Shown here piece by piece: positions 1 to 32,772 of a stretch of 32,772 nt of DNA (position 1 is the first letter of the stretch; each line of letters starts with the position of its first letter). The DNA is from Dehalococcoidia bacterium (GTDB taxonomy: Bacteria; Chloroflexota; Dehalococcoidia; UBA2979), in NCBI GenBank assembly GCA_040902395.1, contig JBBDXH010000089.1, positions 1 to 32,772 on the forward strand, in the 5' to 3' direction. The notes beneath the pieces are model-generated. The model searched no databases, was not told the origin of the DNA, and saw only the letters and a program-made list of their open reading frames with translations. The translations under genes and the position numbers were made by a program.

Positions 1-146
1 AGCGCCGCGAAGGCGCGCGCCGCCTCGCCGCGCTGTTCGCGCAGCCACTCGGGCTCGCCGCGCACACCGGCCGCCGCGATCACGGCAACCTCGCCGTAAC
101 CGGCGCGAAGCGCCGTGTCCTGTTCGCTGGTTCGAGCGTCGCTCAT
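1..146 (-). CDS. sufD: Fe-S cluster assembly protein SufD, N-terminal part (truncated by window edge)
   Basis: Manual translation MSDARTSEQDTALRAGYGEVAVIAAAGVRGEPEWLREQRGEAARAFAA; the EPEWLRxxRxxAxxxF pattern is typical of SufB/SufD N-termini; lies directly downstream of sufB; GGGAAG upstream of ATG 146 (alternative ATG 152). Confidence 0.75.
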   Translation of the reverse strand, partial: MSDARTSEQDTALRAGYGEVAVIAAAGVRGEPEWLREQRGEAARAFAA

Positions 147-254
147 GCTCATCTTCCCGTCGCGCCCGCAGGGGACATGGGGACTGACCTGAGTCGGATC
201 GCGCGCGGCACGCGCTCGGCGCCGCCGCGCAAGCGCCGGCGCCTCCGACGCTGC

Positions 255-1670
255 CTAGCCCACCGACCCTTCCATCTGCAGTTCGATCAGCCGGTTGAGC
301 TCGATCGCGTACTCCATGGGGAGCTCCTTCACGATCGGCTCCACGAAGCCGTTCACGACCATCTTCGCTGCGTTCTCTTCGACGATGCCGCGAGACATCA
401 GGTAGAAGAGCTGGTCCTCGCCGAGCTTCGAGACCGAGGCCTCGTGCCCGATGTTCACCTGCTCCTCGTCGACTTCCATGGTGGGGTAGGTGTCCGAGCG
501 CGAGAGCTCGTCGAGCAGCAGCGCGTCGCAGCGCACGGTCGACGTCGAGTTCTTCGCGCCTTCGTAGACCTTGAGCAGCCCGCGGTATGACGTGCGACCG
601 CTGCCGCGCGAGACCGACTTCGAGACGATCGCGGACGAGGTGTTCGGCGCGACGTGCACGACCTTGCCGCCGGCGTCCTGGTGCTGGCCGTTGCCGGCGA
701 ACGCGAGCGAGAGGATCTCGCCGTGTGCCCGCTCGCCCATGAGGAACACCGACGGGTACTTCATCGTGAGCATGGAGCCGAGGTTGCCGTCGACCCACTC
801 CATGATCGCGTCTTCGTACGCGTAGGCACGCTTCGTGACGAGGTTGTAGACGTTGTTCGACCAGTTCTGAATCGTCGTGTAGCGGACGCGTGCGCCCTTC
901 TTGACGATGATCTCGACCACCGCCGAGTGCAACGACGCGCTGCTGTAGATCGGGGCGGTGCAGCCCTCGACGTAGTGCACCTGGCTGCCCTCGTCGGCGA
1001 TGATCAGCGTCCGCTCGAACTGGCCCATGTTCTCCGTGTTGATGCGGAAGTAGGCCTGGAGCGGGATGTCGACCTTCACGCCCTTCGGCACGTAGATGAA
1101 CGAGCCGCCCGACCACACGGCCGAGTTGAGCGCGGCGTACTTGTTGTCGCCGGGCGGGATGATCGTGCCGAAATACTCCTCGACCATCTCGGGATGCTCG
1201 GCGAGCGCCTGGTCCATCCCGAGGAAGAGCACGCCCAGCTTCGAGAGATCTTCGCGGATGTTGTGGTAGACGACCTCGGAGTCGTACTGCGCACCGGCGC
1301 CGGCGAGGAACTGCTTCTCCGCCTCCGGGATGCCGAGCTTGTCGAACGTGTTCTTGATGTACTCGGGCACGTCGTCCCAGTTGGTGGAGTCACGATCGGT
1401 CGCGCGCACGTAGTAGTGGATGTTGTCGAAGTCGAGCGCCGCGAGCAGCTCCGGGCTGCCGGCCCACGACGGGTTGGGCAGCTCGAGGAAGCGCTGGTAG
1501 GCGTCGAGCCGGAAGTCGAGCATCCACGCCGGCTCGCCCTTCATCGCGGACATGCCGCGGATGACGCCTTCGTTCAGGCCCTTGTCGGCGATGAACAGCG
1601 GCGCCTCAGTGTCGTGGAAGCCCCACTTGTATTCGCCGACGATCTGCTTGTTCTGCTCGGTTGTCGTCAT
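255..1670 (-). CDS. sufB: Fe-S cluster assembly scaffold SufB
   Basis: Motifs [50 protein letters not shown]-terminal QMEGSVG; ATGA overlap with sufC. Confidence 0.97.
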
Positions 1671-2449
1671 GACGTCACCGCTTCCTCGACCATGCCCAGC
1701 TCCCGGAGGATCGGGTCGTACCCGTTCGCTTCGATCTGCAGCGCCAGCTCCGGGCCACCTGAGCGGACGATGTTGCCGCCCACGAGGATGTGCACGAAGT
1801 CGGGCGTGATGTAGTTCAGGATGCGCTGGTAGTGCGTGATGATCAGGATCCCGATCTCAGGCGTGCGCAGCGCGTTCACACCCTCTGCGACGGTACGCAG
1901 CGCGTCCACGTCGAGCCCGGAGTCCGTCTCGTCGAGGATGGCCAGGTCTGGCTTGAGCATGCCGAGCTGGAGAATCTCGGCGCGCTTCTTCTCGCCGCCC
2001 GAGAAGCCGTCGTTCACGTACCGGCGCGCGAACGACTCGTCCATCTTCAGCGCCTGGAGGGTCGACCGCAGCTGCGCGAGGAACTCGCGCGGCGGCTGGT
2101 CGGTGCCGGTGCGCGCCTTCATCGCCTCGCGCAGCAGGTTCACCATGGTCACGCCGGGAATGGCCGTCGGGTACTGGAACGAGAGGAACAGTCCGAGGCG
2201 CGCGCGCGCGTCCGCCTTGAGGGCCGTGATGTCCTCGCCCTTGAAGATGATCTGCCCGCTGTCGACCGTGTACACGGGACTGCCGGCGATCGTCGTTGCG
2301 AGGGTGCTCTTGCCGGAGCCGTTCGGCCCCATCAAGGCGTGCACCTCGCCGCGGCCGATCTTGAGGTCGATGCCCTTGATGATCTGCGTGTCCCGCTGGT
2401 CAGTAATGCTGACCTTGAGGTTCCGAAGTTCGAGGATCGGCTCACTCAT
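1667..2449 (-). CDS. sufC: Fe-S cluster assembly ATPase SufC
   Basis: Walker [41 protein letters not shown]; start MSEPILEL at 2449 after GGAG. Confidence 0.96.
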
Positions 2450-2531
2450 CGCTGGCTGTCCGTCTCCCTGTATTCCGTGTTTCAACAGACCCGCGGCGCG
2501 CATGCAGCCACGTCCGTGTGTTCCGCCGCTG

Positions 2532-3170
2532 TTACGCCTTGACCACCAGGTATTCGCAGCTGTCGCTGCCGGACGCCACCGTGGACAGCTGTACGACCGG
2601 CAGCCCGATCAGCAGCTCGATCGTGCGACGGTCGGCGTCGCACGGCGCGCTGTGGTCCTCCGCGCACGAGCGATACGGGCAGCCGACGTTGTGCAGCCGG
2701 AAGGCGTCGCCTTCGTCCGTGACGTCGCTCAGGATGCCCTCTTCGCGCATGGCGGCGGTGACCTGGGCGACGCGCTCGTCGAGTCGCTCGGCGCGGACCT
2801 GGAACGCGTGATCGCGGGCCCGCGCCTCCCCGAGCTCCACGAAGAGCCGGTCGAGCACGCCGCTCCCGTCCAGCCCGGCGACATCGGCCTCGCCGAGGCT
2901 CGCGAGCGCGGGGTAGATGCGATCGAGCAGCCGCGAGTAGTGCGCCGCGGAACTCTGCTCCTCGCCCGCCTCGCTCAGCGAGTAGCGCGCCGCGGGGCGG
3001 CCGCGCGGCAGGCGCACGAGCCGCGCATCCACGAGCCCCTCCGCCACGAGCAGGTCCATATGCCGTCGGATCGACCCCTCGGATACCCCGATGCGCTCCG
3101 CCAGCTCCGCCACGGTGCATTCGCCCCGGTTCTGCAGGAGGTGCATGACTTCGTCGCGAGTGCGTTCCAT
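2532..3170 (-). CDS. sufR: SufR-like Fe-S sensing HTH transcriptional regulator
   Basis: N-terminal wHTH (TVAELAERIGVSEGSIRRHM...RGRP), C-terminal HNVGCPY..C...CEY cysteine pattern; first gene of the suf operon; start assumed MERTRDEV. Confidence 0.8.
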   Translation of the reverse strand: MERTRDEVMHLLQNRGECTVAELAERIGVSEGSIRRHMDLLVAEGLVDARLVRLPRGRPAARYSLSEAGEEQSSAAHYSRLLDRIYPALASLGEADVAGLDGSGVLDRLFVELGEARARDHAFQVRAERLDERVAQVTAAMREEGILSDVTDEGDAFRLHNVGCPYRSCAEDHSAPCDADRRTIELLIGLPVVQLSTVASGSDSCEYLVVKA

Positions 3171-3231
3171 CGAGTTACCCCGTCTCGAGCGGCCGTCCGC
3201 CCGCATTGAGGCGCATTGAGCCCTTGCTTCG

Positions 3232-3260
3232 AGGCTAGGCGCGCCTTCCCGCAATGTCAA
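3232..3260 (-). promoter_or_regulatory. sigma70-type promoter of the suf operon
   Basis: Minus strand TTGACA (3260-3255) - 17 nt - TAGCCT (3237-3232), with an AT-rich UP-like tract at 3261-3279 in a very GC-rich background. Confidence 0.75.
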
Positions 3261-3579
3261 TGATTTATGCATTTTATAGCGAGGAAGTGCACTTAAGTCG
3301 CGGTGCCCACCGGCAGCGGTCGATCAGCCGCCGGTGGCAACGGGGCGTCCGTCCGCGCGATGCACGTCGACATACTGCCGTCCGTCGATGGCCGACGACC
3401 GGTCGACAGCGTCCCGAGGCTAGCCCGAAACGGAGACCGCAGTCGATGGTCGGAGTCGCGTCCGCCGATTCGTGTCGGCGGCTGTCTGCCGCCGCTTGCC
3501 CGGAACCCGGGGGCACCTCATACGATGCGCCGGCGTCCGACAGGCGACGCCCAGCGGTCACGACGGAAGGCGGAGTGCA

Positions 3580-4005
3580 ATGAGCGACGAAGAGGTCCAG
3601 GGACTGAAAGTCGGCTCCAGCGCGAGCATCGCGAAGACGGTCACACAGGACGACGTCAACCGCTTTGCCGAGGTCACGCTCGACCACAACCCACTGCACT
3701 CCAACGCCGAGTACGCGGCCCGTACGCGCTTCAAGCAGCCGATCGCGCACGGCATGCTCGGCGCCGGCCTGATCTCGGCTGCCATCGGCACGAAGCTCGC
3801 GCCAAACTCGGTCGTCATCTACATGGCGCAGAACATGCAGTTCCGCGCGCCGGTGGTGCCGGGCGACACCATCACGGCGACGACGACCGTCTCCAAGGTC
3901 GACGCGGAGCGCAGCCGGGTGTCGCTCGATACAATCGTCACAAACCAGGACGGCACGGAGGTGATCCGCGGTGACGCGCTCGTGATGGTCGAGGCGCCGC
4001 GCTAG
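3580..4005 (+). CDS. MaoC/PhaJ-family (R)-specific enoyl-CoA hydratase
   Basis: Hydratase-2 motif FAEVTLDHNPLH...IAHGML, FRAPVVPGDTI; GGAG RBS before ATG 3580; TACGAT -10-like hexamer at 3521. Confidence 0.9.
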   Translation: MSDEEVQGLKVGSSASIAKTVTQDDVNRFAEVTLDHNPLHSNAEYAARTRFKQPIAHGMLGAGLISAAIGTKLAPNSVVIYMAQNMQFRAPVVPGDTITATTTVSKVDAERSRVSLDTIVTNQDGTEVIRGDALVMVEAPR

Positions 4006-4151
4006 CCGGCCGGAGTACCGGCTGCGACCTCCGTTCCGCCCCATCCGCTCACGACGGCGCGCCCGGCATCCGAGCCGTCGCGCGCGGGCGGGTCGGCGAG
4101 CAGGCCCGACGCCGAGCACGCGCGGGCGGTCGCGTCCGGAAGAGAGAGTCG

Positions 4152-5891
4152 ATGACGAACGCACAGGACGCCGCCGCGCACACGGCCGCGGCCGGCTCGA
4201 GCGGCCAGGCGGCCGCAGGCGGCGACGGCGCGCTCGGCGCGATCGCGGCCGCCCGCGCGGCGTGGGAGGAGCGCACGCTCCAGAAGGTGCTGGCACGCTT
4301 CCCCGAGCGGCGCCCACGCTTCGACGCCTCATCGACCGCCACCGAGCGCGTGTACACACCGCTCGACATCTCCGGCGTCGACTACGTCGGGGACATCGGC
4401 TTCCCCGGCGAGTACCCCTTCACGCGGGGCGTGCAGCCCACGATGTACCGAGGGCGGCTGTGGACGATGCGCCAGTACGCCGGCTTCGGCACCGCGCAGG
4501 AGACGAACGAGCGCTTTCAGCACCTGATCCGCAACGGCCAGACCGGCCTCTCGACCGCGTTCGACCTGCCCACGCAGACCGGCTACGACTCGGACCACCC
4601 CATGTCCGCGGGCGAGGTCGGCCAGGTGGGCGTCGCCATCGACTCGCTCGCCGACATGGAGACGCTGTTCGCGGGCATCCCGCTCGACGAGATCTCGACG
4701 TCCATGACGATCAACGCGCCCGCGGCGATGCTCGTCGCGATGTACATCGTGACCGCGCAGAAGCAGGGGCACGATGCCGGCGTGATCATGGGCACCGCCC
4801 AGAACGACGTGCTCAAGGAGTACGTCGCGCGCGGGACGTACATCTTCCCGCCGGCGCAGTCTGTGCGCCTCGCGGCGAACCTGATCACGTACTGCGCGCG
4901 CGAGACGCCGAAGTTCAATTCGATCTCGGTCTCCGGCTACCACATCCGGGAGGCCGGCTCGACGGCCGCGCAGGAGATCGCCTTCGCCTTCGCGAACGCG
5001 ATCGCGTACGTGGAGGAGTGCCGCCGGCAGGGCGCCGACGTCGATGACGTGGCCCCGCGCATCTCGTGGATCTTCAACACCCACAATCACTTCTTCGAAG
5101 AGATCGCCAAGTACCGCACGCTGCGGCGGATGTGGGCGCGCCTCATGCGCGACCGCTTCGGCGCCCGGCAGCCGTCGTCCTGGATGCTGCGCACGCACAC
5201 GCAGACCGGCGGCTCCACGCTCACCGCGCAGCAGCCGCTGAACAACATCGCACGTGCCGCGCTCCAGGCGCTCGCCGCCGTGGTCGGCGGCGTGCAGTCG
5301 CTCGCGCTCTCCTGCTACGACGAGGCGCTTGCGTTGCCCACAGAAGAGGCGCAGCAGATCGCGCTGCGCACGCAGCAGATCATCGCCCACGAGTCCGGCG
5401 TCGCCGACACCGTCGACCCGATCGCCGGCTCGTACTACGTGGAGGCGATGACGAACCAGCTCGAGGCCGAGGCGCAGAAGATCATGGACCGCGTGGAGGA
5501 CATCGGCGGCGCCGTCGCCTCGATCGAGTCCGGCTACATGCAGTCCGAGATCCAGGAAGCCTCCGTGCGGCACCAGCGCGAGGTCGAATCGGGCGAGCGC
5601 GTGATCGTGGGCGTGAACCAGTACGTCGACGAGAACGAGCAGGTCACCCCGATCTTCCGGCCGAACCTCGAGGTCGCGCAGGCGCAGCTCGAGCGCCTGG
5701 CGAAGCTTCGCGGGGGGCGTGACCTGGCCCCGGTCGACGCCGCGCTCGCGCGGCGGCGCGCCGCGGCGCGCGACGACACGAACCTCATGGAGCCGATCAT
5801 GGCGGCCGTGCGCACGTACGCCACGCTCGGCGAGATGTGCGGCGTGCTCCGCGAGGAGTGGGGCGAGTACGTCCCGCCGACCGCCATCTGA
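4152..5891 (+). CDS. Adenosylcobalamin-dependent acyl-CoA mutase, large (substrate-binding) subunit, methylmalonyl-CoA mutase family
   Basis: PGEYPFTRG, WTMRQYAGFG, GLSTAFDLPTQ, QNDVLKEY, SGYHIREAG, ATLGEMC; no C-terminal DxHxxG B12-binding domain. Confidence 0.95.
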   Translation: MTNAQDAAAHTAAAGSSGQAAAGGDGALGAIAAARAAWEERTLQKVLARFPERRPRFDASSTATERVYTPLDISGVDYVGDIGFPGEYPFTRGVQPTMYRGRLWTMRQYAGFGTAQETNERFQHLIRNGQTGLSTAFDLPTQTGYDSDHPMSAGEVGQVGVAIDSLADMETLFAGIPLDEISTSMTINAPAAMLVAMYIVTAQKQGHDAGVIMGTAQNDVLKEYVARGTYIFPPAQSVRLAANLITYCARETPKFNSISVSGYHIREAGSTAAQEIAFAFANAIAYVEECRRQGADVDDVAPRISWIFNTHNHFFEEIAKYRTLRRMWARLMRDRFGARQPSSWMLRTHTQTGGSTLTAQQPLNNIARAALQALAAVVGGVQSLALSCYDEALALPTEEAQQIALRTQQIIAHESGVADTVDPIAGSYYVEAMTNQLEAEAQKIMDRVEDIGGAVASIESGYMQSEIQEASVRHQREVESGERVIVGVNQYVDENEQVTPIFRPNLEVAQAQLERLAKLRGGRDLAPVDAALARRRAAARDDTNLMEPIMAAVRTYATLGEMCGVLREEWGEYVPPTAI

Positions 5892-6011
5892 GGCGTCGGT
5901 TCTGCCACGTCCGCGCCCCATCGATTGCCGCGCACGCGGCTATCCGGTAGTAACACCGAGCAACCGAGGCCGGGCCGGCCGGCGCCGTATGACCGAGGGG
6001 GGAACGAGACG

Positions 6012-6758
6012 ATGGCAGGGGCACTCGACGGCCAGGTGGCGGTCGTCACCGGCGCGAGCCGGGGCATCGGCCGCGCATGCGCGATCGAGCTCGCGAAGCA
6101 CGGCGCGAACGTCGTCGTGAATTACACGTCGAACAAAGACGCCGCGGAGTCCGCGGCGAAGGAGATCGAGGCGCACGGCGTGAAGGCGCTCGTCGTGCAG
6201 GCGGACGTGTCGAAAGCCGATCAGGCGAAAACGCTGATCGAAACCGCCGAGAAGACGTTCGGCAAGGTCGACATCCTCGTCAACAACGCCGGCATCAACC
6301 GTGACCGCACGGTGCAGCGCATGTCGGTGGACGAATGGGACTCGGTGATCGAGACCGACCTCTCGTCGATGTTCTACTGCACGAACGCCGTGGTGACCGG
6401 CATGCGCGATCGCGGCTACGGCCGGATCATCAACATGTCGTCGATCATCGGGCAGATGGGGAACCTCGGTCAGGCGAACTATGCGGCGGCAAAGGCCGGC
6501 ATGATCGCGTTCACGAAGTCCGCCGCGAAGGAACTCGCGCGCTTCGGTATCACGGTCAATGCCGTGTGCCCCGGCTTCGTGGAGACCGACATGGTGATGG
6601 CGCTCTCCGACGAGGTGAAGGCCAACCTGATCTCGCAGATTCCGCTCGGCCGCTTCGGGACCGCCGAAGACGTCGCGGCGACGGTCCGCTTCCTCTGCAC
6701 GGAGGGGGGGTTCTATACCGGTGCGCAGATGAGCCTCAACGGCGGCCAGTACATGTAG
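6012..6758 (+). CDS. SDR family acetoacetyl-CoA reductase / 3-oxoacyl reductase (PhaB/FabG-like)
   Basis: TGASRGIG, NNAGINRDRT, SSIIGQ..GQANYAAAK, CPGFVETDMV, C-terminal NGGQYM, resembling Bacillus-type PhaB; GAGGGG RBS. Confidence 0.88.
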   Translation: MAGALDGQVAVVTGASRGIGRACAIELAKHGANVVVNYTSNKDAAESAAKEIEAHGVKALVVQADVSKADQAKTLIETAEKTFGKVDILVNNAGINRDRTVQRMSVDEWDSVIETDLSSMFYCTNAVVTGMRDRGYGRIINMSSIIGQMGNLGQANYAAAKAGMIAFTKSAAKELARFGITVNAVCPGFVETDMVMALSDEVKANLISQIPLGRFGTAEDVAATVRFLCTEGGFYTGAQMSLNGGQYM

Positions 6759-6785
6759 CAGCGGCCCCGCCGCCGCGCGTACGCG

Positions 6786-6815
6786 AGAAGGCCGCCCTCG
6801 GGCGGTCTTCTTCGT
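6786..6815 (+). terminator. Intrinsic terminator-like hairpin after the reductase
   Basis: AGAAGGCCGCCC-TC-GGGCGGTCTTCT then TCGT, about 28 nt after the stop. Confidence 0.65.
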
Positions 6816-6915
6816 GGCGGTCGCGTTCGGGCGATCGACGGGAGCGCGGGAACCGCGCCGCGCGCCGCGTCGTCTCACCGGCGACACGAAGACCGAGCGA
6901 GGACGGAGCGGACAC

Positions 6916-7341
6916 ATGCGTTGGTTACGGGGTGCGATGGTCGTTGCGATGGTGCTGATCGCGGGCTGCGGCGACGCGGACGAACCCGCCGTGAGCGCGA
7001 CCGGCACCGTGCCGGGTGGCGGCGCGGTCACGCCCGGCGGAGGCGCTGCCATGGGCCCCGGTCTCTCGATCGCGGAGGCGCTGACGACGACGGCGGACGG
7101 TCCGCTGCTCGTGCGCGGATTCCTGGTGGCTCGCGGCAACGTGGTCCAGCTGTGCGAGGCACTTGCAGAGTCGCATCCGCCGCAGTGCGGCGGTGGCTCG
7201 CTCACCGTCGAAGGACTGGACATCGAGCAGCGCGACGATCTCGAGGAAGCCGAAGGCACCCGCTGGTCCGCGGCAGAGATCACACTGTTAGGCGAGATGA
7301 CGGCCGGCACGCTCACGGTCGATCCGTCGGCCACGGGTTAG
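6916..7341 (+). CDS. Putative lipoprotein of unknown function
   Basis: MRWLRGAMVVAMVLIAG|C lipobox; Gly/Pro linker; LCEALAESHPPQCGG two-Cys motif; GGAG RBS. Confidence 0.75.
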   Translation: MRWLRGAMVVAMVLIAGCGDADEPAVSATGTVPGGGAVTPGGGAAMGPGLSIAEALTTTADGPLLVRGFLVARGNVVQLCEALAESHPPQCGGGSLTVEGLDIEQRDDLEEAEGTRWSAAEITLLGEMTAGTLTVDPSATG

Positions 7342-7384
7342 CGATCCGGTCACTGGCGTAACCGGCCCCCGACGCGCGAGACTG

Positions 7385-7414
7385 GAGGACCGCCCGCGGG
7401 CGGTCCTCTTTCGT
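7385..7414 (+). terminator. Intrinsic terminator-like hairpin after the lipoprotein gene
   Basis: Perfect 24-bp palindrome GAGGACCGCCCGCGGGCGGTCCTC followed by TTTCGT. Confidence 0.65.
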
Positions 7415-7434
7415 CCACCACGGGAGCACGCGAG

Positions 7435-8037
7435 ATGTCCGCGATCGGCCGCCGCGTGATCGTGATCGGCAACACGAGCAGCGGGAAGAGCACGCTGGCA
7501 GCAACGCTCGCGCGCTCGCTCGAAGTGCCGTTCGTGGAGCTCGACGCCCTGAACTGGGAGCCGAACTGGGTGGAGGCGCCCGACGCGGTGCTTCGCGCCC
7601 GCGTGGCGGATGCGACGAGCGGAGCAGAGTGGGTGGTCGCCGGGAACTACCTCTCGAAGACGCAGGACCTCACCTGGCCGCGCGTGGAGACCGTGATCTA
7701 CCTCGACTACTCGCTGCCATTCGTGCTCTGGCGCGTGCTCGCGCGCTCGTGGCGCCGCTGGCGCTCGCGCGAGCTGCTGTGGGGCACGAACACAGAGTCG
7801 TTCTGGAAGCACCTCTCGTCCTGGGACGACTCGCTGCTGGTGTGGGCGATGAAGAGCCACGCGAAGCATCGCGCGCGCTGGCCCGAGCTCGTCACGGATC
7901 CGCGCTGGGCGCACGTGCGCTTCGTGCGCCTGTGCTCGCAGCGCGAGACCGACCGCTGGCTCGCGGGAGCGCTCGCGCCTGAGCCGAACTCGGCGCCTGC
8001 GTCCGCGCCGATCGCGCCGCCGGCGGAGGCGGGCTGA
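7435..8037 (+). CDS. Adenylate-kinase-like P-loop protein (FlaR / topology modulation family)
   Basis: VIVIGNTSSGKSTLA, ELDALNWEPNW, WVVAGNY, ELLWGTNTES. Confidence 0.85.
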   Translation: MSAIGRRVIVIGNTSSGKSTLAATLARSLEVPFVELDALNWEPNWVEAPDAVLRARVADATSGAEWVVAGNYLSKTQDLTWPRVETVIYLDYSLPFVLWRVLARSWRRWRSRELLWGTNTESFWKHLSSWDDSLLVWAMKSHAKHRARWPELVTDPRWAHVRFVRLCSQRETDRWLAGALAPEPNSAPASAPIAPPAEAG

Positions 8038-8039
8038 GC

Positions 8040-9728
8040 GTGCTCCGCGCCGCCGTCTTCGTCGCCGCGTGGCTGCGCTGGCTGATCGGACGCGCGATCC
8101 CGGGCCGACGCCCGGCCGAGTACGTCGTCTTCACGCTCGACGGTGAGTACAGCGACTACCCGCGGCCCGTGCCGAACGTGCTCATGCGGCTGCTCCGACC
8201 CCCGGCGCCGAACCTGCTCGACCTGCGCGAGCAGTTCCGCGCGGTCGCTCATGACCCGCGCGTGCGCGGCGTCGTGGTTCACCTCCGCCCGACGTTCCAC
8301 CTGAGCGCAGCACAGATCGACTCGCTGCGGGACGCGCTGCTCGAGCTGCGACGCGCCGGCAAGCGCGTCGTCGCGTCCTCGTCCCACTACACGCGCGGCA
8401 CGTACCACGTCGCGACCGTCGCCGACGAGGTGCTGATCGCGCCCGGCGGCTACGTGGACGTGCTGGCGTCGCAGCGCAGTTACGTCTTCCTCACCGACGC
8501 GCTCGCGCGCATCGGCGTGCAGGTCGACGTGCTCGCGATCAGCCCGTTCAAGTCGGCGATGGACGCGCTCACCGCGCGGGAGCTCTCGACCGAGGCGCGC
8601 GAGATGGGGAACTGGCTGCTCGATGCGGCGACCACCGATTTCGCGCACGCGATCGCCGACGGCCGCCGCATCCGCGAGGCCGACGCGTACGAGCTGATCG
8701 ACCAGACGCCTTGCACCGACGAGCGTGCGCTCGCGCTCGGGCTGGTCGATGCCGTCGTCTCGCCGGAGGAGCTGCCGTCGCACCTGGCGACGCGCGACGG
8801 GGGCCGCGTCCGGCTCGACGCGTTCGCCGCGACCCGCGCGACGCTCCGCGCGCGCCGGCCGAGGCTCCCGGCTCGCCGGCAGGTCGCGCTGATCGCGATC
8901 GAGGGGCTGATCTTCGACGGCGAGAGCCGGCGCACGCCGGTGCCGTTGCCGCTCCCGATCGTCGGCGACGCCCGATCGGGCGACCTGACGGTCGTGCAGG
9001 CGATCCGCCGGGCGCAGCGAGACCCGCGGATCGGCGCAGTGGTCGTCTACGTCGACTCGCCGGGTGGTTCGCCGTTCGCGTCGGAGGCGATCCACGGCGC
9101 GCTCGCGCGGCTGAACGAGGCGAAGCCGGTGGTCGTCGCGATGGGCGCCGTCGCCGCGTCGGGCGGGTATTACGTCTCCACGCCCGCCCGCCGGATCTTT
9201 GCGCAGCCCGGCACGCTCACCGGCTCGATCGGCGTGGTCTCGGCGAAGATCGTCACGAGCGGGCTGCTCGACCGGCTCGCGCTCGGTCGCGACACGCTGC
9301 ACCGCGGCCGGCACGCGCTGCTCGGCTCACCCGAGCGCCGGTACACGGCGGAGGAGCGAGCGCTGGTCTGGGCGCACATCCGCCGCACCTACGAGCTCTT
9401 CCTCGCCCGCGTCGCCACCGATCGCCGCATGTCGACGGACGGGGTCGATGCGGTGGGGGGCGGGCGCGTATGGACGGGCCGCCAGGCGCTCGACCGCGGG
9501 CTGGTCGACGAACTGGGCGGACTGCCCGCGGCGCTCGCCTACGCGCGCCGCCTCGCCGGCATCGGCCGCGACGCGCCGCCGCGCGTGATCGGCGCCGGCA
9601 AGGAGTGGCTTCCGCCGGTGCCGTCGAGCGCGTCGGCGATCGTGTACGCGCTCGACGGGCTCGCGGCGCTCGGAAGCGGCATGCCGTTGTTGCTCTCGCC
9701 GGTCGTCAACGCGGGCGACGGGGGCTGA
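8040..9728 (+). CDS. sppA: Signal peptide peptidase SppA (S49, long two-domain type)
   Basis: PFKSA (catalytic Lys), VDSPGGS, AASGGYY (catalytic Ser), TGSIGV, GGRVWTGRQA..GLVDELGG; GTG start 2 nt after upstream stop. Confidence 0.9.
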   Translation: MLRAAVFVAAWLRWLIGRAIPGRRPAEYVVFTLDGEYSDYPRPVPNVLMRLLRPPAPNLLDLREQFRAVAHDPRVRGVVVHLRPTFHLSAAQIDSLRDALLELRRAGKRVVASSSHYTRGTYHVATVADEVLIAPGGYVDVLASQRSYVFLTDALARIGVQVDVLAISPFKSAMDALTARELSTEAREMGNWLLDAATTDFAHAIADGRRIREADAYELIDQTPCTDERALALGLVDAVVSPEELPSHLATRDGGRVRLDAFAATRATLRARRPRLPARRQVALIAIEGLIFDGESRRTPVPLPLPIVGDARSGDLTVVQAIRRAQRDPRIGAVVVYVDSPGGSPFASEAIHGALARLNEAKPVVVAMGAVAASGGYYVSTPARRIFAQPGTLTGSIGVVSAKIVTSGLLDRLALGRDTLHRGRHALLGSPERRYTAEERALVWAHIRRTYELFLARVATDRRMSTDGVDAVGGGRVWTGRQALDRGLVDELGGLPAALAYARRLAGIGRDAPPRVIGAGKEWLPPVPSSASAIVYALDGLAALGSGMPLLLSPVVNAGDGG

Positions 9729-9828
9729 ACGGCGCGTGAGAGCGCGCCGGCTCTGACCCCGGGTTCCTGGCCGGGCGCGCGCGACCGCCTGTGGACCGCC
9801 GGGCGACCCTGGGCGCACGGGCGCGCAC

Positions 9829-10115
9829 ATCCGCTCGTCCGGAGTCCATGCGTCCGGTCGGACGTCGCCCGTGGGCGCGAAGTGGGGACTGACTCATGCT
9901 CGCCGCGAGCCCGACTGACCGCTCGCGCTGAGCCCGATCCGCTCGTGGTGAGTCCCTGTGTCCTTCCGGACGTCGCCGTGGGCGTGAAAGTGGGCGCGAT
10001 TGGGCGCGGACGGCGAGACGGTGAGCGGAGGCGTGCTCGGCACCCGCGGGAGCGGCGTCGCCCGGAAGCGTCGATCCGAGTGGCGTCCATTTCACGTGCC
10101 GGTGACGTCCGGAAG
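9829..10115. repeat. Intergenic imperfect repeat cluster: two direct copies and one partial inverted copy
   Basis: 9829-9887 and 9937-9995 share ATCCGCTCGT..GAGTCC.TG.GTCC...CGGACGTCGCC.GTGGGCG.GAA.GTGGG; 10083-10115 is an imperfect reverse complement of 9963-9997. Confidence 0.8.
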
Positions 10116-10145
10116 ATCTGGCACGGCGCTCGTGTCGGCGGGTGT

Positions 10146-11114
10146 TCAGCCGCCGCGCGACACCACTCCGTCGATCCGCGTCATGAGCTCGGCGTCGAGC
10201 GGGCCGGCGGCCTCTGCCGCCAGGCAGTCGCGCAGCTCGGCGCGGTTCTTGACCCCGAGCACGACGGTGTCGACGCCCGCCATCGACAGCGCATAGCGGT
10301 GCGCGAGATGCGCCGCGCTCATACCCAGCTCCGCGGCGACGGCGCGGAAGGGGGCGGCGCGGTGGAAGTCGGCCATCTCCGGATGGTCGTCCGGCAGCGG
10401 GCGGTCGAGCGCGTCGGTGAGCGCGCCCGCCTGCACCGCGCGGATGCCCATCACGCCGACGCCGCGCGCGCGTGCGGCCGCGATGATCGCGCGCGGGCGC
10501 GCGGGTTCGTCGAACCGCGCGAGGCCACCGGGCGAGTCGAGCAGGTTGGCGATGCACTGCATCACCGCGGGCGGCGGTGTCTCGCCGATGGCCTCGATCA
10601 GCGCCGAAGGCACGCCGATCCCGGTCAGCCCCCACGCGCCGATCGTTCCCTCCGCCACCAGCCGCTCGAACGCGGGACGCACCGCCTCGACGAAGAGCGA
10701 GCGCGCCGTGGCGCGCGGCGGCAGCACGCGGCCGGGCTGCGGATCCGGCACGAGGGTGTTGTGCAGGAAGAAGAGGTCGACGCGTTCGAGCCGCATGCGT
10801 GCGAGGGACCCCTCGAGGCTCGTGCGCAACCGCTCGTACACCTCGCCGCCGGGCGGCGCGCCGAGCCCGTGCTTGGTCGTCACGCGCACGCCGGGTGGGA
10901 GCCGCCCGCCGAACGCCTCGCCGATCACGCGCTCCGCTTCGCCGTCGCCGTAGGACGGCGCGAGATCGAGCAGCGTGATGCCGCCGTCCACGGCCGCACG
11001 CGCGGTCGCCACCGCTTCCGCGCGGGACGTCTCGCCCCAGACCTGGCCGATGCCGCCCCCGCCGATCGTGAGCGCGCTGACCGGCCAGAGCCTGCCGAGC
11101 GGTCGCGTGTTCAT
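10146..11114 (-). CDS. Aldo/keto reductase
   Basis: VSALTIGGGG, GITLLDLAPSYGDGEAERVIG, TTK, SLARMRLERVDLFFLH; start MNTRPLG. Confidence 0.9.
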   Translation of the reverse strand: MNTRPLGRLWPVSALTIGGGGIGQVWGETSRAEAVATARAAVDGGITLLDLAPSYGDGEAERVIGEAFGGRLPPGVRVTTKHGLGAPPGGEVYERLRTSLEGSLARMRLERVDLFFLHNTLVPDPQPGRVLPPRATARSLFVEAVRPAFERLVAEGTIGAWGLTGIGVPSALIEAIGETPPPAVMQCIANLLDSPGGLARFDEPARPRAIIAAARARGVGVMGIRAVQAGALTDALDRPLPDDHPEMADFHRAAPFRAVAAELGMSAAHLAHRYALSMAGVDTVVLGVKNRAELRDCLAAEAAGPLDAELMTRIDGVVSRGG

Positions 11115-11184
11115 GCGCGGCAGCCGAACGCGTACGCCGCGCCGGCGCGCCGCGGCAGAGCGCGGCCTGCGCGAAGCGCGCCGC

Positions 11185-11958
11185 TCAGCGGTCGCGCGGC
11201 GACGGGCACCGGTACCGATCCGCAGGGCTCGACCACACCCCGGCCCGCCAGGCGTCGAGGTACGGGACCGGGTCGAATTCGCCGCGGCGAGCTTCCCAGT
11301 CGTCGGGGTCGCCCGGACACGAGAGGCCGAAGTGGACATGGGCGGGCGTGCCCCGCGCGTTGCCGGCGACGCCGACGTAGGCGAGCACCTGCCCGGCGGC
11401 CACGCGATCGCCGGGAGCGAGGCGCGTGACGATCCGGGAGAAGTGCGAGCCGTAGTAGCGGATGCCGTCGTCGCCGATCAACGAGACCCAGAGCCCGCCG
11501 CGATTCGCCCCATCGTCGATCACCGGATCCCATGCGTCGACGCGATTCACGCTCTCGATGACCCCGCTGGTGACGGCCAGAAAGCGTGTCCCGATCGGTG
11601 CGAAGACATCGGTCGCCGGGTACGCGTGACCGCCGGAAAAGTACGCCGCGACGGTGGATGGCTTGAGCGGAAACACGTAGCGGCGGCGCACGACCAGGGT
11701 CGCCGGCTCCGCCAGCGCACCCGTGATCTGCGCGGCCGCGAGCGCGACCAGTTCTGTGTCCGACGCGTCCGACGCGTCCGGCGCTTCCGGCGCTTGCGTT
11801 GCCGGCGATCCGGCTTCGCCAGTCTGCTGTTCGACCGCGCCGAGCGCGAGCACCGCGACCACGGCGCCGAGCGCCAGCAGCGCGGACAGACCACGAGTCC
11901 AACGACGGCGTCCACCGAGCATGACGTTCCTGCCGATCTCCGCCTGCCCGGACATCAT
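11185..11958 (-). CDS. Membrane-anchored or secreted M23 family metallopeptidase
   Basis: Hydrophobic N-terminal segment, HAYPATDVFAP, YYGSHFS, GDRVAAGQVLAYVG..GNA..TPAHVHF, DPVPYL; start uncertain (11958 or 11922). Confidence 0.8.
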   Translation of the reverse strand: MMSGQAEIGRNVMLGGRRRWTRGLSALLALGAVVAVLALGAVEQQTGEAGSPATQAPEAPDASDASDTELVALAAAQITGALAEPATLVVRRRYVFPLKPSTVAAYFSGGHAYPATDVFAPIGTRFLAVTSGVIESVNRVDAWDPVIDDGANRGGLWVSLIGDDGIRYYGSHFSRIVTRLAPGDRVAAGQVLAYVGVAGNARGTPAHVHFGLSCPGDPDDWEARRGEFDPVPYLDAWRAGVWSSPADRYRCPSPRDR

Positions 11959-12051
11959 CCGCCCACCACGCCGTCCGTGCCTCACACGGCCGTCGGCCGG
12001 GCGACGGACACGCGTGCCCGCGGAGCGCGCTTCCGGGGCTGTCCGCCGAGG

Positions 12052-12906
12052 CTACGTCGCGTGCGCGTGGAGGAAGGCGCGGATCGTTTCGACGGTGGCC
12101 GGCTTCTTCTCGACCGACCGGCAGTCGACATCGAGGCAACGGGCGTCCGGCGCGTTGCGGCAGATCATGTGGGCGATGCCGGTCGGATGGAACGGATCGC
12201 TGCCCGGCAGGATGAGCAGCGGGGCGGGGCACGTGCTCACCCACTCTTCCGTGACGGTGAGGAGCGGCGGGTCGTTCGGCCAGAGGCTGTTCGCGAAGCG
12301 ATCGATCAACGCGGCGTACTCGTCGCCGGTCATCGCGCCGATGCGCGCGCGGAAGGCGGGATCGGCGGCGATGCGACGGGCGAACGGGCCGCCGGCGTTG
12401 TTCGCCATGAACATCGGGTTCTCGACCGCCGACGCGACGACGGCCTGCGGGCCCCGTTCCCGGGCGAGTGCGAGCGTGGGCTCGAACATGCGCATGAAGA
12501 CGTCGAGCGAGTTCGTCTCGTCGAGGCCGACCGGGTCCTGTCCCACGACGGCGCTGACGCGCTCGGGCGCGGTGGCGACGAGGCGGAGCGCGTACATGAC
12601 GCCGATGCAGCCTCCCCAGACGTGCGCGCGCTCGACGCCGACCGCATCGAGTACCGCCAGCTGGTCGCCGGCGGTGAGGTCGTAGGAGAAGGGGAGCGGT
12701 GCGTTCCACGAGCCGCCGGCGTGCCGCTGGTCCATGCCGATCACCAGGAACTCGGACTGGAACTCGGCGATCGGGTTGATGGCGCTGCGCTGCCAGAACG
12801 CGATCTCGCTGTTCACGCCGCCCGGCGCGATCAGCAGCAGCGGGTGGCCACTGCCCCACGTCTCATAGTGGATGACGGCGCCGTCGGGGCCGCGGGTCTC
12901 TGGCAT
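12052..12906 (-). CDS. Alpha/beta-fold hydrolase with Cys at the nucleophile elbow
   Basis: IHYETWGSGHPLLLIAPGG, MDQRHAGGS, HVWGGCIG, PLLILPGSD; GAGGGAG RBS. Confidence 0.85.
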   Translation of the reverse strand: MPETRGPDGAVIHYETWGSGHPLLLIAPGGVNSEIAFWQRSAINPIAEFQSEFLVIGMDQRHAGGSWNAPLPFSYDLTAGDQLAVLDAVGVERAHVWGGCIGVMYALRLVATAPERVSAVVGQDPVGLDETNSLDVFMRMFEPTLALARERGPQAVVASAVENPMFMANNAGGPFARRIAADPAFRARIGAMTGDEYAALIDRFANSLWPNDPPLLTVTEEWVSTCPAPLLILPGSDPFHPTGIAHMICRNAPDARCLDVDCRSVEKKPATVETIRAFLHAHAT

Positions 12907-13282
12907 CTCGTCGCTCCCTCGCCTGTGCCGGCGGAGGGTACTCGCGCGCGCAGCCTGCGTGCACCGCGGACGGCCCGACCTCCCGGGTCCGCATCGTCTT
13001 CGGACCGGACGGGCCGGCGGGCGAGCGCTCCCGGTTGCCGTGAGCACGATGCGTGCGTCGGGAGCGCGCCGCGCGGGCGGCCGCGCGTCTACCGTCGGAC
13101 GAGCCGGCGGAGCAGGGGACACCGCGGTACCGCGCCCTGGCTGCAGACGACAGCGCGGCGCACGAGACATGACGCGCGCGCCGCAGCGCAACCGGCGGGT
13201 AACCTGCTCTGACGCGCCGCGGCATGGCGCGCCACCCAACCGCAGGCGCAATCGCACACGAGGCGACCATGGAGGCACCCCG

Positions 13283-13933
13283 ATGCCGCGACGACTGAGG
13301 TTCTCCGCGGCGGCGGCGTACCGGCACCTGCGCAGGGTGGACCCGGTGGTGGGCGCGCTGATCGACGAGCACGGGCCGTACCGCCCGCGGCCGAGCGGTG
13401 AGCCGTACCACGCGCTCCTCCGCTCGATCCTCTACCAGCAGCTCGCCGGCGCGGCGGCAGCCGCGATCGAGCGGCGGCTGCACACGCTCTACTCGGAGAT
13501 CGGACGCGCGCCGACGCCCACGGAGCTGCTCGCGACCACGGATGAAGCGTTTCGCGGCGCCGGTGTCTCGCGCCAGAAAGTCGGCTATCTGCGAGACCTC
13601 GCGACGCGGGTGGTGGACGGCAGGCTCGACTTCGCGGACCTCGATCGCCTGGACGACGCCGCGGTGATCGCCCGGCTGACCGCCGTCAAGGGCGTCGGGG
13701 AGTGGACGGCGCACATGTTCCTGATGTTCCAGCTCGGACGGCCGGACGTGCTGCCGGTGGGCGACCTCGGCGTGCGGCTGGGCATGCGCCGCGCCTACCG
13801 GCTCGATGCGACGCCGACACCCGCGGGTGCGCGCGAGATCGGAGCGCCGTGGGCGCCCTACCGCTCGGTGGGCGCCTGGTACATGTGGCGCGCCGCGGAG
13901 ACCGCCGTTCCCGCAGCCACCGGTTTCGCTTAG
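13283..13933 (+). CDS. alkA: DNA-3-methyladenine glycosylase II (AlkA / HhH-GPD family)
   Basis: SILYQQLAG, GVSRQK, HhH VKGVGEWTAHM, LPVGDLG, WAPYRS; GGAGG RBS. Confidence 0.88.
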   Translation: MPRRLRFSAAAAYRHLRRVDPVVGALIDEHGPYRPRPSGEPYHALLRSILYQQLAGAAAAAIERRLHTLYSEIGRAPTPTELLATTDEAFRGAGVSRQKVGYLRDLATRVVDGRLDFADLDRLDDAAVIARLTAVKGVGEWTAHMFLMFQLGRPDVLPVGDLGVRLGMRRAYRLDATPTPAGAREIGAPWAPYRSVGAWYMWRAAETAVPAATGFA

Positions 13934-13954
13934 ACGAGCCGGGGGCGGAGCCCG

Positions 13955-14374
13955 TCAGATCGTCTGCACGCCGAGCTGGCCGCGCAGGTCTTCGAGGTCG
14001 AGGTAGTTCCACGCCTCGGCGATGCGGCCGTTCAGGACGCGCGCGATGAACGCGCCCGGGATGCTGACCCGCGCACCGGTGCGCGGGATGCCGCCGAATC
14101 GCGCGCAGTGGGTGCCGGTCAGGCGATAGCGCGCGACGACCTTGGTGCCTTCCGTGAAGCCGTCCTCGACCGTCACGTGCGCGTCCGGAAACGCCGCGAG
14201 CAGGTTCCCGAGTCGCATGATGAACGCGCTCAGGTCCTCATTCGCGCCGCCGACGTGAGCCTTGAACGTGGGCGCGCAGAGTTCGCGGAAGTGCTCCAGG
14301 TTGCGCTCGTTCTGCGACTCGAGCGCGTCACGTACCACCGAGAGCGGCGCCGTCCGTCGTCCCCGGTTCGTCAT
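13955..14374 (-). CDS. SnoaL-like ester cyclase / NTF2-like protein
   Basis: AFPDAHVTVED...KVVARYRLTGTH...FGGIP.TG...GRIAEAW..LD...QLG; AAGGGAG RBS. Confidence 0.8.
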   Translation of the reverse strand: MTNRGRRTAPLSVVRDALESQNERNLEHFRELCAPTFKAHVGGANEDLSAFIMRLGNLLAAFPDAHVTVEDGFTEGTKVVARYRLTGTHCARFGGIPRTGARVSIPGAFIARVLNGRIAEAWNYLDLEDLRGQLGVQTI

Positions 14375-14643
14375 GCGATGCTCCCTTGCATTGTCTCGAT
14401 CGCAGGTGGTGCGACCAGATCGCGCGCGGCCGCCTGGACCGCGCCGGCTGCCCACGCTCGGTGCCGCGAGCGCCGCGGAAGGATAGCGCGAGCGCATTTC
14501 TAGATGCGAGCGCGTGCGCACGGGCTGTGGTCGCGGGGGAGCCGAACGCCCGTAGCGCGCACATTGCTCGCGCCTATACTGAGCCGCGGCCACCCGCTCG
14601 TCGACGTCCGTGCGGCGGCGTCACGTACCAGTGAGGACCAGAC

Positions 14644-15549
14644 ATGCGGATCGTGCTCTTCGGGCAGGCGGCCTTCGGCCGTGATGTCCTCAACGCCCTG
14701 CGCGGGGCAGGCGAAGACGTCGTAGCGGTCTCGACGCCCCGGCAAGGCGCTCGCCCTGACCCGCTCTTCGAAGCCGCCGCCGAGGCCGGGTTGCCGGTGA
14801 TCGAAACGCCGGCGCTGCGCCAGGACGGGCCGTTCGCGCAGTACCTCGCACTCAAGCCCGATCTGCTCGTCTTCGCCTTCGTCACGGACATCGTGCGCCA
14901 GCGCGTGCTCGACGCCGCCACGCACGGCGCGATCCAGTACCACCCGTCGCTGCTGCCGCTCCACCGCGGGCGCACCGCCATGAACTGGCCGATCATCGCC
15001 GGGGAGCAGACTACCGGCCTCACGATCTTCTGGGTCGACGCAGGCATCGACACGGGCCCCATCCTGCTCACGCGCGAGGTCGCAATCCGTCCGGACGACA
15101 CGGTCGGGTCGATCTACTTCGACCGGCTCTACCCGATGGGCGTGCAGAGCCTCGTCGAGGCGACGCGCATGGTGCGCGAGGGCACGGCGCCGCGTGTGGA
15201 GCAGGATCATGCGCTGGCCACCTACGAAGCGCCCTGCGGCCCGGAGCACGCCTTGATCGACTGGCACCACCACGGCCAGGTCGTCTTCAACCTCATCCGC
15301 GGCTGCGACCCCCAGCCCGGCGCGGCGAGCGCGGTGCGCGGCACGCGCCTGCGGCTCTTCGACGCCAGCTTTCAACCGGGCGCACCCGGCGAGAAGCCGG
15401 GGACCGTGGTGTCCGTCGTTGACGGCAAAGTCGAGATCGCCGCGGTCGGCGGGACGATCGCCGTCGGCCGCGCGCAGCCCGACGACGGTCGCAAGGTCCC
15501 CGCGAGCGAAGTGCTGGAACCCGGCGACGTGATGGAGCGGCCGGCGTGA
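14644..15549 (+). CDS. Formyltransferase family protein (Fmt-like; resembles the hydrolase domain of 10-formyl-THF dehydrogenase)
   Basis: GQAAFG, QYHPSLLPLHRGRTAMNW, TIFWVDAGIDTGPILL, PDDTVGSIYFDRLYP, NLIRGCDPQPGA; TATACT -10 at 14575 and GAGGA RBS. Confidence 0.85.
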   Translation: MRIVLFGQAAFGRDVLNALRGAGEDVVAVSTPRQGARPDPLFEAAAEAGLPVIETPALRQDGPFAQYLALKPDLLVFAFVTDIVRQRVLDAATHGAIQYHPSLLPLHRGRTAMNWPIIAGEQTTGLTIFWVDAGIDTGPILLTREVAIRPDDTVGSIYFDRLYPMGVQSLVEATRMVREGTAPRVEQDHALATYEAPCGPEHALIDWHHHGQVVFNLIRGCDPQPGAASAVRGTRLRLFDASFQPGAPGEKPGTVVSVVDGKVEIAAVGGTIAVGRAQPDDGRKVPASEVLEPGDVMERPA

Positions 15550-16673
15550 TCGTCGGCACCGTCAAGGAAACGAAAACCGAGGAGTATCGCGTCGCGCTCA
15601 CACCGGAAGGTGTCCACGACGTGGTCGCAGCCGGCCACCAGGTGCTGATCGAGGCGCACGCCGGCGACGGGTCGAACTACACGGACGCGGAGTACCGGGG
15701 CGCGGGCGCCGAGGTCGTCGAGACCCCGGAGGAGGTCTACGCTCGCGCCGACCTGATGTGCGAGGTCAAGGAGCCGCAACCGTCCGAGTTCGCGCTGCTG
15801 CGCGAGGGCCAGGTGCTCTTCACGTACCTCCACCTCGCCGCCGCGCCCGCGGTCGCCGACGCGCTCATCGCCGCGCAGTGCATCGCCATTGGCTACGAGA
15901 CGGTCCAGCGCGACGACGGCTTCCTGCCGCTGCTCGCGCCCATGTCCGAGGTCGCCGGCCGCATGTCCGTCGAGATCGGCGCGCACTTCCTGAAGCGTCC
16001 CGGGCCGGGCCGAGGCATGCTGCTCGGCGGGTTACCGGGCGTGCCGCCGGCGCACGTCGTGATCGTGGGCTCGGGCACGGTAGGCAGGAACGCCTGCCGT
16101 GCGGCCGTCGGCTTCGGCGCACGCGTGACGGTGATCTCGATCGACGAGAACCAGCTGCGCGCGATCGAAGAGCTCTACGCCGGGCGCGTCGAGACGCGCC
16201 TGGCGTCCCCGCAGGCGATCGCGACCACGGTCGTCGGCGCCGATCTGCTGGTCGGCGCCGTGCTGGTCGAGGGGCGCCGCGCGCCGGTGGTGGTGTCTCG
16301 CGAGATGGTGCGCTCCATGGGCCCCGGCGCGGTGGTCGTTGACGTCGCCGTCGACCAGGGCGGCTGCATCGAGACGACGCGCCCGACCGACCACGTGCAC
16401 CCGATCTACGTCGAGGAAGGCGTGGTGCACTACGCCGTCCCGAACATGCCCGGCGCCGTGCCGCGCACGGCGTCGCGCGCGCTCACGGGCCTCACGCTGC
16501 CGTACATCCTCAAGGTCGCGAACAGCGGCGGGGTGGACGAAGCGATCCGCCAGGACGTGACGCTACGGCGCGGGGTGAACGTCTACCGGGGACAGATCAC
16601 GCATCCCGGCGTCGCGGAGTCGCTCGGGCGGCCCTACCGGCCCGTCGAGGAGCTGATGGCCGCGCGCGCCTGA
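15546..16673 (+). CDS. ald: Alanine dehydrogenase
   Basis: KETKTEEYRVALTP, VKEP, FTYLHLAA, LLAPMSEVAGR, DVAVDQGGCIET, YAVPNMPGAVPRT; GTGA overlap with upstream gene. Confidence 0.93.
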   Translation: MIVGTVKETKTEEYRVALTPEGVHDVVAAGHQVLIEAHAGDGSNYTDAEYRGAGAEVVETPEEVYARADLMCEVKEPQPSEFALLREGQVLFTYLHLAAAPAVADALIAAQCIAIGYETVQRDDGFLPLLAPMSEVAGRMSVEIGAHFLKRPGPGRGMLLGGLPGVPPAHVVIVGSGTVGRNACRAAVGFGARVTVISIDENQLRAIEELYAGRVETRLASPQAIATTVVGADLLVGAVLVEGRRAPVVVSREMVRSMGPGAVVVDVAVDQGGCIETTRPTDHVHPIYVEEGVVHYAVPNMPGAVPRTASRALTGLTLPYILKVANSGGVDEAIRQDVTLRRGVNVYRGQITHPGVAESLGRPYRPVEELMAARA

Positions 16674-16764
16674 TCGCGCGTCTCGCTGCAACTACAATCC
16701 CGACCGCCGCAAGACGGCGGCGCCCCACGACGGCCCGCGACCGGAAACTGTTGACACCCTGCTG

Positions 16765-18147
16765 ATGAAGAGCCGGTGGCCGCTCGCGCACTCGCCCCTC
16801 CGCGCCGTGTCGCGGGCGCTCGCGCCGTTGCGCGAGCAGGAACAGCTGCTCATGATCTGCATCTCGACGGTGCTGATCATGGCGGGCCAGGGCGTGATCA
16901 GCCCGGTGCTCCCGCTCTTCGCGAAGCAGTTCGGCGTCGGCACGGCCGCGATCGGGCTCACACTCTCGTCGTTCGCGCTTGCCCGGTTGCTGCTCAACGT
17001 CCCGCTCGGCGTGCTCTCCGACCGCTACGGCCGCCGGCTGCTGCTCGTCGGCGGTCCGTTCGTGACGGCCGTCGGGATGATCGGGTCCGGGTTCTCGGGC
17101 GACATCGCGCAACTGCTCGCGTGGCGCTTCGTGGCCGGCGCGGGGTCGGCGATGTACATGACCGGCGCCCAGATCTACCTGGCCGACATCTCGACGCCGG
17201 CGAACCGCGCGCGTCTCATCGGCACGAACCAGGGCGCCCTGCTACTGGGGACATCGGTGGGACCCGCGATTGGCGGCGTGGTGGCAGAGTTCTGGGGCCT
17301 GCGCGCGCCCTTCTACATCGTGGGCGCGGCGGCCTTCATCGCGATGTTCTATTCATACCTGCGTCTGCCGGAGACGCGCAGGGCGATCAGCCGCGAGGCG
17401 CGGGCGGCGGAGCTGGTCGTAGCGGCCCCACCGGTAGCCGCCGCGGCGGGCGCGCGCGGGTCAGCGGCCCACGGCGCGCTCGCCGGAGAGATGAGCCCTT
17501 CCGCCTCCGTGCAAGGCCGAGGAGCGCGCCTGGTCGCACCGAGGAGACCGGAACACGCGTGGCTGACGATGGTGCGCTCGCGCGACTTCCTTGCCGTTTC
17601 GTGGGTGACGATGTCGGTGTTCCTCACGCGTACCGCGTCACGTCAGACGCTGCTGCCGCTGATGGCGTCCGCGCGGCTGGGCATGACCGCCGGTGCGCTG
17701 GGTGCGGTGTTCACGATGATGTCGGTCGTGAACCTCCTGCTGATCGTGCCGGCCGCCGTGATCGCAGACCGCTTCGGCCGCAAGGCGGCGATCGTGCCCA
17801 GCGGCCTGCTCGTGGCCGTTGCGCTGCTGATGCTCGCGAACGCGAACGGCACCGCCCTCTTCCTCGTCGCCGCGGTCGTGCTCGGGGTGGGATCGGGAGT
17901 CGCGGGACCGGCGCCCGCCGCCTACGCGGCCGACATCGCGCCGCCCGAGTTGCGTGGGCTGGCGATGGGGCTGTACCGCTCGTCTGGCGACATCGGCTTC
18001 CTGATCGGCCCGCCGCTGCTCGGTGCGCTCGCGGACGCGACTTCGTTCGGCTGGGGCTTCGGCGCGAACGCGCTCCTCGTCGGCGCCGCGTCGCTGTTCT
18101 TCCTCTTCGGCGCGCGCGAAACGCTCGTGCGCGCGGCACCCGGCTAG
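16765..18147 (+). CDS. MFS transporter (DHA1-like)
   Basis: About 12 hydrophobic segments, motif A GVLSDRYGRR and ADRFGRK, GPAIGG. Confidence 0.9.
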   Translation: MKSRWPLAHSPLRAVSRALAPLREQEQLLMICISTVLIMAGQGVISPVLPLFAKQFGVGTAAIGLTLSSFALARLLLNVPLGVLSDRYGRRLLLVGGPFVTAVGMIGSGFSGDIAQLLAWRFVAGAGSAMYMTGAQIYLADISTPANRARLIGTNQGALLLGTSVGPAIGGVVAEFWGLRAPFYIVGAAAFIAMFYSYLRLPETRRAISREARAAELVVAAPPVAAAAGARGSAAHGALAGEMSPSASVQGRGARLVAPRRPEHAWLTMVRSRDFLAVSWVTMSVFLTRTASRQTLLPLMASARLGMTAGALGAVFTMMSVVNLLLIVPAAVIADRFGRKAAIVPSGLLVAVALLMLANANGTALFLVAAVVLGVGSGVAGPAPAAYAADIAPPELRGLAMGLYRSSGDIGFLIGPPLLGALADATSFGWGFGANALLVGAASLFFLFGARETLVRAAPG

Positions 18148-18602
18148 TCCGCCGTCCAGCCGATCGCGCTGCGTACCTCGGCGTCCTGCTCGGACGGCAG
18201 CCGGAGGAAGAGCGCCTTCGCCTCCGCGACGCGCTCGCCGCCGGGCGCGTCGAGCGTGGCCTCGACGAAGATCCTCCGTCCCCGCGCCCTCACCACGCGC
18301 GCGCGGACGGTCAGCTGCTCGTCGAGCCGGGCCGCGCGGCGGTAGCGCGTCTCCATTGTCGCCGTGACGCCGAGCGTCCTGGCGCCGGCGTACATCGCCC
18401 ACGCCATCGCCTCATCGAGCAGCGTCACGAGCACCCCGCCGTGGAACACTCCCGGGAAGCCGCAGTCTTCCGGACGCGGCGTGTAGCGCGCGAGCACGCC
18501 GTCACCATCGCGCTCGAAGCGCATGTGCAGCCCCAGCGGGTTCTGACGGCCACACGCGAAGCAGTAGTGCTCGTAGAGGCGTGCGTCGAAGTCGGCGGAC
18601 AC
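18144..18602 (-). CDS. PaaI family thioesterase
   Basis: CFACGRQNPLGL, GFPGVFHGGVLVTLLDEAM; GTG start at 18602. Confidence 0.88.
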   Translation of the reverse strand: MSADFDARLYEHYCFACGRQNPLGLHMRFERDGDGVLARYTPRPEDCGFPGVFHGGVLVTLLDEAMAWAMYAGARTLGVTATMETRYRRAARLDEQLTVRARVVRARGRRIFVEATLDAPGGERVAEAKALFLRLPSEQDAEVRSAIGWTAD

Positions 18603-18609
18603 GGCAGCG

Positions 18610-19011
18610 TCAGGTGAGCGGCGCGGACGCCGTGCCCGTGAGCAGCAGCTCCCCGGCGTCGGTCTCGCACAGCACGTCATAGCTGGCCACGCCGTCCGCG
18701 ACGGCACGCGCCGTCGCGCGCGCGGTCACGGTCACCGGCGGGACGGCCGGTGCGCGCCAGCGCACCTTGAGCGTGCCGCCGCGCGCCCAGCGCTCGCCGA
18801 ACGCTGCGGCCATCGCCTCCGAGACGAGCGCGAGCACGAGCATGCCGTGCGCGATCGGGCGGCCGAACGGGCCGGCGCCGGCTTCTGGCCCCACGCGATG
18901 GATCGGATTGTGGTCGCGCGCGGCGGCCGCGTAACGGTCGACGCGCGGCTGGTCGATCAGCCGCGACACGGGCGCGACGCCGGGTGCGGTGGCGCCCGAC
19001 GGCACGCTCAC
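18610..19011 (-). CDS. MaoC family dehydratase (HadB-like, catalytic half)
   Basis: YAAAARDHNPIH...PIAHGML; GTG start overlaps upstream TGA. Confidence 0.82.
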   Translation of the reverse strand: MSVPSGATAPGVAPVSRLIDQPRVDRYAAAARDHNPIHRVGPEAGAGPFGRPIAHGMLVLALVSEAMAAAFGERWARGGTLKVRWRAPAVPPVTVTARATARAVADGVASYDVLCETDAGELLLTGTASAPLT

Positions 19012-19460
19012 GCGCCGCCGCCCGCGTCCGTCGCGCTCCCGGCGTTGGTCTCGGCGTCGAGCGGCGCGACCAGCACCGTCGTGCGCGCGCTGCCGACGAT
19101 CACGCCACCCGCGCGCCACTCGCTCTCGAGCGCGGTGATCACCGCGCCCCGCCGCTCCGAGCGCGAGGCGACGCGGATGCGCACCTCCACCGGCTCGTCG
19201 TAGCCGACCGCGCGGGCGAAGTCGTACTCCTGGCCGGTGTGCACGATCCCCGCGGGGAGGTCCACGCGTTCCATCAGCCCGGCGAGTGCAAACGCGCCGA
19301 GCGCAAGGGGCGGAACGTCGCGTGTCCACGCGGCCGGCGACTCCCCGGTGGCATCGAGGTACGCGTGCACGTCGGCGGCGGTAACGCGCAGCACGAACGC
19401 CGGGAGGTCGTCGCCGCGCCGCAGTTCGTCGAGCGAGGGTTTGTGCGCGGAAGCGCTCAC
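19008..19460 (-). CDS. MaoC-dehydratase N-terminal-like hot-dog protein (HadA-like)
   Basis: VHAYLDATGE, VPPLAL, IVHTGQEYDFARAV; no DxxxxH motif; GTG start overlaps hxlR TGA. Confidence 0.75.
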   Translation of the reverse strand: MSASAHKPSLDELRRGDDLPAFVLRVTAADVHAYLDATGESPAAWTRDVPPLALGAFALAGLMERVDLPAGIVHTGQEYDFARAVGYDEPVEVRIRVASRSERRGAVITALESEWRAGGVIVGSARTTVLVAPLDAETNAGSATDAGGGA

Positions 19461-19873
19461 CGGATCTCGGCGGTGACGGGCTCGATGCCTGTGGCCGCAG
19501 CGGCGCAGCCGTCGACGGCGCCATCGCTCGGCTCCGCGGGCAGGCCGTCGCTGAGATGCGAGCGGCCCCAGCGCGCGAGCGGCTGGAGCGCCTGCGCGAG
19601 CTCGGTGCCGAGATCGGTGAGCTGGTATTCGACCCACGGCGGCATCGTCGCGACGATGCGGCGGGAGACGATGCCCAGCTCTTCGAGCAGCTTCAGCCGG
19701 TCGCGCAGCGTGCGCGAGTTGCAGCCCCCGACGGTGGTCGCCAGCTCGTTGAAGCGCAGCTTGCCGTCGATCAGTTCGTAGATGATCTGCGGCACCCACT
19801 TCTGCCCGACCAGCGCAAGCGTCGCGCGCACCGGGCAGTAGTCGCCGTCGGGTGTGGTCGTGAGCTTCTGCAT
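19457..19873 (-). CDS. HxlR family transcriptional regulator
   Basis: YCPVRATLALVGQKW, RFNEL, TLRDRLKLLEELGIVSR, PPWVEYQLTDLG. Confidence 0.92.
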   Translation of the reverse strand: MQKLTTTPDGDYCPVRATLALVGQKWVPQIIYELIDGKLRFNELATTVGGCNSRTLRDRLKLLEELGIVSRRIVATMPPWVEYQLTDLGTELAQALQPLARWGRSHLSDGLPAEPSDGAVDGCAAAATGIEPVTAEIR

Positions 19874-20004
19874 CGCCGCACCTGCTTGATGTGCTGCGCT
19901 ACCGCGGAGTGGTCGCGAGCGTTAGGGATGGCGTTCCTGGTTCGACGACCGAGTGTAGCAGCGTGGAAACGCAGGTCGATGCAACCGCGCCCGGGCGGCG
20001 TTCC

Positions 20005-21462
20005 CTACCACTCGCCCGAGCCGAGGAAGGCGTCGATCGCCGCCGCAGCACGCTGGCCGTCGGCGAGCGCGGTGACCACGAGGTCGGCGCCGTTCACGTT
20101 GTCGCCGCCGGCGAAGACCCCGGGAATGTTCGTCTTCATCGTCAGTGGATCGACGACCACGCGGTCCCAGCGGTCGCGGAGCAGGTCGCCGGCGATCTCG
20201 CCCCAGCGCTCGTCCACGTTGTAGCCGATGGCCACGACGATCGCGTCGGCTTCGATGTCGAACTCCGAGCCCGGCTCGGGCAGCGGCCGCGCGCGGCCCG
20301 TGTCGTCCGGCTCGCCGAGGCGCATGCGCTGGCAGCGCAAGCCGCGGACGCGGCCGGCAGCGTCGAGCAGCACCTCGGCCGGCGTCGTCAGGTAGAGGAA
20401 CGTGACGCCTTCCTCGGCTGCGTGCTGGCGCTCCTCAGCGCGACCCTGCATCTCCGCCTCGCTGCGACGGTAGATCAGCGAGACGTGCTCCGCGCCGAGC
20501 CGGATCGCCGAGCGCACGCAATCCATGGAGGTATCGCCGCCGCCGATCACGGCGACGCGCCGCACGGGCGGCAGCGGCTCGGCGTACGCAGCCCCGAGCC
20601 GGGCCGGCTCGAGGTTCGCACGCACCAGGAACGGCGTGGCGAGGTGCATGCCGGGGGCGTCTTCGTTGGGGATGCCGAGCGCCGCCCCCACCGGCGCCCC
20701 GAAGCCAAAGAAGACCGCGTCGAAGCCGGAGCGCAGCTCCTCGAACGACACGTCCCGCCCGACCTCGACCCCGCACCGCAGCTCGACGCCGAGGGCGGCG
20801 AGTTCGTCGAACTTGCGGGTCACCGCGGGTTTGTTCTGCTTGAAGGTCGGGATGCCGTAGAGGAGCACCCCGCCCGGCTCGGGCCACGCCTCGAACATCA
20901 CGATCGCGTGGCCGGCCTTCGCGAGCCGCTCCGCGGCCGCGATGCCGGCCGGGCCGCTGCCGACGACGGCGACGCGCTTGCCCGTGCTCGCCGCGCGCAC
21001 CGGCGCGGGCGCGCCGCCGCTGGCAAGCTGCCACTCCGTGACGAACGTCTCGAGCTTGCCGATGGCGACGGGCAGCGCGTTCTTCCCGACGACGCAATGT
21101 CCCTCGCACAGCCGTTCCTGCGGGCAGAGCCGCCCGCACATCTCGGGCAGCTCGCTCGTCTCACGGAACACGTCGGCAGCCTTCGAGTAGTCGCCCTGCT
21201 CCAGCAACCAGAAGGCGCCGGGGATGTCGTTGTGGACGGGACACGCGCGCTGGCACGGGGCCGCGGGACACTGGATGCAGCGCATCGCTTCAGCCCTGGC
21301 CGTCTCCTCGTCGAAGAGGAAGTACACCTCGTCCCAGTTGCGGACGCGCGAAGCGGCATCCTGCTTGGACGGGCGTCGGGCCGGGATCCGGAGGCGCGCC
21401 TTGCGATCGACCGCCGAGGGGTCGGGCTGCTTCCGCGGTTGGGGCGGTTCGTCGGGAGACAC
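20005..21462 (-). CDS. GltD/NfnB/SudA-like NAD(P)-dependent Fe-S flavoprotein
   Basis: RCIQCPAAPCQRACP, CGRLCPQERLCEGHC, GSGPAG, YGIP.FK, GGGDTSMDC, YRRS, FAGGD. Confidence 0.9.
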   Translation of the reverse strand: MSPDEPPQPRKQPDPSAVDRKARLRIPARRPSKQDAASRVRNWDEVYFLFDEETARAEAMRCIQCPAAPCQRACPVHNDIPGAFWLLEQGDYSKAADVFRETSELPEMCGRLCPQERLCEGHCVVGKNALPVAIGKLETFVTEWQLASGGAPAPVRAASTGKRVAVVGSGPAGIAAAERLAKAGHAIVMFEAWPEPGGVLLYGIPTFKQNKPAVTRKFDELAALGVELRCGVEVGRDVSFEELRSGFDAVFFGFGAPVGAALGIPNEDAPGMHLATPFLVRANLEPARLGAAYAEPLPPVRRVAVIGGGDTSMDCVRSAIRLGAEHVSLIYRRSEAEMQGRAEERQHAAEEGVTFLYLTTPAEVLLDAAGRVRGLRCQRMRLGEPDDTGRARPLPEPGSEFDIEADAIVVAIGYNVDERWGEIAGDLLRDRWDRVVVDPLTMKTNIPGVFAGGDNVNGADLVVTALADGQRAAAAIDAFLGSGEW

Positions 21463-21468
21463 GTCTTC

Positions 21469-21497
21469 AGCCTAGGCACGCGCGCGCTTCGGCTCAA
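21469..21497 (-). promoter_or_regulatory. sigma70-type promoter, leaderless arrangement
   Basis: TTGAGC - 17 nt - TAGGCT - 6 nt - GTG start of the GltD-like gene. Confidence 0.6.
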
Positions 21498-21573
21498 TCA
21501 CGCCGCCGCGGCGCACCGACTCGCGACGCAAGCGCGAATGCCCGAAGATGCGACGACGGACGAAGCACGGGGG

Positions 21574-22527
21574 ATGACGATGAGCGTGAGCATCGGCCTG
21601 GGCCTGGCGCAGTACCCGTTCTCCAGCACCCGCGAGTTCTGGCGCTGGATCGAGCTCTGTGAGGGCGGCGACGTCGACTCGATCTGGCAGACCGACCGCC
21701 TGGTCTCGGCGCAGCCGATGCTCGAGCCGATGAGCCTGATGGCGGCGCTCGCCGGCGCGACGAAGCGCTTGCAGTTCGGCATGAACGTCGTGGTCCTCCC
21801 GCTCCGCGATCCGCTGGTGCTCGCGAAGCAGTGCGCGACCATCGACTACCTCAGCGACGGGCGGCTGCTGCCGGCGTTCGGCGTCGGCGGCGATGCCATC
21901 CCGGAGTGGCGCACGACCGGACGCTCGCCCGGCACGCGCGGCGCGCGCTCGGACGAGATGCTCGAGGTGATGACGCGCCTGTGGCGCGGCGAGGAGGTGA
22001 CGTTCGCCGGCAAGCACTTCCAGTACGAAGGCGCACGCATCGCGCCGCTGCCGGTGCGGCAGCCGCTGCCACTGTGGATCGGAGGCAGCTCCCGCGCCGC
22101 GATCCGCCGCACGGCGACGCTCGGCACCGGTTGGCTGTCCGGCGTCGCTTCGCCGGAGCGCGTCGCGCCCGTCGTCGTCGCGATCAAGGCGGCAGCGGCC
22201 GAGGCCGGCCGGACCATCGACGAGGATCACTACGGCGCGGGCTTCCCCTTCCGCTTCGGGTCGTGGGACGAGCCCGTGGTTGAGCGCTCGGCAAGCGGCA
22301 TGGCTCGGTTGCCGGAGATCGGGGATCCCCGCGGCTTCCTCGCCGTCGGCGACGAGCACGACATCCTCGCGCGGATCGACGACTACCGGCGGGCCGGCGT
22401 GTCCAAGTTCGTGATGCGACCGCTCGCAACGGACGGGAATGACTTCATCGAGCAGACCCGGCGACTGATCGAGACGGTGATCCCGGTCGTGCACGGGGAG
22501 CGCGTACGCACGCCGGCCGCGCGCTGA
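21574..22527 (+). CDS. LLM-class flavin/F420-dependent oxidoreductase
   Basis: DSIWQTDR, LRDPLVLAKQCATIDYLSDGR, PLWIGGSS; start MTMSVSIG (21574 or 21580). Confidence 0.9.
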   Translation: MTMSVSIGLGLAQYPFSSTREFWRWIELCEGGDVDSIWQTDRLVSAQPMLEPMSLMAALAGATKRLQFGMNVVVLPLRDPLVLAKQCATIDYLSDGRLLPAFGVGGDAIPEWRTTGRSPGTRGARSDEMLEVMTRLWRGEEVTFAGKHFQYEGARIAPLPVRQPLPLWIGGSSRAAIRRTATLGTGWLSGVASPERVAPVVVAIKAAAAEAGRTIDEDHYGAGFPFRFGSWDEPVVERSASGMARLPEIGDPRGFLAVGDEHDILARIDDYRRAGVSKFVMRPLATDGNDFIEQTRRLIETVIPVVHGERVRTPAAR

Positions 22528-22543
22528 CGCACTGAGCGCGCGG

Positions 22544-22969
22544 TCAGTCGATCACAAGGTCGGCGCGGCAGCGCCGGCACCGGCCGTAGAGCTCGAGCCG
22601 GTGCGAGTCAATCTCGAAGCCCGTGCGGCGGCCGAGTTCCGCGACGAGGTCCTCGATGTCGTGCGAGGAGAAGTCACTGACCGTGCCACATTCGGAACAG
22701 ACCACGTGGTGATGATGAGCGCCGCTGCCCAGCCGGTAGGCGACGCTGCCGTCGTCCAGCACCACCTGGCAGACGACGGCGAGTTCCTGCATGAGGCGAA
22801 GCGTGCGGAAGACGGTCGCCCGACCGACCGCCGGTGAGGCCGCCACCACCTGGTCGGCGGTGAAGTGATCGCCGAGCCCGGCCATCACCTCGAGCAGGCG
22901 CCGCCGCGGCGCCGTCAGGCGATGGCCACTGCGGACGATCGTGCGTTCGAGCAGATCCATGGTGGTCAT
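22544..22969 (-). CDS. Fur family transcriptional regulator
   Basis: RLTAPRR, HFTA, ATVFRTL, HHHHVVCSECG, YGRCRRC; start 22969 fits the upstream promoter (ATG 22978 alternative). Confidence 0.9.
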   Translation of the reverse strand: MTTMDLLERTIVRSGHRLTAPRRRLLEVMAGLGDHFTADQVVAASPAVGRATVFRTLRLMQELAVVCQVVLDDGSVAYRLGSGAHHHHVVCSECGTVSDFSSHDIEDLVAELGRRTGFEIDSHRLELYGRCRRCRADLVID

Positions 22970-22976
22970 CGAAGTC

Positions 22977-23028
22977 ATCGTCGGCGGGGGCGACGCCGCA
23001 TGTCAACGCACGGGCGATCGGGCAGAAT
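22977..23028. promoter_or_regulatory. Divergent promoter pair fur / AI-2E
   Basis: Minus: TTGACA (23006-23001) - 18 nt - GACGAT - 7 nt - ATG 22969; plus: CAGAAT (23023-23028) - 6 nt - GTG 23035. Confidence 0.55.
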
Positions 23029-23034
23029 GGCGGC

Positions 23035-24237
23035 GTGACAACCCACCGCTGGCGCATCGTGCTCTGGGCGGCCACCCTCCTCGTGATCGCGTGGTTCGGC
23101 TGGCACGCGCGCGGCGCGCTCCTGCCCTTCGCGTTCGGGGGCGTACTCGCCTACGCGCTCACGCCGATCGTGGACCGGCTCGCTTCGGTCATTCCCACGC
23201 GCACGCACCAGGGCGACGTCATCCGCCGCGGCCTCGTCGTGTTCGTGCTCTACGCCGTCGCCGCGGCGGCGATCTTCGGCGCCGCGCTGGCGATCGTTCC
23301 GCTCGCCGCCGACCAGACGACCGAATTCGTGGACACGCTACCCGAGCTCGTGGACCGGGCGCGCGAGGAGACCGACTCCTGGCTCGAGCGCTACCACGAT
23401 CGCGTGCCACCGGACGTGCAGCGCCGCATCAACGCGCTCGCGAACGACGGCGCGAGCACGTTCAGCGAGGCCGCGGCGGCGTGGATGCGGGCGTCGATCG
23501 CGTTCGTTACGCAGACGCTCACGGTCCTGCTCACGCTCATCGTCGTGCCGATCTGGATGTTCTGGGCCTTGCGCGACCGCCATTTCGTCGCACGCAACTT
23601 GAAGGCGGCGGTGCCGCCGGCGGTGCGCCCCGACGTCGAGAACGTGATGGCCATCGCCGACGGGCTGCTGGGTCGCTATATCCGCGCGCAGTTGTTCCTG
23701 GGCGTGGTCGTCGGCATCGCCGTGGGCGTCTCGCTCACGCTGCTCGGCGTGCAGCTTTCGGTCGCGCTCGGGATCTGGGCCGGCATCACGGAGCTGATCC
23801 CGATCCTCGGCCCGTGGATCGGCGCGGTACCCGGGCTCATCATCATCCTGGCCACAGACCCGAGCCGCGCGATCTGGGTCGCCCTGGTGTACCTCGGGGT
23901 CCAGCAGCTCGAGAACAACCTGCTGGTGCCGCGAGTCCAGGGGCGTGCCGTCGACATTCATCCGGCAATGGTGATCGTCCTGCTCGCCAGCTGGGGCACG
24001 GTCTTCGGGTTCATCGGACTGCTGATCGCGGTGCCGGTGACGGCGATCCTGCGCGAGCTGTTCTGGTACCTCGACCGCCGCTTCCGTGGCGAGTCGCCCG
24101 AGGATGCGTTCTCGCTCAGCCTCGTCGGACGGCACCTGCTGCGGCGCTCGCGGCGGCGGCACCCCGCGCCTCGCGTTCCGTTGATGCCGGCGGGCGAGCC
24201 GCACGTCCCGGATCCCGCAGCGGGGCCCCCGCGTTAG
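23035..24237 (+). CDS. AI-2E family (PerM/TqsA) transporter
   Basis: LAYALTPIVDRL, ELIPILGPWIG, QQLENNLLVPRVQG..VDIHP, GFIGLLIAVP. Confidence 0.92.
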   Translation: MTTHRWRIVLWAATLLVIAWFGWHARGALLPFAFGGVLAYALTPIVDRLASVIPTRTHQGDVIRRGLVVFVLYAVAAAAIFGAALAIVPLAADQTTEFVDTLPELVDRAREETDSWLERYHDRVPPDVQRRINALANDGASTFSEAAAAWMRASIAFVTQTLTVLLTLIVVPIWMFWALRDRHFVARNLKAAVPPAVRPDVENVMAIADGLLGRYIRAQLFLGVVVGIAVGVSLTLLGVQLSVALGIWAGITELIPILGPWIGAVPGLIIILATDPSRAIWVALVYLGVQQLENNLLVPRVQGRAVDIHPAMVIVLLASWGTVFGFIGLLIAVPVTAILRELFWYLDRRFRGESPEDAFSLSLVGRHLLRRSRRRHPAPRVPLMPAGEPHVPDPAAGPPR

Positions 24238-24249
24238 CGCGGACGCGGC

Positions 24250-25092
24250 TTAGCCGCGCCGCACCGTCGCCTGGAGCACGACGGGCCCCTCGACGGTGTC
24301 GCTGTCGTCGTTCGACGTGGCCACGATGAAGATGCGCGTGGCTTCGGCGATCACGGGCGAGCGCAGGATCACCTGCGCGTTCCCGATGCCGTCCGGCACG
24401 AAGGTCATCACCGCCGTGAGCCGCGAAAGCGAGTCCTCGATCCAGACGCGGTACACGTTCCCGAACGGGATCTGCGGCAGGTCGTGCGCCACGATCACGG
24501 CGGCGTCTGCGGCTTCGCTCCAGAGATAGCGGCCGCCGGCACCGTGGCCGGACGCGGTGGGCTCGAAGTCCGTCGAGCGGACGTTCGGGTCGGTCTGCAC
24601 GGCAGCGATCACCTGCTGGTCCTGGAGCGCGGTCGCGAGCTGCACGCCCAGCGCGCGCGACTCCTGGACGTTCTGGCTGCCGTCGAGCGTGTCCAGGCGC
24701 TTGGCGTTCGCCTCGACCAGCGCCGTGAGCGCGGCGGACTCGGAGCGCAGATCGGAGACGGTCGCGCGCAGGCTCATGCCCCAGACGAACGTGAGCGCGA
24801 GCACCGCCGCGAGCGCGGCGGCCGGCAGCAGCCGCGCGAGGCGCGGCCGGCGCACGCGCCGGGCGAGCGACTCACGGCGTGCGGCGTCGAGCACGCGTTC
24901 GCGCAGACGCGGGTCGGCGCGGCGCATGGGCACGCTCAGCGCGATCAGGTCGACCAGCTCGTGGTAGCGCGCGAGGTCGGCCGCGGCCGCGGCGTTCGTC
25001 GAGACGAGCGACTCGACGTCCGCGGCGTCGGGCGCGCTCAGGGTGCCGAGCGCGTACGCCGCGAGCAGCTCTTCGCGTTCATCCGGCGTCAT
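24250..25092 (-). CDS. Anti-sigma factor, RskA (anti-sigma-K) type
   Basis: ELLAAYALGTL, LRERVL, single TM segment, coiled coil, LPQIP..NVYRVW; ATGA overlap with the sigma gene. Confidence 0.82.
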   Translation of the reverse strand: MTPDEREELLAAYALGTLSAPDAADVESLVSTNAAAAADLARYHELVDLIALSVPMRRADPRLRERVLDAARRESLARRVRRPRLARLLPAAALAAVLALTFVWGMSLRATVSDLRSESAALTALVEANAKRLDTLDGSQNVQESRALGVQLATALQDQQVIAAVQTDPNVRSTDFEPTASGHGAGGRYLWSEAADAAVIVAHDLPQIPFGNVYRVWIEDSLSRLTAVMTFVPDGIGNAQVILRSPVIAEATRIFIVATSNDDSDTVEGPVVLQATVRRG

Positions 25093-25808
25093 TGGTAACC
25101 CCCGCCGGCCCCGTCGCTCATCACCTCGGTCAGCGCTTCGCGCAGCTTCCGCATGCCGAGCCGGACGCGCGTCTTCACCGTTCCCAGCGGATCGCCTGTG
25201 CGTTCCGCGATCTCCACCTGGGTGAGCCCGCTGAAGTAGGCGAGCTCGAGCACCCGGCGCTGCGCCGGCGGTAGCCGCGTCATGGCCTCACGCACCGCCT
25301 GCCGCCGCTCCGCGAGCTCGGCCCCCAGCTGGGGGTCGTCCGCGACATCGTGCGTCGGCAGCTGATACGTCGGCTCCTCATCCCGGTACTCCACGCGACG
25401 GCGGCGGGTGATCCGCCGCTGCTCGTCGAGTGCCCGGTTTCGGGTCACCGACATCAACCAGCTGATGAAGCGGCCCCGCAACGGGTCGTACGAGGAGGGT
25501 CGTCGCCAGAGGCGGAGGAACACCTCCTGGACCACGTCCTCGGCGAGATGCCGGTCGCTGAGGACGCGGTAGCTCACCGAGAACACGAGCGCGGAGTAAC
25601 GGTCGTAGACCTGCTCGAGAGCGGCGATTTCGCCGCGCTCCATGCGCGCCATCAGCTCGTCGTCCGGAGGCGCCGGCTCGCTCGCGCGAGTCCGCTCCCC
25701 GCCGACTGTTTGAGTTACGTCGTGCAGGCGCCCGCGGATTCCTCGCACAACCAGCGGGATGGGCGCGCGTTCAGGCGGTCGGTGGTCTGGGTTCGAGGTG
25801 TCCGGCAC
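25089..25808 (-). CDS. ECF RNA polymerase sigma factor (SigK-like)
   Basis: AEDVVQEVFLRLW, YDPLRG, RNRALD, AYFSGLTQVEIA..TGDPLGTVKTRVR; GTG 25808 preceded by GGAGG (start uncertain). Confidence 0.9.
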   Translation of the reverse strand: MPDTSNPDHRPPERAPIPLVVRGIRGRLHDVTQTVGGERTRASEPAPPDDELMARMERGEIAALEQVYDRYSALVFSVSYRVLSDRHLAEDVVQEVFLRLWRRPSSYDPLRGRFISWLMSVTRNRALDEQRRITRRRRVEYRDEEPTYQLPTHDVADDPQLGAELAERRQAVREAMTRLPPAQRRVLELAYFSGLTQVEIAERTGDPLGTVKTRVRLGMRKLREALTEVMSDGAGGGYQ

Positions 25809-25864
25809 CGCGTCCCTCCGGGGATCGCGCGGCGGAGCGGGGACGTTCCCGATCATACGCGCGT

Positions 25865-26695
25865 CTACAGGGGAAGTCCGGTGCTGAAGAGCAGCCCGCG
25901 CGCGAGCACCTCGCCCGCCAACACCGCGCCGAGCGCGATGTAGAGCAGCCCCGTCGCCGACATCATGCCCCGGATCTGAGCGGCTCTCCACGCAAGCACG
26001 GCGAGCACAGCCGGGAACACCAGGCCGACGCCCACGCGCAACCAGTACGCCGGATTCTGCCCCAGGCTCACGCCGAAGCCCTCGCTCAGCGGCACTTCGC
26101 GCGCCGGCAGTACGGTTGCTGCGGCCACGAGCACGCCCTGCACAACCAGCGCTACGAACACGATCAGGGCCATCTGCTCCATCGACTCCTTGGGGAGCCG
26201 CCCCGACGTCAGGTACCAGTGGCCCCACATCATCGCCATCAGCGCGGCGCCGAGCACCCCGGCGCCGACCAATACGCTCGCGAGCATCAGGGCGTACGAC
26301 CAGGTCGGCGCGGCGATCAGCGCCGCGAGCAGCCCGAGCGCGATCACGCCGGACGCACTGCCCGCGACCGCCAGCACGACCGCCGCGCGATGCCGCTCGA
26401 GCAAGGCGGCCACGAGATGCGCGATCGCCAGCACGAGGAAGATCACGAGCGCCACGCGCAGCCGGCTGCCCCAGTCCGGTTGCAGGGCGTAGCCGTCCAG
26501 CTCGGCCGTGGCGCCCAGGACGGCGTCCAGCCAGACGGCGAGCACGGCGAGCGGCACGATCGTGAGTGCGCCGGCCTTCACATACCCGGCGGTCACCTGT
26601 CGTCGCCCGTCGAAGACGGCGACCATCGCCAGCGACCCGACTGCCAGCTCGACGAGCAGGATCAGCAGGGAGTACGGCAATGAGGCGGCGTTCAC
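25865..26695 (-). CDS. Polytopic membrane protein of unknown function
   Basis: About 8 hydrophobic helices; MMWGHWYL and MMSATGLLYIA motifs; upstream TTGTTC-17-TACGAT promoter. Confidence 0.75.
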   Translation of the reverse strand: MNAASLPYSLLILLVELAVGSLAMVAVFDGRRQVTAGYVKAGALTIVPLAVLAVWLDAVLGATAELDGYALQPDWGSRLRVALVIFLVLAIAHLVAALLERHRAAVVLAVAGSASGVIALGLLAALIAAPTWSYALMLASVLVGAGVLGAALMAMMWGHWYLTSGRLPKESMEQMALIVFVALVVQGVLVAAATVLPAREVPLSEGFGVSLGQNPAYWLRVGVGLVFPAVLAVLAWRAAQIRGMMSATGLLYIALGAVLAGEVLARGLLFSTGLPL

Positions 26696-26756
26696 GCGGC
26701 GCCGATCGTAGAAACGGGCGCCGGCACGAACAACCCGACGGAGCGGATGCCGGTGC

Positions 26757-27143
26757 TCACGCCGGCAGATCGGCCACCCTCACGCCGTACTGGTACACCG
26801 CGATCGGGTTGCCCGCGGGGTCGGTGAACGCGAGTTTCACGCCGCCGGGGATCTCGTGGTAGTCCTCCGTCATCGGCACCCCGCACGCCAACAGGTGCGA
26901 TTTGAAGGCCGCGATGTCCGCGACGCGGAACCCGGGTTCCCATGCCTGGTCGCTCGTCCCGCGCTCGTGAATGCCGATATCCACGTTGGCGAGCCGCACC
27001 TGTGCCCACTGCGGAGTGACCGTCTGGACGGTCGCCCCCAGCACATCGCGGTAGAACGCCACCGTGGCCGGAACATCGTCGGCCCGCGCGAGCACGAGGT
27101 CGAGCAGTCCGATGTCGGCGCCTCGTGGCACGCCATCGCTCAT
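26757..27143 (-). CDS. VOC / glyoxalase family protein
   Basis: DDVPATVAFYRDVLG, FRVADI, FTDPAGNPI; GGGGGA RBS. Confidence 0.88.
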   Translation of the reverse strand: MSDGVPRGADIGLLDLVLARADDVPATVAFYRDVLGATVQTVTPQWAQVRLANVDIGIHERGTSDQAWEPGFRVADIAAFKSHLLACGVPMTEDYHEIPGGVKLAFTDPAGNPIAVYQYGVRVADLPA

Positions 27144-27190
27144 GGCGTCCCCCCTTTCGCGGCTCCCGGCATGCTATTCGCCGGCGAGCG

Positions 27191-27219
27191 TTGACAGGCG
27201 ATCGGGGCCGCCGGACGAT
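27191..27219 (+). promoter_or_regulatory. sigma70-type promoter, leaderless arrangement
   Basis: TTGACA - 17 nt - GACGAT - 8 nt - ATG 27228; no SD. Confidence 0.6.
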
Positions 27220-27227
27220 GGCGCGCG

Positions 27228-27752
27228 ATGCCGCAATACGTCGTCGCGCAGTACGGAGACAAGCGGCGCTACCTGATGAAAGCGCTGCGAGAGATCGCGC
27301 ATCGCATCGAGAGCATCGTGGTGGGGCTGGACGAGCACGCGCTCACCGCGCGCCCCGGCGACGCCTTCGACGAGGAGTGGTGCGTCAAGGAGATCGTGGG
27401 CTTCCTGCGCGATAGCGAGCGCGAGGACCTCCGCGCCATCGAAACGATGATCGAACGGGACGGCGCGCCGATCGCGGCGCGCAAGGCGCAGTACGGCCCC
27501 ATGGACCACGACTATCGCGCCGCCCGCGTCGAGGAGCTGGTGTGGGACTTCATGATGCTCCGCGAGGAGACCGTCTGGAATCTCCGTACCGCGGGCGGCG
27601 CCTGGGACCATTCGGGGACCGATCCGTACCGCGGGCCGGTCACGATGATCGAACGGGTCCAGGAGATGAATGAGCGCGATCTCGACGCGATGTGGCGCAT
27701 CCAGCGCCTCGTCGATCACCTCGCCTCGGCGCCGCGCGGGCGGCGCGGATAA
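27228..27752 (+). CDS. DinB/YfiT-like protein (degenerate metal site)
   Basis: LTARP...EWCVKEIVGFLRDSE, REETV..L, W...G.DP..GPVT pattern of DinB_2 proteins. Confidence 0.75.
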   Translation: MPQYVVAQYGDKRRYLMKALREIAHRIESIVVGLDEHALTARPGDAFDEEWCVKEIVGFLRDSEREDLRAIETMIERDGAPIAARKAQYGPMDHDYRAARVEELVWDFMMLREETVWNLRTAGGAWDHSGTDPYRGPVTMIERVQEMNERDLDAMWRIQRLVDHLASAPRGRRG

Positions 27753-27776
27753 CGCGCCCCGGGGAAGCCGCCGACC

Positions 27777-29603
27777 TCAGTACGCCGGCGCGCTGAGCGC
27801 ATCCTCGATCGCGTGCACCAGTTGATCGGGGTCGGTCAGCGGCGCCGTGCAGACCGAGCCCACGCACACATACGCCACGCGCGGCCGATCGGGCGGCAGC
27901 CGGAGCTGCTCGATCAGCGTGCGATCGCCTGCCAGGTAGAGCCGCTGGACGGTGCGCGCGGCCAGCGGAAGGCGCAGCGCCGCCTGATGCAGCGGGTCCG
28001 CGACCCGATCCGGCTCGCCCGGCGGCGTCTCCGCGACGATCTTGATCTCGGCCTCTGCCGAGAGCATCCGGTCGGCCACGCGGGCGTAGCCCGCGTCCTC
28101 GACGCGCAGGTCGGCGACAGAGCCGGCGAACTCGCCGAGCGTCTCGTGCGCCGTGCGCAGGAATCGCTCGTCGTGCGTGAGCCGGCCGAGCCAGAGGAAC
28201 GCCTCGGCGGCTTCGGCATTCTCGTCCACGGGCTTGAGACGCTCCACGAGCAGACCGGTCAAGTCGTGGCTGTCCGCCGTGTCCCAGAAGCCACGACCGG
28301 GATCGCGCCACTCCTGCTCGAGCACGCGGGCGAGCCCCTGCGCGCGCTCGAGGTAATTCGGACGCCCGGTGACTTCATATGCCTGGAGCAGCGCGAGCAT
28401 CGTTTGCGTCTGATCGGCGAGCTGGCCCAGTCCATAGGCCGCGCCGTCCCAGGCGTGGTACATCCCGGCCTCGCCCGCCGGCATCTCGGTGAGCAAGAAG
28501 TCGACGGCGCGCAGTCCACGCTCGGTCCAGTCGCGCCGGCGAAAGGCGATGCCGCACTGCATCAGCCCGCGCGCGAGCACGGCGGTGGCGGCGGTGTACA
28601 CGCGGTCGTCGACCGCGGGTGCGCCGTGCGCGGCGCGGCCGGCGTCGTCCTTCTGGTAGTACGCCTCGTCGGCGTCCTGCGAACCGAAGAAGCCGCCGCT
28701 TGGCTCACCGAGCACCGCGGCGAGGTACGCGATCACCTGCGCCGCGAACGGCTCCGCCCAGTCCTCCGCGTCTTCGTCGATCAGCGCGAACTCGCCCAGC
28801 GCGAGCAGCATGGCGCCCTGCTCGCGGCTGAGCTTCTCGTAGTGAGGCTCGGTCCAGTCAGGGTGCGTTGCGTAACGAAAGAAGCCGCCCTCGACAGCGT
28901 CGAACAGCGGGCTGGCGGCCATCTCCGCGAAGGTGAAACGCGCGCGGGCGAGCGCCCGCGCATCGCCTCGGCGGCGATACGCGTAGAGCAGCAGCCGCAG
29001 CACAGCCACGTTCGGGAATTTCAGCTGCGCACGCGGGTCGTCATTCCCGACGCGGAAGCCTCCGTGCTCTTCGTCGTACTGCGCGCCGAGCTTCTCCAGC
29101 GCGGCGTCCAGCATCTCGGGCGACAGGAAGCCGCCGACGGTCCCGAGCAGGAGCCGGCGCTGGCGCTCCACGCGACCGGCTTCGACCTCCCCGGCGATGC
29201 CCTCGCGGTTGACCAGCCAGCCTTCGTGGACGCGCCGCAGTACGTCGACCATCTGGTCGGCGCGGAGATACGTCACGGCGGTGATCACGTCACCCTCGCT
29301 CGTGAGGAAGGCCGTAGTCGGCCAGCCGCCCGCGTTGTAGCGCGCGTCCACGTCCGGGCGCTCGTCGGCATCGACGCGCACGCAGACGAAGTGCCGCGTC
29401 AGCAGGTCCGCGACGGCGGCATCCGAGTACGTCGACTCGTCCATGACATGGCACCAGTGGCACCACACGGCGGAGATCGAGAGCAAGACCGGCTTGTCCT
29501 CGGCGCGCGCATGCGCGAAGACGTCCGGACCCCATGCCTGCCACGGGATCGCGTCTGCGTGGTTCGGCCGACGAGAGAAGTGGAACGGGCTGTGCTCGGT
29601 CAC
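27777..29603 (-). CDS. YyaL/Ssp411 family thioredoxin-domain protein (DUF255)
   Basis: IPWQAWG, KPVLLSISAVWCHWCHVMD, DERPDVD, GGWPTTAFL, GGFFRYA, PHYEK; GGAGG RBS before GTG. Confidence 0.92.
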   Translation of the reverse strand: MTEHSPFHFSRRPNHADAIPWQAWGPDVFAHARAEDKPVLLSISAVWCHWCHVMDESTYSDAAVADLLTRHFVCVRVDADERPDVDARYNAGGWPTTAFLTSEGDVITAVTYLRADQMVDVLRRVHEGWLVNREGIAGEVEAGRVERQRRLLLGTVGGFLSPEMLDAALEKLGAQYDEEHGGFRVGNDDPRAQLKFPNVAVLRLLLYAYRRRGDARALARARFTFAEMAASPLFDAVEGGFFRYATHPDWTEPHYEKLSREQGAMLLALGEFALIDEDAEDWAEPFAAQVIAYLAAVLGEPSGGFFGSQDADEAYYQKDDAGRAAHGAPAVDDRVYTAATAVLARGLMQCGIAFRRRDWTERGLRAVDFLLTEMPAGEAGMYHAWDGAAYGLGQLADQTQTMLALLQAYEVTGRPNYLERAQGLARVLEQEWRDPGRGFWDTADSHDLTGLLVERLKPVDENAEAAEAFLWLGRLTHDERFLRTAHETLGEFAGSVADLRVEDAGYARVADRMLSAEAEIKIVAETPPGEPDRVADPLHQAALRLPLAARTVQRLYLAGDRTLIEQLRLPPDRPRVAYVCVGSVCTAPLTDPDQLVHAIEDALSAPAY

Positions 29604-29663
29604 GATCGGCCTCCGGGGCCACTACGAATCGATCGTAGCAGCGCCCGGGCTCAGGCACGGGAC

Positions 29664-31574
29664 TCAGCCCGTGACGATGCGCCGCACCATCTCGACCGCC
29701 ACTTCGTAGCGGCCGAACGACGGCATGATGTAGATCCCGGACACGAAGTCGAAGCGGCGCGCGTCGTCCACCTGCTCCATCGCGATCTCGAGACCGGCGG
29801 CCAACCCCGCCTCACCGGCGGCGCGCATGCGCTCGCGCACGCCCGCCGGCACCACGACCCCGGCGAGTTCGTTGTGGATGAACTCGGCGTGCGGCGAGGA
29901 CACGAGCGGCATGATGCCGAGCAGCACCGGGACCGCGATCGGCCCGAGCCGTTCGAAGAACTCGCGCACGGTCTCCGCGTCGTACACCGGCTGCGTCATC
30001 ACGAGATCGGCGCCGGCATCGAGCTTCTCGCGCAGACGCCGGAGCTCGAGTTCGACGTCCTCGGCCGTGGGATTGGCGGCGCACGCGACGAAGAAGTCCG
30101 TCGCCCGGCCGATCGAGTTCCCGGCGAAGTCGACCCCTTCGTTCAGGCGCTTGAGTACGCGGATGAAGCCGATCGCGTCGACGTCCCACACGGCCGACGA
30201 GCGAGATGCCTCCGCCGGGGGGTCACCGGTGAGCGCGATGATGTTGCGGACGCCGAGCGCGTACGCGCCGAGCAGGTCGGACTGGAGCGCCATCAGGTTC
30301 CGGTCGCGCGTCGTCTGGTGGATGATCGTCTCGATCCCCACCGCGCGCTCGATCTGGACGGCGAGCGCCAGCGCGCTCATGCGCACCCGCGCCATCGGCG
30401 AGTCGCCGATGTTGATCGCGTCGGCACCGGCAGCGAAGAGCTGGCGCGCGCCTTCGATCGCCTTACGCGGATTCACGCCGCGCGGGGGATCGATCTCCAC
30501 CGAGATCGCGAACTTCCCGGCTGCCAGCTTGTCGCGCAGGCGCGGGGTCGCGCGCTCCGCCGATACTTCGCGCGGCTCGAGGGCCGTGTCGGCGGCGGCG
30601 ATCGCACCGCGCGTGTCCACCGTCTCGCCGACGCCGCCGATCACGCGGCCGCCGACGGCCGCGATGCCGGGCCCGGCGAGCGCGTCGCGCATCGCGCTGA
30701 CGTGCTCGGTGGTGGTGCCGCAGCAGCCGCCGATGAAGGCCGCACCCAGGTCCTTCGCGCGGCGGGCGAAGTCCGCGAAGTAGGCGGGCGTCGACGGGTA
30801 GACGAGGCGTCCCCCGGCGACGCGCGGCATGCCGGCGTTCGGCTTGACTGCGAGCGGCGCGATGTCAGGCTGTCCGGCGAGTTCGTACAGTATGTCGAGC
30901 GCGGCCTGCGGCCCGACACCGCAGTTCACGCCCACCACGTCGGCGCCGCCCTCCGTCAGCGCACGCGCGACGTCGAGCGGGCGCTCTCCGTTCGGCGTCG
31001 TGAGGGAGGCGGTGAAGTTCACCATCGCGATCACGGGCAGGTCCGTGGTGCGGCGGGCGGCACGCAGCGCCGCAAGCGCCTCGGTCAGCCCGGACATCGT
31101 CTCGATCACGATCAGGTCAACGCCCCCCTCGACGAGCGCGACGATCTGCTCGGCGAACGCCGCTTCCGCGTCCGCGACCGAGAGGCCACCGATTGAGAAG
31201 TCCCGCCCGACGGGTCCGACCGACCCGCCGACGAAGGTGGGCGCACCCTTGATCTCGCGTGCGTCGCGCGCGACCCGCGCCGCCTGGAAGTTCGCGTCGC
31301 GCACGCGATGCGCGATGCCGTCGTGCTGCATGAGATGACGGTTGGCGGTGAAGGTGTTCGTGAGGATCAGCTCCGCGCCGGCCTCGATGTAGTCCTCGTG
31401 GAGCTGTCGCACGAGGTCGGGCCGTTCGAGCACCGCGATCGCCCCGCGTCCGGCCCAGCCGCGCGCGCGCAGCGTGGTGCCCGTGGCGCCGTCCCCGAGG
31501 ACGACGCCGCGTTCGAGCGCGCGCAGGAAGGGGTGCTCCATGCGAGCCATGCGAACCGGCGGAGGCGTGGACAC
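29664..31574 (-). CDS. yitJ: Bifunctional homocysteine S-methyltransferase / 5,10-methylene-THF reductase
   Basis: DGATGT, GVNCGVGP, PNAGMP, GGCCGTT, then VEIDPPRG, RDRNLMALQSDLLG, TGDP, TQPVYD; start 31574 or 31550. Confidence 0.92.
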   Translation of the reverse strand: MSTPPPVRMARMEHPFLRALERGVVLGDGATGTTLRARGWAGRGAIAVLERPDLVRQLHEDYIEAGAELILTNTFTANRHLMQHDGIAHRVRDANFQAARVARDAREIKGAPTFVGGSVGPVGRDFSIGGLSVADAEAAFAEQIVALVEGGVDLIVIETMSGLTEALAALRAARRTTDLPVIAMVNFTASLTTPNGERPLDVARALTEGGADVVGVNCGVGPQAALDILYELAGQPDIAPLAVKPNAGMPRVAGGRLVYPSTPAYFADFARRAKDLGAAFIGGCCGTTTEHVSAMRDALAGPGIAAVGGRVIGGVGETVDTRGAIAAADTALEPREVSAERATPRLRDKLAAGKFAISVEIDPPRGVNPRKAIEGARQLFAAGADAINIGDSPMARVRMSALALAVQIERAVGIETIIHQTTRDRNLMALQSDLLGAYALGVRNIIALTGDPPAEASRSSAVWDVDAIGFIRVLKRLNEGVDFAGNSIGRATDFFVACAANPTAEDVELELRRLREKLDAGADLVMTQPVYDAETVREFFERLGPIAVPVLLGIMPLVSSPHAEFIHNELAGVVVPAGVRERMRAAGEAGLAAGLEIAMEQVDDARRFDFVSGIYIMPSFGRYEVAVEMVRRIVTG

Positions 31575-31584
31575 GACGGTGGCT

Positions 31585-31989
31585 TCAGGACGCCCGCGCG
31601 CGCCGAGATCGCATGATCAGGTACGCGCCGACGATGATCACCACCCAGACCGGAAGTGACACCCGGAGCAGGTGCAGATTGAACATGCTTGGCCACGCGA
31701 GGCCTCCCGCGAGCGAGAGCACGAGCACGACCGCCAGCACGGCGAGCAGCAACTTCGACTGTGGCTCGGCGGCCTGGGAGGGCGTTGACTCGGACCCGGC
31801 GGCCGGCATCACGAGCCACAGCACGAGGTACCCGACCACCACGGTGCCGAAGCCGAGCAGCGCCACGATCACGAAGCCGAGCCGCACCAGCGTCGGATCG
31901 AGATCGAGGTACTCGGCGATGCCGGCCGCGACTCCGGCGATCTTACGATCCTGACTTCGGCGCAGGCGGCGCGGTCCGTCGGTCGTCAT
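31585..31989 (-). CDS. PspC domain membrane protein
   Basis: LRRSQDRKIAGVAAGIAEYLDLDPTLVRL...YLVLWLVMP plus two further TM segments. Confidence 0.9.
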   Translation of the reverse strand: MTTDGPRRLRRSQDRKIAGVAAGIAEYLDLDPTLVRLGFVIVALLGFGTVVVGYLVLWLVMPAAGSESTPSQAAEPQSKLLLAVLAVVLVLSLAGGLAWPSMFNLHLLRVSLPVWVVIIVGAYLIMRSRRARAS

Positions 31990-32047
31990 AGCGCGGCGCT
32001 CCCTGTCACATTCGGATCGCGATCACGCACGCGGGACGGCGCGAGGC

Positions 32048-32503
32048 TCAGGCAGGCTGCTTCGCGCGCTCGCCGATCAACTGCTCGATGGTGTCGTAGT
32101 CCCCCTGGTTGATCCTGTGGAGGTTGCCCCGGAACGCCATGCCGAGCTTCTTCGGCCCGAGCTTGCGTGTCTTGTCGAGCAGATCGGTGATCTCGCGCAC
32201 CTCCACGTAGTCGCCGGACTGCGGGATCAGCACCGGCTTCGTCGCGATGCGGTAGGGGAAGTCCTCGTCCGGCTTGCCCTCCGACGCCAGTCCGATCTCC
32301 GCGTGGTCCTCGTACGCGTCCCCGGTCACCTCCACGATGCCGCCGAACTGAACGACGCCGGTGAGGTAGTAGACCAGCCGGTCGCCCGGCGCCATCTCCG
32401 CTGATTCGCGCTTGCGGCTCGACTTGAATGCGCAGAGGTCGAAGCCGCGCTTCCGCAGTGTCTCGAAGTTCTCGGGCGATCCGACGACGATCCATGCCTG
32501 CAT
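32048..32503 (-). CDS. EVE domain protein
   Basis: WIVVGSPENF, MAPGDRLVYY, FPYRI, INQGDYDTI; ATG 32503 preceded by GGAGG. Confidence 0.82.
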   Translation of the reverse strand: MQAWIVVGSPENFETLRKRGFDLCAFKSSRKRESAEMAPGDRLVYYLTGVVQFGGIVEVTGDAYEDHAEIGLASEGKPDEDFPYRIATKPVLIPQSGDYVEVREITDLLDKTRKLGPKKLGMAFRGNLHRINQGDYDTIEQLIGERAKQPA

Positions 32504-32590
32504 CGCACTCTCCTCCATGCGTTCACCCTCGAGTGCCGGGGCGGGGGGTCAGCATATCGGACGCGTGACATGGCTCGCCCGGCCTGTCAT

Positions 32591-32620
32591 ACGAAACGAG
32601 CCCCGCGGGGCGGGGCTCGT
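32591..32620 (-). terminator. Intrinsic terminator-like hairpin after the IscA-like gene
   Basis: Minus strand ACGAGCCCCGC-CCC-GCGGGGCTCGT followed by TTCGT. Confidence 0.65.
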
Positions 32621-32644
32621 GCGAGCACGTTTGCGGGACGCGCC

Positions 32645-32772
32645 TCATGCGCAGGGGCGCGGCGTTCCCGTGTTCCCGGACGTCTGGAATGACGAGCCGC
32701 ACGCACAGGACGAAACGGCGTTCGGGTTGTAGATCGTGAACCCGGACTTCATCAGGTCCTCGACGTAGTCGA
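32645..32772 (-). CDS. A-type Fe-S carrier protein IscA/ErpA/HesB, C-terminal part (truncated)
   Basis: Manual translation [41 protein letters not shown]; GF...NPNA...CxCGxSF signature. Confidence 0.88.

Follow-up and report, generated by a model that had tools for sequence, protein, structure and literature searches.

A split B12-dependent mutase between hydratase and reductase genes

The window, that is the whole stretch of 32,772 nucleotides analysed here, contains at positions 4152-5891 an open reading frame of 579 residues with no internal stop. Its product, P0001, is the large subunit of a split-type B12-dependent acyl-CoA mutase. The gene and its two neighbours lie on the same strand, as follows.

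3472..4005, + strand: MaoC-family (R)-specific enoyl-CoA hydratase, PhaJ-like (PF01575, 90.3 bits), 146 nt upstream of the mutase
4152..5891, + strand: split-type B12 acyl-CoA mutase large subunit P0001, without B12-binding domain (profile searches, 579 aa)
4476..4478, + strand: Tyr109, equivalent of MutB Tyr89, kept; dicarboxylate-type pair with Arg227
4830..4832, + strand: Arg227, equivalent of MutB Arg207, kept; dicarboxylate-type pair with Tyr109
5058..5072, + strand: RISWI (R303-I307), Trp306/Ile307 in place of Phe-Phe (MutB F286/F287)
5292..5315, + strand: VQSLALSC (V381-C388) in place of TQSLHTNS (T to V, H364 to A, T365 to L, N366 to S, S367 to C)
5295..5315, + strand: QSLALSC (Q382-C388), pattern search match 5295-5326
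5925..6758, + strand: short-chain dehydrogenase nearest acetoacetyl-CoA reductase / 3-oxoacyl reductase, PhaB/FabG-like (adh_short, 216.9 bits), 34 nt downstream of the mutase

P0001 matches PF01642 over profile positions 5-512 of 512, with 702.8 bits (cut-off 22.1), and TIGR00641 with 702 bits (cut-off 303.8). Its score against the NCBIfam equivalog NF006944, 598.5 bits, falls below the cut-off of 876; as this profile models the fused form of 721 positions, its cut-off is all but out of range for a split subunit. The chain reads RQYAGF and RTHTQ and ends after the barrel domain. Profile searches found neither a B12-binding domain nor a small subunit in the window.

The PhaJ-like hydratase has its top NCBIfam match in the hydratase part of NF006045 and keeps the same position in loci L009 and L010. 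The PhaB-like reductase is found at the same position in L009, L010, L013 and L158; it scores 302 bits against the acetoacetyl-CoA reductase model NF009546, below the cut-off of 418. Its real start may be further along the frame.

Rfam gave no match anywhere in the window, hence no cobalamin riboswitch. A promoter scan of 3200-7500 returned 0 sites, and the 3 terminator-like sites of that region, all on the minus strand, are not above shuffled sequence. A glyoxalase-fold gene at 26757-27143 was considered as a methylmalonyl/ethylmalonyl-CoA epimerase and is not recognisable as such.

A dicarboxylate-type active site with two remodelled segments

By sequence comparison, P0001 retains Tyr109, Arg227, Tyr263-His264, His349, Gln351 and Glu391. 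An initial annotation had aligned the Tyr-Arg pair, His264 and His349/Gln351 with the active site of Propionibacterium shermanii MutB, and a phmmer alignment to 1req_A bears this out: Y109/R227/H264/H349/Q351 pair with chain positions 88/206/243/327/329, which are Y89/R207/H244/H328/Q330 only on the assumption that chain numbering runs one behind the literature numbering, an offset inferred from the 727-residue chain. The hallmark of isobutyryl-, hydroxyisobutyryl- and pivalyl-CoA mutases, a non-Tyr residue at 89 and Gln at 207, is absent.

Two segments depart from the canonical sequence, exactly where the same annotation had placed them (5058-5072 and 5295-5315): SFF[FW] becomes SWIF and QSLHTNS becomes QSLALSC. 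Residues 306/307 and 385-388 are presumed here to line the substrate pocket, to which the human substitution p.T387I, in this loop, lends some support. Occurrence of these substitutions in verified methylmalonyl-CoA mutases (MCMs) had been named as evidence against a new specificity. Human MCM, MutB and the 2-hydroxyisobutyryl-CoA mutase HcmA (4r3u) carry SFF[WF] or AFFF together with QSLHTN at the equivalent places; canonical split MCMs have [SA]FFF in 75/75 cases, with H364, T365 and N366 invariant or almost so.

SWIF and ALSC also define a conserved clade, as had been supposed. All 120 closest database relatives of P0001 (74-98% identity) carry SWIF, V381 and ALSC, and the signature occurs in 21/21 genome-derived clade members and 0/75 canonical split MCMs. 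Among 78 genome loci, 71 are canonical, with [SA]FFF and H-[TV]-N, and 7 have SWIF with A-[LV]-S-C. The equivalents of Tyr109 and Arg227 are invariant throughout (78/78 loci, 120/120 relatives). The loop and Phe-Phe substitutions in the clade are not due to chance.

Eleven positions discriminate the clade from canonical split MCMs, chiefly those of SFFF to SWIF and TQSLHTNS to VQSLALSC; the latter octapeptide is invariant in alignment A1 (27 clade members). Positions that the initial annotation did not list are 381 (T to V/I), 242, 324 and 369. The fixed signature of the clade consists of W306, I307, V381, A385, L386, S387 and C388. The change of Phe to Thr before His349 marks the clade off from split MCMs only, because MutB reads RTH and human MCM reads RAH.

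Canonical MCMs, F/Q-type (ICM/HCM-like) paralogues and the solved HcmA all retain the H-T-N loop. Only two groups replace it, the Ecm-type sequences with Q-L-P and the SWIF/ALSC clade with A-L-S; the Thr to Leu change is common to both.

Comparison with Ecm and with split mutases

For ethylmalonyl-CoA mutase, the label 'classical Ecm' denotes here a fused architecture plus the motifs of the Rhodobacter sphaeroides type Ecm/MeaA, which reportedly go back to Erb et al. in 2008. Ecm-type sequences taken from genome searches (L131, L143, L169, L171 and L172) have RTY[AS]GH, FRYGVQ, LQLPAWNEA and a fused B12 domain, with C..QLPA at the columns of the clade's VQSLALSC.

P0001 resembles Ecm/MeaA in its Tyr-Arg pair and in the replaced H364-T365-N366 loop and, presumably, in its reaction and Ccr context. 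Contrary to P0001, a split large subunit, Ecm/MeaA is a single chain with a fused B12 domain (frames of 664-778 aa). Where Ecm/MeaA has RTY[AS]GH, CSYHLQE, Gly at His328 and Q-L-P-A, P0001 has RQYAGF, SGYHIRE, His349, W306/I307 and A-L-S-C; the absence of the Ecm motifs agrees with the initial annotation. In the tree, a long, 100*-supported branch sets the Ecm-type rows apart from all split-type mutases, and the SWIF/ALSC clade groups with split MCMs, well away from Ecm.

The free quick tree put one motif-bearing sequence, L034, among canonical MCMs. A tree holding all 24 motif-bearing rows together has a log-likelihood 26.09 above it (p-AU 0.829), and a second origin of the motif through L034 is unsupported.

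Towards canonical split MCMs, P0001 shows 54-61% identity, with the same architecture, length and Tyr/Arg/His/Gln/Glu set. The difference lies in the partners: ccr and C4/C5 acyl-CoA enzymes for the P0001 clade, small subunit and MeaB for canonical MCM. HcmA (PDB 4R3U) is the top solved match of P0001 (E 6e-167) and also a split large subunit; it has Ile/Gln (RQIAGF, AQKEY) instead of Tyr109/Arg227 and keeps AFFF and QSLHTN.

The genome that carries P0001 also encodes, on contig C249, a canonical MCM with all canonical motifs. Adjoining it are MeaB (C249:8453-9424) and the only stand-alone B12-binding small subunit of the genome (C249:8040-8447), both probably common to this paralogue and P0001. 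A third paralogue (C81/C190) reads RMFAGF and AQNEY. Most relatives in group f1 possess one canonical and one clade mutase and no others, and several nearly complete genomes apparently rely on a single small subunit for two or three large ones.

Co-occurrence with Ccr and distribution of Ecm

Crotonyl-CoA carboxylase/reductase (Ccr) was called by TIGR01751 at E<=1e-80. An even draw of 401 Chloroflexota genomes contains 18 in which motif and Ccr occur together, 3 with the motif alone, 6 with Ccr alone and 374 without either. Excluding the unpublished genomes G173 and G272, which are among the 18, leaves 16/3/6/374 of 399. Among 31 relatives the corresponding numbers are 15, 3, 6 and 7. Genome family f27 has motif and Ccr together in 10/17 members and neither in the other 7. 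Ccr is above the cut-off in 6/7 of the genomes behind L009-L013, L034 and L064.

Four genomes with ALSC or AVSC lack Ccr above the cut-off: G045 (100% complete, best Ccr match 179.5 bits), G430, G417 (77% complete) and the genome of L034. The motif-only cells also include G050 and G062, which hold a divergent f35 variant without Ccr.

In 12/18 genomes with both genes, the mutase and ccr lie on one contig, less than 10 kb apart. They are contiguous in L146 and L151, and in L145 the order ccr-mutase-ACAD is contiguous. Locus L158 runs CitE/malyl-CoA-type lyase, acyl-CoA dehydrogenase (ACAD), MC_hydratase-like protein, mutase, PhaB-like dehydrogenase and acetyl-CoA acetyltransferase; L157 runs ccr, ACAD and MC_hydratase-like protein.

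The initial annotation had proposed to look for conserved neighbours at clade loci: besides ccr, those present are ACADs, mesaconyl/itaconyl-CoA-type hydratases, a CitE/malyl-CoA-type lyase, a PhaB-like reductase and a thiolase. The ACADs adjoining the mutase are ordinary enzymes of 385-390 aa with no specific family call. The small hydratases near it score highest with RipB/Ich (itaconyl-CoA type), not with the mesaconyl-C1-CoA hydratase equivalog, and the lyases with CitE/RipC. The genome of P0001 has Ccr (592 bits), an MC_hydratase match and HpcH/HpaI-family genes. Its locus L162 was rejected as a malyl-CoA lyase, being an HpaI-type aldolase. The genomic coupling to Ccr and to downstream C5-dicarboxyl-CoA enzymes that is expected of EC 5.4.99.63 is present.

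No Ecm-type fused mutase was found in the 20 clade-positive genomes examined (0/20). It does occur in 4/11 Ccr-positive, clade-negative genomes (G372, G411, G413 and G416), three of which belong to the window's own family. The clade and classical fused Ecm are mutually exclusive in the genomes examined. The remaining 7/11 (G292, G065, G289, G248, G414, G421 and G422) have neither gene, and a dedicated mutase therefore does not always accompany Ccr.

Linkage to ccr alone does not tell an Ecm from an MCM role, since the ethylmalonyl-CoA route needs an MCM too. What separates the two is the coexisting canonical MCM, the complementarity with classical Ecm and the shared remodelling of the H-T-N loop.

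Proposed function of the clade

From these comparisons, the clade is probably an independently evolved ethylmalonyl-CoA mutase that arose from the split-MCM lineage and stands in databases as "methylmalonyl-CoA mutase". In this reading P0001 would bind the substrate as the large subunit of an adenosylcobalamin-dependent acyl-CoA mutase with two subunits. Descended from split MCMs, it would have been adapted to convert (2R)-ethylmalonyl-CoA into (2S)-methylsuccinyl-CoA and back, which is the Ecm reaction in the ethylmalonyl-CoA route of acetate assimilation. The smaller, apolar residues 385-388, together with the W/I pair, may accommodate the additional methylene that an ethyl group brings; classical Ecm may make the same room with Q-L-P-A at the equivalent columns. 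P0001 would borrow the sole stand-alone B12 small subunit and the MeaB that lie beside the canonical MCM on C249. The flanking PhaJ-like hydratase and PhaB-like reductase may feed crotonyl-CoA to Ccr, encoded elsewhere, on contig C91.

The initial annotation saw in P0001 neither MCM nor ECM but a candidate new specificity class. A distinct, conserved dicarboxylate-type clade with a remodelled H364-N366 loop and F286/F287 pair is indeed found, but the genomic evidence favours the known ECM reaction. The bulkier alkylmalonyl- or alkylsuccinyl-CoA substrate suggested at that stage is not upheld: co-occurrence and operons with Ccr, the retained canonical MCM and the distribution complementary to classical Ecm argue for ethylmalonyl-CoA.

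Another carboxy-acyl-CoA as substrate, be it a longer alkylmalonyl/alkylsuccinyl-CoA or an itaconate-, mesaconate- or citramalate-type intermediate, which Ccr would supply or merely accompany, is unlikely. Ccr-family enzymes accept other enoyl-CoAs too. The pocket changes (F286W/F287I) are unlike those of classical Ecm (H328G), the adjacent hydratases and lyases match RipB/Ich and CitE/RipC best, and the four signature-bearing genomes lacking Ccr above the cut-off also fit such a substrate. Yet complementarity with classical Ecm inside one bacterial family is hard to explain if the two reactions differ. The neighbours at the loci examined are C4/C5 enzymes (acetoacetyl-CoA thiolase, PhaB-like, PhaJ-like), with no long-chain genes among them, and anaerobic alkane or alkylsuccinate metabolism is not represented in the neighbourhoods examined.

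Improbable too is a second methylmalonyl-CoA mutase isozyme, whose loop changes would leave the substrate as it is and act on regulation, cofactor handling or stability. All catalytic residues are retained along with Tyr109/Arg227, and ccr linkage is compatible with an MCM. For the human substitution p.T387I, in the same loop, PMC4441004 describes chiefly an altered response to AdoCbl: stabilisation by the ligand is lost and AdoCbl destabilises the protein. Against an isozyme, a canonical MCM already exists in the same genomes beside the small subunit and MeaB, the clade is missing where classical Ecm occurs and present where it is absent, and H364/T365/N366 are conserved in solved MCMs as in the 75 split ones.

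A non-catalytic paralogue with, for example, a structural or regulatory role, comparable to inactive MutA in P. shermanii MCM, is hardly credible. In its favour, no B12 subunit belonging to P0001 is encoded close to it, and mutase-like subunits without activity do exist, the MutA chains 1req_B and 6oxc_B being weak matches. But P0001 is far less similar to MutA-type than to catalytic chains, the catalytic and carboxylate-binding residues are invariant in 120/120 relatives, and the columns of the clade alignment average 79% identity, which implies strong constraint.

If the clade is an ethylmalonyl-CoA mutase, two unrelated lineages swapped the same H-T-N loop, both with Thr to Leu, and enlarged the pocket otherwise in different ways. 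The clade would then be a natural experiment in B12 mutase specificity, offering concrete residues for swaps when engineering MCM/ECM specificity. The apparent sharing of one small subunit among several large ones raises a testable question of cofactor sharing.

A wider proposal, quite doubtful at present, is that Chloroflexota and at least one NC10 (Methylomirabilis) genome use a variant route of acetate/C2 assimilation. There a split MCM would have given rise to the Ecm step anew, in an enzyme that shares one B12 small subunit and one MeaB with MCM. An ordinary short ACAD, a single-hotdog RipB/Ich-like hydratase and a CitE/RipC-like lyase would form the lower branch, with pyruvate and acetyl-CoA, not glyoxylate and propionyl-CoA, as possible end products. 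In that case the pathway would be new, not the enzyme alone.

In the literature searched, which covered journals outside subscription and largely titles and abstract openings, we found no earlier description of an ethylmalonyl-CoA mutase or pathway variant in Chloroflexota; together with Dehalococcoidia, the term 'ethylmalonyl-CoA' was met in a reference list only. The sources annotate clade proteins as "methylmalonyl-CoA mutase (family protein)", so a search for classical ecm would leave many Chloroflexota with a seemingly incomplete ethylmalonyl-CoA pathway. SWIF combined with [VI]QS[LMI]A[LV]SC provides a simple marker to correct this annotation.

The mutase and its pocket

Contig C89, which makes up the window, comes from a 2.52-Mb metagenome-assembled genome (MAG) of 255 contigs and 80% completeness. 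The window, with a G+C content of 71%, carries the gene considered here:

4152-5891, + strand: mutase, stop-free frame of 579 residues

The acyl-CoA mutase barrel domain spans the protein end to end (PF01642, 702.8 bits; TIGR00641, 702 bits). Profile searches found no B12-binding domain in it; the protein is therefore the large subunit of a split mutase. Its nearest solved structure is the split large subunit of 2-hydroxyisobutyryl-CoA mutase, HcmA (PDB 4R3U, E 6e-167), followed by the human and P. shermanii methylmalonyl-CoA mutases (MCM; the latter is MutB, chain 1req_A), and its closest named relatives belong to Chloroflexota/Dehalococcoidia MAGs.

Aligned to MutB, residues Y109, R227, H264, H349 and Q351 fall on chain positions 88, 206, 243, 327 and 329, which would be residues 89, 207, 244, 328 and 330 of the literature if the deposited chain lacks its first residue. 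W306-I307 stands opposite F286-F287, and A385-L386-S387-C388 opposite H364-T365-N366-S367. The alignment thus bears out the pocket residues and loop substitutions proposed in the initial annotation, which had correctly placed the two altered segments at nucleotides 5058-5072 and 5295-5315. Human MCM, MutB and HcmA alike retain SFF[WF] or AFFF, plus QSLHTN.

Without exception, the 120 closest relatives in the database (74-98% identical) possess Y109, R227, YH263-264, SWIF, V381, ALSC and E391. In a 27-sequence alignment of the clade, defined by SWIF and ALSC, the signature residues are invariant and column identity averages 79%. A scan of species-representative genomes, covering 2 of its 64 parts, gave 78 aligned loci: SWIF with A-[LV]-S-C occurs in 7, [SA]FFF with H-[TV]-N in 71. 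Eleven positions (242, 306, 307, 324, 348, 369, 381 and 385-388) tell 21 clade members from 75 canonical split MCMs, two unpublished genomes and three truncated genes being excluded. The change from Phe to Thr at 348 marks the clade off from split MCMs only, because the residues preceding His328 read RTH in MutB and RAH in human MCM.

The H-T-N loop is retained in canonical MCMs, F/Q-type paralogues and HcmA. It is replaced only in the clade (A-L-S) and in sequences of the type of Ecm/MeaA, the classical fused ethylmalonyl-CoA mutase (Q-L-P): both have lost His364 and Asn366, and Thr365 to Leu is common to both. We take this loop to be part of the cofactor/substrate site. One observation supports this: the human MCM variant p.T387I loses ligand-induced stabilization and is destabilized by AdoCbl (PMC4441004).

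Phylogenetic position

In an unrooted maximum-likelihood tree of 62 rows (quick search, SH-aLRT support), all split mutases lie on one side of a branch with support 100* and the three Ecm/MeaA-like rows on the other. The clade rows cluster in 21 of 22 cases, joined by two divergent rows of family f35 (support 86); one locus, L034, is placed among canonical MCMs. Constraining the tree to unite all 24 motif-bearing rows improves the log-likelihood by 26.09 (p-AU 0.829), so a single origin of the motif is not rejected. The clade thus stands with the split MCMs, far from Ecm; if its function is that of an ethylmalonyl-CoA mutase, it would have an independent origin.

Co-occurrence with crotonyl-CoA carboxylase/reductase

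The mutase's own genome encodes a crotonyl-CoA carboxylase/reductase (Ccr), whose gene, on contig C91, follows that of an acyl-CoA dehydrogenase (ACAD). This Ccr scores 592 bits; the cut-off, 378.55, is passed by only 1 of 14 well-known control genomes. We searched 401 evenly drawn Chloroflexota genomes with a DNA pattern for the peptide Q-S-x-A-x-S-C-[YF]-D-E-A (21 genomes positive) and for Ccr at E<=1e-80 (24 positive, 22 of them above the cut-off). Both occur in 18 genomes, the motif only in 3, Ccr only in 6 and neither in 374 (16/3/6/374 of 399 without the unpublished, double-positive G173 and G272), counts that include kin genomes and are hence non-independent.

The pairing recurs across five families (the window's own f1, and f13, f27, f45 and f67); in f27, motif and Ccr coincide exactly, 10 of 17 genomes carrying both and 7 lacking both. 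Of the three motif-only genomes, G050 and G062 hold a strongly diverged variant. Among 31 relatives sampled separately, with G000 and G045 shared with the draw, 15 have both, 3 the motif only, 6 Ccr only and 7 neither. Ccr is above the cut-off in six of the seven named genomes behind loci L009-L013, L034 and L064, the exception being that of L034; nor does any Ccr pass it in three other genomes with the ALSC/AVSC signature, G045, G430 and G417. Of the 18 double-positive genomes, 12 have ccr and the mutase gene on one contig, within 10 kb of each other. This linkage alone cannot decide between an MCM and an ethylmalonyl-CoA mutase, because the ethylmalonyl-CoA route needs both.

Methylmalonyl- or ethylmalonyl-CoA mutase

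The own genome carries three mutase large-subunit genes, one in the window and two elsewhere:

C249: canonical split MCM (RQYAGF, ARGTY, RLAFFW, RFHTQT, TQSLHTNS)
C81:4364-5295 and C190:3-890: third mutase large subunit (RMFAGF, AQNEY)

The third gene is severed by contig ends, its halves overlapping by 17 residues; a thiolase and an SDR precede it, two crotonase-family genes come after, and its product is a putative isobutyryl-CoA-mutase-like subunit. A canonical MCM likewise accompanies the clade member in G045, G228, G400, G224 and G164, and in most relatives from the window's family there are exactly two mutase genes of full length.

Just downstream of the canonical MCM on C249 lie the genes for a B12-binding small subunit and MeaB, and no second stand-alone small subunit exceeds the Pfam cut-off in this incomplete assembly. 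The nearly complete G045, G228 and G400 have 2-3 large subunits each, yet one stand-alone small subunit (147-157-aa frame), which lies at most about 2 kb from a non-clade mutase gene in G045 and G228 and adjoins none of the mutase genes found in G400. One small subunit and MeaB may therefore be common to several large subunits. Some mutase genes look frame-split or truncated (G224:C7:9445-10936, G400:C1:2511424-2512638, G405:C4:109216-110684, G427:C1:229197-230739); they come from few-contig assemblies and may reflect long-read indel errors, not pseudogenes.

Ecm-type genes occur in the Chloroflexota genomes G372, G411, G413 and G416, as frames of 664-778 aa in which a B12 domain is fused to the mutase; their motifs are RTY[AS]GH, CSYHLQE, RISFFVNS, FRYGVQ and LQLPAWNEA. 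One Binatia genome likewise carries such a gene. By their architecture and motifs, we take these sequences to be classical Ecm. All four Chloroflexota genomes are Ccr-positive and clade-negative, three of them within the window's family. An Ecm-type gene was found in none of 20 clade-positive genomes examined, and 7 of 11 Ccr-positive, clade-negative genomes examined (G084 left out) have neither gene. The distribution of classical Ecm in Chloroflexota is complementary to that of the clade.

The retention of a canonical MCM, this complementarity and the replacement of the H-T-N loop together argue for an ethylmalonyl-CoA mutase rather than an MCM. A distinct clade with a remodelled pocket, as initially proposed, is upheld; the new substrate proposed with it is not, ethylmalonyl-CoA being the most likely one. 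On sequence and genome context, the clade most likely represents an analogue of ethylmalonyl-CoA mutase that is split and derives from MCM. It is widespread in Chloroflexota, being present in 21 of the 401 drawn genomes and in 18 of the 31 relatives; its proteins are at present annotated as methylmalonyl-CoA mutase.

Gene neighbourhood

The mutase gene of the window is flanked by:

255-3272, - strand: suf cluster (SufR-like regulator, SufC-like ATPase, SufB/D)
3472-4005: MaoC-family (R)-specific enoyl-CoA hydratase, preceding the mutase
5925-6758: PhaB/FabG-like reductase, following the mutase

The suf cluster is divergent from the other genes, and the hydratase-mutase-reductase trio stands beside a suf operon in the same arrangement in L009 and L010. 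Elsewhere the mutase is accompanied by the reductase (L013), an ACAD and a MaoC gene (L012), a MaoC and a thiolase-like gene (L034) or two MaoC-type subunits directly downstream (L064); in L011, no hydratase, reductase, ACAD, MaoC or thiolase gene lies within four genes of it. L145 has contiguous ccr, mutase and ACAD genes on one strand, and ccr is contiguous with the mutase gene in L146 and L151. L158, from the 100% complete G045, encodes in order a CitE/RipC/malyl-CoA-lyase-like lyase, an ACAD, an MC_hydratase/RipB-like hydratase, the mutase, a PhaB-like reductase and an acetyl-CoA acetyltransferase; L157 reads ccr, ACAD, MC_hydratase-like.

The steps of the ethylmalonyl-CoA route are established from the work of Erb, Alber and Fuchs. 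Jointly, the neighbours are of its enzyme types: thiolase, acetoacetyl-CoA reductase, (R)-hydratase, Ccr, mutase, C5-dicarboxyl-CoA dehydrogenase, hydratase and lyase. Profile searches gave no specific family assignment for the ACADs and small hydratases beside the mutase. Because the neighbouring hydratases score best with itaconyl-CoA hydratase RipB/Ich, and the lyases with CitE/RipC, the lower branch may differ from the textbook pathway. Five loci (L146, L148, L150, L151 and L153) have an ATP-dependent PEP carboxykinase only a few genes away from ccr, which would fit C4-to-PEP flow in growth on C2 compounds.

Divergent branches and minor observations

The f35 offshoot of the clade, on a long branch, comprises L120 (G062:C347) and L121 (G050:C200). 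It reads RQYTGF, GRGAW, CGYHVRE, FSFNFNV, RMIAGGGG and AQTMALCCYDEA; with RMIAGGGG, it lacks equivalents of His328 and Gln330. No Ccr passes the cut-off in either genome, and the offshoot may have yet another specificity or be a decaying copy. L144 (G402:C4:4334-5761), a fused MeaA-like mutase reading RTYAGF, ARGTS, CGYHYMESG and LQLPGFREA, sits on a very long branch of the 62-row tree, in a genome without a Ccr match; it is another uncharacterized mutase branch.

Two long + strand frames of the window may be over-extended or spurious in DNA of such G+C content: that at 19891-22527 (878 aa) has its luciferase-like/F420 oxidoreductase domain limited to residues ~580-850, and that at 27813-31196 (1127 aa) has no Pfam match and an odd codon-position G+C of 0.90/0.49/0.74.

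Directly downstream of the clade mutase, three f27 genomes carry a conserved gene of ~145 aa, whose copies share 30-67% identity and have no Pfam or NCBIfam match:

L148:12782-13228
L154:15863-16342
L155:5567-5992

In family f45, a RidA/YjgF-like gene directly follows the mutase in G110 (L147), and its homologue in G053 (L153) lies one short ORF further downstream.
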